Source: Hyphomicrobiales bacterium (lineage in GTDB: Bacteria > Pseudomonadota > Alphaproteobacteria > Rhizobiales > OSC116). Taken from it: 64,000 nucleotides of DNA. Position 1 is the first letter of the stretch; every line of letters starts with the position of its first letter. Below, piece by piece: positions 1-64,000 of this stretch. The stretch is from the NCBI GenBank assembly GCA_002401855.1, contig NVUH01000010.1:19009-83008 (forward strand). Direction: 5' to 3'. The notes below the pieces were generated by a model. That model was given only the letters and a program-made list of their open reading frames with translations. It was not told the origin of the DNA and did no database searches. The position numbers and the translations under genes are program-made.

Positions 1-50
1 GTGATGTGATAATTGATCATATGTCCTTAGGTTCTGTAAGGAAGTTTAAA

Positions 51-176
51 ATGAAGATCAAAAATTCGATCAAATCACTTCGCGGTCGTCACCGTGATTG
101 CCGTGTGGTTCGCCGTCGCGGTCGTTTATATGTGATTAACAAAACAAATCCACGCTTTAAAGCGCGCCAAGGTTGA
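51..176 (+). CDS. rpmJ: 50S ribosomal protein L36
   Basis: 41-aa ORF below the track cut-off: [41 protein letters not shown]. This is the classic L36 sequence, and a terminator hairpin follows. Confidence 0.9.
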
Positions 177-207
177 TACGTCAATTTTGAATGCATGTAT
201 TATTTAG

Positions 208-239
208 AAGAACCAGTTTTGCTGGTTCTTTTTTTTTTT
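208..239 (+). terminator. Rho-independent terminator after rpmJ
   Basis: Stem aagaaccag / ctggttctt with a short loop, followed by a run of about 10 T. Confidence 0.75.
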
Positions 240-254
240 GAGATTTTTTTGTGC

Positions 255-290
255 AAAAAAGGCGGTTCAAATGGTTGAACCGCCTTTGTC
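255..290 (-). terminator. Rho-independent terminator after pyk (minus strand)
   Basis: Stem ggcggttcaa / ttgaaccgcc. On the minus strand it is followed by a T-rich tract and lies just downstream of the pyk stop at 315. Confidence 0.65.
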
Positions 291-314
291 TTATTTATTG
301 TATATCTTTCCAGC

Positions 315-1751
315 TTAATCGGCGCATTTGCCATTTTTGCCAATGGCAGCAATGCGTAACATGTTGGTTGTACCAGGGCGGCCATAAGGTATGCCCGCGG
401 TGATCACAATGTGATCGCCAAATTTTACCAAATCATGCTGATATGCGGTTTCGCACGCGTGGTTAATCATATCATTTTCATTGTTAAAGCTTTCGACAGG
501 CACGCTGTAAACGCCCCAAGTGAGCGATAGGTTGCGCGCAGTGGCTTTGCTTGGTGTCAGCGTTAGGATGCGGTTTTTAGGCCGCTCACGTGACACGCGT
601 GCGGCGGTTGCACCCGATTCGGTGTAACAGACAATGGCCGATAAGTTTAAAGTTTCGGCTACGGCATATACAGCGGCACTGATCGCGTCGGCAGAGGTTG
701 AATCGGCTTCGGTTTGATGGGCATATATAATGTCAGCATATAAAGGATCAATCTCAGCTTCATGCGCGATGTTGCTCATCATTTGTACAGCTTCTACAGG
801 GTAGGAACCAGCGGCTGATTCGGCCGATAACATCACCGCATCAGCGCCTTCATAAACAGCCGTTGCCACGTCAGAGACTTCAGCGCGGGTTGGCATGGGG
901 CTTTCAATCATGCTTTCTAGCATTTGAGTGGCGACAATTACTGGCTTGCCCGCTGTGCGCGAGGCGCGGGTGATGAGTTTTTGAATGCCAGGCAGTTGCT
1001 GAATGGGCAATTCAACACCCAAATCGCCACGTGCGACCATAATGCCATCCGATGATATGATAATCTCTTCAATGGCATCGACAGCTGCAGGTTTTTCGAT
1101 TTTGGCAATCACTTTGGCTTTGTCGCCGACAATGGCTTGCACGTCATCAACGTCACTGGCGCGTTGCACAAAGCTTAACGCAATGAAATCAATATCCAAT
1201 TTTAGTGCTGCTTCTAAATCAGCGTCATCTTTGGGGGTCATTGCGGTGACCGGCAACAATGTATCGGGTAAGCTCACGCCTTTGCGGTTTGAGATTACAC
1301 AATTATTCATCACTTTGGTGGTGATGATGTTGTTTTCAACCTTAGTGGCTTCTAAAATAATGCGGCCATCATCAAGCAATAATTTATGGCCTGCTTCAAC
1401 CGAACTTAGAATTTCGGGATGAGGCAGGTATACGCGTGTGGCGTCGCCTGGTTCTGGGTTGCCATCAAGTTGGAATGTTTGGCCTTTTTTAAGCTCGACT
1501 TTGTCGTCGACAAAGGTATCAACACGTAATTTAGGGCCTTGTAGATCGACCAAAATGCCAATTGGGTGGCCTGTTTTTGTCTCAACATTGCGAATGGCAG
1601 TGTAAAGCTCATTTAATTTTTTGTGGCTGGTGTGGCTCATATTGATGCGGAACGCGTCGGCGCCAGCAATGTTCAACTTTTCGATCATCTCTTCAGTGTC
1701 TGAAGCGGGTCCTAAAGTTGCCAATATTTTAATTCTACGATTTCGTTTCAT
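315..1751 (-). CDS. pyk: pyruvate kinase
   Basis: 478-aa ORF with typical PK motifs (KILATLGPAS, FRINMSHTSH, MVARGDLGVELP) and a C-terminal regulatory domain. Confidence 0.95.
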   Translation of the reverse strand: MKRNRRIKILATLGPASDTEEMIEKLNIAGADAFRINMSHTSHKKLNELYTAIRNVETKTGHPIGILVDLQGPKLRVDTFVDDKVELKKGQTFQLDGNPEPGDATRVYLPHPEILSSVEAGHKLLLDDGRIILEATKVENNIITTKVMNNCVISNRKGVSLPDTLLPVTAMTPKDDADLEAALKLDIDFIALSFVQRASDVDDVQAIVGDKAKVIAKIEKPAAVDAIEEIIISSDGIMVARGDLGVELPIQQLPGIQKLITRASRTAGKPVIVATQMLESMIESPMPTRAEVSDVATAVYEGADAVMLSAESAAGSYPVEAVQMMSNIAHEAEIDPLYADIIYAHQTEADSTSADAISAAVYAVAETLNLSAIVCYTESGATAARVSRERPKNRILTLTPSKATARNLSLTWGVYSVPVESFNNENDMINHACETAYQHDLVKFGDHIVITAGIPYGRPGTTNMLRIAAIGKNGKCAD

Positions 1752-1761
1752 CTGTAACCTA

Positions 1762-2205
1762 TTATTTATCAGGTGTTAATTTGAGTTCCCAGTTGGTCCA
1801 ATCGCCCGTATCTACCTCAGTAAAGCCAGTGCGACGATATCCTCGTAATTCGCAATCAGCTATACCATTAATGGTAAATTTTTCATTCTTCGTACACATA
1901 ACGGCTTCGCCGTCCCAATAGCCGCCTGTGCCTTCTTCAATTGCGTATACATAATAAAAGCGCGCAAATAAATCGCCTTCTAATATAGATTCGCATTCAT
2001 CTGGTTTGATGAGCCACCAGCCCTCGGTGGTCCAACCAGATTTTACTTTATAACCAATTGCGACATTTACATTGCTGCTTACATAATTGCAAATCTTTAA
2101 ATCAGCATAAGCTGGGGTTATAAATAACCAGCTCAGGCCTATAATGATGGCAATTTTTTTAAGGTTAAATGCAATCTTTAAATGTTCGTATAGTCTATGC
2201 ATCAT
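1762..2205 (-). CDS. DUF1036 family exported/membrane protein
   Basis: 147 aa with an N-terminal hydrophobic signal-like helix. The Cys-containing body matches my recollection of DUF1036, which often neighbours pyk in Alphaproteobacteria. Confidence 0.65.
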   Translation of the reverse strand: MMHRLYEHLKIAFNLKKIAIIIGLSWLFITPAYADLKICNYVSSNVNVAIGYKVKSGWTTEGWWLIKPDECESILEGDLFARFYYVYAIEEGTGGYWDGEAVMCTKNEKFTINGIADCELRGYRRTGFTEVDTGDWTNWELKLTPDK

Positions 2206-2433
2206 TTAATTATATGAGTCGCTTCGGTTTTTAAGATTCGTTCACATATCATAATAGAAGATAGCGCATATTGATAACATAAAATACAGCTTTAAACAAA
2301 TCATTCAGCCTTAAATGGTCGAGAGCCACTTTTGCTGAGAATAATGTTGATGATAATCAAATTTTTTGATGTCATTTTTATGGCAATGAATGTTATAATG
2401 GGTCAAATTTGGCTCATATTGAATTGGTTGAGA

Positions 2434-3198
2434 ATGACGCAGAACCGTGTTTTAGAAAATGAAGCTTTTGAAATTATTGATGGTGATTTTAAGCATGGTT
2501 TTTTGCTCATTGCCGACCATGCTAGCAATAGTATACCCATTGAATATAAAGGCTTAGGCTTAGATGATGAGCAGCTTAAACGCCATATTGCTTATGACAT
2601 TGGGGTTAAACAATTCACACTGCGGTTGGCTAAAAAACTCAATGTGCCTGCAGTGATGGGCAAATTTTCGCGGTTGTTGATAGACCCAAACCGCGGCATG
2701 AAAGACCCAACTTTGGTGATGCGGGTGTCGGATGGCAAGATTGTTGATGGCAATCGTGACATCACAGAAGAGGGTAAATTGGCACGGATTGAGCGGTTTT
2801 ATAAACCCTATGATGCGGCCATAAGCCATGCCATAAATCAGTTTGATGTGTATAATGTCAAACCGACTCTTTTGGCTATTCATAGTTTTACGCCTTATTG
2901 GCGTGGCCATAAGCGCGCAACAGAAGTGGGTTTGTTGTGGAATGAAGAGCAAGCTTTTACCACGCGCATTGTGGATGCGTTGCGGGATACAACCAATTAT
3001 GTTGTGCATGATAATCAGCCGTATCGTGGTGGCATGCCCGGTGACACGATGGATCGGCATGGCTTGGATAAAGGGTTAGAGCATAGTTTGCTTGAACTGC
3101 GCCAAGATTATATGGGTACAGAAGCTGGAATTGATGAATGGGTTGATATTTTTGCTGGCATATTGCCGCAAATTGTGAAAAATTATAAAAAACAGTGA
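2434..3198 (+). CDS. N-formylglutamate amidohydrolase (FGase) family protein
   Basis: ORF 2332-3198. FGase-family features include LLIADHASNSIP, LIDPNR and HSFTP. I prefer the in-frame ATG at 2434, because the upstream 34 codons begin at TTG and look non-coding. Confidence 0.75.
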   Translation: MTQNRVLENEAFEIIDGDFKHGFLLIADHASNSIPIEYKGLGLDDEQLKRHIAYDIGVKQFTLRLAKKLNVPAVMGKFSRLLIDPNRGMKDPTLVMRVSDGKIVDGNRDITEEGKLARIERFYKPYDAAISHAINQFDVYNVKPTLLAIHSFTPYWRGHKRATEVGLLWNEEQAFTTRIVDALRDTTNYVVHDNQPYRGGMPGDTMDRHGLDKGLEHSLLELRQDYMGTEAGIDEWVDIFAGILPQIVKNYKKQ

Positions 3199-3213
3199 TT
3201 GAATGGAAATATT

Positions 3214-3498
3214 ATGAGTGAGATGGATGTTGAAGGCTTGAATGATGGCGTGGGTTCATCAGGCGTGGCGCGTGATCGGTTGAAAACTTTTATCGAGCGT
3301 GTTGAGCGTTTGGAAGAAGAGAAAAAAGCCATTACGGATGATATGAAAGAAATATTCGCCGAAGCCAAAGGCGAAGGTTTTGATGTTAAAGTTATCCGCA
3401 TGATTATCCGCATCCGTAAACAGGATAGTAATGAGCGGGCTGAGCAAGAGGCGATATTGGATTTGTATCTGCATGCTCTTGGTATGGCTGATAGTTGA
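3214..3498 (+). CDS. gapR: DUF2312 nucleoid-associated protein (GapR-like)
   Basis: Close match to Caulobacter GapR as I remember it: [14 protein letters not shown]...[25 protein letters not shown]....EAILDLYL. I prefer ATG 3214 over TTG 3199. Confidence 0.8.
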
Positions 3499-3513
3499 TA
3501 TGTAGATGACTTT

Positions 3514-3958
3514 TAAATGAGACTTCTAGAGAGTTGGCGGAAGTGTTGCTCTGTGTTGGCTGTAAAAAGAAAGTTGACTGGTAATTGAGGCTCTGGAAGT
3601 CTGCATTTTTACGCCCACCTTTCGGTGGGCTAGTGGCCCCTGCGGGCGCTTGCCTCCGCAAGCTTGCTAAGCCACTCAGCCGCTGGTCGGATGAGAATTC
3701 GGCATCCCAATCAACTACATTACGCTTAGTGAGCTTGAGTTTGGCGAAACTCTGCATTTTGGTGCGTCCCGCAGTTTCTGAATTTGTTGCTTGGTGCTAT
3801 ACTGCCTATCGTGGGAAAAGGGTCCGAAGCTTTAGGCTGAGGCAAGCGCGACTGCGCGTCGCCGTTAGGCGTGGCAAGAGAGCGGAGCGAACGCACGCTA
3901 GTGCTACTAGCTCACCGATAGGTGCGCGAAAAAAAGAGAGGCTGCGCCGAACGTAGAG
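3514..3958 (+). repeat. Intergenic mosaic repeat, locus A (one long unit)
   Basis: GC-rich block filling the convergent gapR/mepK-like spacer. It shares modules with 20430-21151 and 40449-40885: a 5' hairpin module, the ~100-nt core, a tail ...cattacgct...cgaaac...ggtgc...ttctgaatt, and gtggcaagagagcggagcgaacgcacgc...gccgaacgta. Confidence 0.85.
3590..3688 (+). repeat. Mosaic repeat core copy A (hairpin cluster)
   Basis: gctctggaagtctgcattttt-acgCCCACCtttcGGTGGGc-tagtgg-cccctgcgggc-GCTTGCctccGCAAGC-ttgctaagccactcagccgctggtc. It differs from 20651-20750 by 5 substitutions and 1 indel. Confidence 0.9.
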
Positions 3959-3960
3959 AT

Positions 3961-5061
3961 TCAGCCTTTTAAGAAAGGCTGAATATTCATATCGGGATAG
4001 GCGATTTTTTGGAAGCTGCCGATGAAGCGGTTGGTTCTTTGGTTGAGCAATCTATAGGCATCGGTTTCAGATAGGCCGATGGATATGGGGACTTCTAAGA
4101 ATTCTAGCTTGGGAAAATCGCGTGTTGGGAAGAATGATAGGTCCTGTTTGGTGGATAATTTGCTATTGACATCATCTGGCAAGAAAAATTCTTCCAATGA
4201 CAATATGTCGCCATCTTCTTCATCGGCGAATATAGAAGCCAGTAAGATTTGTTCGGTCAGTAGTTCTGGATCGCTTATAGATGGTTTTAACCGCGGTGCG
4301 CCAGGCGAAGTGATCGGTTTGGACGGCGTAAAGGGTTCGAAATTGGGCCTGTTCTCTGGCTTGGGCGCACTGGCCACCTCTATGCGTTTTGGTGCGGTGG
4401 GTATGGATTTTTTAATGTTAGATTTTGAGGCGAGGGTGGCGCTGGCGAGGATGGTTTTATAGCCCCCACTGGGTTTGCCACGCTTAAATAGAGCGGTTAA
4501 TTCGCTTTGCTTCATGCGCGGCCAATGGCGCTCGGTGCCCACATCGATATGCACGAAAGGGATGCGTGAGCGCGGATAATAGCCGACGCCGCCAGTGCGT
4601 TTTAATATGCCTGCCTCGCGCAATGCGCGCACGGAAACATCGGGAAAACGCACATCCATCGCTAAGCCGCGCATATGATTGGAATTTTTTGCGACACTTG
4701 TAGACTTGCGCCGTAATGCGGCGTTGGTTTTTGGCGAGCGATAGCCCGAAATGACTCTGATTTCACGTTTTGAGCCAAGGTCACGATGTAATTCCCATAA
4801 AACATCGATTAGTTTGGGGCTCATACGGGTTGATTCTTTAGCGCGCCAATCCCATACTACGCGGTTGATTTTCTGTAGGGCCGCAGGCACATAGCGGCCG
4901 TCTATTTTATAGGTGACAGTGATTTTTTGGTTGGTATTGATCATTAGCAGGCTAATGGTGCGGGTTTCGGCCTGTGCGTGATCTGAACCCATCTGGCCGA
5001 ATATTGCCAATGCCAGTATTGATATGGCTATCCATTTTGATTTTAGCTGTAAATAACTCAT
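3961..5061 (-). CDS. DUF882 / peptidase M15A family protein (YcbK/MepK-like murein endopeptidase)
   Basis: 366 aa with an N-terminal signal. Conserved DUF882 region: ISGYRSP.TN...........S.HM.G.A.D....DV and VGYYP...FVHIDVG. It is adjacent to an L,D-transpeptidase, as ycbK is next to ycbB in E. coli. Confidence 0.8.
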   Translation of the reverse strand: MSYLQLKSKWIAISILALAIFGQMGSDHAQAETRTISLLMINTNQKITVTYKIDGRYVPAALQKINRVVWDWRAKESTRMSPKLIDVLWELHRDLGSKREIRVISGYRSPKTNAALRRKSTSVAKNSNHMRGLAMDVRFPDVSVRALREAGILKRTGGVGYYPRSRIPFVHIDVGTERHWPRMKQSELTALFKRGKPSGGYKTILASATLASKSNIKKSIPTAPKRIEVASAPKPENRPNFEPFTPSKPITSPGAPRLKPSISDPELLTEQILLASIFADEEDGDILSLEEFFLPDDVNSKLSTKQDLSFFPTRDFPKLEFLEVPISIGLSETDAYRLLNQRTNRFIGSFQKIAYPDMNIQPFLKG

Positions 5062-5122
5062 AACTTTATAACTGCCTGATTCAAAGCCTTCGCGCTAAAG
5101 GTAAGCGAAAGGGTTTGCATAA

Positions 5123-5159
5123 TGGTTAACAAATCAACTTTACAGTCGTTTGTTAACCA
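5123..5159. repeat. 11-bp perfect inverted repeat between ldtD-like and mepK-like genes
   Basis: tggttaacaaa (5123-5133) and tttgttaacca (5149-5159) are separated by 15 nt. Function is unknown; an operator or an inter-cistronic hairpin are possibilities. Confidence 0.6.
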
Positions 5160-5218
5160 CCGATTGGCGTTTATAGGTTGATGATTTGGCTTTTTTATGG
5201 CGGGCTGAATAACAAAGC

Positions 5219-7339
5219 TTATTTTGAACTGATCATCACAGTTTTTAGGCTACTGATTTTATGCTTTTCGGCAATTTTTAGCAATATGTCTTTAACACCA
5301 AGGGCGCGTGCCACAGCTGCGTCGCGGTTATAAATATCGCGAAAATAGCTTATTTCGCCTTGTTCATTCATATTTGCAGTCATATATGTCATATAAACTG
5401 GGATTTTGGTTTTAAGGGCAAAATGTCGGTTTTTACCAGCGCTTACCAAGCCATCATATTTCTCTTGGCTCCAGCCCATGAGGTTTAATGCCAATAATTC
5501 GGGGTTTTGTACCCTGACACAACCATGGCTAAACGCACGGCTGGCACGGGCAAATAAGCTTTTTGATGGCGTGTCATGCATATAGATGGAATGGCGGTTG
5601 GGGAAGAGGAATTTAACCCGTCCCAAAGCGTTGCTGGCACCAGGTTTTTGGCGAATGCTAAATGGCACATAGCGTCTGTTGGCTTTGCTCCAATTTATAT
5701 TGCCTGACACTTGGTAATTATTGCGCGCCAAATAGGTAGGGTCAGTGTTAATTTTATTGCGCATTTCATTATAAATGATCGAGGCGGGAATGTTCCAATA
5801 AGGATTGACCACCACGGTGCGAATTTTATTATAGAAAATTGGCGTTTGATGTTTGTTTTTGCCAATGACCACCCGTGCGCTATGGGTCACTTTGGTGTCT
5901 TCATAAACCCGCACGCGGAACTCGGCTTGGTTGACCAATACATGTTTATAACCACGATCGTGCGGCATCCAGCGTTGGCGCTCTAGATTGACAAGCAGAG
6001 TTTTTAGATAATTTGGTTTTTGGTAATTCATCGCGTTAAGGGTATTGACACCGGCGATGCCATCAACAAATAAGTCATTGTCTTGTTGATAAGCTTTAAC
6101 GCTGGCAATGATGTCGGCATTTGCAACTTCAGGGTAGGTTGCATCAGCGGTTTTTTTGTAAAAACCTAATTGTTCCAGGCGCATGGCCAGTTTAATTACC
6201 CGTTTGGATTTAATGCCAGCTTTGAGCGATCTGCCAGCTGAGACAATGATGGCCTGTTCAATTTCTTCAGGTGAAATGTTGCTTTGTTTTTTAAATTCGG
6301 CCAATAATGCTTTAAATTGAGGGCTTTGCGGGTTTTGGGCTTCGAGCCAGCTTTGTAACTCACCTGGTTTTGACAGCATTTTGATGTTGTTTAAAATCAT
6401 GGCAGCAGGCGTGGCTTCTGGGTGCACGTCATTGTTGCGATCGACTGAAGACGGAATGGTTTGGCCAGCACTGGCGTGGCGGCTGTAAGCAAAGGCTACA
6501 TGGCTGAGTGCCATTTCTAATTTGGCATGGTTTAAGGCTAACTTGCTTAAGGCCTCGTCCTTGGCTAGCTGTTTTAGCTTTTCAGCCGAGCCGGGAATTT
6601 GCATCCAAGCGGGGTCAATTTTAGTCGATGCAGCGGCAATGAGTTGTTTTAACTCAGCCAATTTATAGCGGGCAGGGCGCAAGCCAAAATTTTCGGCGTT
6701 TTCAACAGTGGCTACAATTTCTTGGGCTTTGGACATGTTCAATACACTGTCAGTAAACCAGAATGATTTATAATTATTGAGAATGAGCTTGCGTTGCAGA
6801 GTTTTGCGCTCGGCTTTCCAGATTTTAACACCGTCTATAACTGAGGCGCTTTTGGCAAGTTTTTTTAGATTTTGCCGGGTGAGGCCATCTAATGCAGGCA
6901 ATGTATGCACAATATTGTGCAATTTATAAACCGTTAGCGGGTTTTTATTGGGCTTTATTGGGTTAAAGGCGATTTTTGGAAAATCGGCATATGCCATAAA
7001 GTTGGGTTGGACGCTGGTGGCAGCGCCTAAGGGGTTGATGAGGGCTTGGGTTTTATCTGCGGCCTCGGCGGCCTCTATTTTGGCGAGTTCAACAGCTTTT
7101 AGCGCAATGGCTAAGGCTCTTGCTTGGGTAGATTTTTTCGCCGCGATTTTTTCGGCTTCAGCTTTGGCTTTTTGGGCAGCAATGTCTGGCTGTTGGGCGC
7201 CAACTATAGCTGTTACTGTGGTTACTGCTTGGGGTGTCTGGGTGTTGTTTGCATCGCTAGCGGCATAGGTTGCATGACTTACTACAAATGATGAGGCAAT
7301 GATAATACTGCCCAACATAAATTTACTTTTTTGACTCAT
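5219..7339 (-). CDS. L,D-transpeptidase with PG-binding domain (YcbB/LdtD-like)
   Basis: 706 aa with a signal peptide. The YkuD catalytic region reads IYMHDTPSKSLF....RAFSHGCVRV, and a PG-binding-like repeat reads FVDGIAGVNTLNAMN. Confidence 0.85.
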   Translation of the reverse strand: MSQKSKFMLGSIIIASSFVVSHATYAASDANNTQTPQAVTTVTAIVGAQQPDIAAQKAKAEAEKIAAKKSTQARALAIALKAVELAKIEAAEAADKTQALINPLGAATSVQPNFMAYADFPKIAFNPIKPNKNPLTVYKLHNIVHTLPALDGLTRQNLKKLAKSASVIDGVKIWKAERKTLQRKLILNNYKSFWFTDSVLNMSKAQEIVATVENAENFGLRPARYKLAELKQLIAAASTKIDPAWMQIPGSAEKLKQLAKDEALSKLALNHAKLEMALSHVAFAYSRHASAGQTIPSSVDRNNDVHPEATPAAMILNNIKMLSKPGELQSWLEAQNPQSPQFKALLAEFKKQSNISPEEIEQAIIVSAGRSLKAGIKSKRVIKLAMRLEQLGFYKKTADATYPEVANADIIASVKAYQQDNDLFVDGIAGVNTLNAMNYQKPNYLKTLLVNLERQRWMPHDRGYKHVLVNQAEFRVRVYEDTKVTHSARVVIGKNKHQTPIFYNKIRTVVVNPYWNIPASIIYNEMRNKINTDPTYLARNNYQVSGNINWSKANRRYVPFSIRQKPGASNALGRVKFLFPNRHSIYMHDTPSKSLFARASRAFSHGCVRVQNPELLALNLMGWSQEKYDGLVSAGKNRHFALKTKIPVYMTYMTANMNEQGEISYFRDIYNRDAAVARALGVKDILLKIAEKHKISSLKTVMISSK

Positions 7340-7560
7340 TTTACCCTCATATACCTAAAAATCTACACAGGCCAGTGATAATCTAAATAATTTAATTTTT
7401 CGCAAAACTTTATGGTTAATATTAAAGTTGCAAGGTTAGATTAGATAACCAATTCGGACTTATAGCCTAATTTAGCTCATTGTTAATGGTTTATTCGTCC
7501 CCCCTCTGTAACTTTTTTGTGATTCGCTTATCTATTTGAAAAAGCTAATCATTCGCTAAC

Positions 7561-9144
7561 TTATTGCAGACCCAAATCGTTAACCTTTCTGTATAAGGTC
7601 GAGCGGCCAATGCCGAGTTTGCGTGCCACTTCAGACATGTGACCGCGATAACGATCCATTGCCATGCGGATCATATCGGCTTCAACATCTTCTAAACGGC
7701 GCATTTCTCCATTTTGTTCTATTGCAGCAATGCCTGATATTGAGTTTTGTGGTGCTTGCAGGTTATTGGGTATTAGATCGGGGATTTGCTGCCCAAACGC
7801 TTGGCTATGGGCGCGTTGCGGTATTAATTCTGGAACGCGGTTTTTGTGGTGGCTGGCTGCGCTATAATGGTGCGGAGACCCACCGATCATGGCGGGGCCT
7901 TGATGATAAATTGCATCAGTCAGATGCGGCGCCGGTGCTGCTGGTACTTGATTTTCATAGCCTTCTACATGCGCGGCAATTTGTGGGAAATCAGATATAT
8001 CAAGCTGGTTTTGATCGCATAAAATAATGGCGCGGAAAATGGTATTCTCAAGCTGCCGTACATTGCCAGGCCACGTATAATGCGCCATCATATCTAATGC
8101 TTGGGCGCTGATGCCAGAAATATTCTTGCCTTCTTCAACGGCGAAGCGGGTGATGAAATGCTGGGTTAAATCGCCAATGTCTTCCAATCGTTCGCGCAGT
8201 GGCGGGATGTGAATGGGGAAAACATTTAAGCGATAATATAAGTCTTCACGAAATTCACCTTGGGTGACGGCGGTGATCATGTCTTTATTGGTGGCAGAGA
8301 TTAGCTTTATATCAACCTTTATGGGGTGGTTGGAACCGACGGGCTCAACTTCGCCTTCTTGAATGGCGCGGAGTAATTTAACTTGTACATTTAGTGGCAA
8401 TTCGCCCACTTCATCTAAAAATAATGTGCCTTGATCGGCCTCGACAAATTTGCCGATTTGTTTGCTAGTTGCACCGGTAAAAGAGCCTTTTTCGTGGCCA
8501 AACAGTATGGATTCTACCAGATTTTCAGGTATCGCGCCGCAATTGACGGTGATGAAAGGTTTGCCAGAACGGGCGGATGAGCCTTGAATGGCGCGGGCGA
8601 TGACTTCTTTGCCGACGCCGCTTTCGCCTTCAATGAGGATCGGAATGTTGCTTTGCGCGCCTTTTAAGCCGAGGGCTTTGACCCGATCCATCGCGGGGCT
8701 TGAGGCTATCAAATCATTAAATGTAAAGCGCCCGAGAGATTTTTTATTAATGCGGTTAATCTCTTTGTGTAGCTGTTTGGTTTCCAGTGCATTCTTAATG
8801 GAGATTAAGATTCGCTCGGTGCTGGCGGGTTTGACCATAAAGTCCTTGGCGCCTTTTTGCATGGCTTTGACAATGGTATCAATGCCACCTTGGGCGGTTT
8901 GCACAATGGTTGGAATGTTCATGCCGGCGCTCGACATTCTGTCGAGCAAAGCAAAGCCATCCAATTCAGGCATCATCAAATCCAACACCATTACATCGGG
9001 TTTAAAATCGGGCTGTTGTAACATGGCCCATGCTTCTGGGCCACCTTCTGCTAATGAAATGTTATAATTTTCACGACCGATGACTTGTTGTAAAATGCGT
9101 CTTTGGGTCGGGTCATCATCTACAATAAAAATTGTGTTTGCCAT
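7561..9144 (-). CDS. sigma-54-dependent response regulator (NtrC/TacA-type enhancer-binding protein)
   Basis: Receiver domain with a phospho-acceptor Asp (VMVLDLMMPELDG). AAA+ core with GESGVGKE, GSFTGA (a GAFTGA variant) and FREDLYYRLNV. C-terminal Fis-type HTH (RSTLYRKV). Confidence 0.9.
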   Translation of the reverse strand: MANTIFIVDDDPTQRRILQQVIGRENYNISLAEGGPEAWAMLQQPDFKPDVMVLDLMMPELDGFALLDRMSSAGMNIPTIVQTAQGGIDTIVKAMQKGAKDFMVKPASTERILISIKNALETKQLHKEINRINKKSLGRFTFNDLIASSPAMDRVKALGLKGAQSNIPILIEGESGVGKEVIARAIQGSSARSGKPFITVNCGAIPENLVESILFGHEKGSFTGATSKQIGKFVEADQGTLFLDEVGELPLNVQVKLLRAIQEGEVEPVGSNHPIKVDIKLISATNKDMITAVTQGEFREDLYYRLNVFPIHIPPLRERLEDIGDLTQHFITRFAVEEGKNISGISAQALDMMAHYTWPGNVRQLENTIFRAIILCDQNQLDISDFPQIAAHVEGYENQVPAAPAPHLTDAIYHQGPAMIGGSPHHYSAASHHKNRVPELIPQRAHSQAFGQQIPDLIPNNLQAPQNSISGIAAIEQNGEMRRLEDVEADMIRMAMDRYRGHMSEVARKLGIGRSTLYRKVNDLGLQ

Positions 9145-9446
9145 ATATAATCTACTCAGTACAATTGCGGCTTTTGGCCAAATATCGTGTCATTTTGAGC
9201 AGAAAATATTAACAGAGTGTGAAGGCTCTGTTTCCAATTGAGACCGTTTAGGCCTAATATTAACCATTAAAATATGGTTATTTCGGCTAATTATTTGATT
9301 TTATAGAGTTAAAATTTAGCTATTTGACGGATTGTCATTAATGGGTTGCTCGCTTAAAACTACTATATTGGTTTATAAAGAGTTAATATATTTACAGGCT
9401 TGTAGTTTTGGTAAAGTGCGATAAACTCAGCGCTCAATAAAAGTAA

Positions 9447-11342
9447 ATGGGGCGCAAAATGAAATTTGGCATGAATAGATTGTTAGACTTGGCGGCATAT
9501 GACGCGGATAATGCCAGCGGCGGGGCGAGAGGCGGGGCGTTTGACGCCAGTGGCCTGCCTGAGTGGGATTTTAGCTCGCTTTATACAGGGATGGATGATG
9601 CCAAGGTTGAGCAAGATTTTGCCAAAGCCAAGGCGGATATAGAGGTATTTGAACGAAATTTTAAAGGCCAGCTAGAAGGATTGTTGACATCGAGCCAGTC
9701 TAGCCCCGAACAACGCGCCGATATTTTGGCAAATGCAGTTAAACAATATGAGGATATGTCTGATTTGCTGGGCGGGATTATTTCTTATGCTTATTTGCTT
9801 TATGCCCAAGTGGCGACAGACCCTAAACGGATAAAATTTTTGGGCGATGTGCAAGAGAAACTGACAGAGCTTGGCACGCAAACCTTGTTTTTTGAGTTGG
9901 AGCTTAACCGCATTGATAGTGGTAAAATAGATGGTTTGCTGGCGTTTGATTCAGTTAGTCATTATGCACCTTGGCTTAAAGATATAAGACGTGAAAAACC
10001 TTATCAATTGTCTGATGAATTGGAGCAATTATTTGCTGAAAAATCAGTGACCGGCGGGCAGGCCTGGAATCGCTTGTTTGATGAAACCATGGCGGGTTTG
10101 CGTTTTGAGGTGGATGGTGAGGAGATGAGCGTCGAGAAAGTGCTTAATTTAATCACTTCACCTGAGGGTGCGACGCGCGAAAAAGCCGCTAAAGCCCTAT
10201 CCAAAACACTTGAAGATAATGGCCGTTTCTTTACCCATGTGACCAATGTGCTGGCTAAAGACAAAGCTATATCCGATAAATGGCGCGGCTTTGATGATGT
10301 TGCGGCCTCGCGGCATTTGGCCAATCGGGTCGAGCCTGAAGTGGTTGATGCGCTAGAGAATTCAGTGCGCAAAGCTTACCCAAAATTATCGCATAGATAT
10401 TATGCGCTCAAAGCCAAGTGGTTTGGCGTGGAGCAACTTAATCAGTGGGATCGCAATGCGCCCTTGCCCAATGTGCCGAGTGAAGATACAAGCTGGGATG
10501 ATGCCAAAAATATTATATTAGAAGCTTATCAAGAATTTTCGCCTGAAATGGCTGAAATTACCAAAAAGTTTTTTGATAATGGGTGGATTGATGCCAAATC
10601 GCGCGATGGCAAAGCGCCGGGGGCGTTTGCGCATCCAACTGTGCCCAGCAATCATCCATTCGTGATGATAAATTATTTAGGCCGCAAACGCGATGTGATG
10701 ACTTTGGCGCATGAATTGGGCCATGGGGTGCATCAATATTTAGCCAATGGGCAAGGCGCTTTAATGGCACCAACACCGTTGACATTGGCCGAAACGGCGA
10801 GTGTGTTTGGCGAAATGCTGACCTTTAGATCGATGCTTAAAAATGTAAAAACGGTTGAAGAAAAACGCTCTATGTTGGCGTCTAAGGTTGAGGATATGCT
10901 TAACACTGTTGTGCGGCAAATCAGCTTTTATAGTTTTGAGCGCAAAGTGCATATTGCGCGTAAAGATGGCGAGCTTACCACCGAGCAATTGGCCGAATTT
11001 TGGTTGGAGGTTTCGGCCGAAAGTCTAGGGCCATCGGTAAAGCTGAACCCAGGTTATGAACATTATTGGTCTTACATTCCGCATTTTATCCATAGTGCGT
11101 TTTATGTGTATGCTTATGCATTTGGCGATTGTTTGGTCAATTCGCTTTATGCACGTTATTTGGCCGAACCAGAAGGTTTTGCTGATAAATATTTTGATTT
11201 GCTCAAAGCGGGTGGCTCTCAACATCATAGCGAACTGCTTGCGCCGTTTGGGCTTAATGCCAGTGACGAGACATTTTGGGATATGGGGCTTGATGCCATC
11301 GGCGCACTGATTGATGAATTAGAGGCGCTAGAAGGCCAATAA
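9447..11342 (+). CDS. pepF: oligoendopeptidase F, M3 family
   Basis: 631 aa with zinc motif HELGHGVH. Overall length and architecture fit M3B PepF. The start could be ATG 9459 instead. Confidence 0.85.
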   Translation: MGRKMKFGMNRLLDLAAYDADNASGGARGGAFDASGLPEWDFSSLYTGMDDAKVEQDFAKAKADIEVFERNFKGQLEGLLTSSQSSPEQRADILANAVKQYEDMSDLLGGIISYAYLLYAQVATDPKRIKFLGDVQEKLTELGTQTLFFELELNRIDSGKIDGLLAFDSVSHYAPWLKDIRREKPYQLSDELEQLFAEKSVTGGQAWNRLFDETMAGLRFEVDGEEMSVEKVLNLITSPEGATREKAAKALSKTLEDNGRFFTHVTNVLAKDKAISDKWRGFDDVAASRHLANRVEPEVVDALENSVRKAYPKLSHRYYALKAKWFGVEQLNQWDRNAPLPNVPSEDTSWDDAKNIILEAYQEFSPEMAEITKKFFDNGWIDAKSRDGKAPGAFAHPTVPSNHPFVMINYLGRKRDVMTLAHELGHGVHQYLANGQGALMAPTPLTLAETASVFGEMLTFRSMLKNVKTVEEKRSMLASKVEDMLNTVVRQISFYSFERKVHIARKDGELTTEQLAEFWLEVSAESLGPSVKLNPGYEHYWSYIPHFIHSAFYVYAYAFGDCLVNSLYARYLAEPEGFADKYFDLLKAGGSQHHSELLAPFGLNASDETFWDMGLDAIGALIDELEALEGQ

Positions 11343-11458
11343 ATACAAAAAATAGCTGTAAAATTACTGCTACCATTGGATAAAAAAACCAAATTATCTT
11401 AGACAATTTAACTGACCTGGTCTAAATGTATGAGATAAGAATTTTAGAAAGGCTAATC

Positions 11459-11596
11459 ATGACCAAAAAACAACATCCAGCAATGGACTATAAAATGCAT
11501 AATGAAATGTATGCGACCTTTATTAAAGGTTCGATATATACGGGCATTTTTTGTATTGTGCTTACCATTTGGGCAGTGATTGCCATCGCCACTTAA
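11459..11596 (+). CDS. small membrane protein, aa3-type cytochrome oxidase subunit IV-like
   Basis: 45-aa ORF not in the track: MTKKQHPAMDYKMHNEMYATFIKGSIYTGIFCIVLTIWAVIAIAT. The HPAMDY..H...Y..F motif plus a single TM helix matches the small COX4_pro_2-type family, which I recall sitting upstream of pntA in Alphaproteobacteria. Confidence 0.6.
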   Translation: MTKKQHPAMDYKMHNEMYATFIKGSIYTGIFCIVLTIWAVIAIAT

Positions 11597-11650
11597 TCAA
11601 TGTTATTTAATATAATGTTACTTAATACAATGTCATTTAATATAATGTCC
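11591..11650 (+). repeat. Tandem 15-bp direct repeats (about 3.5-4 units) upstream of pntA
   Basis: aatgttatttaatat (11599-11613), aatgttacttaatac (11614-11628), aatgtcatttaatat (11629-11643), aatgtcc (11644-11650), preceded by the partial unit acttaatc. The array contains two TATAAT hexamers. Confidence 0.85.
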
Positions 11651-11673
11651 TTGGCTTTTAGGGAGACTGTCTT

Positions 11674-12813
11674 ATGAAGATTGTCATAACAGCTGAACGC
11701 TCAGCAGATGAAACGCGTGTGGCTATATCACCAATGACCGTGCAAAAATATGTCGGTTTAGGGTTTGATGTGGTTATCGAAAAAGATGCGGGTTTAAAGG
11801 CTGATTTTATCGATCAGGCTTATATTGATGCAGGTGCGTCAATTGAAAAAAACCTCAAAAAATTAGTTAAAGATGCTGATGTTTTGTTATCAGTATTGCG
11901 CCCTACGGCCGAAGAACTTGCTGACTTGCCAGACACAGCAATTGTTGTGGCGATGCTTGACCCTTATGAGGGTGAAAAAGAATTAGCTGAACTGACCAAA
12001 AGCGGCAAAACTAGCTTTGCGATGGAATTGATGCCACGTATATCGCGTGCCCAAAGCATGGATGTTTTATCCTCGCAATCTAACCTAGCGGGTTATAAAT
12101 CGGTGCTGGAAGCGGCATCCGAATTTGGTCGTGCCTTTCCGATGATGATGACGGCAGCGGGCACCATTGCTCCAGCTCGGGTGTTCATTATGGGTGTGGG
12201 TGTTGCGGGCTTGCAAGCCATTGCGACAGCAAGACGTTTGGGCGCGATTGTAACGGCGACCGATGTTCGCATGGCAACCAAAGAGCAAGTTGAAAGCCTT
12301 GGTGCTGAATTTGTGATGGTTGAACCTGATGCTGATGATGAAGGTGAAACAGCTGGCGGCTATGCCAAAGAGATGAGTGACGATTATAAAAAACGTCAAG
12401 CTGAATTGGTAGCTGGTCATATTAAGAAGCAAGATATTGTGATTACGACGGCGCTTATTCCTGGTCGTCCTGCTCCTGAGTTGATTAGCAAAGCTATGGT
12501 TGAAAGTATGAAGCAAGGCAGCATCATTGTTGACCTTGCGACTTCACGCGGTGGCAATACGCCACTGTCTAAAAAAGATAAAGTGATCATTCATAAGGGT
12601 GTGAAAATAATTGGTTATGCCAATCTTGCAGGCCGTTTGGCGCAAGATGCTTCTAACCTTTATTCCCGTAACTTGCTGAATTTTATAAGCTCTTTGCTGA
12701 GCGAAGATAAGACCAAGTTAGAAATTGATTGGGAAGATGATATTATTACGGGCACTTTGTTGACCAAGGGCGGCAAATTGGTGCATGAATTTTACAATAA
12801 GGGAGATGCCTAA
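11674..12813 (+). CDS. pntA: NAD(P) transhydrogenase subunit alpha part 1 (PntAA)
   Basis: 379 aa, alanine-dehydrogenase/PNT fold with a Rossmann motif (GVGVAGLQA). Followed by PntAB and PntB. Confidence 0.9.
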   Translation: MKIVITAERSADETRVAISPMTVQKYVGLGFDVVIEKDAGLKADFIDQAYIDAGASIEKNLKKLVKDADVLLSVLRPTAEELADLPDTAIVVAMLDPYEGEKELAELTKSGKTSFAMELMPRISRAQSMDVLSSQSNLAGYKSVLEAASEFGRAFPMMMTAAGTIAPARVFIMGVGVAGLQAIATARRLGAIVTATDVRMATKEQVESLGAEFVMVEPDADDEGETAGGYAKEMSDDYKKRQAELVAGHIKKQDIVITTALIPGRPAPELISKAMVESMKQGSIIVDLATSRGGNTPLSKKDKVIIHKGVKIIGYANLAGRLAQDASNLYSRNLLNFISSLLSEDKTKLEIDWEDDIITGTLLTKGGKLVHEFYNKGDA

Positions 12814-13256
12814 TGGCTGATTTATCACCCGCACAAGCGCTGGAACGCGCACAAGCCGCAGCAGAGGCCGCGCAAGATGCAGCCGTTGCCGCGCAAGGCT
12901 ATGCTGATGGCATTGCCGATACAATTGCCGCAGGCTCTGAAGCCGCTATGCAAATGGCAGGCGGCAGCACGGGCATTGACCCGTTTATGTTTAGATTGGC
13001 GATTTTTGTGTTGTCTATCTTTATTGGTTATTTTGTGGTGTGGAGCGTTACGCCCGCATTGCACACGCCGCTTATGGCGGTGACCAATGCGATTAGCTCA
13101 GTGATTGTGGTCGGTGCCTTGGTTGGCGTGGCTGCAGATGCTTCGGGCATTGCAAGTACATTCGGTTTGGTTGGCTTGGTATTGGCATCGGTCAATATTT
13201 TTGGCGGCTTTTTAGTCACCCAACGCATGCTTGCCATGTATCGTAAAAAAAATTAG
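12813..13256 (+). CDS. NAD(P) transhydrogenase subunit alpha part 2 (PntAB, membrane)
   Basis: 147 aa. ATG overlaps the pntAA stop (taATGg). The C-terminal half has multiple TM helices and ends ...FGGFLVTQRMLAMYRKK, typical of PntAB. Confidence 0.85.
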   Translation: MADLSPAQALERAQAAAEAAQDAAVAAQGYADGIADTIAAGSEAAMQMAGGSTGIDPFMFRLAIFVLSIFIGYFVVWSVTPALHTPLMAVTNAISSVIVVGALVGVAADASGIASTFGLVGLVLASVNIFGGFLVTQRMLAMYRKKN

Positions 13257-13262
13257 GAGAAG

Positions 13263-14663
13263 ATGATGAGTGCTAATTTAATTGCGTTTTTATATCTTGT
13301 ATCTGGGGTGTTATTCATTCTGTCATTACACGGTCTAAGTTCACCTGAAACCGCGCGTCGCGGCAACTATTTGGGCATGGTCGGTATGGCCATTGCTATT
13401 GTGACCACATTGATTATGGCAGGGCCATCAACCTTAGAAGGTTGGGGCATGTTGGTTGGCGGCTTGGCGCTTGGTGGCATTATTGGTGGGGTGATTGCGC
13501 GCAAGATCTCGATGACCAATATGCCACAGCTTGTGGCGGCTTTTCATAGCTTGGTTGGTCTGGCTGCGGTGTTTGTGGCAGCCTCTGCGCTTTACGCGCC
13601 AGCGGCGTTTGGCATTGGCGAGGTTGGTCATATTCATATGACTAGTTTGGTTGAAATGTCATTAGGCGTGGCGATCGGTGCGATTACCTTTACAGGTTCG
13701 CTGATTGCGTTTGCTAAATTGCAAGGTTTAATGTCTGGCACACCGATCATTCTGCCTGCACGGCATTTGATTAATATTGTTTTGGCCGTGACGATGGTTG
13801 GTTTGGTTGTCTATTTCGCGATGACTGAAAATACCGATTTATTCTGGGCGATTGTGGTTGTCTCCGGTTTGCTTGGTTTCTTAATCATCATTCCTATCGG
13901 TGGTGCGGATATGCCTGTTGTGGTGTCTATGTTGAATTCATATTCAGGTTGGGCAGCGGCTGGCATTGGTTTTACCTTGGGCAATACAGCGCTCATCGTA
14001 ACAGGGGCTTTAGTCGGCTCATCAGGTGCGATTCTTTCCTATATCATGTGTAAAGCCATGAACCGCTCTTTCATCAGCGTTATCTTAGGCGGTTTTGGTG
14101 ATGTCGGCACAGGTGGTGGTGGTGACGAAGAGGAAACCCGCCCGGTCAAACAAGGTAGTGCCGATGATGCGGCGTTTATCATGAAAAACGCCAATAAAGT
14201 GATCATTGTACCAGGTTATGGTATGGCGGTGGCACAAGCCCAACATGCATTGCGTGAAATGGCTGATGTGCTTAAAGGGCATGGCGTGAAAGTGGCTTAT
14301 GCTATTCATCCTGTGGCTGGCCGCATGCCAGGTCATATGAATGTTTTGCTTGCAGAAGCCAATGTGCCATATGACGAAGTGTTTGAGCTTGAAGACATTA
14401 ATAATGACTTTGCACAAGCAGACGTGGCATTTGTGATCGGGGCCAATGATGTGACCAACCCCTCAGCCAAAACTGACCCTCAAAGCCCAATTTACGGCAT
14501 GCCAATTTTGGATGTTGAAAAAGCCGGTACTGTGTTGTTTGTTAAGCGTGGTATGGGTAAAGGCTATGCGGGCGTGCAAAATGAAGTGTTCTTCCGTGAC
14601 AATACAATGATGTTATTCTCTGACGCTAAGAAAATGGTCGAAGACATTATTAAGGCGCTGTAG
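13263..14663 (+). CDS. pntB: NAD(P) transhydrogenase subunit beta
   Basis: 466 aa with an N-terminal polytopic membrane domain. C-terminal dIII NADP(H) domain shows [13 protein letters not shown] and GANDVTNP. Confidence 0.95.
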
Positions 14664-14686
14664 GGCTTTTAAAATATAATCAAAAT

Positions 14687-14720
14687 AAAAGGCGAGATGT
14701 TTTTACATCTCGCCTTTTTT
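14687..14720. terminator. Bidirectional terminator between pntB and the TPR lipoprotein gene
   Basis: Stem ggcgagatgt / acatctcgcc with loop tttt, flanked by an A-run and a T-run. Confidence 0.8.
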
Positions 14721-14743
14721 GATTCCAAATTTATAATGAGGTT

Positions 14744-15556
14744 TTATGCCTTGGCTAGATTGGTCAATTGCACGCGGGCATTGGCGCGGCCACGGACGGC
14801 TTCTTTAGAGTTTGGTACGCGGCGAGCGGCGTTGTTATAAGCGGTATAAGCGTCTTGCCAATCATTTAACTTGGCTGAAGCGCGCGCCAAATTGATATAG
14901 GCATCATATGATTTTGGCATGATGCGAGATGCGGTTTCAAAATCACCTTTGGCGGCGTTATAATTACGTAATGCATAATTAGACACCCCACGGGCGTAGA
15001 ATATTTGCGCGACGTTAGAGCTGAAATTCATAGCTTGATTAAAGCTTACAATGGCACCCGTGTGGTTGCCACGTTTTTGATGAATGGCGCCGATTTGGAA
15101 ATAAGCACGCGGGTTATAGCTGTTAATGCCTATGGCTTGGTTATAGGCGGTCAGAGCGGCGCTGTAGCGGCGCAATAAGCGCAATGCATTGCCTTTGGCA
15201 ACATAGGCTTTGTCATAATTTGGGTTGAGCTTAATGGCTTGGTTAAAGTCGGTAATCGCATCGCTATATCGTTTGAGTTTAATCGAGGCTAAGCCGCGGT
15301 TGTAATATGGTTGTGGTGCATTGGGCGAAACTTTAATGGCAGTGCTAAAGCTATTATAAGCTTCGTTATAGCGCTCATAACTAGCAAGGCCTGCGCCCAA
15401 ATTATTATGTGAACGGCCAAATTCTGGGTTGCGCTGTACTGCTGATGAAAGCGATGTTAAATCGGTGTTCACTGGAGAGTCGATGGCTTGGCAAGCGACC
15501 AAAGCGAATAGGCTGGTGGCAGCTAGGCTAGTTTTCACTATGGTTTTGAATTTCAA
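14744..15556 (-). CDS. TPR-repeat lipoprotein
   Basis: 270 aa with a signal peptide and lipobox (LFALVAC). Followed by about 6 TPR units (repeated A..Y/F N.A pattern). Confidence 0.75.
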   Translation of the reverse strand: MKFKTIVKTSLAATSLFALVACQAIDSPVNTDLTSLSSAVQRNPEFGRSHNNLGAGLASYERYNEAYNSFSTAIKVSPNAPQPYYNRGLASIKLKRYSDAITDFNQAIKLNPNYDKAYVAKGNALRLLRRYSAALTAYNQAIGINSYNPRAYFQIGAIHQKRGNHTGAIVSFNQAMNFSSNVAQIFYARGVSNYALRNYNAAKGDFETASRIMPKSYDAYINLARASAKLNDWQDAYTAYNNAARRVPNSKEAVRGRANARVQLTNLAKA

Positions 15557-15705
15557 AATATTTCCAACTTCAAAAATTTATGGTTAATGAGTGTATAAAT
15601 TAGTTTCTACTCAAATCATGTAATAAAAGTAAATATTTTCTATTTGGTAAATAATGTTGCAAAAATCGCACAAAATTACTGAATAGACAAATCAACAGTA
15701 TTTTG

Positions 15706-15738
15706 ACAAATAAAAAGGCCACCTAGAGGTGACCTTTG
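15706..15738 (-). terminator. Terminator after rpsU (minus strand)
   Basis: Imperfect stem aaaggccacct / aggtgaccttt, with a T-run on the minus strand. Confidence 0.55.
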
Positions 15739-15772
15739 AAACTATATAAGCTATGTGGCTAAAATATGTCGC

Positions 15773-16000
15773 TTAATACATGCGACCTTTGCCCATAATC
15801 ATACCTTCGCGTTGAGCTTTTTTACGAGCCAATTTACGTGTGCGGCGAATGGCTTCAGCTTTTTCACGAGCCTTTTTCTCAGATGGCTTTTCAAAATGTC
15901 CGCGTAATTTCATTTCACGGAAGATGCCTTCGCGTTGCATTTTCTTTTTCAAAGCACGTAGGGCTTGGTCAACATTATTATCACGAACGAGTACTTGCAC
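15773..16000 (-). CDS. rpsU: 30S ribosomal protein S21
   Basis: 75 aa: [31 protein letters not shown]... Confidence 0.95.
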
Positions 16001-16156
16001 TATGTATTTTCCTGTTTCATATGCGTCTTGATAAAGACTAAATTTCGTACTGCCAATTTTGCAGTGAATTAATTGTCACTCAAATATCAAATATTTGGTC
16101 ATTTGTCTAGGCGTAAACTCATAATAATACAAATATTAAAGGATTTACACCTGAAT

Positions 16157-17266
16157 CTAGCCCTTGGGTTGGCCCAAAGGGTATAAAAGGTTGATATGCC
16201 CCATTTTGCGGCCTGGTTTAATATCAGCTTTACCATAAAGGTGAATGTGGGCATTTTCTTGGCTGGCATAGTCTGCGGCTTTGTTCACATCATCGCCAAT
16301 TAGGTTTTTCATTACCACATCGCTGTGGCGCTTGGTTGTGCCGAGCGGCATATTGGTGATGGCACGAATGTGTTGCTCAAATTGCGAAATATAACAGGCA
16401 TCTTGTGTCCAATGGCCACTATTATGCACGCGTGGGGCAATTTCGTTAACAATTAATGGGTTGTTGGCGATCGATGATACAAATAATTCAACGCCCATTA
16501 TGCCGACATAATCTAAGCCTCTGATGATGTTGGTTGCCAAGGCTGCGGCTTGGTCTTTAATGAAAGGCGCGACATTGGCAGGAATGGTCGAAATGTCCAA
16601 TATATGGTTTTTATGGTCATTTTCCGATGGTTCATAAATGGCCACATTGTCATTAACATCACGCGCGATGATGACCGAGATTTCAAGATCGAAATCGATA
16701 AAACCTTCGAGAATGCAATCTGCGTATATATTGCTTGCAATCAGCTTATAAGCTTCAGCCACATCATTTTTGGTTTTAATCGCCACTTGGCCTTTGCCAT
16801 CATAGCCCATGGTGCGGGTTTTTAGTATGGCGGGTAGGCCGAGCTGTATAATGGCGGCATCTAAATCGGTTTTACTGGCGACATTGGCATAGGGTGCGGT
16901 TTGGGTGCCGACTTTGTTGAGATAATCTTTTTCAACCAAACGGTCTTGCGCGGTTTGCAGAGATTTCAAATTGGGGTGGACGCTCACCAAGCCATTTAAA
17001 TAAGCAATGGTGGCGGCGGGAATGTTTTCAAATTCATAAGTGATGACATCGACTTTATTGGCAAAGGCTCTGAGTTTTACCTCGTCATCATAAGCGCCAA
17101 CAATGTTGTTATGGCAGACATCGAGAGCGGGGCCGTTGTCTTCGGGGCAATAAATACATGTTTTATAACCCAATGGTGCGGCCGCCAAGCTTAACATGCG
17201 TGCCAATTGCCCACCGCCCAAAATGCCGATGGTGCTATTTGTGGGTAAAGCTTGTTGGTGTGCCAT
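16157..17266 (-). CDS. purK: 5-(carboxyamino)imidazole ribonucleotide synthase
   Basis: 369 aa, ATP-grasp fold (GILGGGQLARM, GYDGKGQ). Directly downstream of purE. Confidence 0.9.
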   Translation of the reverse strand: MAHQQALPTNSTIGILGGGQLARMLSLAAAPLGYKTCIYCPEDNGPALDVCHNNIVGAYDDEVKLRAFANKVDVITYEFENIPAATIAYLNGLVSVHPNLKSLQTAQDRLVEKDYLNKVGTQTAPYANVASKTDLDAAIIQLGLPAILKTRTMGYDGKGQVAIKTKNDVAEAYKLIASNIYADCILEGFIDFDLEISVIIARDVNDNVAIYEPSENDHKNHILDISTIPANVAPFIKDQAAALATNIIRGLDYVGIMGVELFVSSIANNPLIVNEIAPRVHNSGHWTQDACYISQFEQHIRAITNMPLGTTKRHSDVVMKNLIGDDVNKAADYASQENAHIHLYGKADIKPGRKMGHINLLYPLGQPKG

Positions 17267-17273
17267 GTCAGTT

Positions 17274-17771
17274 TCAATCTGTTGGAGTTAGGGCGATGCT
17301 GTCGGTAATGGTTTGGCGATAGGTGGCTAAGCGCGTGGCAATGGCTTCATCGTGTAAGGCGATGACAGATGCGGCTAGAAGAGCTGCGTTAATCGCGCCT
17401 GCTTTGCCAATGGCTAAAGTGCCGACGGGTATGCCGCCTGGCATTTGCACGATGGATAACAGACTATCTTGCCCGCCTAAAGCTTTGGTTTCAATCGGCA
17501 CGCCAAATACGGGTAGGGCGGTCATTGATGCGACCATGCCGGGTAAATGTGCTGCGCCACCTGCGCCTGCGATGATGACATTAAGGCCATTATCTTTGGC
17601 ATTTTTGGCATATTCATACATGCGGTCAGGTGTGCGATGCGCCGAGATGATTTTGGCCTCATAGGCGATGTTTAATTCGTCTAGGATATCGGCAGCGTGT
17701 TTCATAATCGGCCAATCAGATTGACTGCCCATAATGATGCTTATTTTTGCAGAATTTTCAGCCATTGCCAT
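17274..17771 (-). CDS. purE: 5-(carboxyamino)imidazole ribonucleotide mutase
   Basis: 165 aa with class I PurE motifs: [25 protein letters not shown]. Confidence 0.95.
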
Positions 17772-17835
17772 TCCTCAATAATTCTTTTGTTTCTTTTTAT
17801 GAGTTTGTGGCTAAGGATGCAATTGTTAATTGAGT

Positions 17836-18054
17836 TTATGCGATTATGTCTGGGATCAATTTATCATTGAGTGTTTCGATCACCGCTTTGATTTGATCAC
17901 GGCGGTTGATGAGTTTTTGCATTTGAATGTCCAGATGCTGGTCGGTTTGGTGCATCGAATTGATGGTCATCTTTAAATCTCGGTGCTCTTGGCACAGCCG
18001 AGAAATAATTTTTACCAAATGATTTTTTTCAATTTCATTCATTGTAAAGCCCAA
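17836..18054 (-). CDS. DUF465 (YdcH-like) small coiled-coil protein
   Basis: 72 aa. EHRDL... and the C-terminal LIPDIIA ending are typical of alphaproteobacterial DUF465 proteins. Confidence 0.6.
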   Translation of the reverse strand: MGFTMNEIEKNHLVKIISRLCQEHRDLKMTINSMHQTDQHLDIQMQKLINRRDQIKAVIETLNDKLIPDIIA

Positions 18055-18194
18055 AAATTACTCAAAACATAGTTGTATAGAACCAACTTATCTATATTTG
18101 CTTAAAATTTAATAAAAAATTCTCTGTGAAATATTTGATTTATTAAAATTTATATGCAAAGATTCGTATGTTAACCACTTAAGGAGGTATAAAA

Positions 18195-18371
18195 ATGGCT
18201 CTGGAAGCGCATTTGAATGAATTGAAATTAAAGCATAAACAGATGAAGACTCAAATACTGAGTGAAAATAAATTCCCATCGGTGGATGAAACCAAGGTCA
18301 ATGATTTAAAACGACAGAAAATGCGCATAAAAGAGGAAATATCGAGCATAGAGGCAAGAGCTGCCAGTTAG
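18195..18371 (+). CDS. DUF465 (YdcH-like) small coiled-coil protein
   Basis: 58-aa ORF not in the track: MALEAHLNELKLKHKQMKTQILSENKFPSVDETKVNDLKRQKMRIKEEISSIEARAAS. Strong RBS aaggagg 8 nt upstream. The LKRQK..IK.EI pattern fits DUF465. Confidence 0.6.
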   Translation: MALEAHLNELKLKHKQMKTQILSENKFPSVDETKVNDLKRQKMRIKEEISSIEARAAS

Positions 18372-18526
18372 CTAGTTTTCCATTTTAAAGATTTACGCCT
18401 TGTTTCATGAAAATGGAGCAAGGTTTTTTTGTTTTAGACATTATGAATTTCAGACATATGTCTCATATTATTTAACAAGTATACTTGTTAAAAGTACCAT
18501 ACGGTAGCGAATGGAGGGCGTGGCGA

Positions 18527-20425
18527 ATGGGCAATTATAGCAAAATATATCAATCATGGCAGCAACAGCCAGAGGCGTTTTGGGCAGAAGCAGCAAAATT
18601 GATTGATTGGGTTAAACCTTTTGATAAAATACAAGGCGAGTTAGACGGGTTAGAGCGCTGGTATATTGGTGGACAATGCAATATGGCGTATAATTGCCTT
18701 GATCGACATGTCAATGCTGGGCTCGGCGACCAAGTGGCGTTGATTTATGACAGCCCGGTTACGGGTAAAAAACAGCAATTTACATATGCAGAATTATTGG
18801 TTGAAGTTGATGCCTTTGCTTGTGTGTTGCAAAATACGCAAATTGCCAAAGGTGATCGGGTGATTATATATATGCCGATGGTGCCCGAGGCGGCGATTGC
18901 CATGTTGGCTTGCGCGCGCATTGGGGCGATTCATAGTGTGGTGTTTGGCGGGTTTGCTGCACCGGAATTGGCGGCGCGAATTGATGATTGCGCACCTAAA
19001 TTAATAGTTGCGGCATCTTGTGGCATTGAGCCCAACCGCATTGTTGAATATAAGCCTTTATTGGATGAAGCGATTGATATTGCGGCGCATAAGGTAGAAA
19101 AAACCATTATTTTACAGCGCTCTGAACATGTCGCCATTATGCATGACGGTGTAGATGAAGATTGGCAAGAGCTGGTAAATACGGTTAAAGCCACTGATCA
19201 GCAATGTGCGCCCGTGGCTGTGCTGGCAACTGATCCGCTTTATGTGCTTTATACATCAGGCACGACAGGCACGCCAAAAGGTGTGGTACGAGACAATGGC
19301 GGTTATATGGTGGCGCTGAATTGGTCGATGAAGGCAATATATGACATTGATGCTGGTGATGTGTTCTGGGCGGCATCAGATGTTGGCTGGGTGGTTGGCC
19401 ATAGCTATATTGTTTATGGGCCATTGTTGCAGGGCGCAACTGCGCTTATGTATGAAGGTAAGCCCATCGGCACACCTGATGCTGGGGCGTATTGGCGGGT
19501 GATTGAAGAGTATAAAGTCAAAAGCCTATTCACGGCGCCAACGGCTTTGCGGGCGATAAAAAAGCAAGATCCCGAAGGTAAACTGATGGCTGATTATGAT
19601 TTGTCAGCGTTTGAAGTGTTGTATCTGGCGGGTGAGAGGGCTGACCCTGACACGATAAAGTGGGCAGAACAACATTTGAAAGTGCCAGTGATTGACCATT
19701 GGTGGCAAACAGAAACAGGCTGGCCAATTGCCGCTAACCCGATGGGCATTGAACAGCTGCCCGTTAAATACGGCTCCTCAGCTAAGCCAATGCCAGGTTA
19801 TGAAATTGTGGTGGTTGATGATGAAGGTGTTCCAGTTGCCGCAAATGCAACGGGCAATATATTGATCAAGCGCCCCATGCCACCAGGATGTTTGCCCACC
19901 TTATGGCAAGCGGATGAGGTGCTGAACGAAAAATATTATGCTAATTTTGAAGGTTATTATGAAACTTCGGACGCGGGATACTTGGATGAAGATGGCTATT
20001 TGTTCATTATGGCGCGGACTGATGACATTATCAATGTGGCGGGGCATCGTTTGTCAACAGGTGCGATGGAAGAGATTATCGCTGGCCATAAAGATGTTGC
20101 CGAATGCGCGGTGATTGGCATTGCCGACAAATTAAAAGGCCAGATGCCGATTGGCTTGCTTATTTTAAATGATGGGGTCAATAGGCCACATGAAGAAATA
20201 GAGGTGGAATGTCGGCAAATGGTGCGCGAGGTGATCGGCCCCGTGGCGGCTTATCGCACGTCTATTGTGGTTGAGCGTTTGCCCAAAACCCGCAGTGGTA
20301 AAATACTACGTGCGACAATGCGCAAGATTATTGATGGTGAAGCCTATAAAGTGCCCGCGACGATTGATGACCCTGAGATATTGGTTGAACTGACCGCGCG
20401 GTTTAAGGATGTGGGATTGATCTAG
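18527..20425 (+). CDS. acyl-CoA synthetase, propionate--CoA ligase-like (Acs/PrpE family)
   Basis: ORF 18485-20425. I prefer ATG 18527 (RBS ggaggg 9 nt upstream). AMP-binding motifs are YTSGTTGTPKG, YLAGER and TGWP, with a C-terminal PKTRSGKILR. The N-terminus resembles PrpE. Confidence 0.85.
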   Translation: MGNYSKIYQSWQQQPEAFWAEAAKLIDWVKPFDKIQGELDGLERWYIGGQCNMAYNCLDRHVNAGLGDQVALIYDSPVTGKKQQFTYAELLVEVDAFACVLQNTQIAKGDRVIIYMPMVPEAAIAMLACARIGAIHSVVFGGFAAPELAARIDDCAPKLIVAASCGIEPNRIVEYKPLLDEAIDIAAHKVEKTIILQRSEHVAIMHDGVDEDWQELVNTVKATDQQCAPVAVLATDPLYVLYTSGTTGTPKGVVRDNGGYMVALNWSMKAIYDIDAGDVFWAASDVGWVVGHSYIVYGPLLQGATALMYEGKPIGTPDAGAYWRVIEEYKVKSLFTAPTALRAIKKQDPEGKLMADYDLSAFEVLYLAGERADPDTIKWAEQHLKVPVIDHWWQTETGWPIAANPMGIEQLPVKYGSSAKPMPGYEIVVVDDEGVPVAANATGNILIKRPMPPGCLPTLWQADEVLNEKYYANFEGYYETSDAGYLDEDGYLFIMARTDDIINVAGHRLSTGAMEEIIAGHKDVAECAVIGIADKLKGQMPIGLLILNDGVNRPHEEIEVECRQMVREVIGPVAAYRTSIVVERLPKTRSGKILRATMRKIIDGEAYKVPATIDDPEILVELTARFKDVGLI

Positions 20426-20650
20426 CTACCTCTCTTTTTTACAACTCTCATACATTTCAGTGAGCGCTACAGCGGCCGTTCGAAGCCGCTGCCGTTTAAC
20501 GCGCGGTCGGCTAGCGCAGTATGCGAAGCGTATGGAGCGCACGCAAGTGTCAACAGAGAGGCTTAAGCCGAACGTATAAATGAAGTACCCGAGTGTTGGC
20601 AGGATGCTTCCCTGTATAGGCTGTTGCAAGACAGTTAGCTGGTTTTTAAT

Positions 20651-20750
20651 GCTCTGGAAGTTTGCATTTTTACGCCCACCTTTCGGTGGGCTAGTGAGCC
20701 CCTGCGGGCGCACGCCTCCGCGTGCTTGCTAAGCCACTCAGCCGCTGGTC
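20651..20750 (+). repeat. Mosaic repeat core copy B1 (hairpin cluster)
   Basis: Same as 3590-3688 except c->t at position 12, one extra a, and GCTTGC..GCAAGC replaced by GCACGC..GCGTGC, so pairing is preserved. Confidence 0.9.
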
Positions 20751-21000
20751 TCGTGCTGGTTCACCACCCAACCTAACCTCATTACGCTGAGTTGGCTCGA
20801 ATGTGTCGAAACTCCGTATTTCGGTGCACCCAACATATTCTGAATTAGCAGTGAGCAGCCCGATCGTGGCAAGAGAGCGGAGCGAACGCACGCAGTGCTA
20901 ACAGAGAGGCGCAGCCGAACGTATAAATGCAGACTTCCAGAGCCTCGGCAGTAGTGCTACCCAGTATAGGCTGTATAAAGACAGTTGGCTGGTTTTTGAT

Positions 21001-21075
21001 GCTCTGGAAGTTTGCATTATGTTTGGCACTGCGTGCGTTCGCTCCGCTATCTAGCTAAGCCACTCAGCCGCTGGT
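21001..21075 (+). repeat. Mosaic repeat core copy B2 (variant lacking the hairpin cluster)
   Basis: gctctggaagtttgcatt, then gcactgcgtgcgttcgctccgct (reverse complement of 20876-20898), then ctagctaagccactcagccgctggt. Confidence 0.85.
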
Positions 21076-21151
21076 GAAACGCAGATTCACCAGCCAACCT
21101 GACCTCATTAAACTGAGGTAGCGAGAGTGTGCCGAAGCTTGGAGCTTCGGT

Positions 21152-21189
21152 GCAAAAATAAAACCCGCAGAGGATGCCTCTGCGGGTTT
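21152..21189 (-). terminator. Rho-independent terminator after the DUF1013 gene (minus strand)
   Basis: 13-bp stem aaacccgcagagg / cctctgcgggttt with a 3-nt loop. On the minus strand it is followed by ttttattttt. Confidence 0.85.
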
Positions 21190-21218
21190 GGAATGTTTGA
21201 ATTCTGTGGTCACTCAGC

Positions 21219-21989
21219 TTAATCGTTGCCAAAGTTAGCAAATACGTCAGCGGCAGATGGAGCGCGTTCTTCGGCTTCGGCTTTTTTGGCTTCATCTAAG
21301 TCAAACAAATTATCGGCTGTGGCTTCTTCGGTTTCCACCACATCATCAATATGGCCAACAATTTCGGCAAAATGCTCATTGTCTTTTTTATAGGCTGGGG
21401 CTGTGGTTTCTTCGGTTGGCAATAATGTGCCAGCCGCAATGGCTTTGTCGCGTTCTTTGGCTACACGTGCTGCGGCTTTGGCAACAGCAGCATCTAGCTC
21501 GATTTGTTTACAGAGGCCAAGAGCAACTGGGTCAATCGGTTTGATGTTTTGAATGTTCCAATGGCTGCGCTCGCGAATGGCTTTAATGGTTGGCTTGGTG
21601 GTACCGACCAATTTCATCACTTGGCTGTCGACCAATTCGGGGTGAAATTTCACCAACCATAGAATGGAAGATGGCTTATCTTGACGGCGTGAAAGCGGTG
21701 TATAACGTGGGCCTTTACGGGTCTTGGCTTCTGGAATAACCAATTTGCGCTTGGCTAGAACCAGTTTGATGCTGTCATCATTCTGTGCAGCCTCAATTGA
21801 TTCGCGGGTTAATTCGCCAGATTGTATTGGGTCTTGGCCGCGTACGCCTTGTGCCACATCACCATCAGCAATGGCTCTCACTTCAAGTGGGTGAAGGCTG
21901 CAAAAGTCGGCAATTTGGTCGAATGTAAGCGCTGTATTGTCTACCAACCATACGGCAGTAGCTTTGGGCATTAAAGGTCCGTTACTCAT
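21219..21989 (-). CDS. DUF1013 family protein (cell-cycle transcriptional regulator TrcR-like)
   Basis: ORF 21219-22013. I prefer ATG 21989 (MSNGPLMPKATAVWLVDNT..., RBS ggagag). The highly conserved alphaproteobacterial DUF1013 N-terminal region is present, with an acidic C-terminal tail. Confidence 0.8.
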   Translation of the reverse strand: MSNGPLMPKATAVWLVDNTALTFDQIADFCSLHPLEVRAIADGDVAQGVRGQDPIQSGELTRESIEAAQNDDSIKLVLAKRKLVIPEAKTRKGPRYTPLSRRQDKPSSILWLVKFHPELVDSQVMKLVGTTKPTIKAIRERSHWNIQNIKPIDPVALGLCKQIELDAAVAKAAARVAKERDKAIAAGTLLPTEETTAPAYKKDNEHFAEIVGHIDDVVETEEATADNLFDLDEAKKAEAEERAPSAADVFANFGND

Positions 21990-22089
21990 ATGCTTCTCTC
22001 CTGTCTTTTGCAATCACTGCAAAAGCTATGTCTCGTCAATTATTAGGAATGGTTTTGTATAACCTAATTTTCCATAAATTAAAAGTAGT

Positions 22090-23094
22090 TTATATCTTCA
22101 ACATCAGTTTGCCAATATGTCGGCCATCTTCCATATATTTATGGGCTAGACCTGCGTCTTTTAAATCAAATATTTTATCGATAATTGGCTTGATTTTGCC
22201 TTCTTCTATAAGTGGCCAAATATACTTATATAATGCAGCGGCTATTTTTGCTTTTTCAGCTAAAGGTCGGTTGCGCAAGGTCGAGCCTGTTAAGGTGAGG
22301 CGTTTGAGCATAACGGGTAGAAAATCAACTTCGGCAATGGCGCCATTTAAATAGGCGATGTTGACAATGCGGCCATCATTTGCCGCCACTTGTACATTGC
22401 GATTGATATAATCACCGCCGACCATGTCTAAAATTACATCTACACCCTTGCCGCCTGTCTCAGCTTTTATGATGGCGGCATAATCCTCTTTTAAATAGTT
22501 GATCGGAACCGCGCCCAAACTTTTAATGGTTGCGCATTTGGCGTCGCTGGCGGCAGTGGCAAATATTTTGGCAAATTTAAATTGCCGCGCTATCTGTATG
22601 GCGGCGACACCAATGCCGCTGCTGCCACCATGGATAAGCAAGCTTTCACCATCTTGTAAAGCGGCGCGGTCAAGCACATTATTCCACACCGTGAAATAAG
22701 TTTCGGGCAGGCTGGCGGCTTCAACAAAGTTTAAGCCTTCGGGTATGGGCAGGGCGGTGTCTTGATGAATGGTGGCATATTGGGCATAGCCACCACCTGC
22801 AACCAATCCGCAAACTTTATCACCAATTTGATATTTATCAGCGGTGGCCGATTTATCGACCACAATGCCAGCTATTTCCAACCCTAAAATTGGTGATGCG
22901 CCTTTGGGCGGTGGGTAATGGCCGCGGCGTTGCAATATGTCGGGTCGGTTAACGCCCGCGGCCTCGACTTTTATGAGCAATTCAGCTTGTTGAATGTGCG
23001 GCACATTATGAGTGACAAGCTCTAACTCTTGCCAACTGCCAAAGCTATTGATGCGAATCGCCTGCATGGTTTTGGGTATGTGAAGGTTTGGCAT
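22090..23094 (-). CDS. NAD(P)H:quinone oxidoreductase (zinc-independent MDR, Qor/PIG3 type)
   Basis: 334 aa with GVNRPD, PPKGASPILGLE and GGSSGIGVAAIQ (Rossmann motif). Confidence 0.85.
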   Translation of the reverse strand: MPNLHIPKTMQAIRINSFGSWQELELVTHNVPHIQQAELLIKVEAAGVNRPDILQRRGHYPPPKGASPILGLEIAGIVVDKSATADKYQIGDKVCGLVAGGGYAQYATIHQDTALPIPEGLNFVEAASLPETYFTVWNNVLDRAALQDGESLLIHGGSSGIGVAAIQIARQFKFAKIFATAASDAKCATIKSLGAVPINYLKEDYAAIIKAETGGKGVDVILDMVGGDYINRNVQVAANDGRIVNIAYLNGAIAEVDFLPVMLKRLTLTGSTLRNRPLAEKAKIAAALYKYIWPLIEEGKIKPIIDKIFDLKDAGLAHKYMEDGRHIGKLMLKI

Positions 23095-23393
23095 AAAGAT
23101 CCAGACAAAAATTAATATATGTAGATTGTAAGTGATTCGTTTGCATTGTTAAATGGCCAGAATGAAACAGATAATTGTAGGTAATTGCTAAGAATTCATA
23201 GCTATTCTTGGCTAAACACTTGAATTTATATTATCCTTTAGTCTAATTTTTAACAAATAAGTGTAATATTAACTAATTTTTAATTGGTATTTATGTATAG
23301 TTAACTTGCGTAATGCAGATATAAACTTCGGTTCATAACTGTTGAATATTTTTTCATTGATATTCTCTTTTACGTCTCCCTATTAAACTTTAC

Positions 23394-23421
23394 GAGCCGT
23401 ATTTTTACGGCTCTTTTTTTT
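23394..23421 (+). terminator. Orphan Rho-independent terminator in a long AT-rich spacer
   Basis: Stem gagccgta / tacggctc with loop tttt, followed by 8 T. There is no plausible ORF upstream on the + strand. Confidence 0.7.
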
Positions 23422-23809
23422 ACAATAAAACAACAAATTTTAATATTTTTTGGCATTATTTTTTTGCTTGTGCAAAAGCTGCGCGCCTTTTTGTAAGAGG
23501 ATCTTAACTTATATTGTTGTTAGGTTTGACTTTTTTTGCTTACGATAGAAGCTATGGTCTTTTTTAAGTTTTCCCACATTTATACAAATGATAAATTTAA
23601 TTAAAATCCATTGCTTTTTCGCAATGATATGCCAATGTTTAGCGAATATGGTGCGCTTGTAAATGAGCAAGGATACGGGGTGAGAGGGGCAGATTTTTAC
23701 GTCTTCAGTTATCAACTGAAACGTTAACCATTTGTTAAGCTTCTTAAAGACTCGCCATAAGCAAAGGTATATATTAACTATACAAGTATTGAGTTAGGGC
23801 GTTATAAAA

Positions 23810-24337
23810 ATGAAATTATCGAATGATAAGAATAAGTTATCTGAAACTATAAATTTTGCTGAATTTTTTGCAGCTTCAAATCAATTCCAATCCCTATTTA
23901 ATGAGGGCATGGCATTGGTCGAGGAGACGGCCAATTATTTGGACGGTGATGGTCGTGTTCAATCACGCGAATTAAGCCGCCCACAAGCTTTGGCATATGC
24001 CTCTGAAAGCATGCGGCTCACCACGCGGTTAATGCAAATTGCCTCTTGGTTATTGTTGCAAAGAGCGCTTAAAAATGGCGAGCTTGGTATTGATGAAATT
24101 AAGCGTGATAGTAACCGCATTAAGTTGTCAAAACGGCGGGTTGATGATGTGACGACATTGATTGAGGAGTTGCCAGTGAAACTGATTGACCTCATTCATA
24201 AAAGTTTTGATTTACAGGTGAGATTGCAAAAAATTGATAGACAATTTTGGTCAAAGTTTGAAGAAACATCTAATCAAGAAATTGGTGCACGTGATCATTT
24301 TAATAAATTGGAAGCGGCATTTGGCCGAGGCAATTAA
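23810..24337 (+). CDS. rcdA: DUF1465 protein (regulator of CtrA degradation, RcdA-like)
   Basis: 175 aa. F..LF.E...L.EE...YLDG.GR......L.......YA.ESMRLTTRLMQ.ASWLLLQRA matches the DUF1465/RcdA family as I remember it. Confidence 0.7.
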   Translation: MKLSNDKNKLSETINFAEFFAASNQFQSLFNEGMALVEETANYLDGDGRVQSRELSRPQALAYASESMRLTTRLMQIASWLLLQRALKNGELGIDEIKRDSNRIKLSKRRVDDVTTLIEELPVKLIDLIHKSFDLQVRLQKIDRQFWSKFEETSNQEIGARDHFNKLEAAFGRGN

Positions 24338-24373
24338 GTGAATTGAAATACGCATTAAGCATTGTATTTAAGA

Positions 24374-24401
24374 AGCCAGACTATTGTCTGGCTTTTTTTT
24401 T
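24374..24401 (+). terminator. Terminator after rcdA-like gene
   Basis: Stem agccagac / gtctggct with loop tatt, followed by a T-run. Confidence 0.8.
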
Positions 24402-24430
24402 GAAATTTAGGTTTTTTTTGAAATAAGCCT

Positions 24431-24462
24431 CAAAAAAAACCCCTCAAAGATTGAGGGGTTTT
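24431..24462 (-). terminator. Terminator after rpmE (minus strand)
   Basis: Stem aacccctcaa / ttgaggggtt, with an 8-T run on the minus strand. Confidence 0.8.
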
Positions 24463-24489
24463 AAAGTATATAAGAAATGTTTGGTTATA

Positions 24490-24711
24490 TTAACCCAACA
24501 TGCCTTCGAAACGTTTGTTAAATTTATCAAGACGTCCGCCACGGCCAGTAAGCTGTGCGCCGCCGCCAGTCCAAGCTGGATGAGTTGATGGGTCAACGTC
24601 TAATACGAGCGTATCGCCTTCTTTGCCCCAAGTTGAGCGGGTTTCGCGGATGGTTCCATCTAGCATTTGAAGTTTAATCATATGATAATCTGGGTGAATG
24701 TCATTTTTCAT
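24490..24711 (-). CDS. rpmE: 50S ribosomal protein L31
   Basis: 73 aa: [20 protein letters not shown]...HPAWTGG. Confidence 0.9.
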
Positions 24712-24958
24712 TTTTATAACCTTACATTTTTAGAAAAACTATGAAGACTGACGATAACCGCAGCCAACTAGCCCTTAATGAATCTGTTTGCAGCTGATAT
24801 AGACTAGAATGGCCTATAAGACAAGCGGTTTTAGGCGATTGCACCGATATAAATGCGGCTGTTTTGCTTGTTATACTGATTATAATAAATAGCCATTGTT
24901 TTTTGAGCTGCTGAACCTATATATCTATTTCATACAGCTATTGAAGAAACGGGATCAT

Positions 24959-26764
24959 ATGAGCGATCAAACAGCAACTGATGAAAAACCTTCCGATAAA
25001 TCTCAAAAAAAATCAATGTTTGGTGATTTAAGCCCCATTATAAAATTACTACCTTTTGTTTGGGTGCAAAAAAAATATGTATTGGGTGCGGTGGTATTTT
25101 TAACCATTGCTGCGGCCACCACTTTGGTTTTGCCCAAATTAGTTGGCGGAATGGTTGAAAGTGGGCTTAGCGAGAATACAGAAGAAACTATTAATTTGAA
25201 ATTTATGCTATTTTTTGGTTTGGCGATTGTTATGGCCACTGCCAGCGCGTTTCGTTATTATTTCGTGATGTCAATTGGTGAGCGAGTGGTTGCTGATTTG
25301 CGGGCTAAATTTTATGAACAGCTTTTAAGGCTCGATCAAAAATTCTATCAAGAAAATTTAACTGGCGATTTATTGTCCCGTTTGTCATCTGATACGACCT
25401 CTATTAAATCGGCAGTGGGCGTGAGTGTGTCAATGGTGTTGCGCAATGGCTTTATTATGGTTGGCGCGGTGATTATGATGTTCACTACCTCTTGGTATTT
25501 AAGCTTTATGGTGGTGGCGGCCATCCCGATTATGATCATCCCTCTGGTGCTTATGGGCGGTAAGGTGCGGGTGTTGGCTAAGGATGCGCAAACTACGTTT
25601 GCCGAAACCACTGCCTATGCGGGCGAGACTTTGTCGGGCATTCATACTGTGCAGTCTTTCACCTATGAAAACCAAGCGGGTAAGAATTTTAAACAAAGTG
25701 TAGACATCGCGTTAAAGGTCGCAACCACGCGGATTACTGCCCAAGCGCGGTTGATCGCCATTAGCATATTTATGGTCTTCGCATTGGTGGTTGGTATTTT
25801 GTGGATGGGTGCTAATGCAGTGCTTGATGGCTCAATGGGCTTGGCAGATCTATCAGAATTTGTAATTTATGCGATATTGGCCTCGAGCAGCTTGGCGGCA
25901 ATTAGCCAAGTGTGGGGCGAGATTCAGCAAATGGCAGGTGCGTCTGACCGCATCATGCAGCTATTGGATATGACACCTGGCATTGACGTGCCTAAAAATC
26001 CTATTCAATTGACCGAGGAAATTAGCGGCATTGTTGAATTTGAAAATGTTGAATTTGCTTATAGTGAAAAAGACCTGCAATTGTTCAAAGATTTGAGTTT
26101 TAAGGTCAATCCCGGTGAGATGGTGGCATTTGTGGGCCCCTCAGGTGCTGGTAAATCGACCATATTTAACTTATTGATGCGATTTTATGACATTAATAAC
26201 GGTAAAATTAGCATTGATGGTCATAAGATTGGTGATTTAGATCCGAAGGTTTTGCGCAATCAATTTGCCACAGTGCCGCAAGAAGTGATGATTTTTGCCA
26301 CCAGCGCGATGGAGAATATTCGCTTTGGCCGTATTGAAGCAAGTGATGAAGAGGTGATTGAAGCGGCTAAAGCTGCTGAAGCCCATGATTTTATCATGCG
26401 CACTTCTGACGGTTATAACACCGCATTGGGCGAGCGCGGCATGGCGCTTAGTGGCGGCCAGCGCCAACGTATTGCCATTGCACGGGCGATTTTGCGTGAT
26501 GCGCCTATATTGTTGCTGGATGAGGCGACCAGCGCTTTGGATAGCCAATCTGAGAAAAAGGTGCAAAAGGCACTAGAGAATTTGGCAAAAGGCCGCACCA
26601 CGCTTATTGTGGCGCATAGATTGTCAACCATCAGAGATGCTGACCGAATTTTGGTGATTGATAATGGCGAGATTGTCGAGCAGGGCGATCATCAAAAACT
26701 GATGGCACAAAAAGGCACTTATGCGAAACTTGTGCAGTTGCAAACACAGGATATTGTGGCTTGA
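24959..26764 (+). CDS. ABC transporter, fused permease/ATPase (ABCB / MsbA-ATM1-like exporter)
   Basis: ORF 24896-26764; I prefer ATG 24959. Six-TM domain, then Walker A GPSGAGKST, signature LSGGQRQR and Walker B ILLLDEATS. Confidence 0.9.
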   Translation: MSDQTATDEKPSDKSQKKSMFGDLSPIIKLLPFVWVQKKYVLGAVVFLTIAAATTLVLPKLVGGMVESGLSENTEETINLKFMLFFGLAIVMATASAFRYYFVMSIGERVVADLRAKFYEQLLRLDQKFYQENLTGDLLSRLSSDTTSIKSAVGVSVSMVLRNGFIMVGAVIMMFTTSWYLSFMVVAAIPIMIIPLVLMGGKVRVLAKDAQTTFAETTAYAGETLSGIHTVQSFTYENQAGKNFKQSVDIALKVATTRITAQARLIAISIFMVFALVVGILWMGANAVLDGSMGLADLSEFVIYAILASSSLAAISQVWGEIQQMAGASDRIMQLLDMTPGIDVPKNPIQLTEEISGIVEFENVEFAYSEKDLQLFKDLSFKVNPGEMVAFVGPSGAGKSTIFNLLMRFYDINNGKISIDGHKIGDLDPKVLRNQFATVPQEVMIFATSAMENIRFGRIEASDEEVIEAAKAAEAHDFIMRTSDGYNTALGERGMALSGGQRQRIAIARAILRDAPILLLDEATSALDSQSEKKVQKALENLAKGRTTLIVAHRLSTIRDADRILVIDNGEIVEQGDHQKLMAQKGTYAKLVQLQTQDIVA

Positions 26765-26788
26765 TCAAAAATATAAACGGGGTGAATT

Positions 26789-27847
26789 TTGTTTAAAAAG
26801 AAAAATATTGGCTGGTTAATACTGGCTGTGGTGATTTTAATATCATTTTTTACCGTGCGTTTATTCATCCAACAGGGGCAGTTTCAAACCATTAAGTCAC
26901 AAAGTGAATATGCCTGTAAGGCCATTGAAGCGCCGTATGGGCCTGAGGATATGTTTGCCGATTATGACAATGGCATGCTGTATATTTCGGCCTCGCCACG
27001 GCATGATGAGAAAACACGTTTTGCCACAGATGGTGGCATTTATGTGTTGGATATGAATGCTAATGATGACAAAATTACGCCAATGATGGCGGATTTGAAC
27101 GAAAGATTCCGCCCGCATGGCATTAGCCTCTTCACGCTTAAAGATGGCGCAAAACGTCTATTTGTCATTAACCACCCAGCCAAAAATCAAAGCACGGTTG
27201 AAGTGTTTGATCTGGTGGCGGAGCAATTGCAACATGTGAAGACTGTAAATGGCCTTGAAGGCAATTATAATTCTATTGTGGCGATTGACGAGACGCGTTT
27301 TTATGCCACGCAAGATGGCAGTGGGCAGGGTGTTTTATCGGTCATTAAAGGGGTGTTTGGTTTAGAGCATGCCGAAATTATCTATTATGATGGTCAAAAA
27401 CTGAACGTTGTGGCTGATGGTTTTGTGTATGCCAATGGCATTGAATTGTCAGAAGATGGCCAACAATTATATGTGACTGATATGCTCAACCGCACCTTGG
27501 AATTTTTCGATCGTGATGTGGAGACAAATGCCTTGGTTAAAACGGGGGATCTTTATATGGATGCAGGTGTTGATAATATCAGACGCAACCCCGATGGTTC
27601 ATTCTTAATTGGTGGCCATCCCAAAATGTTCAGCACATTATTTTATCAATTGGGGCTTACTGACATAGCACCGAGCGTGGTTTTCCACGCTGTGCCGCCT
27701 AAAGATGACCAAGGTGGGGAGCTGCGGGTGGTCTATTTAGATGATGGCACACAGTTTTCTGGAGCATCAGGCGCGGTTAGATATGGCGATAAAATGTATG
27801 TAGCAAGCATTCGCGACAATCGAATCCTCAGTTGCACAAAAAATTAA
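26789..27847 (+). CDS. membrane-anchored beta-propeller protein, arylesterase/paraoxonase (PON/SMP-30)-like
   Basis: 352 aa, TTG start, one N-terminal TM helix. The body resembles the PON/arylesterase family (GPEDM..., HGISL, NGIE). Assigned from memory only. Confidence 0.55.
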   Translation: MFKKKNIGWLILAVVILISFFTVRLFIQQGQFQTIKSQSEYACKAIEAPYGPEDMFADYDNGMLYISASPRHDEKTRFATDGGIYVLDMNANDDKITPMMADLNERFRPHGISLFTLKDGAKRLFVINHPAKNQSTVEVFDLVAEQLQHVKTVNGLEGNYNSIVAIDETRFYATQDGSGQGVLSVIKGVFGLEHAEIIYYDGQKLNVVADGFVYANGIELSEDGQQLYVTDMLNRTLEFFDRDVETNALVKTGDLYMDAGVDNIRRNPDGSFLIGGHPKMFSTLFYQLGLTDIAPSVVFHAVPPKDDQGGELRVVYLDDGTQFSGASGAVRYGDKMYVASIRDNRILSCTKN

Positions 27848-27850
27848 TGA

Positions 27851-28879
27851 CTATTTCTCAGTGAGTTTTAACTCTATGCGGCGGTTGATTTCTTTGGCTT
27901 CATCGCTTTCGCCTTCGGCTAGCGGGTGATGCTCGCCAAAGCCTGCGGCCATAAGCCTGCGCGGTGGTACGCCGGCTTCGATTAGGGTGCGCACTACCGA
28001 TATGGCGCGTGCGGCGGATAATTCCCAGTTAGAGGCATAAGCTGATGATTTGATCGGTGTGCTGTCGGTATGTCCGTCAACTCTAAGCACCCAATTAATG
28101 TCATCAGGTATTTCGGTCGATATTTCCAATATAGCTTCGGCAATTTTTTGCAATTCGACAACGCCCAATTCATTAATCTCAACTTGGCCTTTGGAAAATA
28201 GCACTTCGGATTGGAACACAAAGCGGTCACCAACAATTTTTACATCTGAGCGCTTGGCTAAAATTTCGCGCAGGCGGCCAAAAAAGTTAGAGCGGTATTT
28301 AGACAATTGTTGCACTTTTTGTGCCAAAGCAAGGTTGAGGCGGCGGCCTAAATTGGCAATCTGCACTTGGTTTTTTTGGTCTTTGGCTTCGGCCGTATCA
28401 AGCACGGCACTGACCGAGGCAATTTGGCGGCGCAGAGAAGCGATTTGTAGGTTAAGCAATTCAACCTGCGCTAAGGCTTCGGATCTTATGCGGGTTTCGG
28501 CGGCTAATTTATCGTTTAAAACTGTGATGGCGCTGCCGGCTTGATTTTTTTCGGCATCATAGGCGGATAATAAGCCTGATAGGCGGCTCTTTTCCGATTC
28601 AGCATCAGCTAGATTTTGGCTTAATGAGGATATGGTTTCGGTCAGCGAGGCGCCGTTGCCTTTTTCGAGTGCTAACATTTGGGTCAGTTCTGACAATTGA
28701 CCTTTGAGGCGATCTAGCACACTGTCGCGGCCCGAGATTTCTTGGCTTAAGAAAAATTGGGCAAACATAAACACGGTCAGTAGAAAAATAAACACCAGTA
28801 ATATTGTTGACAAGGCATCAATAAAGCCCGGCCAAAAATTAACGTTTTCACGGCGTGATGAGCGGCGAGAGAAGGCCAT
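27851..28879 (-). CDS. MotB-like stator B-subunit with long coiled coil and OmpA-type PG-binding domain
   Basis: 342 aa. N-terminal TM helix carrying the conserved Asp (FWPGFIDALSTILLVFIF). About 150 aa of heptad-like coiled coil. C-terminal OmpA domain (VDGHTDSTPI...SNWELSAARA...NRRIELKL). Confidence 0.8.
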   Translation of the reverse strand: MAFSRRSSRRENVNFWPGFIDALSTILLVFIFLLTVFMFAQFFLSQEISGRDSVLDRLKGQLSELTQMLALEKGNGASLTETISSLSQNLADAESEKSRLSGLLSAYDAEKNQAGSAITVLNDKLAAETRIRSEALAQVELLNLQIASLRRQIASVSAVLDTAEAKDQKNQVQIANLGRRLNLALAQKVQQLSKYRSNFFGRLREILAKRSDVKIVGDRFVFQSEVLFSKGQVEINELGVVELQKIAEAILEISTEIPDDINWVLRVDGHTDSTPIKSSAYASNWELSAARAISVVRTLIEAGVPPRRLMAAGFGEHHPLAEGESDEAKEINRRIELKLTEK

Positions 28880-28884
28880 AAAGA

Positions 28885-29955
28885 TTAATCCCTTTCGTTA
28901 TCATTTGGGGGGTAATCTTGGTCATTTTGTTGCTCTTGATAATATTCAGCATTTTCTGGGTTCTGGGCTTGCAAGCGTTGCAACAGGCTGCTCATTTTTG
29001 CGTTTTGTTGGTTTTGATGGTCAACCAACACCCGCACATTTTCGCCTTCTTCGCGCACTTGCTCAGCAATGTGTTGCACGCCTTCGGCAATGCTGTTAAT
29101 GGCTTCATTGCCAGCAATGGAATTGAATACATGTTCATCCATGCGGCTGTCCATTTTGGCGATAGATTTTTGCATATCTTGAATGGCAAAATTAATTTGC
29201 GGCGTTGCAGCTGAGCTGCCATACGCAGCTTCACGCGAACCATCGGTAATGTCGGTTACGGTTGAGAGCCAGTCTTCTAACTCCAAATAAAAGCGATTTT
29301 GGGCTTGGTTGGCTTGAATGTCCATAAAACCGATGACCAATGAGCCTGCCAGACCAAATAGCGACGATGAAAAAGCGGTGGCCATGCCTTGTAACGGCGC
29401 TTCAAGCCCGGCTTTAAGCTCTTCAAACACTGCCGAAGGTTCACCTGCGCCAGCATCTAGGCCGCTAATGGTGCCGGCAATGGAGTTAAGTGTCCCCAGC
29501 AAGCCCCAAAATGTACCGAGCAAGCCTAAAAATACCAGCAGGCCTGTGATGTAGCGCGAAATTTCATGCGCTTCATCAAGCCGCGCGCCAATCGAATCAA
29601 GCAAGGTACGCATACTATTGGTGCTTAAGGTCACTTCACCTGTTTGGTTGCCAAGCATGGTGGCCATCGGCGCGAGCAATTTGGGCTGGCGGCCGCTTTG
29701 AATGCTAGGGTCGGCAATACGCAGATTGTTAAGCCATCTAATTTCGGGATATAGGCTCAAAATTTGGCGAATGGTGAACAGAATGCCAAATAGTATGGTG
29801 AAAAATATCAAACCGTTTAAAAACGGGTTGGACATAAAAGCATCAATGAGATCTTTATAAAGAATGGTCACGGCAATGGATACAAACGCCAGAAATATCA
29901 GCATACGCAAAATGAACATTCTAGGTTTGGTTATTTTTCTAGCTTCATATTGCAT
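28885..29955 (-). CDS. MotA/TolQ/ExbB-family proton-channel protein with Q/E/N-rich C-terminal tail
   Basis: 356 aa with N-terminal TM helices. Channel signature region LGLLGTFWGLLGTLNSI ... GMATAFSSSLFGLAGSLVIGF. About 110-aa hydrophilic tail. Lies 5 nt upstream of the MotB-like gene. Confidence 0.75.
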   Translation of the reverse strand: MQYEARKITKPRMFILRMLIFLAFVSIAVTILYKDLIDAFMSNPFLNGLIFFTILFGILFTIRQILSLYPEIRWLNNLRIADPSIQSGRQPKLLAPMATMLGNQTGEVTLSTNSMRTLLDSIGARLDEAHEISRYITGLLVFLGLLGTFWGLLGTLNSIAGTISGLDAGAGEPSAVFEELKAGLEAPLQGMATAFSSSLFGLAGSLVIGFMDIQANQAQNRFYLELEDWLSTVTDITDGSREAAYGSSAATPQINFAIQDMQKSIAKMDSRMDEHVFNSIAGNEAINSIAEGVQHIAEQVREEGENVRVLVDHQNQQNAKMSSLLQRLQAQNPENAEYYQEQQNDQDYPPNDNERD

Positions 29956-30039
29956 TATTATTCATTTCTTTAGATAGTGGCCGTTATTTTCGTCGATATT
30001 ACATACTATTTAGGTTTTGTTAACTATAATCTACACGGC

Positions 30040-30072
30040 AAAAAAAAATGGTCAAGTGAATGACCATTTTTT
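30040..30072. terminator. Bidirectional terminator downstream of suhB
   Basis: Stem atggtca / tgaccat flanked by A9 and T6 runs. Confidence 0.7.
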
Positions 30073-30100
30073 AAACGCTAAATATGGGTTTTATAGGGCG

Positions 30101-30889
30101 TTATGTTTCAACCCGCAGCAATTCGATAAATTGCGGCATTAATTCTTTATTTGTAGCGGCAATGCGGCCTGAATTAAAATCAAATTCATCGCCATTTAAG
30201 TCTGCGACCAGGCCACCAGCTTCTTGTACCATCAGCACACCAGCTGCGATGTCCCATATTTTAAGGCCAGATTCATAAAAACAATCGGTGCGGCCAGCGG
30301 CAAGTTGTGCCAAATCCAAAGCCGAGCTACCTGTCATACGCAGGCCATGGGTGCGGTTTTGGGCGCGGGCTAAGCGGCGATAATAGATGCCAGCATCTTC
30401 GCGCAAACCACCGCTGCCAGAGGCCACCAATGAATCTGCAATATGTTGGCGGGCGGTCATGTTCATTTTCATGTCATTTAAAAATGAACCACGGTTTAGT
30501 TCGGCTTCATATAATTCATCGGTAATCGGGTTGTAAATCACCCCTGCGTGGATTTTGCCATCGCGCTCTAGTGCCAATGATATACAGAAATTAGGGTTAG
30601 CATGCATAAAATTCATCGTGCCGTCAATTGGGTCGATGATCCAACGATGGGTTTTGTCAGTGCCGATGGTTTCACCAGCTTCTTCGCTTAAAATGCCATA
30701 ACCTGGGCGGGCTTCGACTAATTCTTCAATCAATCTTTCTTCGATGCGAAGGTCAGCAGATGTCACAAAGTCTTGCGGGCCTTTGCGCGAGATTTGTAGC
30801 TTTTCTACTTCGCCAAAATCGCGCACCAAACTACGTGCCACTTTGCGCACGGCGTTGACCATTACGTTTAATAGGGCTGTACGTGCCAT
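30101..30889 (-). CDS. suhB: inositol monophosphatase family protein
   Basis: 262 aa with motifs SEE...., WIIDPIDGT.NF and DIAAG. Confidence 0.85.
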   Translation of the reverse strand: MARTALLNVMVNAVRKVARSLVRDFGEVEKLQISRKGPQDFVTSADLRIEERLIEELVEARPGYGILSEEAGETIGTDKTHRWIIDPIDGTMNFMHANPNFCISLALERDGKIHAGVIYNPITDELYEAELNRGSFLNDMKMNMTARQHIADSLVASGSGGLREDAGIYYRRLARAQNRTHGLRMTGSSALDLAQLAAGRTDCFYESGLKIWDIAAGVLMVQEAGGLVADLNGDEFDFNSGRIAATNKELMPQFIELLRVET

Positions 30890-30907
30890 ATCTTATCCTT
30901 AAAATTA

Positions 30908-31474
30908 TTACTTATCTGCGCGGCGCAGATAAGTCAGTTCATTGGTATCAACCACAATCATTTCATCAATTTTAATGAAAGGTGGTACTGTCACCCGCAC
31001 GCCATTTTCTAGCGTGGCAGGTTTAAAGCTATTGGCGGCAGTTTGACCTTTGACCACAGGCTCAGTGTCGGCAATGCGCAAAGTTACTTGATCGGGCAAT
31101 TTAATGCCAATAGGTTTTTCGTCATAAGATTCAACCACAACCTTCATGCCATCTTGCAAAAATTTAGCACGGTCACCAACAAATGCAGTTTCAAGCTCAA
31201 TCTGTTCATAGCTTTCAACATGCATAAACATCAGCATGTCGCCATCGGCATATAGGAAGGTATAATCATCTTGTTCCAAACGCACACGTTCTACTGTTTC
31301 GCTAGAGCGGAAGCGTTCGTTTAACTTTGTACCGCAAGTGATGCTTTTCAGCTCCACTTGGGCGAATGCACCGCCTTTGCCCGGCTTTACGGCTTGGGTT
31401 TTGACGGCAATGAATAGGTCATTTTTATATTCAATGATGTTGCCGATACGAATTTCATTGCCATTGATTTTCAT
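30908..31474 (-). CDS. efp: elongation factor P
   Basis: 188 aa with [15 protein letters not shown] and three OB/KOW-like domains. Confidence 0.95.
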
Positions 31475-31584
31475 TTTGCTGACGCCTTTAATTATATATC
31501 AGAGCTGAATTAGCGCGAAACTAACACAGTCGCTACATATTGCACGCAATATTTGTCATTATTGTCAAATTATAGCGGTTATTG

Positions 31585-32670
31585 TTAATTTTTTAGGCTG
31601 AGAAATTGCTGTGCTGTGGCTTTTGTCCAAATATTGGCCATTTTTTGACCCTTTTCCAAAAACTCTTTGGGCAATTTATTAAACTCTTGCTCAAGCCAAC
31701 TGTCTTCGGCGCCAGATTTTAGTGCCAAACGGTACAGCATTACGGCAATTGATGCGTCTTTTCTCACCCCAACGCCTTTATAATAAAGTCGTGATAACCG
31801 TGTCTGTGCCACGGCTTGGCCTAAATTGGCAGCCTTTTTGAGCCAAAATACCGCTTGGTCTAAATCGCGGTCAATGCCCTTGCCATTAAACGCCATAATG
31901 GCGTAGCGCACCATGGCATCGGAGCGGCCATTTTGTGCCGCCTGTTGCATGTAGCGTGCTGCCATTGTGTGGTTTTGTTTGATGCCTTTGCCAAGGCTAT
32001 AAAGGGTTGATACATCCACTTGGCTCTGGTGGTGGCCGTTGTCGGCAGCGCGTTTGAACCATTTAAACGCCTTGGTATAATCGGCGGCTTGGCCTGCCAA
32101 ACCAGCGTAGATTATGGCTAGATTATATTGGGCAATCAGATGATCTGCTTTGGCGGCTTTTTGAAAATAAAGCTTGGCTTCAGAAATGTTTTTATCCAGA
32201 CCTATGCCTTGGGAGAGGGCATAACCAAAGGTAAAAGCCGCTTCGCTATGATCCATATTGGCGGCTTTGCGATACCATGATAAAGCTTGTTTGATATCAA
32301 CCTGAGTGCCAAAGCCTTTGCGGTAAATCTCGCCCAATAAAAAAGCGGCGTCGGCGCTGCCTGCTTTGAATTCGCGTTTGGCAAGTTTGGCGGCGGTTTT
32401 ATATAGACCTTTGTCAAAGGCGTTATGGGCGGTGATTAGGTTTTTTTGCGTGGTTGTTGTTTTTATAATGGCGGGTTTGGTTGGCTGGGCATCGGGTAAT
32501 TGATCAGCTGATTGCTTAACAATTCCTTCGGGGTTTGGGGCTTGTACGCTGAGCTTTTGGTCAATCTCGGGCAGGGTGACAGGCTTTTCGGCGGCGTGGG
32601 CGGTCGTGGCAATCAATAGGTATAAAAGGCTTAGGCTAGATATGAAGATTTTGCGCATGAAATTCGCCAT
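31585..32670 (-). CDS. Sel1-repeat (SLR) exported protein
   Basis: 361 aa with a signal peptide. Six or more Sel1 units (A..WY.KAA..G...AQ..LG..Y..G.G pattern). Confidence 0.8.
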   Translation of the reverse strand: MANFMRKIFISSLSLLYLLIATTAHAAEKPVTLPEIDQKLSVQAPNPEGIVKQSADQLPDAQPTKPAIIKTTTTQKNLITAHNAFDKGLYKTAAKLAKREFKAGSADAAFLLGEIYRKGFGTQVDIKQALSWYRKAANMDHSEAAFTFGYALSQGIGLDKNISEAKLYFQKAAKADHLIAQYNLAIIYAGLAGQAADYTKAFKWFKRAADNGHHQSQVDVSTLYSLGKGIKQNHTMAARYMQQAAQNGRSDAMVRYAIMAFNGKGIDRDLDQAVFWLKKAANLGQAVAQTRLSRLYYKGVGVRKDASIAVMLYRLALKSGAEDSWLEQEFNKLPKEFLEKGQKMANIWTKATAQQFLSLKN

Positions 32671-32704
32671 TATTTAGGTTTTAGCATTATTGAGGTTTAA
32701 CTGG

Positions 32705-33325
32705 CTAATTGAGCTGTTTTGCGCGCAATTGGCTCAGCCATTGTTCTGGGGCATTTATGCTCCAGAAATTAGGCAATAATGCGACAAAATCTGGATATTC
32801 GTCAGAAAAGTTGATTTTTCTAATGTCTTGTTCGGCGTCTAGATAAGCAATGGCGGGAATGGAAAACATTTCTTGCCACCAGATCACTAAGTCGATGATG
32901 TGTTGATTGGTTTTAGGTTCAGCTTGGTCATCATAATTGGGGCCGAAAGCCACATAATCAGCATTTAGTTCACCAAATGACATGGCGTCATGTTTGGATG
33001 CACCAATGTAAGCGCCAATGATGAAATTTTCACCCAAAGCTTGGCGCACGCTTTTAAAATGGGAAATTTCGGAGCCAATTTGCACGCCATCAGCCAGCAA
33101 TATATTCATGGTGGCAACATCTTTAGATATAATCACTGCGATGTTTTGGCGTTGTACGGCCTCGACCAATCTCTTCAATTGGTCAGGCTCATTGAGTTCA
33201 ATACAGTCAGTGTTGATTAAAAAGGCAGCGGTGTCGACAGAGCTGATGGTGTTGATCACATGTTCTATGTCGTCATCAGTTAATTCCTGAGCAGGGCTAG
33301 AAAAATAAAATCGGCTGTCCATCAT
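32705..33325 (-). CDS. thiamine-phosphate synthase (ThiE/TenI) superfamily protein, function uncertain
   Basis: 206 aa. Weak TMP-TENI-like layout (ADGVQIG, GAS.H, ADYVAFGP). Assigned from motif recollection only. Confidence 0.4.
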   Translation of the reverse strand: MMDSRFYFSSPAQELTDDDIEHVINTISSVDTAAFLINTDCIELNEPDQLKRLVEAVQRQNIAVIISKDVATMNILLADGVQIGSEISHFKSVRQALGENFIIGAYIGASKHDAMSFGELNADYVAFGPNYDDQAEPKTNQHIIDLVIWWQEMFSIPAIAYLDAEQDIRKINFSDEYPDFVALLPNFWSINAPEQWLSQLRAKQLN

Positions 33326-33402
33326 AAACTATCTACCATAAATTAAGCGCCATAAATCAAGTACCTTAAATTAAGCACTATAATTTACGTAGTTGGTGCT
33401 TT

Positions 33403-33984
33403 TTATTTAATTTCACTTATGTTGGTGATGATTTTGCTAACCAAACCATATTTAACAGCTTGTTCATTGGTCAACCAGAAATCGCGATCTGTATCTTTTT
33501 CGATTTGTTTTATGTTTTGGCCAGTGGCTTCTACAAAGATTTGATTTAGGCGCGCACGCATTTTTACAATTTCATCACGTTGGATTTTAATGTCCGATGC
33601 TGTGCCGCCAATGCCGCCAGCTGGTTGATGTAATAAAAAGCGGGTGTTGGGCAGGGAATAGCGATCGGCTTTATCGGCTGCCACAAAAATAAGTGCGCCA
33701 GCGGATGCTGCATAGCCAGTGGCAACAATGCGCACTTGGGGTGCGATAAATTTAATCATATCGTGAATCATATCACCGGCTTCAACATGGCCACCATTAG
33801 AGTTGATGATGACAGTGATTGGATCGTCATTTTCAAAAGCCATGGCTAATAATTTGGCACATATTGGCTGCGCCATGTCTAAATTAATTTCACCGACAAT
33901 CATAATGGTACGCGACTTATGCATATTGTCATTGACAATGTTAGACATGTTGTCGTCTTTTTTGGCTTCATCTTTTTTCGTCAT
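33403..33984 (-). CDS. ClpP-family serine protease subunit (stand-alone paralog)
   Basis: 193 aa. The catalytic triad context is retained: GYAASAGALIF (Ser), LLHQP (His), DTDRDFW (Asp). No clpX or clpA is adjacent. Confidence 0.8.
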   Translation of the reverse strand: MTKKDEAKKDDNMSNIVNDNMHKSRTIMIVGEINLDMAQPICAKLLAMAFENDDPITVIINSNGGHVEAGDMIHDMIKFIAPQVRIVATGYAASAGALIFVAADKADRYSLPNTRFLLHQPAGGIGGTASDIKIQRDEIVKMRARLNQIFVEATGQNIKQIEKDTDRDFWLTNEQAVKYGLVSKIITNISEIK

Positions 33985-34285
33985 TTTTCTCTTTCCGAAT
34001 CAAATAGCTTTTCTGGTGCTGATACTAATCAGCTTATGTTTTGAATGCAACAATAGGTCAAAAAATATGAAACTATGCTTAACATGTATGGAGATAGCTA
34101 TGAATGGTTTCAATTACAATTATATTTTTACGTAATTTAAATCGCAAAGCCAACAGAATTGTAAATTTTATAGAAGCGCCTATATCAATTGCATGTATAA
34201 TTTTTAACGGTGTGGATAGTTTTGTCATTTATTGGCAGCTTTGATGGTGTGAGAATTGCGACAAATTTAGTGATAATACAATAAG

Positions 34286-34912
34286 ATGGAGATAGAAAAT
34301 ATGATTAAACCAGCGAGTTTTTGGAATTTTTTGGCTGACAAATATGCCAGAGACCCAGTTGTTGATGAAGCGTCTTATCAGCATAAATTGGCCAAAAGCC
34401 GAGACTATTTTACCAATGAGTTTGAAATTCTTGAAATTGGCAGTGGCACCGGTTCTACGGCAATTTCGCACGCGCCTTTCGTCAAAAGCGTGCTTGCCAC
34501 AGATATATCCGAAAAAATGATCGCTATATCCAATGCAAAATTGGTGGATAGTGACATTGACAATGTGACTTTTAAATTATCTTCCATCGATGATTTAGAC
34601 ATTGAAGATGAAAGTCTAGATGCTGTGTTGGCGTTGAGCGTATTGCATTTGGTCAAAGATAAAGACCAAGTGATCGCCAAAATTTATAAAATGCTAAAAC
34701 CTGATGGGGTGTTTATCAGCAGCACGGTTTGTTTGGAAGATGATAGCAAGATTGCTAAATTTATTGCTCCGATTGGGCGTTTAATTGGTCTGATATTAAA
34801 ACCGTTGACCCAAAAAGGCCTTATGCAGAGCATGGAAAGATCAGGTTTTCAGATTGATTATAGTTGGACGCCGAAGACCAGTAGCACGGTGTTTATAATC
34901 GCTAAAAAATAA
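34286..34912 (+). CDS. class I SAM-dependent methyltransferase
   Basis: 208 aa with motif I ILEIGSGTG, post-I ATDISEKM, and a Methyltransf_11/25-like layout. Confidence 0.75.
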   Translation: MEIENMIKPASFWNFLADKYARDPVVDEASYQHKLAKSRDYFTNEFEILEIGSGTGSTAISHAPFVKSVLATDISEKMIAISNAKLVDSDIDNVTFKLSSIDDLDIEDESLDAVLALSVLHLVKDKDQVIAKIYKMLKPDGVFISSTVCLEDDSKIAKFIAPIGRLIGLILKPLTQKGLMQSMERSGFQIDYSWTPKTSSTVFIIAKK

Positions 34913-34943
34913 GCGTGCCATGAAGACACGCTTATTGGATTTA

Positions 34944-36140
34944 TTATTTATTCAGCGCTTCAACGCCAGGCAGGGGCTTGCCTTCGAGCCATTCTAAAAA
35001 TGCCCCACCAGCTGTTGAGATATAGGTAAAATCTTGCGCCGCGCCCGATTTATTGAGCGCTGCCACGGTGTCACCACCACCTGCAACTGAAATTAACTTG
35101 CCTTCGCGGGTGAGTTTCGCCACATGCATAGCCACCTCATTGGTGCCAATGTCAAAGGGTTCAATCTCAAATGCACCCATGGGGCCGTTCCACACCACGG
35201 TTTTGGCATTGTCGAACTGAACTTTAAGCGCGGCAATGGCGCGTGAGCCAATGTCTAAAATCATATCATCATCAGCGACATCTTGCACGGGCAGGTTGGC
35301 GCTATCGGCATGCTGTTTAAATTCTTTGGCACAGGCCACATCGACAGGTAGTAAGATTTTGCAATTTGCAGCATCGGCTTTGCCCATAATTTCGAGCGCT
35401 GTGCCGGTTAAGTCATGCTCACATAGGCTTTTGCCAACGGGTTGGTTAAGGGCTGCTAGGAATGTATTGGCCATGCCACCACCGATCACCAAAGCATCAA
35501 CCTTTTCGACTAAATTGCCGAGTAAATCGAGTTTGGATGAAACTTTTGCGCCGCCCACTACGGCAATCACTGGATGTTGAGGCTCGCCCAATGCGCTGTT
35601 CAAGGCGTTTAATTCTTCTTCCATCGCGCGGCCAGCGGCAGATGGTAAAAGCTTAGCGATGCCAACCGTTGATACATGGGCGCGATGTGCGGCGCTGAAT
35701 GCGTCATTGACGTATATGTCGCCCAAAGCGGCCATTTTTTTTGCCAATTTAGGGTCGTTTTTGGTTTCACCAGCGTGGAAGCGGGTGTTTTCGAGCAAGA
35801 ATATATCGCCAGCTTTGGCGTTTTTTGTACCCTCTGCGGCTTTGTCATCAACCCAATCGGTGGCAATAAAGGTTACCTCTTTGTCAATAATCTTGGCCAC
35901 AACAGAGGCGATTGGCGCGAGACTCATTTCAGGCACAACCGCACCATTGGGGCGGCCGAAATGGGCTAGCAACAGCACGATTGCGCCTTTGTCAGCTAGC
36001 TCTTTAATGGTGGCAGCAACCCGGTCAATGCGGGTGGTGTCGGATACTTTGCCATCGATGAATGGCACGTTTAAATCAACCCGCAACAATACGCGTTTGC
36101 CGTTAAGTTCATAATCATCTAATGTGTGGAATTCTGACAT
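34944..36140 (-). CDS. pgk: phosphoglycerate kinase
   Basis: 398 aa with RVDLNVP, HFGRP and GGGDT (GGGDTVAAL). Confidence 0.95.
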   Translation of the reverse strand: MSEFHTLDDYELNGKRVLLRVDLNVPFIDGKVSDTTRIDRVAATIKELADKGAIVLLLAHFGRPNGAVVPEMSLAPIASVVAKIIDKEVTFIATDWVDDKAAEGTKNAKAGDIFLLENTRFHAGETKNDPKLAKKMAALGDIYVNDAFSAAHRAHVSTVGIAKLLPSAAGRAMEEELNALNSALGEPQHPVIAVVGGAKVSSKLDLLGNLVEKVDALVIGGGMANTFLAALNQPVGKSLCEHDLTGTALEIMGKADAANCKILLPVDVACAKEFKQHADSANLPVQDVADDDMILDIGSRAIAALKVQFDNAKTVVWNGPMGAFEIEPFDIGTNEVAMHVAKLTREGKLISVAGGGDTVAALNKSGAAQDFTYISTAGGAFLEWLEGKPLPGVEALNK

Positions 36141-36167
36141 TTGTCTGTCCTTAAATTCGAGTTTTTA

Positions 36168-36204
36168 ATAAAAAAGCCTCGCTATCCAAAAGAATAACGA
36201 GGCT
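36168..36204 (-). terminator. Hairpin/terminator between gap and pgk (minus strand)
   Basis: Stem agcctcg / cgaggct with a long loop, and a T-run on the minus strand. Confidence 0.5.
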
Positions 36205-36248
36205 CTTTGTAATAAGCCACCAGGGCTAAATAAGCCTAAATGGTAAAA

Positions 36249-37256
36249 TTATAGGAATTTTGCCATGACAACTGCTGTGTCGGCCATGCGGCTAGAGAAG
36301 CCCCACTCGTTATCGTACCAGCTTAGGATACGTAGCATGTTTTTGCCAACAGTTTGGGTTTGAGTTAAATCAAATGTAGAGCTGTTTGGGTTGTGATTAA
36401 AATCGATAGATACCAAAGGCTCATCATTTACACCTAGCACACCTTTAAGGCGGCCATTTGCAGCTTCAATCATCGCAGCATTTACCGCTTCGGCTGAAAC
36501 TGGTTTGTTCATGGTGATGACCAAATCAACGCAAGACACGTTAGGTGTTGGTACACGCACTGATGTGCCTTCAAATTTACCGTTAAGCTCAGGGATTACC
36601 AAGCCAATGGCTTTGGCAGCGCCTGTAGATGTTGGGATCATAGACAAGGCAGCAGCACGGGCGCGGCGTGGGTCGCTATGATCGGTATCTAGAATGCGTT
36701 GATCGCCTGTATAAGCATGAATTGTGGTCATGAATGCCGCGTCAATGCCGCAAACGTCTTGCAATACAGAGGCAACAGGTGCCAAGCAATTGGTTGTGCA
36801 TGAGGCGTTAGATACAATGATATCTGTCGCGGATAGCACACTGTCATTCACGCCATAAACGATGGTGGCGTCTGAATTTTTACCCGGTGCAGAGATGAGC
36901 ACGCGTTTGGCGCCAGCTTTAAGGTGCAAAGATGCCGCTTCATGTGAGACAAAGAAGCCCGTACATTCAAAAACGATGTCAATGTTAAGCTCTTTCCAAG
37001 GCAATTCTTCTGGGTTGCGGATGGCGGTCATTTTAATGTCACCAAAACCAACGTTCAAAATGTCACCATTTTGAGTGACTGTGCCTGGGAAAGGACCATG
37101 CACGCTATCGCGTTTGAATAATAATGCATTGGTTTCGTTTGAACCAAGGTCATTAATCGCCACAATTTGTACATCAGTACGGCCTTCTTCAGCGATGGCG
37201 CGTAAGATATTACGTCCGATACGGCCAAAGCCGTTAATAGCAACACGAATTGTCAT
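36249..37256 (-). CDS. gap: glyceraldehyde-3-phosphate dehydrogenase
   Basis: 335 aa with INGFGRIGR and the active site [12 protein letters not shown]. Confidence 0.95.
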
Positions 37257-37435
37257 ATTTTAAATTCCTTATGAGAAATGACAGTTTTTAAATGGTTTGA
37301 GTCTTCATAACGAAAACCCAAACTTTGAGTGCCCAATTTATACCCAGACTTTAAACATTTTTTTGGCATTTGTCGCGCCTAAACAGCAAGATAATGTCAA
37401 TTTTGTTTATGTTTTAAGTCTAATTGCCCAATATT

Positions 37436-39439
37436 TTAGTTGTTAGCGTTGTTTTCTAACTTTGCAACCACTTGGCTAACCAAATTTTCAGCAGTGATGC
37501 CAAAATGTTTGTAAAGATCTTGCATGGGGGCAGAAGCGCCAAAGCTATTCATGCCGATGAATATACCATCACGGCCAATGAATTGATCCCAGCCCATGCG
37601 CACAGCAGCTTCAACGGCAACATTAACCTTGGTATTGCCCAAAATCTCAGTCTTATAAGCGTCAGATTGCGCTTCAAAAGCGCCAAAGCTTGGCACAGAA
37701 ACCACACGAGAGCTAATGCCTTGGCGGGTTAGCTGTTGTTTGGCTTCAAGCGCAATTTCAACTTCTGAACCTGTGGCAAAAATAGACACATCGGCATCAT
37801 CATGGCTTGAAACTTCATAAGCGCCGTATGAGCATAGGTTTTTTTCACTATATTCTGTGCGCACTGCAGGCAAGCCTTGGCGGGTGAGGCAAATGATAGA
37901 AGGTTTGCTTTTGTCTTGAATGGCCAGTTGCCAACATTCGGCAGTTTCGGTGGCATCACACGGGCGGAAAACATTTACATTTGGCATGCAACGTACAGAG
38001 GCTAAATGCTCAACAGGTTGATGGGTTGGGCCATCTTCGCCGACGCCAATGCTGTCATGGGTCATTACATATATATTGTGCAAACCCATAATCGCACCCA
38101 AGCGTAGGGCAGGGCGTAGATAATCGGTAAAGACAAAGAATGTACCAGAATAAGGAATGAAACCACCATGTAGAGCCAAACCGTTCATCACAGCGCCCAT
38201 CACATGTTCTCTGATGCCATAATTGATGAAGCGGCCAGAGAAATCTTTGGCGGTGATGTTTTCAGTTTGTGAGGTTTTGGTGAGGTTAGAGCCGGTTAAA
38301 TCGGCAGAACCGCCGACTGTTTCAGGGATGATGGCGTTGATCACTTCCAAAGCCATTTGTGAAGCTTTACGCGTTGCCACTTTAGGTTGGTCTTTGGCTA
38401 ATTGTTGCTTATAGGCGGCCATGGCTTTGTTGAGGCCAGCGGGTAAATCGCCTCGCATTAAACGGTCAAATTCGCCTTTGGTTTCGGCATCTAATGCCTC
38501 ATGGCGTTTGTTCCAGCTTTTATGTGCTTGGCAAGATTTGAGGCCAGCTAAACGCCATGCATCACGTATTTCACACGGGATATCAAACGGCGCATGTGGC
38601 CAGTTTAAAAATTCACGAGCGGCGATGATTTCATCTTCACCCAATGCCGCACCATGTGCGCCAGATGTGCCTTGTTTGTTGGGTGCGCCAAAACCAATGA
38701 TGGTTTTACAAGCAATCATGGTGGGTTTGTCGCTGTCTTTGGCGGCGGTGATGGCGGCTTCAATTTCTTCAAAATTATGACCATCACACGAAAGTACATT
38801 CCAACCACTGGCTTTAAAGCGCATTTTTTGGTTGGTGCTGTCAGATAGGGTTACATTGCCATCAATGGTGATGTTATTGTCATCCCACAGCACAATCATT
38901 TTGTTTAATTTCATATGGCCAGCCAAAGCAATGGCTTCTTGGCTGATGCCTTCCATCAGGCAACCATCGCCTGCTAATACATATGTGTAATGGTCTACAA
39001 GTTCATCGCCAAAGCGGGCATTCATCATGCGTTCGCCCATTGCCATGCCAACAGCCATTGAAATGCCTTGGCCAAGTGGGCCTGTGGTGGCTTCAACGCC
39101 TTGCACATGGCCATATTCAGGGTGGCCAGCAGTGATGGAACCAAGTTGGCGCAAGTTTTTAAGTTGTTCGATGGTCATGTCTTCATAACCCAGCAGATGA
39201 TGCACGGCATATTGCAGCATAGAACCATGGCCTGCAGAGAGCACAAAACGGTCTCTATCGGCCCATTTGGGATCTTTCGGGTCGACATTTAAAAATTTAG
39301 TGAATAACACAGTGGCAATGTCGGCGCAGCCCATTGGCAAGCCTGGGTGGCCATTGCCACAATTTTGGATGGCATCCATAGCCAAAGCCCTAATGGCGGT
39401 GGCCATGCTGGTTAGCTTTTCGGTTTCGGAGATTGTCAT
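37436..39439 (-). CDS. tkt: transketolase
   Basis: 667 aa with GHPG, GDGCLMEG and HDSIGVGEDGPTHQP. Confidence 0.95.
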   Translation of the reverse strand: MTISETEKLTSMATAIRALAMDAIQNCGNGHPGLPMGCADIATVLFTKFLNVDPKDPKWADRDRFVLSAGHGSMLQYAVHHLLGYEDMTIEQLKNLRQLGSITAGHPEYGHVQGVEATTGPLGQGISMAVGMAMGERMMNARFGDELVDHYTYVLAGDGCLMEGISQEAIALAGHMKLNKMIVLWDDNNITIDGNVTLSDSTNQKMRFKASGWNVLSCDGHNFEEIEAAITAAKDSDKPTMIACKTIIGFGAPNKQGTSGAHGAALGEDEIIAAREFLNWPHAPFDIPCEIRDAWRLAGLKSCQAHKSWNKRHEALDAETKGEFDRLMRGDLPAGLNKAMAAYKQQLAKDQPKVATRKASQMALEVINAIIPETVGGSADLTGSNLTKTSQTENITAKDFSGRFINYGIREHVMGAVMNGLALHGGFIPYSGTFFVFTDYLRPALRLGAIMGLHNIYVMTHDSIGVGEDGPTHQPVEHLASVRCMPNVNVFRPCDATETAECWQLAIQDKSKPSIICLTRQGLPAVRTEYSEKNLCSYGAYEVSSHDDADVSIFATGSEVEIALEAKQQLTRQGISSRVVSVPSFGAFEAQSDAYKTEILGNTKVNVAVEAAVRMGWDQFIGRDGIFIGMNSFGASAPMQDLYKHFGITAENLVSQVVAKLENNANN

Positions 39440-39738
39440 TTTTAAAAACCCTATTCTATGTCTTTATCGATTTAGAGACTTTGAAATTTGGGGCTATCAA
39501 AATAGCATTTAAGGGTTAAAGTCAATGAAAAGTGACATTATAGTGCCTTTTTTTCGCCTTATTTGAACTAAATTCAAATTTGAGTGGTTATAGGCTATAG
39601 AAGTGGCCAATTTTGCTATTTTACAGTGTTTTTTGTGAAAATATTGGTTTTTTGTGGGTAAATCGCGAAAAAAGCATCTCTTTTTAATATTATCTTTTAA
39701 AGTTTGCATATTCATTTTGTTTAGATATATTCGCAAAT

Positions 39739-40023
39739 ATGGAACTGGATCACACTATTAGGCAAAGCCTGTTAAACTTAGAAAAATCATTTGATGCGCT
39801 GGATAACGCACTGATGAAGCAAGGCAGCGGTGCGACTGGTAATGATGGTATGCGTGATGAGCTGAATATGTTGATTGAAGACAAGAACCAATTGACCGTG
39901 CAATTGGATAAAGCCGAAGCTAAAATAGGGGTGTTTGAAACGGCTAATCTGCAGATAGAAAACCGGGTTGATACGGCGATGCAGCAACTGTCTTCATTGC
40001 TTAGTGAAGATGGTGGTGAGTGA
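39739..40023 (+). CDS. small coiled-coil protein (DUF4164-like), upstream partner of zapA
   Basis: 94 aa, entirely heptad-like. Its stop overlaps the zapA start (gtgaTGa). A conserved position in Alphaproteobacteria, from my recollection. Confidence 0.55.
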   Translation: MELDHTIRQSLLNLEKSFDALDNALMKQGSGATGNDGMRDELNMLIEDKNQLTVQLDKAEAKIGVFETANLQIENRVDTAMQQLSSLLSEDGGE

Positions 40024-40397
40024 TGGCTGAAGTGATTGTGACTGTCAATGGACGGGCTTTTCCTATTTCGTGCAACCCTGGCGAAGAAAATCATATTGCT
40101 GAATTGGCTGAATATTTAGACGTGCGGGTGCGGCAATTTAGAGATACCGGTACGGTGCATGGAGATTCAAAACTATTTTTGTTGGCAGGATTAACTGCGG
40201 CTGATGAATTGTTTGAAGCGGTTGGACGGCTTGAGGCGCTTGAACAAGAAGTGCAGAGTTTGAAACGTTTTTACGATATGAGTAATAGAGAGAAGCTAGC
40301 GGCTGAAGCTAGCATTGTAGAGGTGTTGGATAAAGTGGCTGAGCGGGTGCAGAAGTTGACTGAGCAGGTTGAAGCGGGCATGAGCCGTGATACCTGA
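40020..40397 (+). CDS. zapA: cell division protein ZapA
   Basis: 125 aa. V.VNGR.F.I.C..GEE......A..LD N-terminal domain plus a coiled-coil tail. Confidence 0.8.
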   Translation: MMAEVIVTVNGRAFPISCNPGEENHIAELAEYLDVRVRQFRDTGTVHGDSKLFLLAGLTAADELFEAVGRLEALEQEVQSLKRFYDMSNREKLAAEASIVEVLDKVAERVQKLTEQVEAGMSRDT

Positions 40398-40448
40398 TAC
40401 TGTTTTGAGCGCTGCAGACTAACCGTAAATTCAGCATTTCTATCTAAC

Positions 40449-40885
40449 CCTTTTTTCCACAACTTCCATACATATCAGTGAGCTTAAGCGAACGTATAAA
40501 TGAAGTACCCGAGTGTAGGCAGGAGTGCTAACTTTCTTATGTCTTTACAGCGGAAAATGCTGGTTCATTGGTTGAGATTCCTGCGCAAAGTTTTCAACAT
40601 CATAACTTTTCAGCCATTACTGGGCAGCGTCCTGTCTAAGCTCTGGAAGTCTGCATTTTTACGTTCGCTACGCTCTCTAGTGGGTCCCTGCACCCCGAGG
40701 GCACTTCCTCGCTACGCTCACGGCGCGGGCGCTTGCCTCCGCAAGCTTGCTACGCGCTAACCGCCCGACGGCCGGTCGGCCTTGTCTCAGCCTGTCGGCT
40801 TCGGACGCTTTTACCAAGATAGGCAGCGCTGACTGGATGGCACGTAGTTTGGAAACGAAGAGTATGCAGTGATGCTGAATTTGGT
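40449..40885 (+). repeat. Intergenic mosaic repeat, locus C (divergent unit)
   Basis: Shares cttttttNcacaactNNcatacatNtcagtgagc and gaacgtataaatgaagtacccgagtgtNggcagga with locus B. Carries the core start gctctggaagtctgcattttt at 40640 and the GCTTGCctccGCAAGC hairpin at 40731-40746. Also holds an inverted copy (40781-40826) of the locus A module at 3803-3846. Confidence 0.85.
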
Positions 40886-40924
40886 TGAAAAATAGCTTTC
40901 ATTATCTAGTGTTTTGCCTTACAT

Positions 40925-41080
40925 ATAAATGGCTGCGCGGTTGGTGTGGTGGTATTTCTCCGGGGCCTTACTTTTCTCGAGGGAGCTGACCCTGATTAGA
41001 TCGTGGTCTAGTTTATTTGGCGCCCACCTTACTTTAGGTATCCCGAGATCTTGATCAACTCACGGCCAGCGCGGTACCAT
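40925..41080 (+). ncRNA. ssrS: candidate 6S RNA (boundaries approximate)
   Basis: Position between zapA and the 5-formyl-THF cyclo-ligase gene is the classical ssrS locus in proteobacteria. tggctgcgcggttg (about 40930) can pair with caactcacggcca (about 41060), and ttctccgggg with cccgagat, giving an interrupted long helix. I could not confirm a full 6S fold by eye. Confidence 0.45.
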
Positions 41081-41096
41081 AATATAGAGGGTGTTT

Positions 41097-41684
41097 ATGG
41101 CCGATGATTTAAAAGTGACAATTTCTAAGCTCGAAGCGCGTAAAGTGCAATCGGGCATTCGCAAAAAACTTGCGGCTGATGCAGGTTCTGCATTTGGCGA
41201 TATATGTAAATATATCGATGAAATTACCGCTAAATCACCCCAAGAAACCCCGCTTATTTCTTTATATAATGCCATTGGTGCCGAGTTTGATTTAACCGAG
41301 CTTGCCGCAGCTTTGCGCCAAAAAAATGTTAATCTCTGCATGCCTGTGGTGGTTGAAATTGGCGGGCCGCTTATTTTTAGAGAGTGGCTGGAAGATAGTG
41401 AAATGGTCGAAGATTTGTTTCGGATTCTATCGCCATCTGATGCCAATGAGCAAGTGCACCCCGATATTGTATTTGTGCCGTTATTGGCGTTTGACCGCAA
41501 GGGGTTTCGCTTGGGGTATGGCGGCGGTTTTTACGACCGCACATTGGCGCAATTGGGCGAGGAAATTGTGAGTATTGGTGTGGGTTTTGCCGGGCAGGAA
41601 ATGCACAAAGTGCCAACCGGTGAATTTGACAGTGCGGTTGATTATATTCTGACCGAAAAAGAATTTATAGAGATTGGTAACTGA
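41097..41684 (+). CDS. 5-formyltetrahydrofolate cyclo-ligase
   Basis: ORF 41091-41684; I prefer ATG 41097 (RBS gaggg). Motifs P.VVE..G.L.FR, PLLAFD..G.RLGYGGGFYDR. Confidence 0.85.
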   Translation: MADDLKVTISKLEARKVQSGIRKKLAADAGSAFGDICKYIDEITAKSPQETPLISLYNAIGAEFDLTELAAALRQKNVNLCMPVVVEIGGPLIFREWLEDSEMVEDLFRILSPSDANEQVHPDIVFVPLLAFDRKGFRLGYGGGFYDRTLAQLGEEIVSIGVGFAGQEMHKVPTGEFDSAVDYILTEKEFIEIGN

Positions 41685-41685
41685 T

Positions 41686-42507
41686 TTGAGATTGTTGTTT
41701 TTAGGTGATGTGATGGGGCGCGCGGGGCGCGAATTGGTCTATGATCAATTGCCCAAATTGCGGGAGTTATATAATTTAGATTTTGTGATTGTGAATGGTG
41801 AGAATGCCGCTGGCGGCTTTGGCATTACCGAAGAAATTGCGCTTGATCTATATGATGCGGGCGCGGATGTGATTACTATGGGTGATCATTGCTGGGATAA
41901 AAAAGAGGCGCTGATTTTTGTTGAGAAATATGATTATTTGGTGCGGCCGCTTAATTTTGTTGATGGCACACCAGGACGTGGTACGGGCATGTATACGGCT
42001 AAAAATGGTGCGATGGTTTTGGTCATTCACGCGTTAGGTCGGGTGTTTATGCCGCCGCGTGATTGCCCTTTTTTGGCGATTGAAAAACAGGTCGAAATGT
42101 CACCACTTGGTCAGGTGGTCGATGTGATATTTGTCGATTTTCATGCCGAAGCCACATCGGAGAAAATGGCCATGGGGCAGTTTTTGGATGGCAAAGTGAG
42201 TGTGGTGGTTGGCACGCACACTCATGTGCCAACAGGCGATGCCCATATTATGACAGGTGGCACGGCCTATATGACCGATGCGGGCATGTGCGGGGATTAT
42301 AATAGTGTGATCGGCTCTGAGGTTGAAGAGCCGCTCAACCGTTTCGTTTATGGCCGCCGTATGGGTAGTTTTAACCCAGCCGAAGGCAAGGCTACATTAT
42401 CAGGTTTTGCGGTCGAGATTGATGCCAAAACAGGTTTAGCCACACATTGCTCACCGCTCAGGTTAGGCGGCATGTTGCAAGACCAAGTGCCAGACTTTTG
42501 GCATTGA
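41686..42507 (+). CDS. YmdB-like metallophosphoesterase (TIGR00282 family)
   Basis: The N-terminus MRLLFLGDVMGRAGR, if the TTG at 41686 is used, is the family-typical start. Also GENAAGG and DFHAEATSEK. The track start at 41674 is also possible. Confidence 0.85.
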   Translation: MRLLFLGDVMGRAGRELVYDQLPKLRELYNLDFVIVNGENAAGGFGITEEIALDLYDAGADVITMGDHCWDKKEALIFVEKYDYLVRPLNFVDGTPGRGTGMYTAKNGAMVLVIHALGRVFMPPRDCPFLAIEKQVEMSPLGQVVDVIFVDFHAEATSEKMAMGQFLDGKVSVVVGTHTHVPTGDAHIMTGGTAYMTDAGMCGDYNSVIGSEVEEPLNRFVYGRRMGSFNPAEGKATLSGFAVEIDAKTGLATHCSPLRLGGMLQDQVPDFWH

Positions 42508-42590
42508 AACTTCTGGTATTTCAAAGTATAACAGCTGCAATTCAATGATATGCGAATCAGTTTGCACAAAAATAAGTTAAGGGCACTCAC

Positions 42591-43340
42591 ATGGCAGGAC
42601 ATTCAAAATGGGCAAATATTCAGCATCGTAAAGGTGCGCAGGATAAAAAACGCTCTAAATTATTCTCTAAATTAGCCAAAGAAATTACGGTTGCCGCCAA
42701 AATGGGTGCACCAGATGTGGATATGAACCCGCGTTTGCGCCTTGCCGTCAACACTGCCAAACAAAATAGCTTGCCCAAAGATGTGATCACGCGGGCGATT
42801 AAAAAATCGGCCGATGCCGATACAGCTAGCTATGATGAGCTACGTTATGAAGGTTTTGCGGCTGGCGGTGTGGGCATTATCGTTGAAGCTCTGACTGACA
42901 ATAAAAACCGCACGGCCTCATCCGTACGGTCTATTTTTACCAAAGCGGGCTGCAATATGGGCGCTGATGGTAGTGTGTCATTCGGTTTTGACCGTGTTGG
43001 CTGTATTTCATATGCTGCTGATGTGGCTGATGAAGATACCATGATGGAAGCGGTACTTGAATCAGGTGCTGACGATTGTGAGAGCAGCGAAGATGGCCAT
43101 GATATTTATTGTGATACGGCGGATTTACACACAGTTTCTAAAGCTTTGGAAGCGCAATTTGGCGAGCCAAAATCGGCCACGATGATTTGGAAAGCCCAAG
43201 TTATGATTGATCTTGATGATGAATCAGGCGAAAAAGTTTACAATCTGATTTCAGCACTTGAAGATGATGATGATGTGCAGGAAGTTTATTCGAACCTCGA
43301 ACTCACAGATTCTTTGATGGAACGCATTGCAGCAGGTTAA
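42591..43340 (+). CDS. yebC: YebC/PmpR family DNA-binding transcriptional regulator
   Basis: 249 aa starting MAGHSKWANIQHRKGAQDKKRSKLF. Confidence 0.95.
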   Translation: MAGHSKWANIQHRKGAQDKKRSKLFSKLAKEITVAAKMGAPDVDMNPRLRLAVNTAKQNSLPKDVITRAIKKSADADTASYDELRYEGFAAGGVGIIVEALTDNKNRTASSVRSIFTKAGCNMGADGSVSFGFDRVGCISYAADVADEDTMMEAVLESGADDCESSEDGHDIYCDTADLHTVSKALEAQFGEPKSATMIWKAQVMIDLDDESGEKVYNLISALEDDDDVQEVYSNLELTDSLMERIAAG

Positions 43341-43859
43341 GTGATGGCAATAAGCAGACCTAACAGCGTTAGAATTATCGGCATCGACCCGGGCTTGCGC
43401 AATATGGGTTGGGGCATTATTGATAGCCAAGGCAGCAGCCTTAAACATGTGGCCAATGGGGTGATGAAATCTAACGGCAAGTTAGATTTAGCCACTCGCC
43501 TGTGCCAGCTATATGACCAGCTTTATGAGATTATCGAGCAGTATAAGCCTGACGAGTCGGCGGTAGAAAACACCTTTGTCAATAAAGATCCTGCCGGGGC
43601 GCTAAAACTTGGCCAAGCTCGCGGTATCGCGCTGGTTGTGCCCGCGCGATTTGGTTTGTTGGTGGCCGAATATGCACCCAATAAAGTCAAGAAAACCGTG
43701 GTGGGTGCAGGGCATGCCGATAAAAATCAAATCTTGCACATGCTTAAAATATTATTGCCCAATGCCAACCCAAAAAATGCCGATGCGGCAGATGCGCTTG
43801 CAATTGCCATCACACATGCGCAATATAGAGGCGCGCGTGAATTGAAAGTTGTGGGGTAG
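43341..43859 (+). CDS. ruvC: crossover junction endodeoxyribonuclease RuvC
   Basis: 172 aa with [14 protein letters not shown]. The start may be ATG 43344. Confidence 0.9.
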
Positions 43860-43862
43860 AAA

Positions 43863-44480
43863 ATGATAGGTAAATTAACGGGTAAAGTGGATGGTTTTAC
43901 CGATTCAACATTGATATTGGATGTCAATGGCGTGGGCTATTTGGTCAGCGCTTCGACCCGCACCATTGCGGCTTTGCCCGCCATTGGGCAAGAGATTAGC
44001 TTGCTGATCGAAACTTTTGTGCGCGAAGACCAGTTGCGCTTATTTGGGTTTGCGACTGCGGCCGAAAAAGAATGGTTTACCTTGGTGCAAAGCGTGCAAG
44101 GCGTTGGCGCTAAAGTGGCGTTGGCGATACTTTCTACCCTGTCATCTAACGAATTGGTGACGGCGATTAGCTTGGGCGATAAGGCCATGGTGGCACGCAC
44201 ACCTGGAGTTGGGCCGAAAGTGGCACAACGCATTGTGACAGAATTAAAAGATAAAATACCAGCCTTTACGGGCGAAGTTGGGGCTTTGTCAGCTATACTC
44301 AAAGGCGCAGAAATTGTCGAAGAGAATAGCGCGGCGGCTGATGCTGTTTCAGCACTCACAAATCTGGGTTATGGCAGCGGCCAAGCGGCTGGCGCGGTGG
44401 CCAAAGTGGTCAATGACATTGGCATAGATGCGACGACAGAGAAAATTATTCGCCTTGCGCTTAAGGAGCTTGCTAATTAG
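43863..44480 (+). CDS. ruvA: Holliday junction branch migration protein RuvA
   Basis: 205 aa: MIGKLTGKV......L.LDVNGVGY, with HhH motifs (VQGVGAKVA, TPGVGPKVAQRI). Confidence 0.95.
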   Translation: MIGKLTGKVDGFTDSTLILDVNGVGYLVSASTRTIAALPAIGQEISLLIETFVREDQLRLFGFATAAEKEWFTLVQSVQGVGAKVALAILSTLSSNELVTAISLGDKAMVARTPGVGPKVAQRIVTELKDKIPAFTGEVGALSAILKGAEIVEENSAAADAVSALTNLGYGSGQAAGAVAKVVNDIGIDATTEKIIRLALKELAN

Positions 44481-45548
44481 ATGAGTGAACATAGCGAAGA
44501 TCGCATGATTGATGGCGAGCAAAAATCCGAGGATGCAACAGCTGAAAGTGATGGCAGTTTTCGCCCGTTAGAACTGTCGGATTTTACGGGTCAGAAAGTG
44601 GCTTGCGAAAACCTGTCGATATTTATTGAAGCGGCGAAATCGCGCTCAGATGTTTTAGACCATGTATTATTTGCCGGCCCGCCAGGCTTGGGGAAAACCA
44701 CTTTGGCGCAAATTGTGGCACGTGAGCTGGGGGTCAATTTTAAGGCGACCTCTGGGCCGGTCATTGCCAAATCGGGCGATCTTGCGGCTTTGTTGACCAA
44801 TCTAGACGAAGGTGATGTGTTGTTTATTGATGAAATTCATCGGCTTAGCCCTGCGGTTGAAGAAATTTTATACCCCGCGATGGAAGATTTTCAACTTGAT
44901 TTAATCATTGGTGAAGGCCCAGCTGCACGCAGTGTGCGTATCGAGCTTGCGCCTTTCACTTTGGTGGCGGCGACCACCCGCACAGGCCTGCTTACAACGC
45001 CGTTGCGCGATCGTTTTGGCATTCCAATCAGGCTTGAATATTACACGACCGAAGAATTATGCAAGATTGTTGAGCGCGGGGCGCGGGTTTTAGGGGTGAA
45101 CTTGAATGCTGAAGGTGCCTTAGAAATTGCTCGCAGAGCGCGTGGTACACCACGGGTGGCTGGGCGTTTGTTGCGCCGTGTGCGGGATTTTGCCATTGTT
45201 GCCAAACAAGGGGTGATTGATAAAGAGGTTGCCGACGCATCATTGACGCGGCTAGAGGTTGATCATATCGGTTTGGATAAGATGGATCATAAATATCTCA
45301 ATATCATTGCTAAAAACTACCATGGTGGGCCTGTTGGCGCGGATACCATTGCTGCGGCTATGAGTGAAGGGCGTGATAGTATTGAAGAGGTGATTGAGCC
45401 TTATTTGATACAGCTAGGTTTTGTGGCGCGCACCCCACGTGGCCGCACATTAACACCGCAAGCTTTTGCGCATTTGGGCATGTCTGTGCCTAACAATCCT
45501 GCGCTGGTGCAAGGCAATTTGTTTGAAAACCGAGATTTTGAGCAATGA
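44481..45548 (+). CDS. ruvB: Holliday junction DNA helicase RuvB
   Basis: 355 aa with Walker [16 protein letters not shown] and RGTPR. Confidence 0.95.
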
Positions 45549-45991
45549 GTCTTAAAGCTACAACAGATCTAAGCGGCAAGATGGATGGTGTGACGCATAA
45601 ATTGCTGATTCGCATTTATTATGAAGATACTGATTTTTCGGGCAGGGTTTATCACGCTAATTATTTAAAATTTTGCGAAAGAGGCCGCACTGATTTTTTG
45701 CGGCTGCTGGAGATTCATCAAGATGTTTTGGCGCAATTGGATGTACCACTATTTTTTGTGGTGCGCCATATGGATGTTGATTTTTTAGCCGCCGCCAAAA
45801 TGGATGATGTGATTGAAGTGCAAACCAAATTGCGGCTGTTAAAAGGTGTGCGCTTCATGCTGGAGCAGCATATTTATTGCCAAGATAATTTGCTGTTTAA
45901 AACGGTGGTGACCTGCGCCATTGTCAATGATGCGGGTAAACCAACGCGCATTGATGCTGATACTAAGGCCAAATTTTCGGCTTTGGTATAA
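45545..45991 (+). CDS. ybgC: Tol-Pal-associated acyl-CoA thioesterase YbgC
   Basis: 148 aa, 4HBT hotdog fold ([19 protein letters not shown]). Located directly upstream of tolQ. Confidence 0.85.
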
Positions 45992-46151
45992 TAAACCAAA
46001 AGTTAACCATATTTTACGAGTTTTAAGCTAATGTCGTTGCCATTAGGGGTGCGATGTCTGTTTGCCGTATTTTAAACAGATTCTCATGAAATTATACTTT
46101 GAAACTTAATGCGAGACATTCACATTAAAGATAAAAAATTAAGGTAATATA

Positions 46152-46889
46152 ATGGAAGTTACGACTTTGGCCGCCAATGATATAGGCGGTGTTTCTGTTT
46201 TAGATTTATTCTGGCAAGCGCATATTGTGGTCAAATTGGTGATGATCGGTTTGATGATGGCTTCTGTCTGGAGCTGGAAAATTATCGGCGATAAGTTTTT
46301 TCTCATTCGCAAATCACAAAAATCTTCGCAAGAATTTGAAAAAGCTTTTTGGTCTGGCCAAAATCTTGATGATTTATACCGTAATATTGGCCATAGACCC
46401 GATAACCCAATGGCGGCGATATTTGTATCGGCGATGCGTGAATGGAAGCGGGCGCAAGATGCCACTGCCGCGACAGGCGCGACAGATGGTAGTGTCGGTA
46501 ATAATATTTCGCTGCAAATGCGGATTGAGAAAGTTATGGATGTGGCCATTCAACGCGAAGTTGGATCGTTAGAACGTCATTTGATGTTTTTAGCCACAAC
46601 AGGTAGTGCGGCGCCATTTGTTGGTTTGTTTGGCACGGTGTTTGGTATTATGAATACATTTTCGGCCATTGCTGCGTCTAAATCGACCAGCTTGGCGGTT
46701 GTTGCCCCCGGCATTGCCGAGGCGTTATTTGCCACGGCCATTGGCTTGGTGGCGGCGATACCTGCGGTTATTTTTTATAATAAATTTTCGGGTGATATCG
46801 GCCGTATGGGGCAGAATTTAGAAAATTTTGCAGATGAATTTAGCGCCATATTCTCGCGCCAGTTCGAAAATAAACAAGGTGGCCAATGA
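46152..46889 (+). CDS. tolQ: Tol-Pal system protein TolQ
   Basis: 245 aa with MotA/ExbB channel motifs (LATTGSAAPFVGLFGTVFGIM, VAPGIAEALFATAIGLVAAIPAV). Confidence 0.95.
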   Translation: MEVTTLAANDIGGVSVLDLFWQAHIVVKLVMIGLMMASVWSWKIIGDKFFLIRKSQKSSQEFEKAFWSGQNLDDLYRNIGHRPDNPMAAIFVSAMREWKRAQDATAATGATDGSVGNNISLQMRIEKVMDVAIQREVGSLERHLMFLATTGSAAPFVGLFGTVFGIMNTFSAIAASKSTSLAVVAPGIAEALFATAIGLVAAIPAVIFYNKFSGDIGRMGQNLENFADEFSAIFSRQFENKQGGQ

Positions 46890-46890
46890 T

Positions 46891-47349
46891 ATGGGTATGA
46901 CTGCTGGAAACGGCCATTATAACAACCCCAAACGGCAGCGCAGAAGCCGCAACCGGCACGCGCCGATTGCTGAAATTAATATGACACCGATGGTCGATGT
47001 GATGTTGGTATTGTTGATTATTTTCATGGTATCGGCTCCCTTACTTACCGCTGGCGTACCGATTGAATTGCCCGAAACACAAGCCGCAGCGCTTGAGGCA
47101 GATAATGAACCCTTGTCGGTGACGATTGATGTTGACGGCAAGATATTCATTCAAGATGCCGAAGTTGATATTGATGATTTGGTGACCAAATTAACGGCTT
47201 TATCCGAAAATGGGTTTAAACAAAAAATCTTTGTGCGCGGTGATCAAAATGTATCATATGGCGAATTTATGCGGGTGATTGGGCATATTAACAGTGCTGG
47301 GTTTAAAAGCATTGGCTTGGTCTCGACAAGTGAAACAAATGCAAATTAG
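46891..47349 (+). CDS. tolR: Tol-Pal system protein TolR
   Basis: In-frame ATG 46891, 1 nt after the tolQ stop. INMTPMVDVMLVLLIIFMV carries the conserved Asp. The longer track ORF from 46828 overlaps tolQ and is unlikely. Confidence 0.9.
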   Translation: MGMTAGNGHYNNPKRQRRSRNRHAPIAEINMTPMVDVMLVLLIIFMVSAPLLTAGVPIELPETQAAALEADNEPLSVTIDVDGKIFIQDAEVDIDDLVTKLTALSENGFKQKIFVRGDQNVSYGEFMRVIGHINSAGFKSIGLVSTSETNAN

Positions 47350-47374
47350 AGATTGGTAAAATTTAGGCATATAG

Positions 47375-48286
47375 ATGAAATTTGGTTGGATCATAACATC
47401 AGTTTTGCATGGCACAATTATTGTGGCGGCTATATTCAGCTTTGGCGCGGGGACCCCGCTCGAGCTGGATAATGTTGTGCCTGTGGAGGTAGAGATTATC
47501 TCGATCGCGCCGATTGAGCAGGTCGGCACAAAAAAAACCAAGGATTTAACCACCAAATTGGCGGCCAAACAGCCGATCGAAAAAATTGTCGAAAAACCTG
47601 TGCCCAAGCCGAAGCCAAAGCTTGATAAGCCAAAACCAACGCCAAAGCCTAAAGATAAGCCAAAGACCGAGCCTATACCATCGATTGAAAAATTAATCGA
47701 AGAGGTTGCCGATCTTGAGCCGCAAAAGCCAGAAGAGAGTTTTATTAATGTGGCCTCGGCGCCAAAGCCAGCCAAGCGCCCGACATTGCCTAAAACTGAA
47801 CCCAAAGAGCTGCCAAAAGCCGAGAAAAAGCCTGAGCCAGAACCGTTGGATGACAGCAAAATTGCGGCTTTGTTGGATAAGCTAGAAGAAAAGCCTTTGG
47901 AAGAAATTGAGCTTGATTTTGGTGATATTGAAGCGGGTAGCTTAGATGGTGATTTGCTCGAAGATGTTGAAGTGGCTTCATTAAGCCAATTTGAATTTAA
48001 TGCGGTGAAAAACCGTATGACACAATGTTGGTCTATCCCCGCTGGGGCGCAAGACGCGGGCAGTGTGGTGGTTAAAGTTGGCTTTAAACTCAACCAATTT
48101 GCCGAAGTGCTTGGCACACCACAGGTGCTTAACAGCTCAACGCATCCGTCATTTCAAGTGATGGCTGAAAGCGCGGTGCGGGCGATTATAGAATGCGGCC
48201 CTTACGACATGTTGCCAGCTGAAAAATTTGAAGTGTGGAGCGAATTTACTATGGAATTTGACCCGCGTAGTATGTTTGATGGATAG
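47375..48286 (+). CDS. tolA: Tol-Pal system protein TolA
   Basis: 303 aa: N-terminal TM helix, P/K/E-rich domain II, and a TonB/TolA-like C-terminal domain. Confidence 0.85.
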   Translation: MKFGWIITSVLHGTIIVAAIFSFGAGTPLELDNVVPVEVEIISIAPIEQVGTKKTKDLTTKLAAKQPIEKIVEKPVPKPKPKLDKPKPTPKPKDKPKTEPIPSIEKLIEEVADLEPQKPEESFINVASAPKPAKRPTLPKTEPKELPKAEKKPEPEPLDDSKIAALLDKLEEKPLEEIELDFGDIEAGSLDGDLLEDVEVASLSQFEFNAVKNRMTQCWSIPAGAQDAGSVVVKVGFKLNQFAEVLGTPQVLNSSTHPSFQVMAESAVRAIIECGPYDMLPAEKFEVWSEFTMEFDPRSMFDG

Positions 48287-48342
48287 AGTGTGCCATATTT
48301 TGAGCAAATTAAGCTTATATAGATAGATAGTTAGATAGTGGC

Positions 48343-49680
48343 GTGAAAATTAATAGGTATATTATGATAAGAAATATAAGCAAATTGTTGGTTTTATGTG
48401 CCTTTATTGCGAACATGGCTACATCTGCTGCGGCACTGGTCGAAGTGAAAATTGATCAGGGCAATGTCGATCCGTTGGTATTGGCGATTGAGAATTTTTC
48501 AGGTGGCAACGGCAAAGAAGTTGGGCTGGGGCAAAATGTAGCGGCCATTGTCAGCAATGATTTGCGCAATAGCGGCCTATTTGCACCGCTTAACCAAGAC
48601 GTGTTTTTAGAAACCAACCGACCTGCCAATCAAAAACCGAACTTTGCCAATTGGCGACCAACAGGTGCTAAGGCCTTGGTAACAGGCCGCATTGTGATGC
48701 AATCTAACGGCAATATTGCTGCCGAATTGCGCTTGTGGGATGTGCTTTCTGAACAGCAAATTATTGGCTTGCAATATTCGGCGCAACCGCGCAATTGGCG
48801 TAAATTGGCGCATCAAATATCTGATACCATTTATGAGCGGCTCACCGGCGAAAAAGGTTATTTTGATAGCCGCATCGCCTATATATCTGAAACAGGGCCG
48901 AAAGACAGGCGGATTAAACGCTTGGCGGTTATGGATCAAGATGGTTTTAACAATAAATTTTTAACCAATGGCAATGACATTGTCCTTTCGCCGCGGTTTA
49001 GCCCGAAACGTCAAGAAGTGACTTATATTTCTTATGCCAGTGGCCAACCGCGGGTTATGTTGATTAATGTTGATACAGGCCAGCGCGAATTGGTTGGTAA
49101 TTTCCCGGGTATGAGCTTTGCACCGCGCTTTTCGCCGGATGGCAATAAGGTGGTGATGAGCCTGCAAAATGGTGCCAATGCCAATTTATATTTGATGGAT
49201 TTACGCAATAAAAACATGCAACAATTAACCAAGGGCACGGCGCTTGATACTTCGGCATCTTTTTCGCCCGATGGCCGCTCGATTGTGTTTGAATCTGACC
49301 GCGACGGTAAACAGCTGCTTTATATTATGAATACTGATGGCAGCAATGTCAGGCGGGTGAGTTTTGGTGGTGGTTCTTATTCAACCCCTGTTTGGTCGCC
49401 ACGTGGTGATTTAATTGCTTTTACCAAATTGGTTGGCGGGCAATTTTTAATTGGTGTGATGAAGGTTGACGGCAGTGGCGAGCGTATTTTGGCGGGCGGA
49501 TATCATAATGAAGGCCCGACATGGTCGCCTAATGGTCGGGTGTTGATGTTTTTTCGTGAAACCCGCGGCGCTAACGGTGGCCCGTCTATCTGGAGTGTGG
49601 ACATTACGGGGCGTAATGAAAGACAGTTAAAAACTAATGGGTTTGCGAGTGACCCAGCATGGTCGCCTTTGGGGCAATGA
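48343..49680 (+). CDS. tolB: Tol-Pal system beta-propeller protein TolB
   Basis: 445 aa with a signal peptide and repeated SPDG/SPRG propeller blades. The start may be ATG 48364. Confidence 0.95.
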
Positions 49681-49772
49681 TTTAAAAGGCTATTTTGCCC
49701 GAATTATTAAGCCGAAGAAATAGTGATAAAATATGTTATAAGAATGTAAAAATCTAAAAGTTGGAGAAAAAC

Positions 49773-50258
49773 ATGAGATTGAATTTAGCAAAATATTTAA
49801 TGATTGCAGGCATGGCGTTGGGTCTTGCGGCGTGCGCCACAAAAGGTGATTTAGGCCAAGATGCTGCGGGTGTTGTGGGCAATGGCATTAATGCCCAACC
49901 TGGTACGCTTGCCGAATTCCAACAAGTTATCGGCGATAGCGTGTTGTTTGAAACCAACCAAACTGAGGTGAATGAGCCTGGTAAAGCCTTGTTGCGAAAA
50001 CAATATGCTTGGTTGGTACAATATAATGTCACTGCAATTCAAATTGAAGGCCATGCTGATGAACGTGGCACACGCCAATATAATATTGCATTGGGCGCAA
50101 GACGTGCGGCTAGCATTAAAAAATACATAGCTTCTTTAGGCTTTACGGGCACAATCGGCACTTTGTCTTATGGCAAAGAGCGGCCGATTTCACTATGTGA
50201 TAATATCTCGTGCTGGAGCCAAAATAGACGTGCGGTGACTTCGGTGACTAGCAAATAG
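49773..50258 (+). CDS. pal: peptidoglycan-associated lipoprotein Pal
   Basis: I prefer ATG 49773 (RBS ggagaa). Lipobox LGLAAC and OmpA-like domain (IEGHADERGTRQYNIALGARRA). Confidence 0.9.
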   Translation: MRLNLAKYLMIAGMALGLAACATKGDLGQDAAGVVGNGINAQPGTLAEFQQVIGDSVLFETNQTEVNEPGKALLRKQYAWLVQYNVTAIQIEGHADERGTRQYNIALGARRAASIKKYIASLGFTGTIGTLSYGKERPISLCDNISCWSQNRRAVTSVTSK

Positions 50259-50367
50259 GTGTTGTATAATTAGCACAATGTGGGGCGAAAATTGGTTGGT
50301 TGAATGTCTGCCCTATTTTTGCCCCAAATCTATTGAATTTTACATGTTGAATTATTTCGAGTAAAAT

Positions 50368-51339
50368 ATGTTACCTTTGTTAAAGTCATATTGTAAATTA
50401 TCTAAGGCTGCTTTTGTCGTGATTGTAGCGGCTTATGTGGCTATGCCGCATATTGCACTGGCTTTTGATTCTCAAAGTGTGCTGAAAATGCATATAAAAA
50501 TCTCAACCATGCAAAGCGATGTGAAACAAATTGCTACGCAGGATGTCGAGGTGCTGAATCGCATTCAAGCGCTTGAGCTTGAGCTGAACACCCTGCGCAA
50601 CCGTTTGATGCAATATGAAAATAAGTTGACTCATGATTTTTCTCAACAACAATTGGCTGATGGCCAAGTTTTGCAACGCCCGCTTGAAGACCCTTATTCT
50701 GCGGCTTCACCACTTGTCTCTGGGCCACCTGCAGCCAAGCCATTGCCCATGGCTCAGCAAGAGCAAAAAATGGCGCAAGCTGTCCCGTTGCTCGATGGCC
50801 AAGAAGAATTAAACACTGTGCCCGAAGCGTTGCGCAGCCAACCGCCGTTAGAAAAACCTGAGCCACAAGCTTATGCAGCAACAGCGTTGCCTGAAGCGGC
50901 TTTGGATGAATTGAATGCTTCTGCTAGCATTGCAGGCCGTTTGGGCAGTCAAGCGCCAGATGTTATGGCGTTTAACGAGGCTAAAGGTTATTATGATGAT
51001 GCTTATTATGTGTTGTCAGAGCGTAAATTTAATCAATTCATTCAATATTATCGCCAATCGACCCTAATTTCTAACGCTTATTTTTGGTTGGGCGAAAGCT
51101 ATTATAAACGCAAAAATTACAATGCGGCGGCACGGGTTTTTTACCAAGGCTATCGCAGCAATAAAAAAGGTGCCAAAGCGCCTGATAACCTATATAAATT
51201 AGCGGCCAGCTTGTTATTACTTGGCAATAAATCTGATGCTTGTGCCGCTTATTACGAGGTCGATCGACGTTATTCTGAATCGCACCCGCAATTGTCCAGC
51301 ATGGCGCAAGCCAAGCAAAAAGAGCATGCTTGCTTGTAA
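50368..51339 (+). CDS. cpoB: Tol-Pal system protein CpoB/YbgF
   Basis: 323 aa: signal peptide, coiled coil, and a C-terminal TPR region (AYFWLGESYY, LYKLA.SL..LG). Positioned after pal. Confidence 0.8.
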   Translation: MLPLLKSYCKLSKAAFVVIVAAYVAMPHIALAFDSQSVLKMHIKISTMQSDVKQIATQDVEVLNRIQALELELNTLRNRLMQYENKLTHDFSQQQLADGQVLQRPLEDPYSAASPLVSGPPAAKPLPMAQQEQKMAQAVPLLDGQEELNTVPEALRSQPPLEKPEPQAYAATALPEAALDELNASASIAGRLGSQAPDVMAFNEAKGYYDDAYYVLSERKFNQFIQYYRQSTLISNAYFWLGESYYKRKNYNAAARVFYQGYRSNKKGAKAPDNLYKLAASLLLLGNKSDACAAYYEVDRRYSESHPQLSSMAQAKQKEHACL

Positions 51340-51364
51340 AGCCTTTATGAGGTTATAAGTCTGT

Positions 51365-52588
51365 ATGACTTTGCCGCTTATTGCCGATCAAAAAATCCAT
51401 GATAGCCTCGCGGGCTTTATCCATTCCGGTGACGAAATGATTGCGATTGCGGTTTCGGGCGGTGGCGACAGCATGGCTTTGTTGTTGGCAATGCATCATT
51501 ATATTCAAAAATTAAGTTTATCGGTTAAACTGGTTGCTTTAACCGTTGATCATAAATTGCGCGCTGATGCGGCGATAGAAGCTGAACAAGTGGCGCAATG
51601 GTGCCAAAATTTGGGCATTGAGCATCATATTTTGGCGTGGCAATTTGAGCAAATTCCAAGCAGTGGCGTTCAGCAAAAGGCGCGTGATGCGCGTTATCAA
51701 TTGATGGGCGGATTTTGCACCGCACGGTGCATAAATAAGCTATTTGTGGGGCATAATTTAGAGGACAATGCCGAAACCTTTTTAATGCGCTTAAAACGCG
51801 GCGCTGGTTTACGTGGCCTTGGCTCCATTGCGCAGGCAATGCAACGCGATGTTAATGGTTATTTAATTGAAATTGTTCGGCCGTTTTTAAGCCTTAAACG
51901 GGCTGATTTGCGTCATTATTTAGAGCAATATGAGCAGGCTTGGTTTGATGATGTTTCTAATTTGAATGAAAAGTTTGAGCGAGTGCAAATTCGTAAATTT
52001 TTGACCGAAAATGGGGTATTGGCTAGTGAAAGCGTGGCGCAATCGGCCAGCCGATTGGCGCGAGCAGATGACGCGCTGGAATTTTATTTAGAGGAATTTT
52101 GGAAGGCAAAAGTCGAATTTTTGCCTTTGGGCATCGCGCATGTGAAGGTCAGTGATTTTGCGGCATTGCCCGAAGAGTTACAATTACGCTTGCTGGCTAG
52201 ATTGATTTGGACAATTGGTGGGCAGGACAATCCGCCGCGCTGGCAAAAAATCGAGTATTTATTACAGCAAATTGCAGGGCAGGGGCGACAATTTTGTTTG
52301 GGCCATTGTTTGGTGGTGAAAAAGCAACAAAGCCTGTGGTTTGGTTATGAAGATAGGCAAGGTTTCGATGATAAGTGGCGCAAGCGTTTTGCCGCTGTTA
52401 ATTTGGCACAAAAATCAATGCAATTGCATAGCCTATCTATGGTGCCGGAATATAGTGACCAGTTGATAGAAAGGCATAAACCACTTAAATTATGCCCGAA
52501 GGTGATTTTGCAATCTATTGCGATTATAATGGCCGATGGTGGGGCTGAAATGGTGGATATAGATTTAGAGCTTAAAATTCGGCGTTAA
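51365..52588 (+). CDS. tilS: tRNA(Ile)-lysidine synthetase
   Basis: 407 aa with PP-loop AVSGGGDSMALL and HNLEDNAETFLMRL. Confidence 0.9.
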   Translation: MTLPLIADQKIHDSLAGFIHSGDEMIAIAVSGGGDSMALLLAMHHYIQKLSLSVKLVALTVDHKLRADAAIEAEQVAQWCQNLGIEHHILAWQFEQIPSSGVQQKARDARYQLMGGFCTARCINKLFVGHNLEDNAETFLMRLKRGAGLRGLGSIAQAMQRDVNGYLIEIVRPFLSLKRADLRHYLEQYEQAWFDDVSNLNEKFERVQIRKFLTENGVLASESVAQSASRLARADDALEFYLEEFWKAKVEFLPLGIAHVKVSDFAALPEELQLRLLARLIWTIGGQDNPPRWQKIEYLLQQIAGQGRQFCLGHCLVVKKQQSLWFGYEDRQGFDDKWRKRFAAVNLAQKSMQLHSLSMVPEYSDQLIERHKPLKLCPKVILQSIAIIMADGGAEMVDIDLELKIRR

Positions 52589-52768
52589 CAATAAAGTGAA
52601 TGAGCCAAAACATGGGTTCACATTGTAAAAATTATATGCTCATATGCCCAAAGCTATGAAAAGGCCGTGTTTTTTGAGTTTTTTTGAGTTTTTAACTTGG
52701 AATTTACCCAATGAAGGCCTATTTAAACAATAGATATTTTATGAATCGAAGAAAATTAAGGAATTCAT

Positions 52769-54703
52769 GTGAATAATTTTCGTAATCTTGCTCTATGGGG
52801 CATCATCCTCGTCTTGTTAATTGCCGTATTTAATATGGTGGGGCTTTCTGGTAGCCGCTCTAGTGGCAACGAGGTGAGCTATTCGCAATTGCTGTCTGAT
52901 GTCAGCTCTGGCGGTGTGCAATCCGTGGTTATTAATAATGGTCAATTGAGCGGTAGACGCGCAAATGGCGGCGATTTTACTGCGGCCATTCCGCTGAATG
53001 ATGCCTTATTGTTGCAAACTCTGACCGAAAAAGGCGTGGATGTGAAAGTGCAGCATGCCGAAGACAGCACACTGATGAATGTATTCATCAGTTGGTTCCC
53101 GATGTTGTTATTGGTGGGTGTGTGGATTTTCTTTATGCGCAATATGGGCGGTGGCGGCGGTGGTAAAGCCATGGGCTTTGGCAAAAGTAAAGCCAAATTG
53201 CTGACCGAAGGCAGTGGCACTGTTACATTTGATGATGTGGCTGGTATTGATGAAGCCAAAGAAGATTTAAGTGAAATTGTTGATTTTTTAAAGAACCCAA
53301 CAAAATATACCGTTTTGGGTGGTCACATTCCGCGCGGCGCGTTGTTGGTCGGCCCTCCAGGCACAGGTAAGACCCTGTTGGCACGGGCCATTGCGGGCGA
53401 AGCTAATGTGCCGTTTTTCTCTATCTCAGGTTCAGATTTTGTTGAAATGTTTGTCGGCGTGGGCGCGAGCCGCGTGCGCGATATGTTTGAACAAGCTAAG
53501 AAAAACGCTCCGTGTATTGTGTTTATCGATGAAATTGACGCGGTTGGTCGGCATCGTGGATCAGGCATGGGCGGTGGTAATGATGAGCGTGAGCAAACGC
53601 TTAACCAATTATTGGTCGAAATGGATGGTTTCTCGGATAATGAAGGGGTGATTATCATCGCCGCTACCAATAGACCTGATGTGTTAGACCCTGCATTGTT
53701 GCGCCCTGGTCGGTTCGATAGGCAGATTGAAGTGGCCAATCCAGATATTATTGGCCGTGAGCAAATTTTGAAAGTGCATTTGAAAAAAATCAAATCGGGT
53801 AATGATGTTGATGCGCGGCATATTGCGCGCGGCACACCAGGTTTTTCAGGCGCAGATTTAGCTAATCTTTGTAATGAAGCGGCGCTTTTGGCGGCACGGC
53901 GCGGTAAACGTGTGGTGACAGACCAAGAATTTGAAGATGCCAAAGACAAAGTGATGATGGGTGCTGAGCGCCGTACATTGGTGATGAGTGATGATGAGAG
54001 ACGTTTAACGGCCTTCCATGAAGCTGGTCATGCTTTGGTGGCGATGCATAAGCCAGAATCTGACCCTGTGCATAAAGCCACAATCATTCCGCGTGGTCGG
54101 GCGCTTGGTTTGGTGATGCGTTTGCCAGAACGTGATGCGATTTCATATAGCCGTGAAAAATTCCACGCCGATTTGGCCGTGGCGATGGCTGGCCGTGTGG
54201 CCGAAGAAATTTTGGTTGGTTATGACAAGATCACCTCTGGTGCTTCATCTGACATTCAACAAGCCACAAAAATTGCCCGCGGTATGGTGACCCAATGGGG
54301 CATGTCAGATAAAATGGGCATGGTTGATTATGCTGGCAATACAGGTCAGAACTTTATGGGTCAGTCATCTAATTCTGGTATGGTTAGTGAACAGACTTTG
54401 CAAGAAATTGATGCCGAAGTGAAACGCATTATTGAAGAAGCGTATAGCGAAGCCAAACGTATTTTGACTGAGAATGCCAATCAATTGGATTTGTTGGGCA
54501 ATGGTTTGCTTGAATATGAAACTTTGACTGGTGCTGAGATCAAGAAAATGATTGCTGGTGAAGACATTGGCCGCGAAAATGTGGTGGCGCAAGAAAAAGC
54601 TGGCGCTGCGACTGTGCCAGAAACTTCAGTAGGTGTGCCAACGACTGAAACGTCAGAAGCTCCTGTAAAACCAACGGATGATGAACCAAAAGATGATGCA
54701 TAA
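52769..54703 (+). CDS. ftsH: ATP-dependent zinc metalloprotease FtsH
   Basis: 644 aa, GTG start with RBS aaggaa. Walker [12 protein letters not shown] region, and zinc site HEAGHA. Confidence 0.95.
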
Positions 54704-54726
54704 ATTCATTGGTTGATATATATTAT

Positions 54727-54760
54727 AAAGGCGCTTGAATTTCAGGCGCCTTTTGTTTTG
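54727..54760 (+). terminator. Terminator after ftsH
   Basis: Stem aaaggcgc / gcgccttt, followed by ttttgttttgttttg. Confidence 0.7.
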
Positions 54761-54762
54761 TT

Positions 54763-55863
54763 TTGTTAAGTGAAAGTGTTGTCGTGGCTCATTCGAAATT
54801 AATCATCCCCACAGGCTTTATTTATGGCGATGAGGCTAAGGTTGCACTGGCCCAGCAACGGGCGTTGCCAATTGCGGGTGGTAGCACAGGCTTTTGCATG
54901 GCAAAAATTATCAACCGTTTTGATGATGACATTGGGTTTATGTCGGCGGCAGAATTGTTTGATTCAGGCGATGTCGAAATTGTGGCTCAGCTTGAAGCGA
55001 TTGGGGCGTTAAGGCCGAGCATCTGCGGCTTGGATATGTCGCAACAGCATATAATGGGCATTTTAAATTTAACGCCTGATAGTTTTTCAGACGGTGGCAG
55101 CCACGATGATGCGGCCAAATTAGAGCGGCAAATTGATGACTATATAAAATGTGGCTTATCTATTGTGGATATTGGCGGTGAATCGACCCGCCCCAAAGCT
55201 GAATATGTAAGCTGTGAGAATGAAATTGCGCGCATTGCGCCCATATTATCGATGCTTAAAACTAAAAATATATGTGTTTCGATTGATACACGCAAAGCCA
55301 AGGTTATGGATTATGCATTGGCGCACGGGGCTGACATGATTAATGACGTTTCGGCGTTGGAATTTAGAGCCGATGTGGCACAATATGGCGAAGATAGTGG
55401 CGACAGTGTACAAGCTGTGCTTACAGCTCAGTGTCCGATTATTTTAATGCACAGTCAAGGCACGCCCGAAACCATGCAAAATGACCCACATTATGAGAAT
55501 ATCCTGTTCGAGATTTATGATTATCTGCAGGCGCGGATTGAAAACTTAGTCAAGCAGGGCTTTGATAAGGGCAGGATAGTGATTGATCCTGGCATTGGGT
55601 TTGGCAAAACTGTGGCTCATTGTTTGACCATTCTTAATAATCTCAGCTTGTTTCATTCTCTTAGCGTGGCTTTATTGGTCGGCTCATCGCGTAAATCTTT
55701 CATTGGTGTGGTTGCGGGTGAAATGGGTGTTGGCAAGCGGCAGGCTGGTTCGTTAGCGGCGATGGGCGTTGCAAAAAATACGGCAGTGCAATTTCATCGC
55801 GTGCATGATATAAAGGCTGCACAGCAACATATGAGTATAATTAATTCTATTCGCAAGTATTAA
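54763..55863 (+). CDS. folP: dihydropteroate synthase with N-terminal extension (start uncertain)
   Basis: The DHPS core starts near residue 97 (IMGILNLTPDSFSDGG, DIGGESTRP, NDVS). The track start TTG 54763 lies inside the ftsH terminator T-tract. In-frame alternatives are GTG 54784 and ATG 54898. Confidence 0.85.
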   Translation: MLSESVVVAHSKLIIPTGFIYGDEAKVALAQQRALPIAGGSTGFCMAKIINRFDDDIGFMSAAELFDSGDVEIVAQLEAIGALRPSICGLDMSQQHIMGILNLTPDSFSDGGSHDDAAKLERQIDDYIKCGLSIVDIGGESTRPKAEYVSCENEIARIAPILSMLKTKNICVSIDTRKAKVMDYALAHGADMINDVSALEFRADVAQYGEDSGDSVQAVLTAQCPIILMHSQGTPETMQNDPHYENILFEIYDYLQARIENLVKQGFDKGRIVIDPGIGFGKTVAHCLTILNNLSLFHSLSVALLVGSSRKSFIGVVAGEMGVGKRQAGSLAAMGVAKNTAVQFHRVHDIKAAQQHMSIINSIRKY

Positions 55864-55920
55864 TTAAAAATTAATTTTAGTTACTTATTAATTCTTGAAG
55901 AATCAAGGGGTGTACATGAA

Positions 55921-57261
55921 ATGAAGCGTAAATATTTTGGAACAGATGGTATGCGTGGTTTGGTTAATCAGCATCCAATCACGGCTGAAATGGCTTTAAA
56001 ATTCGGCATGGCCACTGGCCAAGTGTTTTCCACAGGTTCACATCGTCATCGGGTGGTGATCGGCAAAGATACCAGAATTTCGGGTTATATGATTGAATAT
56101 GCTTTGGTGGCGGGTTTTACATCAGTGGGCATTGATGTGTTTTTATTGGGCCCAACCCCAACCCCTGCTGTGGCCATGTTGACAAGGTCTTTACGTGCTG
56201 ACGTTGGGGTGATGATTTCGGCTTCACATAACCCCTATCATGATAATGGGCTTAAGTTATTTGGGCCAGATGGCTATAAATTAGATGATCAGAAAGAATT
56301 ATTGATCGAAAAATATATGGATGGGTCTAGTGATGCTGGGTTGGTAGAACCTCGTCGGTTGGGTCGTGCGCGGCGTATCAATAGCGCCCATGCGCGTTAT
56401 ATAGAATTTGCCAAACGCACGATTAGCAATAAAATTAGCTTTAATGGGCTTAAAATTGTAGTTGATAGTGCCAATGGAGCGGCCTATAAAGTGGCGGCTA
56501 TGGCGCTGTGGGAGCTGGGCGCAGAGGTTATTGAAATTGGCAACAAACCAGATGGTTTTAACATTAATGAAGGTTGTGGATCAACTGCGCCAGAATTGTT
56601 GCAAAAAACCGTGCTTGAACATAAAGCTGATATTGGGATTGCGCTTGATGGTGATGCTGACCGGATCATTGTGGTTGATGAAAAAGGTCAGATTGTTGAT
56701 GGCGATCAATTAATGGCGGCGATTGCCCAAAATTTGCAGTCAAAAGATAAGCTCAGTAAAAATGGCATTGTGGCGACGGTTATGTCTAATTTAGGGTTAG
56801 AGAATTTCATCAAAGATATTGGTTTAGATTTTATTCGTACGGGCGTTGGGGATCGTTATGTGCTGGAGCATATGCGGGCTCATGGCTATAATATGGGCGG
56901 GGAACAATCGGGTCATATCATTATGTCAGATTATAACACCACTGGTGATGGCTTGACGGCGGCGATTCAGATTATTTCAATTATGATTGAGCGAGATATG
57001 AGTGCTAGCGTTTTGTGCCAACGCTTTGAAGCGGTGCCGCAAGTGCTGAAAAATGTGCGCTATGATGCCAATAAAACTGACCCATTGACCACAAAAATTG
57101 TACAACAAGCAATAAATGATGGCAAAGCTCAACTTAAAAATACGGGCAGGGTGCTGATTAGAAAATCTGGCACAGAGCCGTTAATTAGGGTGATGGCTGA
57201 AGGCGAGGATGCGCAGCTGACCGAGCAAGTGGTGGATGACATTGTTGCTGCTATTGGTTAA
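55921..57261 (+). CDS. glmM: phosphoglucosamine mutase
   Basis: 446 aa with YFGTDGMRG, active site SASHNP and DGDADR. Confidence 0.95.
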
Positions 57262-57331
57262 AATCATTAGTTAAAACTGTTGGTTAAAGCTTTTGGTTAA
57301 AAAGTGTTTAATTTAAAATAAAATACTTATG

Positions 57332-57365
57332 AAAACCGCATCATCTAAATGATGCGGTTTTTTTA
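57332..57365 (+). terminator. Terminator after glmM
   Basis: Stem aaccgcatcat / atgatgcggtt followed by T7. Confidence 0.85.
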
Positions 57366-57490
57366 TGTCCCAAAATCGCAATGCGTAAGATTATTTTAAC
57401 CATGCTCATTTACTAATCCTGTCATAGCCAAGCTGCAAGAAGAGCAGACAGGCACAGTAATAGTAGGCATCATAGTTAAAGAGGTATCCA

Positions 57491-58459
57491 ATGCTTATCA
57501 GTAAAAATAAAGCCATGTTCAAATCTGTAGGGGTTTGTTTGGCGGTTTTGACTATTTTATCACCAGCACAGGCAAGTGATATGACGAGTGAAACCACAAT
57601 ATTGCCAGAAACTCAATATGAAGTCAGCCTTTTAAAAGAAAGCAGCCTATATCCAAGCGTTAATTTGCGTAAAGAGGTTCGCCTTGGTTGCTATTGTAGT
57701 GGTGCCTATTTTAGCCTGAACGGTGGTTATGCTTGGGCCGATGCAGGGCAATTGACAAAAGGCAATCCAGTTGTTGCCGCAACGGATGTAAGTGCTGCCT
57801 CACAATCTGTTATTACCAATTCAGGTTTGTTTAACGAATATATTGCGCAAATCCCCAACTCATCAGGCCAGCAAATTATCGGTGCAGCCGTTACTGGCTA
57901 TAAATTTGATAATTTAAGGGTTGAGGTGTCAGGTGAATATCGGCAGCATAATATATTGACAGGTGCGACCACTCTTGGCAGTGCATCAGTAAACTATTCA
58001 GCCCAAAGCCAGCAATATGGTGCTCTTATATCAGCTTTTTATGATGTTGATATTCCAGACATTCCCGTTCAGCCTTATATAGGCTTGGGCGCAGGGTTGT
58101 TGCTTTCAAACACTCAATATAGCGTTGATTATACTGCAGGTGGCACAACCACCAGCGCCAGTGTTAATTTTTCTAACGGCATGAGCTTTGCTGGCGCTGT
58201 TATGGCGGGTGTGGCTATAAATATTGCTGATAATTTCACCTTAGATTTGGGTTATCGGTTTACCAATATATTGGGTGGCCGTGCCACTTATGAGGGGCAA
58301 ACCAATGGTGCCGCTATCAATGCAGCTTCTGGTGTAAATCTCGTCAATATATCTGGCATGGAGACCGCCACAAGAAATAGCGTCGATTATCAAGAAACAT
58401 TAGATTATGCAGATATTATCGCACATGAAGTGCGGGCAGGCATTCGGTATAGGTTTTAG
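57491..58459 (+). CDS. outer-membrane beta-barrel protein (Omp25/OMP_b-brl-type)
   Basis: 322 aa with a signal peptide (AVLTILSPAQA). Alternating amphipathic strands, and the C-terminal ...AGIRYRF ends in Phe. Confidence 0.75.
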   Translation: MLISKNKAMFKSVGVCLAVLTILSPAQASDMTSETTILPETQYEVSLLKESSLYPSVNLRKEVRLGCYCSGAYFSLNGGYAWADAGQLTKGNPVVAATDVSAASQSVITNSGLFNEYIAQIPNSSGQQIIGAAVTGYKFDNLRVEVSGEYRQHNILTGATTLGSASVNYSAQSQQYGALISAFYDVDIPDIPVQPYIGLGAGLLLSNTQYSVDYTAGGTTTSASVNFSNGMSFAGAVMAGVAINIADNFTLDLGYRFTNILGGRATYEGQTNGAAINAASGVNLVNISGMETATRNSVDYQETLDYADIIAHEVRAGIRYRF

Positions 58460-58506
58460 ACTTTGATGTTTTGGCTTGGCTAAATAAGTAAGATTTAAAA
58501 ATAATA

Positions 58507-58537
58507 AGCAGCGTCATTATGACGCTGCTTTTTTTTG
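58507..58537 (+). terminator. Terminator after the OMP gene
   Basis: Stem agcagcgtc / gacgctgct followed by T8. Confidence 0.85.
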
Positions 58538-58630
58538 TTAAAAATTCTTGACTTTAGTTTGGCATTCTAATATTTGTGTTGGTGGGACACCTCTCCCCAA
58601 CGAGAGGCACTTTATCTGTGAGGATAACAT

Positions 58631-59794
58631 ATGACTGTTATTATCAAACCGGCTTTGCGTCCGGAAAATACGCATTTTTCTTCTGGTCCATGTTCAAAAC
58701 GGCCTAATTGGTCGCTCGATGCGTTAAAAGACGCTGCCTTAGGCAGGTCTCATCGCTCTAAGCTTGGCAAAGCAAAACTTGCTGATGCGATTGAACTGAC
58801 AAGGGAAGTTCTTCAAATTCCTGCTGATTATAAAATCGGCATTGTACCTGGCTCAGACACTGGCGCGGTTGAGATGGCTCTATGGTCTATGCTCGGTGCG
58901 CGCGGTGTCGATATGCTGGCGTGGGAAAGTTTTGGCGCTGGTTGGGTGACCGATGTGGTCAAACAGCTTAAGCTTGAAAATGTAACCTTGCGCGATGCCG
59001 AATACGGCCAATTGCCTGCGCTTCGCCACGTTAATTTCGACAATGATGTGGTCTTCACATGGAATGGCACGACATCTGGTGTGCGTGTGCCTAATGGCGA
59101 TTGGATTGCGGATGACCGTAAGGGGCTTACGTTTTGTGATGCCACAAGCGCGGTGTTTGCCAATGACTTGCCATGGGATAAATTAGACGTCACTACATTT
59201 AGCTGGCAAAAGGTTTTGGGTTCAGAAGGTGCTCATGGCATGCTGATCCTCAGCCCTCGCGCTGTTGAGCGTCTTGAATCTTATACTCCTGCATGGCCGT
59301 TGCCAAAAATTTTCCGTCTTACTAAGGGTGGTAAATTGATTGATGCCATTTTTACTGGTGCTACAATCAATACACCGTCTATGTTGGCGGTTGAAGATTA
59401 TTTAGATGCGCTCAATTGGGTGAAAGAAATTGGTGGCTTAGACGCGATGATTGATCGGGCTGATCGTAACGCCATTGAGATTGCTGCATGGGTGGCCAAA
59501 GCTGATTGGGTCGATTTTCTACCCGAAAATGCTCACAATCGCTCTAATACATCTATCTGCCTAAAAGTGGTCGATGCTGATATTCTGGCATTGGACGCCA
59601 AAGCCCAAGCAGTATTTGCTAAAAAGATTGTGGCATTGCTTGATGCCGAAGAAGTTGCTTATGACATTGGTTCATATAAAGATGCACCTGCTGGTTTGCG
59701 TATTTGGGCAGGCTCGACCATCGAGACTTCCGATATCATTGCATTAACACCTTGGCTGGATTGGGCGTTTTCCACAGCCAAAGCTGATCTTTAA
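58631..59794 (+). CDS. serC: phosphoserine aminotransferase (long alphaproteobacterial type)
   Basis: 387 aa with [14 protein letters not shown] (PLP-Lys region). Followed by serA. Confidence 0.85.
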
Positions 59795-59835
59795 ATCATT
59801 ATACCCATTCAAAATTCAAATTAAGGGAGACAAAA

Positions 59836-61419
59836 ATGTCTGCACCTAAAGTACTTATCTCAGATAAATTAGACCCACAAGCCGCCGAAATTTTCAAAAA
59901 AAATGGCGTCGAAGTGGATGTCATTCCAGGCCTAAGCAAAGAAGAATTATTCGATATTATCGATAAATATGATGGCTTGGTCATTCGCTCTGCCACTAAA
60001 GCGACCGAAAAAATCATCAAGCAAGCCAAAAACCTAAAGGTTATTGGCCGCGCGGGCATTGGGGTGGATAATGTTGATATTCCTGCCGCTTCTGCCAAAG
60101 GCATCATCGTGATGAACACACCATTTGGTAACTCAATCACCACAGCCGAACATGCCATTACATTATTGTTGGCTGTGGCGCGGCAAATTCCATTGGCCAA
60201 TGCCAGCACCCATGCCAGTAAATGGGAAAAATCGCGGTTTATGGGTGTTGAGGTGACAGGCAAAACCCTCGGCATTATTGGCTGCGGTAACATTGGTGGC
60301 ATTGTCGCTGACCGTGCGCTTGGCCTTAAAATGAAGGTGATTGCGTTTGATCCATTTTTAACCGAGGATCGTGCGATTGAGCTGGGCATTGAAAAAGTTG
60401 ATTTTGATGCATTGTTAAGCCGCATTGACTTTTTGTCATTGCACACGCCATTGACTGACAAAACCCGCAATATTATTGACGCAACTGCGCTTAACAAAAT
60501 GAAAAAAGGCGTGCGTATTATTAACTGTGCGCGGGGCGGTTTGATTGACGAAGTGGCCTTAAAAGCCGCGTTAGAAGCTGGCCACGTCGCAGGCGCTGCG
60601 TTGGATGTTTATGCTGTAGAGCCCGCCAAAGAAAATGCCTTATTTGGCATGGATAATGTAATTTGTACCCCGCATTTGGGTGCTAGCACCACTGAAGCGC
60701 AGGTTAATGTTGCATTGCAAGTCGCCGAACAAATGAGTGATTATCTGATTAACGGCGCGGTAACCAACGCGCTTAACTCTCCTTCAGTGACGGCCGAAGA
60801 AGCGCCACGCTTAAAACCATTTATTAAATTGGCAGAGAGCCTAGGTAGTTTTGCAGGCCAGCTCACAGAAAATGCCATAAAAAGCATTCGCATCGAATAT
60901 GAAGGTGATGTGGCCGATATGAATATCAAGGCTTTGACATCGGCGGCTGTCACAGGTGTGTTGCGGCCACTTATGCAAGATGTAAATATGGTTTCTGCGC
61001 CGATTATTGCTGCCCAACATGGCATGAAGATTGAAGAAGTGATTCGCAGCCAAGAAGGCGTGTATGAAAATTACATTCGTTTGACCATTGAAACGGATGT
61101 GCAAACGCGCTCTGTGGCTGGTACGGTATTTTCAGATGGTAAATTGCGCCTCATTCAAGTGAAAGGCGTGAATATGGATGCTGAATTAACCGAACATATG
61201 CTTTATGTGATTAATGAAGATAAAGCTGGCTTTATTGGTGCTTTGGGTAGTGTTTTGGGTGAAAACTCTGTGAATATTGCCAACTTTAATTTGGGCCGTG
61301 TCGAAGAAGGTGGCGAGGCCATTTCGTTGATCGCTATTGACGCGCACGCCAGTGATGAAGTGATTGCACAAATTGCGGCCATTGAACAAGTGACGCAAGT
61401 TAAATCTCTGCAGTTCTAA
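59836..61419 (+). CDS. serA: D-3-phosphoglycerate dehydrogenase (long form with ASB and ACT domains)
   Basis: 527 aa with GIIGCGNIGG, HTPLT, NCARGG and a C-terminal ACT domain. Confidence 0.95.
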   Translation: MSAPKVLISDKLDPQAAEIFKKNGVEVDVIPGLSKEELFDIIDKYDGLVIRSATKATEKIIKQAKNLKVIGRAGIGVDNVDIPAASAKGIIVMNTPFGNSITTAEHAITLLLAVARQIPLANASTHASKWEKSRFMGVEVTGKTLGIIGCGNIGGIVADRALGLKMKVIAFDPFLTEDRAIELGIEKVDFDALLSRIDFLSLHTPLTDKTRNIIDATALNKMKKGVRIINCARGGLIDEVALKAALEAGHVAGAALDVYAVEPAKENALFGMDNVICTPHLGASTTEAQVNVALQVAEQMSDYLINGAVTNALNSPSVTAEEAPRLKPFIKLAESLGSFAGQLTENAIKSIRIEYEGDVADMNIKALTSAAVTGVLRPLMQDVNMVSAPIIAAQHGMKIEEVIRSQEGVYENYIRLTIETDVQTRSVAGTVFSDGKLRLIQVKGVNMDAELTEHMLYVINEDKAGFIGALGSVLGENSVNIANFNLGRVEEGGEAISLIAIDAHASDEVIAQIAAIEQVTQVKSLQF

Positions 61420-61447
61420 CTGCATGTAATGTCTAATACTTTAGTCT

Positions 61448-61475
61448 AACGGGAGCTTCGGCTCCCGTTTTTTTA
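61448..61475 (+). terminator. Terminator after serA
   Basis: Stem aacgggagc / gctcccgtt with loop ttcg, followed by T7. Confidence 0.9.
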
Positions 61476-61666
61476 TTGAAATAAGCGGGTTTTTATGAAA
61501 CATTTACTACAATAATTTTAATCCATATATATCAATATCTTAATCTGTATAACTTTATTTATTTTGCATCAATTTGTGGGTTTATGTAAACTATTAATTG
61601 GCATTAACCATTTATTACTGTTTGTCTTTTATTTTTACTAAGACTTTATTAAGGGCAGGTAAGAAT

Positions 61667-62263
61667 ATGTGGAAAAAAAAGGATGCTGACTTCGCAACAG
61701 GTCAGCAAAAAGGGGAACGTCAAGTTGCATCTCGGAAATTATCACAAACGGTAGTTGCAACAGGTGCTGAACGTTTTTTTGATAAAAACGAAATTATCGT
61801 GAGTAAGACCGATCTAAAAGGCAACCTCACTTATGTGAATGATGTATTTTTACGAATTTCAGATTATACTGAGCCTGAGCTTTTGGGCCAACCGCATAGT
61901 CTCATTCGTCATATAGATATGCCACGGGTTATTTTCAAATTGTTATGGAGTTATTTGCAAGATGGCAAAGAAATTTTTGCTTATGTGAATAATTTTGCTA
62001 AAAATGGCGATAATTACTGGGTGCTGGCGCATGTCACACCAAGCTTGGATGATGGGGGCAATGTGGTTGGTTATCATTCCAACCGGCGTGTGCCAAAACG
62101 TGATATTTTAGAAAATACCATCATACCACTTTATAAGCAGCTGCTGGAAATTGAAAATAATGAAAGCAGCCGTAAGGTTGGCTTGCAAAAATCAGAGCAA
62201 AAATTAACTGAAATTGTAGCTGCACAGGAGGTTTCTTATGATGAATTTATCTTATCTATCTAA
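61667..62263 (+). CDS. soluble Aer-like PAS domain protein
   Basis: I prefer ATG 61667. The PAS core resembles the E. coli Aer FAD-PAS domain ([18 protein letters not shown]...[17 protein letters not shown]...[13 protein letters not shown]). Confidence 0.8.
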
Positions 62264-63554
62264 AGCTAAATATTTGCTGATTCTGGTGAGTATATTGTGT
62301 GTGCTAAATTTTGGTATGGAATTTATCAATGGGTTGGCAATGGTCAATTATTACTCAGTCATTGGTAGTCTCATTCTGCTGGGTTCTGCACTGTTATGCA
62401 TGTATTATCTGCGGCGTTGTAGCCAGGATTTGGCTCAGGCAGAAGCAGTTGTTAGCCAAGTGGCACAAGGCGATTTTGAACACCGCATTCTTAACATTCA
62501 TGACCAAGGTGAAGCCAAACGGTTTTATTGGGCGGTCAATTCATTAATTGATAATGCAGATGCCTATGTGCGTGAAAGCAGTGCAGCGATGGCGAATGTT
62601 GAGCAGGGTAAATATTATCGTATTATTATGGAAGATGGCTTAAATGGCGCTTATCAACGCGGTGCCAAAACCATCAACCAAGCGATGAATGTGATGTCTG
62701 AAAAAATTTCGGGTTTTGAAAGCATCACTCAAAGTTTTGAAAGTAATGTTGAAAAGGTGATAAGCCAGTTGAGCAGCGCTTCGGGTGAACTAGATAAAAC
62801 CGCACAACAGATGGATGAAGTGGCTGGCAATACCACGGTTCAAGCCAGCGCGTTGAGTGAGACGGCAACCGTCACCTCGAAAAATGTGCAAACCGTGTCG
62901 TCAGCAACCGAAGAATTATCCAGTTCAATTGATGAAATTTCTAACCGAATTGAAATATCTGGGGTTAAAATTGGCCAAGCGGTGGATGAAATTCGTACCA
63001 CTGAAAGTAATTTGGATGAGTTGAATAAGTCAGTGAATATTATTGGTGATGTGGTGGCGTTGATTAATGACATTGCCAATCAAACTAATTTATTGGCACT
63101 GAACGCAACCATTGAAGCCTCTCGGGCTGGTGATGCGGGCAAAGGTTTTGCTGTGGTGGCAAACGAAGTGAAGGCACTTGCTGCACAGACCTCCAAAGCC
63201 ACGACCGAAATTTCTGGTCTGGTCAATAGCATTCAAGATGCCACAAAATTATCATTAGGTAGTTTTAAAACTGTGAGTGATTCGGTGAATGAAGTGGATG
63301 AAATTACTCAAACCATTTCATCATCAATTGAACAGCAAAATATTGCAACTGGCGAGATTGCCCGTTCGATTAGTGAGGTGTCACAAGGTAGCGACCAAGT
63401 GACTGAAAATGTGAAGAAAGTATCAAGTGGCGCCGAAGTGAGCCAACAATCTGCAGCGGGGCTTATTCAAGCAGCGGCAGGTATTTCTGAGCAATCGGGC
63501 ACATTGGGTGAAGAGGTTGATCGCTTCTTAAAAGAAGTTAGAACTGCCATGTAG
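62238..63554 (+). CDS. methyl-accepting chemotaxis protein (membrane hairpin + HAMP + signalling domain)
   Basis: 438 aa. Strong RBS aggagg 6 nt upstream of the ATG. Two closely spaced TM helices, then HAMP-like region, and the highly conserved MCP tip [37 protein letters not shown]. Confidence 0.9.
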
Positions 63555-63580
63555 TTCGGCAGATATAATCTGGATGAAAG

Positions 63581-63618
63581 CCTCAAACCGACTCTGGTTT
63601 GGGGCTTTTGGTTTTTTT
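63581..63618 (+). terminator. Terminator after the MCP gene, overlapping the 3' end of the convergent EamA gene
   Basis: Stem cctcaaacc / ggtttgggg (1 mismatch), followed by cttttggttttttt. Confidence 0.6.
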
Positions 63619-64000
63619 AGAGCCCAAATAAATGCCCAATATCACCAAAGCAAAACCAATCATATGATAAGAATATAGGGTTTCGCCTAAAAATATAATG
63701 GCCAATATGGTGCCAAATACGGGGATGAGATGAAAAAATGTCGCCGCCACATTGGCGCCAACCAGCGCCACCGCACGGTTGAAAAATATATAAGCCAGAA
63801 TAGAGGCGAATATGCTGATATAAGCCAAGGTGGCGATGCTTTTTACACCAATGAACATTTGGTTGCCTTGGCTATATAGCTCCCAAGCAAAAAACGGTAT
63901 CAGCATTAATTCGCCGACTAAAAAGGTGATATAGATGAATGAAAACCAATGAATTTGCGGTTTTTTACGCAGTAAAGCCGAATAGAGCGCATAAAATGCA
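63583..64000 (-). CDS. EamA/DMT family transporter (partial; 5' end beyond window)
   Basis: The reading frame stays open from 63583 to the window edge (AFYALYSALLRKKPQIHWFSFIYITFLVGELMLIPFF...). Multi-TM, with an EamA-like C-terminal half. Confidence 0.8.
   Translation of the reverse strand, partial: AFYALYSALLRKKPQIHWFSFIYITFLVGELMLIPFFAWELYSQGNQMFIGVKSIATLAYISIFASILAYIFFNRAVALVGANVAATFFHLIPVFGTILAIIFLGETLYSYHMIGFALVILGIYLGSKKTKSPKPESV

Follow-up and report, generated by a model that had tools for sequence, protein, structure and literature searches.

The hairpin cluster at positions 3590-3688 of the window, as we call the whole 64,000-nt stretch of Hyphomicrobiales DNA that was analysed, is a module, one among several that can be swapped, of a mosaic DNA repeat that occurs in high copy number in a group of uncultured marine alphaproteobacteria. 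The repeat is probably a non-coding, intergenic family that is specific to this lineage and resembles REP, BIME and REPIN elements or MITEs, and the cluster would be the head of its units. Our observations on this family cover its architecture, copy number and position relative to genes, the absence of a strand rule, the covariation in heads and T3/C-type tails, the mosaicism of the copies and their turnover at orthologous sites. The initial annotation had compared two copies only, A (3590-3688) and B1 (20651-20750), and had counted five substitutions and one 1-nt indel between them, which was confirmed by a global alignment. It is also correct that four of the five substitutions fall into hairpin 3, where GCTTGC/GCAAGC is replaced by GCACGC/GCGTGC (AC in place of TT at 3650-3651, GT in place of AA at 3660-3661) and all six pairs are kept. 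What does not hold is the reading of this difference as a compensatory change that occurred locally, as the two forms are really widespread versions of hairpin 3 that are common to several genomes.

The case calls for caution, since a few compensatory changes between two paralogous copies resembled the evidence that is expected of a functional RNA. With 135 copies at hand, the same signal becomes the signature of a mosaic repeat family that swaps paired stems as cassettes. Our analysis adds a well-delimited, hairpin-rich repeat family in an uncultured marine and subseafloor alphaproteobacterial lineage related to OCS116. The build of this family is unusual, as its anchor motif is not a palindrome, its linkers are fixed and it can comprise as many as six independent hairpin modules. 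Purifying pressure on pairing is clear, and no mobilising enzyme was found in the approximately 0.5 Mb searched.

Architecture and genomic position of the arrays

Each unit of the repeat consists of a motif of 19-24 nt, which we refer to as M (GCTCTGGAAGTYTGCATTTWTACG) and which is preceded by a short leader, followed by a head made up of two or three exchangeable hairpin cassettes and then by one of several tails. Motif M has four matches in the window, whereas none would be expected by chance. When 18 bases of M were used to scan species-representative genomes, at least dozens of matches were obtained, spread over numerous 8-kb tiles from four related MAGs, namely NORP194, NORP83 (OCS116 cluster), Hyphomicrobiales DT_99 and tPB_Alph1; among the matches listed, those outside the four MAGs are scattered and chance-like. 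A covariance model covering M and the head identified 135 heads in 515 kb, that is, in sequence from the four related MAGs plus the window. The window itself, which is part of a North Pond metagenome scaffold, is alphaproteobacterial to judge from GapR, TrcR, the serC leader and the 6S RNA. By all-against-all blastn, 92 arrays were delimited, three of which are located in the window and make up about 2.4% of it. They contain seven heads according to the covariance model, starting from M at 3590, 3950 (minus strand), 20596 (minus strand), 20651, 20943 (minus strand), 21001 and 40640. The features of the three arrays are as follows.

3514-3953: array A, as delimited by repeat coverage in all-against-all blastn; degenerate inverted M at about 3514-3531, a 58-nt linker and a forward and a reverse unit joined tail to tail; inverted arms at 3520-3531 / 3591-3602; flanked by the convergent genes gapR and an M15-peptidase gene (Pfam)
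3590-3671, plus strand: head of copy A, covariance-model match of 107 bits
3590-3613, plus strand: motif M of copy A, GCTCTGGAAGTCTGCATTTTTACG
3613-3663, plus strand: core of copy A with hairpin 1 (3613-3630), hairpin 2 (3636-3647) and hairpin 3 (3648-3663)
3666-3790, plus strand: T1-type tail of copy A, which includes CCACTCAGCC and the tail hairpin of the initial annotation; conserved in sequence, no supported structure
3806-3959, minus strand: reverse unit of array A, aligned with the T3/C units; its tail is of the T3/C type and its M, at the outer end, is degenerate
3870-3950, minus strand: head of this reverse unit, covariance-model match
20426-21157: array B, beginning at the acs stop codon, with four heads in alternating orientation (20515-20596 minus, 20651-20733 plus, 20865-20943 minus and 21001-21059 plus; covariance model)
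20595-20650: second head-to-head linker of array B
20651-20943, plus strand: copy B1, which is a complete body of 293 bp from M to M'; its inverted ends (20651-20674 / 20920-20943) measure 24 nt and are 92% complementary
20674-20725, plus strand: core of copy B1 with hairpin 1 (20674-20691), hairpin 2 (20698-20709) and hairpin 3 (20710-20725, the ACGC/GCGT version); 110 bits
20944-21000: head-to-head linker between B1 and B2, conserved in sequence and of fixed length
21001-21158, plus strand: copy B2 with M, the common head without hairpins 1 and 3, and a T1 tail that ends in a perfect 9-bp hairpin variant; 22.5 bits
40473-40826: array C, between zapA and the 6S RNA gene
40489-40524: truncated reverse unit of array C with a variant M, followed by a linker of the 127-nt type
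40640-40754, plus strand: forward unit of array C, covariance-model match of 75.7 bits, with M at 40640-40663
40692-40726, plus strand: insertion of 35 nt in copy C that interrupts hairpin 2 (alignments); an insert of the same kind is found at the same site in other units
40731-40746, plus strand: hairpin 3 of copy C, the TTGC/GCAA version, identical to that of A
After 40746 to about 40826, plus strand: tail hairpins 4-6 of copy C

The orientation of M alternates along the arrays, which comprise one to four heads that are joined head to head and tail to tail, and some arrays end in a lone M (for instance L064). Inward-facing pairs of M were found 15 times and enclose 291-394 bp, while outward-facing pairs are 58-59 or 126-127 nt apart in all 14 close cases and are separated by conserved linkers. 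The three hairpins that had been described by the initial annotation are one version of the head only. This version is combined with a T1 tail in A, B1, L002 and L075, and with a T3/C tail in copy C of the window and in L047, L053, L071 and L082; it is replaced by TTGGCACTGCGTGCGTTCGCTCCGCTCTCTAGC in B2 and in most other units with a T1 tail.

With regard to their position, both flanking genes were called for 64 arrays; these genes converge in 34 cases, are in tandem in 28 and diverge in only two. Many arrays are touched or abutted by stop codons, and their neighbours are ordinary housekeeping genes as judged by Pfam. As the arrays are found behind genes, a location in the 3'-UTR is plausible for some copies. 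No rule was found for the orientation of the units with respect to genes: for the unit closest to the upstream gene, there are 40 co-oriented and 61 antisense cases, and the corresponding numbers for tandem-gene contexts are 14 and 20. No promoter-like or terminator-like sites were detected within the arrays. This includes array A, which has no intrinsic terminator in the form of a G+C-rich hairpin with a T-run, and no terminator is present between the acs stop codon and array B either. The only terminator-like site near array B (21161-21189, minus strand) lies outside the repeat and belongs to trcR.

The arrays of the window overlap with mechanical ORFs only, and a coding function was rejected on these grounds and because of the 1-nt indel between A and B1. 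A small ORF across M', the linker and M, which had been seen by eye, was likewise discarded as the linker lengths differ by 1 nt (56/57 and 124/125).

Base pairing and the question of strand

The initial annotation had concluded that selection acts on base pairing rather than on a peptide, and this is borne out at the level of the family: stems co-vary around fixed loops and junctions, the length of indels is not a multiple of three, and the ORFs are mechanical ones. In the heads (n=135), 76.6% of all cells are paired compared to 64.6% in shuffles, in an alignment that was fitted to the covariance model and is hence biased towards structure. Cells with a double change number 224 compared to 66 in shuffles, and neither this value nor the pairing was equalled in any of 500 shuffles. 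In slid controls of the same alignment, only 21-54% of cells are paired, and given these controls we argue that the signal is real despite the model-fitted alignment. The family-level covariation that had been named as a check is strong. A similar picture was obtained for the units with a T3/C-type tail, for which 21 sequences and a hand-drawn structure of five hairpins were used. Here, 89% of cells are paired compared to 78% in shuffles and the covariation score is 0.216 compared to 0.083, a value reached by none of 500 shuffles, while slid controls are 24-47% paired. Four of the five tested helices are 96-100% paired.

The individual hairpins are far less constant than a comparison of two copies would imply. 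Hairpin 1 had been described as invariant, which is true for A and B1, but elsewhere in the family its site is occupied by GCCCGCC, GCGTGCC or GCATGCC, by shorter hairpins (GGC/GCC or GGCC/GGCC), or by none. Overall, 11 distinct fully paired stems were found for hairpin 3 and four distinct 7-bp stems for hairpin 1. Of about 100 heads, only 27 have a fully paired hairpin 3, whose commonest version, GCGTTCGCTCCGCTCTCT, cannot pair; most units lack hairpins 1 and 3. Intermediates with a single mismatch also occur, nine for hairpin 1 and nine for hairpin 3. A scan of metagenomes for the hairpin-3 pattern with free arms returned almost only chance matches, for example in a human-gut gene, together with three contigs of a related family, and is unusable for statistics.

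The two remaining elements of the initial annotation fared less well. The tail variants of A, B1 and B2 can be read in the sequence exactly as they had been given, but a tail hairpin with a conserved stem is not supported, as its pairing in the T1-tail alignment is no better than in shuffled controls. This alignment of 52 copies has a mean column identity of 81% and an RNAalifold energy of -2.6 kcal/mol; the T1 tail shared by A, B1 and B2 shows no covariation and almost no consensus structure, and no proposed helix beats the shuffles. Three further helices, namely GAGTTT/AAACTC, a hairpin in the middle and one that pairs CCACTCAGC with a downstream partner, do not rise above shuffled controls either. 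The helix that had been proposed to enclose the cluster lacks support in the family: CCACTCAGCC is nearly invariant in the 52 tails, and its proposed partner GGCTAGTGG is absent from most such units, as read by eye from the unit listing. Taken together, stem covariation is strong for the head and the T3/C tail and absent for the T1 tail.

It is rather unlikely that the cluster represents a multi-copy family of structured RNAs, that is, 3'-UTR domains or sRNA precursors for which the DNA repeat is only the vehicle, and whose hairpin loops, such as the putative anti-Shine-Dalgarno-like CUCC loop of hairpin 3 or the GGAG and GAAA loops on the complement, might bind proteins, RNases or mRNAs. Such a role would agree with stems that co-vary around conserved loops and junctions, as is seen in functional RNAs, with arrays that directly follow stop codons without an intervening terminator, as is the case for acs, and with the location of array C inside the interval between zapA and the 6S RNA gene. 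Of the structured RNA domain that had been envisaged by the initial annotation, the 3'-UTR location is thus plausible for some copies, whereas a dedicated strand-specific RNA, be it an sRNA precursor or a defined 3'-UTR domain, is not supported. The repeat is dispersed, its units alternate in orientation and are not co-oriented with genes, and the core is optional within them; hairpins 1 and 3 are missing in most units, the T1 tail has no supported structure, and units are replaced or inverted at orthologous loci. A search with 4227 Rfam models gave no match to the arrays, either at the gathering score or at E-values up to 1; the only two matches above the gathering scores are the 6S RNA and the serC leader.

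Wobble pairs, by which the strands might be told apart, account for only about 1% of all cells. For the heads, 18 G:T and 35 A:C combinations were counted on the strand as read (14 and 19 in a separate count), numbers that are dominated by a few shared variants, while in the T1 tails G:T exceeds A:C on this strand. Since there is no wobble excess in the heads and no orientation rule, a strand-specific RNA in the as-read direction is not supported. Folding energies, another of the checks that had been suggested, gave a divided answer: z-scores for A and B1 are -1.0 and -1.9 as read, which is only weakly unusual, and -2.5 and -2.7 on the complement, and those of copies C and B2 are about 0. Single-sequence folding energy alone is thus unpersuasive as evidence for structure. 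If any strand is favoured, there are weak signals for the complement, namely the lower z-scores, the GAAA and GGAG loops, the excess of A:C over G:T and the higher number of antisense units (61 versus 40), all of which rest on few independent events.

Mosaic copies and turnover at orthologous sites

Within a genome, the best identity between copies is 93% and the median is about 78%, and no near-identical copies were found. This indicates that the family is old yet still paired, and that there was no recent burst. The TTGC/GCAA and ACGC/GCGT versions of hairpin 3 both occur in NORP194, NORP83, DT_99 and the window, and also in another type of unit. The presence of both versions in several genomes and unit types shows that we are dealing with a cassette difference in a recombining population and not with local substitutions. 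Other signs of mosaicism are found along the units: A and B1 are 94% identical in their heads and about 67% identical in their tails, a chimeric hairpin 3 is present in L039, and all four combinations of two head markers occur. Orthologous arrays differ in the number of units, in the content of their heads and in orientation, with flanks that are 80-92% identical. At locus A, NORP194 and NORP83 contain extra units, and the NORP194 orthologue of copy A is without hairpins 1 and 3, which are both found in the unit of opposite orientation there. Locus C of NORP194 has its block the other way round.

Pairing is probably kept in this repeat family while stem sequences drift or are swapped, and the conserved loops and junctions probably serve as the shared sequence where recombination or gene conversion shuffles cassettes among copies. 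The difference between A and B1 would then correspond to two old hairpin-3 versions set in a nearly identical head. The constraint probably concerns hairpins that form in either strand when the nucleic acid is single-stranded, which could be DNA in the course of replication or mobilisation, or else RNA from read-through.

The covariation might also arise without any selection on structure, if the arms were made and restored by template switching at quasi-palindromes together with gene conversion, so that the apparent compensatory changes would be single events. We regard a mutational origin of the perfect arms as a serious partial rival, which is nevertheless improbable as a full account of the family. 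Changes indeed come in blocks, as seen for the 2+2 bases of hairpin 3 and for changes in arm length; five T1 tails have CCGCTGATCAGCGG in place of the CCGCTGGTCGGATG found in the others, in which case four coordinated changes lead to a perfect palindrome; wobble intermediates are rare and the copies are clearly mosaic. On the other hand, four of the five T3/C helices are almost fully paired at a median identity of about 78% between copies, the T1 tails, which belong to the same units and have no hairpin potential, show no such correction, and the one-mismatch intermediates of hairpins 1 and 3 do exist. The conservation of the loops, the junctions and M would also be left unexplained.

In the related MAGs examined, the sites orthologous to arrays A and C are also occupied by arrays, and the approximately 10 kb of synteny compared did not contain any array that is present in one genome and absent from another. 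Together with the lack of near-identical copies, this gives no indication of MITE-type movement. No target-site duplications were seen at the 12 M-to-M' bodies examined, which in an old family may have been lost by decay, and inverted symmetry and conservation extend into the flanks outside M. Neither a transposase nor a RAYT gene was found adjoining the arrays or elsewhere in the approximately 0.5 Mb of host genomes searched. Five ORFs located next to or between arrays code for a DUF1203 protein, an AAA_33 kinase-like protein or proteins of no family, and a 552-aa ORF between inward-facing Ms, which we had considered as a transposase, encodes a TPP enzyme. Searches by tblastn with IS200 TnpA and E. 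coli YafM gave no match in the alphaproteobacterial loci, which is a weak negative. The repeat had no match in viral contigs or plasmids.

Comparison with known repeat families

The best fit is a new family that is similar to REP, BIME and REPIN elements or to old MITEs but fails strict membership of each of the named families, because target-site duplications are lacking, M is not palindromic and neither a RAYT gene nor a parent IS element was found in the sequence searched. Similar to the REP and REPIN elements that are mobilised by RAYT transposases in Pseudomonas and Enterobacteria, the repeat is extragenic, high in copy number, old, vertically persistent and clustered, and its M forms inverted doublets at fixed distances (58-59 or 126-127 nt). 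Compensatory changes have been described for REPIN hairpins (PMC3116915), and the repeat keeps its hairpins in the same manner. In contrast to REP sequences, M (GCTCTGGAAGTYTGCATTT) has no internal complementarity and is not a palindrome, as can be read from its sequence. Its units are 150-400 nt long with up to six separate hairpin cassettes, whereas a REPIN is a single hairpin of about 100 nt, and no RAYT gene of the REPIN-RAYT systems was found in the approximately 0.5 Mb searched.

BIMEs of E. coli and RIMEs of Rhizobium are intergenic mosaic elements, and the BIME unit is a palindrome of 35-40 bp. Compared with these from general knowledge, the repeat shares an alternating motif, distinct linkers on the head and the tail side, variable arrays and a location at the 3' ends of genes or operons. 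It has no sequence similarity to them, its motif is a non-palindrome of 19-24 nt followed by variable hairpins, and its linkers are longer (59 or 127 nt).

Bacterial MITEs such as Correia, ERIC, QMITE2 and Chunjie are intergenic, often located in 3' UTRs, and their transcripts are predicted to fold stably (PMC10969869). As with MITEs, the repeat is shorter than 500 bp (291-394 bp from M to M'), non-coding, multicopy and intergenic. It may also share their inverted ends, as B1 carries a 24-nt inverted repeat, although here the inverted symmetry continues past M and some arrays end in a lone M. It differs from MITEs in that no target-site duplications, no near-identical copies and, in the sequence searched, no parent IS were found, and it is G+C-rich (0.5-0.65) and not A+T-rich. 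With Rfam families, the repeat has in common short helices that are supported by covariation and carry conserved loops; it differs from them in that no model matches, both orientations occur, and the helices are optional and vary between copies. Unlike cis-regulatory and sRNA families, it has no fixed orientation to a transcription unit and no promoter or terminator of its own. CIR-like elements with CcrM sites were also considered and rejected, as M is without GANTC when read from its sequence.

In the preferred reading as a REP-like repeat, M would be the recognition site of a protein, and a physiological effect, if there is one, would resemble that of REPs, for instance by protecting 3' ends or by insulating convergent genes from each other. 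BIMEs are bound by IHF, gyrase or Pol I, and positive supercoiling accumulates between convergent genes. One might ask whether the arrays could act primarily as binding platforms for a double-stranded-DNA protein that recognises M, possibly a nucleoid-associated or topology-related one, as has been proposed for BIMEs, with the hairpins being secondary. This would be in line with the conservation of M in sequence rather than as a pair, with position 12 of M, whose C/T state agrees in only three of 11 outward-facing pairs and does not co-vary across linkers, with the fixed head-to-head spacing and with the enrichment of arrays between convergent genes. Such a role seems very doubtful as the main explanation, since the stem covariation in five or more hairpins would be left unexplained and no candidate for the M-recognising protein was identified. 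We consider it just as far-fetched that M and its exchangeable cassettes form the recognition module of an undescribed system, in which either a single-strand-specific mobilisation or recombination enzyme would swap hairpin cassettes among more than 100 sites per genome, or structured RNAs, numbering more than 100 per genome, would jointly serve as a sponge or processing platform, being read either from the complement, whose loops are GAAA and GGAG, or from the strand as read, where CUCC would be an anti-SD loop.

For the preferred reading as a mosaic intergenic repeat, there is also a consequence for annotation: as the arrays cover about 2.4% of the window and touch many stop codons, they can give rise to false ORFs and false RNA-gene calls.

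Internal variation of the repeat units

In addition to the differences between whole units, which open with the conserved non-palindromic motif M followed by a head, which can carry hairpins 1-3, and a tail, individual hairpins were found to be altered. Hairpin 2 is interrupted at CTGC|G by an insert of 34-35 nt (ACCCCRAGGGCACTT...GGCGC) at window positions 40692-40726, and inserts of the same kind are present at this site at the following loci outside the window:

L012, position 443
L017, position 4954, minus strand
L067, positions 49 and 491
L071, position 2808, minus strand

As the units bearing the insert differ in their heads and tails, its appearance is that of either a small insertion nested in the repeat or a duplication of local origin.

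The tails of type T1, the type found in copies A, B1 and B2, also vary. At columns 15-29 of the T1 tail alignment A6, five copies show a perfect palindrome of 14 nt, CCGCTGATCAGCGG, in place of the CCGCTGGTCGGATG of the remaining copies. The palindrome is found at:

L024, position 216
L040, position 3947
L002, position 6669
L009, position 1438
L025, position 6879

The two versions are separated by four coordinated changes, which is suggestive of a templated quasi-palindrome correction giving rise to CCGCTGATCAGCGG.

Hairpin 4 of copy C, the forward unit of array C, is a hybrid of two versions (window 40747-40766): the left arm CGCGC matches the CGCGC/GCGCG version and the right arm GCCCG the CGGGC/GCCCG version, resulting in a C:C mismatch. 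It reflects either an intermediate one step away from full pairing or recombination between the two versions inside the loop.

Surroundings of arrays B and C

A strong intrinsic terminator for trcR, with a 13-bp stem followed by TATTTTTGCA, lies between trcR and array B (window 21161-21189, minus strand). On the opposite side, array B starts at the acs stop codon and no terminator was found between acs and the array. Within window 40020-41081, array C is flanked by zapA and a 6S RNA gene (Rfam match, 54.9 bits). In its orthologue in the related MAG NORP194 (L053, 1720-2350), the block composed of the variant M, the linker, M and the unit has the opposite orientation, although the flanking sequences share 91-92% identity.

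Related sequences and further Rfam matches

A related, yet distinct, repeat is present in other metagenomes, on contigs L086 (764-829), L174 (3618-3683) and L092 (524-615), in which hairpin 3 occurs in perfect 7-bp versions (GCGAGCC-ATCC-GGCTCGC and GCGGCGC-ATCC-GCGCCGC) and which scores 23-31 bits with R1, the covariance model of M and the head. The 18-mer of M also has matches in several actinobacterial MAGs from freshwater (L003, L008, L014, L023, L065), in a conserved region that is probably coding and has no relationship to this family of repeats.

Two overlapping sub-threshold Rfam matches, mmgR/suhB (29.6 bits against a gathering score of 41; E 0.042) and BjrC1505, are located at window 23302-23428 on the plus strand, in the intergenic region that follows 23094, where they may point to a genuine sRNA of alphaproteobacterial type. 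A serC leader (RF00517, 69.3 bits; window 58580-58632, plus strand) is positioned upstream of the ORF at 58631-59794.

Follow-up and report, generated by a model that had tools for sequence, protein, structure and literature searches.

A family of long, palindromic intergenic repeats directly downstream of stop codons in marine alphaproteobacteria

Three intergenic spacers in a 64-kb window (the whole stretch of DNA analysed here) are built from common sequence blocks. What are these blocks, and where do they come from? The three spacers are copies of one real family of gene-less, hairpin-forming repeats located directly 3′ of stop codons. This previously undescribed family is found in a small marine group of alphaproteobacteria and adds an example to a known class of bacterial intergenic repeats, without being a new type of system. 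Our preferred reading, to which we give a probability of roughly 0.6, is that it represents an ancient, lineage-specific, non-autonomous foldback family resembling MITEs and REPINs, whose copies are reshuffled by recombination between their arms and would be co-transcribed as hairpins in 3′ UTRs.

Identification of the repeat family

The core 18-mer, GCTCTGGAAGTYTGCATT, occurs five times in the window, at 3590, 20651, 21001 and 40640 on the + strand and at 20926-20943 on the - strand; shuffled sequences give 0.17 expected copies, and none of 100 shuffles reached five. A repeat search finds longer blocks common to the three spacers, both direct (D1-D8, D13, D16, D20) and inverted (I1, I2, I4, I5). 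When family profiles (nhmmer, blastn) are run across the window, matches are confined to these spacers, which lie 3′ of gapR, 3′ of prpE and between zapA and ssrS (loci 1, 2 and 3, GC content 0.53, 0.53 and 0.49, against 0.27-0.39 in the 17 other spacers longer than 120 nt). These observations bear out an earlier note on this DNA, which had described a dispersed, modular ("mosaic") non-coding family in gene-3′ spacers, with a shared set of modules and a higher GC content than other spacers. The elements start 16, 0 and ~50 nt after the stop codons of the upstream genes. Proximity to these codons had been seen before, with the start of locus 2 put at 20430; it is 20426, directly after the TAG stop codon of prpE (20423-20425). 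As the note had also said, no terminator is predicted between the upstream stop codon and the element at any of the three loci. The parts of the loci are as follows.

3514..3955, + strand: locus 1, gapR 3′ spacer, one unit (nhmmer E=4.5e-131 against the family profile), with modules in the order M1 (degenerate), M2, core M3, H, beta arm, M5, M6, M7, M8, M9
3514..3611, + strand: inner hairpin of locus 1, seen in the sequence and in the RNA fold; the degenerate inverted core (3514-3533) pairs with the core GCTCTGGAAGTCTGCATTTTTA (3590-3611), and the M2 loop (3558-3582) lies between them
3612..3667, + strand: GC-rich palindromic cassettes of locus 1, H (CGCCCACC-TTTC-GGTGGGC, 3612-3630) and the beta arm (3635-3667, containing the hairpin GCTTGC-CTCC-GCAAGC)
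3668..3870, + strand: asymmetric interior M5-M6 of locus 1, from the alignment of 26 copies
3871..3955, + strand: left-arm modules of locus 1, M7 (GTGGCAAGAGAGCGGAGCGAACGCACGC), the M8 hairpin and M9 (..GCCGAACGTA)
20426..20576, + strand: locus 2, truncated outer terminus M0 (20426-20457), outer left arm (CAGTGAGCGC..GTTCGAAGCC..) and M9
20577..20923, + strand: locus 2 unit a, 347 nt, with M1* (a variant, AAGTACCCGAG), M2, core, H, beta arm, M5, M5b, M7 and M9, and without M6
20924..21154, + strand: locus 2 unit b, 231 nt, with M1, M2, core, M4 (alpha arm) and M5, truncated before M6
20866..21058, + strand: long hairpin over the junction of units a and b; the left arm M7-M9-M1 (20866-20957) pairs with the right arm core-M4 (21001-21058), and M2 is the loop
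21161..21189, T-run on the - strand: terminator hairpin between the locus 2 element and trcR, outside the family
40448..40885, + strand: locus 3, zapA-ssrS spacer, with M0 (40448-40475), an M9 variant (40476-40496), a hairpin element M1*-U-core (40497-40661), right-arm cassettes with the beta hairpin (40662-40750) and an inverted M6 (40751-40829)
40487..40835: segment of locus 3 that is inverted relative to the orthologous spacer of NORP194 (blastn)

Palindromic anatomy

The "5′ module" of the earlier note (taaatg.agacttc.agag) is its "core" read in reverse complement, and core-H-M4 stands in the same relation to the junction M7-M9-M1, so that every copy forms a long palindrome of cassette-like arms. 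The same relation is seen between loci, as inverted repeat I5 links 3587-3613 to 20920-20946 at 96%, which identifies M1 as an inverted core. The modules thus form a shared set as proposed, and they are not free, independent pieces; they belong to two complementary arms of a palindrome and two alternative inserts. Since the 5′ module is an inverted core, it also does not hold that all core copies point in one direction: one exact copy in the window is inverted (the - strand copy above), and copies between same-direction genes in relatives are 6 sense and 5 antisense to the flanking genes.

Full copies measure ~400-550 nt. Their two complementary arms reach about 150-190 nt or more, and each arm is a series of short cassettes, some of which are small GC-rich palindromes. 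The arms surround an asymmetric centre, either U (~125 nt) or the short form M2 (~57 nt), and arms that succeed each other in opposite order surround a second asymmetric insert, M5-M6 (~200 nt). In the 13 measurable cases, the two members of an inverted core pair are either 56-57 nt or 124-125 nt apart, and no other spacing is seen. The break-point profile along the consensus and the inverted repeats I1-I5 support this palindromic anatomy, with arm complementarity spanning tens to more than 150 nt. The outer terminus (..AACTCTGAGTTTCYRTCTRCCCCTCG..) forms a sharp boundary against unique flanks. The conserved core (18-24 nt) is not self-complementary, and the small palindromic cassettes (H, beta, GCGC/GGCC) are diverse and are not the repeated unit. 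We considered nested small MITEs, with an inner hairpin inside an outer palindrome, and dropped this idea: the direct joint CGAACG-TA-CGTTCG is absent from all loci at up to one mismatch.

The left-arm modules of locus 1 contain a direct repeat (D20) 100% identical to 20865-20893 and an inverted repeat (I4) that pairs with 21031-21061. Inverted repeat I2, which forms the junction hairpin of locus 2, is 33 nt long and 91% complementary, and segment 20426-20576 aligns with the outer arm of full palindromes in DT_99 and in the NORP metagenome-assembled genomes (MAGs). Locus 2 had been taken for a ~347-bp tandem duplication. Its units are unlike (347 and 231 nt, 76-89% alike in their common modules, direct repeats D1 and D3), and Tandem Repeats Finder reports no tandem array for them. 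NORP194 has both units at the orthologous site, which shows that the arrangement is old.

Folding and coding potential

The segment 20426-21200 folds with a minimum free energy of -339 kcal/mol (z = -8.9), and a DT_99 copy (L055:820-1260) with -290.8 kcal/mol. Across 26 aligned copies, the long stem has an RNAalifold covariation term of -0.57 and no compensatory pairs. Paired changes are found in the small cassette hairpins, GCGC/GCGC to GGCC/GGCC in 4 of the 26 copies, and in the beta hairpin, with TT/AA at loci 1 and 3 and AC/GT at locus 2. G-U and A-C single changes are about equally frequent, so neither strand looks preferred. In M5, an 18-nt stretch, TAAGCCACTCAGCCGCTG, is nearly invariant across the 26 copies.

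The stable folds and this invariant stretch would suit multi-copy structured RNA genes of a new family, each with its own promoter. We consider this very improbable. Any inverted DNA repeat would fold as stably, covariation is negligible, module content is highly variable, the elements lie in both orientations relative to genes, and promoter-like sites are absent in or before the elements at the window loci. In Rfam 15 the three loci match no family, with chance-level matches only at E<=10, in line with the earlier note; above threshold, the window contains only 6S RNA and the serC leader. ARAGORN (tRNA/tmRNA) finds nothing at the loci. A resemblance of part of M5 to 5S rRNA helices, noticed by eye, was dropped because the Rfam 5S model gives no match.

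We also rejected a coding role. ORFs cluster inside the repeats, yet the frames are interrupted, with no conserved open frame and no 3-base periodicity (open stretches of 32 to 93 codons among the 26 copies; variability by codon phase 0.121, 0.115 and 0.126). A 76-aa ORF starting at 40539 in locus 3 is closed in other copies.

Distribution in relatives

The family extends beyond the window, with at least 89 repeat blocks in 63 tiles of four related MAGs (NORP194, NORP83, DT_99 and tPB_Alph1). Isolated matches in unrelated phyla are at chance level and lack any other module, and the same is true of five matches of the invariant M5 18-mer in metagenome contigs, all bare 18-mers. There is no family match in a plasmid collection (blastn) or in viral contigs (pattern search). 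Rhizobiaceae are absent from the core-pattern matches; one match in Bradyrhizobium, of a different family, is a lone chance 18-mer. A literature search found no description of repeats in OCS116 or in these MAGs.

Since some amplification methods are known to produce palindromic chimeras, the inverted repeats might have arisen during assembly or amplification. This explanation is practically refuted: independent assemblies, at least six of them (the window, NORP194, NORP83, TULL18 and DT_99, as well as two Logan run assemblies), carry the family at the same loci with syntenic flanking genes.

Every block is intergenic, and the outer termini lie 0-15 nt downstream of stop codons. In the sampled tiles, 32 of 59 convergent spacers are occupied (54%), compared with 25 of 260 tandem (10%) and 1 of 55 divergent spacers (2%; Fisher p = 4e-13 and 6e-11). 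M5 tends to be oriented with the local GC skew, in 42 copies against 13; when independent blocks in NORP194 are counted, the ratio is 18 to 7 (p = 0.04). If real, this bias suggests a replication-strand-linked process and not random insertion.

Orthologous loci and their conservation

Each of the three window loci has an occupied counterpart in NORP194, NORP83 or both, and the locus 1 spacers of both relatives hold two units where the window has one. The prpE-trcR spacer measures 793 nt in the window, 670 nt in NORP194, 560 nt in TULL18 and 57 nt in the more distant relative L089. The site is filled in three relatives and empty in L089, where the spacer holds only the terminator hairpin, which is conserved there and in all filled relatives. 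Two further empty/filled pairs are found among relatives (L015/L047 and L010/L029); they give no consistent target-site duplication, with flanks too diverged for a strict test. Occupancy persists even where PrpE identity between the genomes has dropped to 76%. M5 paralogs share a mean identity of 79%, within and between genomes alike, and no pair of full-length copies above 93% identity is found among the sampled copies. The same sites are filled across genomes and young copies are absent, showing that the copies are inherited vertically. As young copies are absent, mobility is something we infer and do not demonstrate.

Orthologous loci differ in unit number and content, also between close relatives. 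Between the window and NORP194, the zapA-ssrS spacer contains a 349-nt inversion (78% identity when inverted; collinear flanks of 78% and 97%, blastn). An invertase-driven switch was considered and rejected, as the inverted segment carries no promoter-like site and the window encodes no recombinase. Four of the 26 aligned copies carry the alpha and beta arm variants unpaired.

Conservation is higher in the elements than at 4-fold degenerate sites in the flanking genes: 0.76-0.84 vs 0.47-0.60 for DT_99/NORP83, 0.745 vs 0.595 for window/NORP83 and 0.83-0.89 vs 0.79 for window/NORP194. The excess suggests either constraint or homogenisation through gene conversion, and it counts against a purely decaying selfish element, which predicts nothing of the kind.

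One possible source of constraint is selection by the host for cis-acting 3′-end elements, in which RNA hairpins or cruciform-prone DNA would protect the upstream mRNA, stop convergent read-through or bind a DNA-topology protein, for which BIME-2 and gyrase in Escherichia coli are a proposed precedent. The occupancy of more than half of the convergent spacers, the position between stop codon and terminator, the conservation above 4-fold sites and the occupancy kept at low PrpE identity all agree with such a role. We nevertheless regard it as unlikely, because the long stems lack covariation and tolerate mismatched alpha and beta arms, unit number, content and orientation vary freely at the same locus in close relatives, and L089 copes with a plain terminator spacer. 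In addition, the hairpins have no downstream U-runs, and between same-direction genes the two orientations are nearly balanced.

Mobilising enzymes and known repeat classes

In agreement with the earlier note, the window encodes no transposase, RAYT-like gene or reverse transcriptase; all of its ~55 genes are housekeeping genes. A phmmer search with E. coli RayT against all ORFs of at least 70 aa in the window and ~0.5 Mb of family-bearing tiles gives no match in the clade. No transposase was found in this ~0.5 Mb either. Multi-copy ORFs in 84 tiles belong to ordinary gene families only (LysR, GGDEF-EAL, ABC-F, CorC), and no parent IS with matching ends is found in the 84 sampled tiles. Genes between half-elements, considered as an autonomous partner, are also ordinary (dnaK-dnaJ, a P-loop kinase, a hydrolase fragment).

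The analogy with BIME- and RIME-type mosaics drawn before is reasonable. REP, BIME and REPIN sequences of Enterobacteria and Pseudomonas, which are associated with RAYT, are likewise extragenic, GC-rich and palindromic, with inverted doublets at fixed spacing that form hairpins, mosaic modular clusters, enrichment at gene 3′ ends and long vertical persistence. They make no target-site duplication, and none that is consistent is seen here at the two empty/filled pairs with their diverged flanks. The present family differs in that its units are 5-10 times larger (arms to ~190 nt) and are not short (20-60 nt) imperfect palindromes, no RAYT lies beside sampled copies, there is no near-identical population and sequence similarity is lacking. 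MITEs such as Correia/NEMIS of Neisseria and ERIC/IRU of Enterobacteria are also non-coding, a few hundred nt long and intergenic, with terminal inverted repeats and internal insertion/deletion variants. They are co-transcribed with neighbouring genes as long RNA hairpins, which is probably also the case here. Terminal inverted repeats, absence of coding capacity and presence/absence polymorphism are all found in the present family. In contrast to MITEs, no consistent TA or other target-site duplication is detected at the two empty/filled pairs and no parent IS with matching ends is found in the sampled tiles; the inverted repeats are far longer and modular, with two alternative inserts and tandem arrays.

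RIMEs (Rhizobium-specific intergenic mosaic elements; Osteras et al., 1995, as cited in PMC2873474) are reportedly intergenic alphaproteobacterial mosaics made of large palindromes, about 100-150 bp in size and described in Rhizobiaceae. Compared by description only, they resemble the present family in clade, place and mosaic form and differ in size. Eukaryotic foldback (FB) transposons are similar in architecture only, with very long inverted arms of sub-repeats, a variable centre and a tendency to recombine and invert. They are eukaryotic and unrelated in sequence, and some copies carry genes, so this is an analogy of form and not of membership.

In a closer relation to REPINs, the inverted core doublets would be hairpins of REPIN type, which a single-copy REP-associated tyrosine transposase (RAYT, HUH Y1 family) encoded elsewhere in the genome copies on single-stranded DNA, and complex loci would be BIME-like clusters. 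A RAYT gene usually has its own REPs on either side, and no E. coli RayT homolog is found in the window or in any family-bearing tile. The conserved core is itself no palindrome, and abundant near-identical "master" copies are absent among the sampled copies. Moreover, the 150-190-nt arms are far above the size of REPs and REPINs, given as 20-130 bp in PMC3116915. We therefore find this relation doubtful, even though extragenic location, doublets at two fixed spacings, paired changes in the small palindromic cassettes and the lack of a consistent target-site duplication at two empty/filled pairs with diverged flanks agree with it. The suggestive orientation bias relative to GC skew would also be expected of replication-coupled transposition. 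The family is vertically inherited and long-lived, and the same is described for REPIN-RAYT systems (PMC3116915; bioRxiv 10.1101/2022.05.22.493013).

Proposed origin and significance

As an ancient foldback family with features of both MITEs and REPINs, the repeats would have spread as non-autonomous mobile DNA in an ancestor of the OCS116/Parvibaculales-like clade. Insertions may have survived where they were least harmful, directly after stop codons and chiefly between convergent genes. The mosaic would then result from homologous recombination between arms, a mechanism suggested by the inversion at zapA-ssrS: inverted arms would flip the segment between them, and direct arms would duplicate or delete units and swap cassettes. 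Transcription in 3′ UTRs is plausible from the order of stop codon, element and terminator hairpin. In the window, the elements are preceded by a stop codon and followed by a terminator or gene; they would accordingly be transcribed with the upstream gene as long RNA hairpins, which could affect 3′-end processing or stability.

A more far-reaching interpretation, which we hold to be improbable, is a long-lived, vertically inherited class under selection, as opposed to decaying junk. Such a class would be either a giant foldback counterpart of REPIN-RAYT systems, with copies kept at convergent 3′ ends, oriented relative to replication and propagated or repaired via a hairpin or single-strand intermediate by an enzyme new to such repeats, or a set of host 3′-end RNA hairpins or DNA-topology sites.

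If the foldback reading is right, a well-delimited repeat family is added for a poorly studied, uncultured marine and subseafloor alphaproteobacterial clade. With its very long arms, its presence at the same loci across genus-level divergence and its conservation above the neutral rate, the family may join REPINs as a second case of intragenomic replicators that persist over long times. The family does not overturn current understanding; it could be a test case for the role of long hairpins at convergent gene ends, and its elements mark lineage relationships. The elements can also give neighbouring genes their stop codons. They break assemblies, as one Logan contig ends at an element edge, and they cause spurious ORF calls, such as a 101-aa "gene" inside the TULL18 copy and ORFs of 117 and 123 aa inside locus 1.

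Repeat copies in three gene-3′ spacers

The 3′ spacer of gapR (locus 1), the spacer between prpE, the acyl-CoA synthetase gene, and trcR (locus 2), and the zapA-ssrS spacer (locus 3) had been described in an earlier note as built from one module set, and an 18-mer count, a repeat search, nhmmer and blastn-short all agree. The 18-mer GCTCTGGAAGTYTGCATT has five exact copies in the 64-kb window, compared with 0.17 predicted by shuffles, and 0 of 100 shuffles contained five or more. Direct blocks with a maximum length of 149 nt (D1-D8, D13, D16 and D20) and several inverted pairs (I1, I2, I4 and I5) from the repeat search of the window connect the three regions. Searches with an nhmmer profile and with blastn-short modules confine the family within the window to 3514-3955, 20426-21154 and 40448-40885.

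Genes flanking the repeats and exact copies of GCTCTGGAAGTYTGCATT
3199-3498, gapR (PF10073)
3590, + strand, GCTCTGGAAGTYTGCATT
18485-20425, acyl-CoA synthetase gene (nearest named homologs are propionyl-CoA synthetases)
20651, + strand, GCTCTGGAAGTYTGCATT
20926-20943, - strand, GCTCTGGAAGTYTGCATT
21001, + strand, GCTCTGGAAGTYTGCATT
40020-40397, zapA
40640, + strand, GCTCTGGAAGTYTGCATT

The flanking genes are those named previously, and the spacers are indeed GC-rich (53%, 53% and 49% at the three loci; 44% for the window overall and 27-39% for the other 17 spacers of more than 120 nt). As the note had also stated, the elements start close after the stop codons, with gaps of 16, 0 and ~50 nt at loci 1, 2 and 3, and the gaps at all three loci are free of terminator-like sites. 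The claim that all core copies point the same way does not hold, given the exact copy on the - strand. We note that ORFs of 101-123 aa lie wholly within repeat copies (window 3404-3757, - strand, and 3585-3956, + strand; 5945-6250 in the TULL18 piece L087), and the TULL18 assembly annotates one such repeat-internal ORF as a gene. These ORFs are spurious, because their frame is not conserved.

Anatomy of the repeat

The anatomy was derived from aligning the copies in the window to the best ones of relatives, from the start and stop points of blast matches along a 447-nt consensus, and from the surroundings of more than 100 core occurrences. The modules are not the independent pieces they had been taken for, as the arms are reverse complements of each other. 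What had been called the 5′ module (TAAATGCAGACTTCCAGAGC, M1) corresponds to the core (GCTCTGGAAGTCTGCATTTA, M3) in reverse complement, and the former junction, running from M7 (GGCAAGAGAGCGGAGCGAACGCACGC) through M8/M9 (..AGAGAGGCnnAGCCGAACGTA) to M1, is the reverse complement of core-H-M4 (..CACTGCGTGCGTTCGCTCCGCTCTCT). Each arm is a chain of short cassettes, all of them optional, with at least 8 kinds of arrangement between GAACGCACGC and the core. The arms of the fullest copies extend outward via CAGTGAGCGCG..GTTCGAAGCC.. and stop sharply at the terminus ..AACTCTGAGTTTCYRTCTRCCCCTCG.., outside which the flanks are unrelated. One copy in the related genome DT_99 (L055, 820-1260) is a near-perfect 440-nt hairpin with a minimum free energy (MFE) of -290.8 kcal/mol.

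The asymmetric inserts are of two kinds. One, U (~125 nt; short form M2, ~57 nt), separates M1 from the core, and inverted core pairs are spaced by 56-57 or 124-125 nt only; the other, M5-M6 (~200 nt), separates M4 from M7. The two inserts take turns in head-to-tail arrays, where the unit junction ..GAACGTA/TAAATG.. matches the tataaatg noticed earlier at 20575 and 20922. Locus 2, previously read as a 347-bp tandem duplication, is instead an old pair of unlike units, 76-89% alike in common modules; both are found in the NORP194 ortholog, and Tandem Repeats Finder did not call them.

Parts of locus 2
20426-20576, truncated outer arm
20577-20923, unit a (347 nt, without M6)
20924-21154, unit b (truncated after M5)

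A stretch of M5, TAAGCCACTCAGCCGCTG, is nearly fully conserved in 26 diverged copies amid variable surroundings (for example, at 3668-3687, 20730-20749 and 21056-21075 in the window). It may be a protein-binding or recognition site, and it has no family-related match among JGI metagenome contigs.

Coding and RNA identities

Protein coding was rejected: open stretches span 32-93 codons in 26 copies, and codon periodicity is absent. The window loci fold more strongly than shuffles (MFE -339 kcal/mol, z = -8.9; -190, z = -3.3; -174, z = -2.9), which is what any inverted DNA repeat would give. A selected long-range RNA structure finds no support: the RNAalifold covariation term is -0.57 kcal/mol and the long stem is invariant, not covarying. 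The stem comes in two sequence variants, alpha and beta, which in 4 of 26 copies (locus 1 of the window being one) are unpaired, and paired changes are limited to small cassette hairpins (GCGC/GCGC to GGCC/GGCC; CGCC/GGCG to GGGC/GCCC; TT/AA to AC/GT in the beta hairpin). No tRNA or tmRNA genes were found. The Rfam search of the window gave nothing credible at the three loci even at E<=10, in line with the note, and we consider it very improbable that the copies are a family of RNA genes. The only Rfam matches in the window are 6S RNA (40927-41081, 54.9 bits), in a conserved zapA-ssrS-5-FTHF-cyclo-ligase arrangement, and a serC leader (58580-58632, 69.3 bits) upstream of the 58631 ORF.

Distribution among related genomes

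A core-pattern scan of one genome per species matched at least 84 sequence tiles; the window's own sequence is not among the scanned collections. Among the matches listed, at least 63 tiles, assigned by contig prefix, belong to four related MAGs and hold many family modules: Alphaproteobacteria bacterium NORP194 (at least 30), OCS116 cluster bacterium NORP83 (at least 19), Hyphomicrobiales DT_99 (at least 12) and tPB_Alph1 (at least 2). The remaining tiles among the matches listed are lone chance 18-mers in unrelated phyla, with no further family module. TULL18 is a fifth family-bearing relative. The window organism is close to NORP194 (PrpE 94% identical, coding DNA ~91%, synteny kept). The family is absent from the plasmids, viral contigs and JGI metagenome contigs searched, and is lineage-restricted. 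Six independent assemblies are concordant, and the chance of an artefact is negligible. We note that a 2062-nt Logan contig (SRR5988124) stops 68 nt past prpE, at the repeat edge; the family evidently disrupts short-read assemblies.

Placement and orientation

Copies occupy 32 of 59 convergent, 25 of 260 tandem and 1 of 55 divergent spacers in family-bearing tiles (Fisher p = 4e-13 and 6e-11), a contrast that remains valid inside tiles picked for containing a copy. Outer termini usually lie 0-15 nt past a stop codon. The prpE stop codon of NORP194, TGA, lies within the terminus AACTCTGA (L085, 5903-5914), which gives a C-terminus of ..GLIASNKL; the window PrpE ends ..GLI, with its stop TAG adjoining a truncated terminus (20417-20440). 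The C-terminus of PrpE is therefore reshaped by the repeat, which also supplies the stop codon.

No orientation rule relative to flanking genes was found, with 6 sense and 5 antisense copies (M5-normalised) in spacers between same-direction genes. M5 is more often on the G-rich strand (42 versus 13 copies; ~18 versus 7 independent NORP194 blocks, binomial p = 0.04; 13 versus 4 where absolute skew is at least 0.1). This bias is suggestive only, as is the explanation it would offer for the single orientation of all copies in a one-replichore window. GC skew is positive throughout 1-64000 (+0.01 to +0.22 per 4 kb, mean ~+0.13, no sign change); the whole window is one replichore with a G-rich + strand. 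Skew reaches +/-0.25-0.34 in related tiles and is very strong in this lineage.

Age and rearrangement

The prpE-trcR spacer differs in length: the window has 793 nt, NORP194 670 nt and TULL18 560 nt, and a Hyphomicrobiales MAG with 76% PrpE identity has just 57 nt, a terminator hairpin alone. The elements sit between the stop codon and the conserved terminator. Two further empty/filled pairs (L015/L047 and L010/L029) show no obvious target-site duplication. All three window loci are also filled in NORP194 and/or NORP83, with other unit numbers and cassettes. The zapA-ssrS spacer has a stretch of 349 nt (40487-40835) that runs in the opposite direction in NORP194 (L052), between collinear flanks. 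The whole element upstream of the 6S gene is thereby flipped; the 6S promoter region (40869-40940) has 97% identity between the window and NORP194, and no promoter was predicted within the flipped segment.

M5 paralogs have a mean identity of 79%, the same within as between genomes, nearest neighbours frequently come from another genome, and no full-length pair exceeds 93% identity. The expansion therefore predates the split of the genomes, without a recent burst. Conservation of orthologous copies nevertheless exceeds that of 4-fold degenerate sites in neighbouring genes: 0.76 overall and 0.84 in the left arm versus 0.47-0.60 (DT_99 and NORP83), 0.745 versus 0.595 (window and NORP83), and 0.83-0.89 versus 0.79 (window and NORP194). 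This suggests either some constraint or homogenisation among copies. That the copies are 3′-end elements selected by the host appears improbable to us.

Proposed mechanism

We consider non-autonomous foldback DNA, reshaped by recombination between arms, the most likely mechanism (probability about 0.6). The family would have arisen and spread in this form in an ancestor of the clade, and copies would persist at 3′ ends, above all between convergent genes, because insertion there leaves promoters and coding sequence undisturbed. The mosaic may be the product of homologous recombination and gene conversion, with the long arms as partners: inverted arms would flip the enclosed segment (seen at locus 3), arrays of direct arms would gain or lose units (seen at loci 1 and 2 against those of relatives), and copies would swap cassettes, which would also account for the above-neutral conservation. 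The window elements all follow a + strand stop codon and precede the next terminator or gene. They are predicted to belong to the upstream transcript and to form long RNA hairpins, plausible RNase III substrates.

A single-strand mechanism of the REPIN/RAYT type, the foremost alternative, is unlikely. The fixed spacing of inverted doublets, the long vertical persistence, the lack of a visible target-site duplication and the M5 bias relative to GC skew favour it, but the core is not palindromic, the size of the elements argues against it, and no homolog of E. coli RayT was found in the window or in the family-bearing tiles. The window also has no mobilising gene, as reported before, all ~55 genes being housekeeping; likewise, the multi-copy ORFs of 84 tiles are ordinary families, and the genes enclosed by half-elements are ordinary genes. 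Nested small MITEs were rejected, as outer palindromes without the inner hairpin were not found.

The foldback family resembles bacterial intergenic palindromic and mosaic repeats (REP/BIME/REPIN, ERIC, Correia-type MITEs and RIME) in look and working, but it is not assignable to any of them (RIME compared by description only), and it lacks the palindromic unit that defines REP. Its long cassette-built arms with two alternative inserts are like eukaryotic foldback elements in form only. The family is a solid and well-delimited finding, of use in annotation and in work on long-lived repeats, but not surprising in kind.

Another repeat in the window

An AT-rich 21-nt motif, CAATGTTATTTAATATAATGT, occurs three times at 11598-11648 with 15-nt phasing. 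The copies directly follow a small ORF (11460-11597), and the pntAA start (11674) comes 25 nt further downstream. The array looks like a putative iterated operator or binding array.
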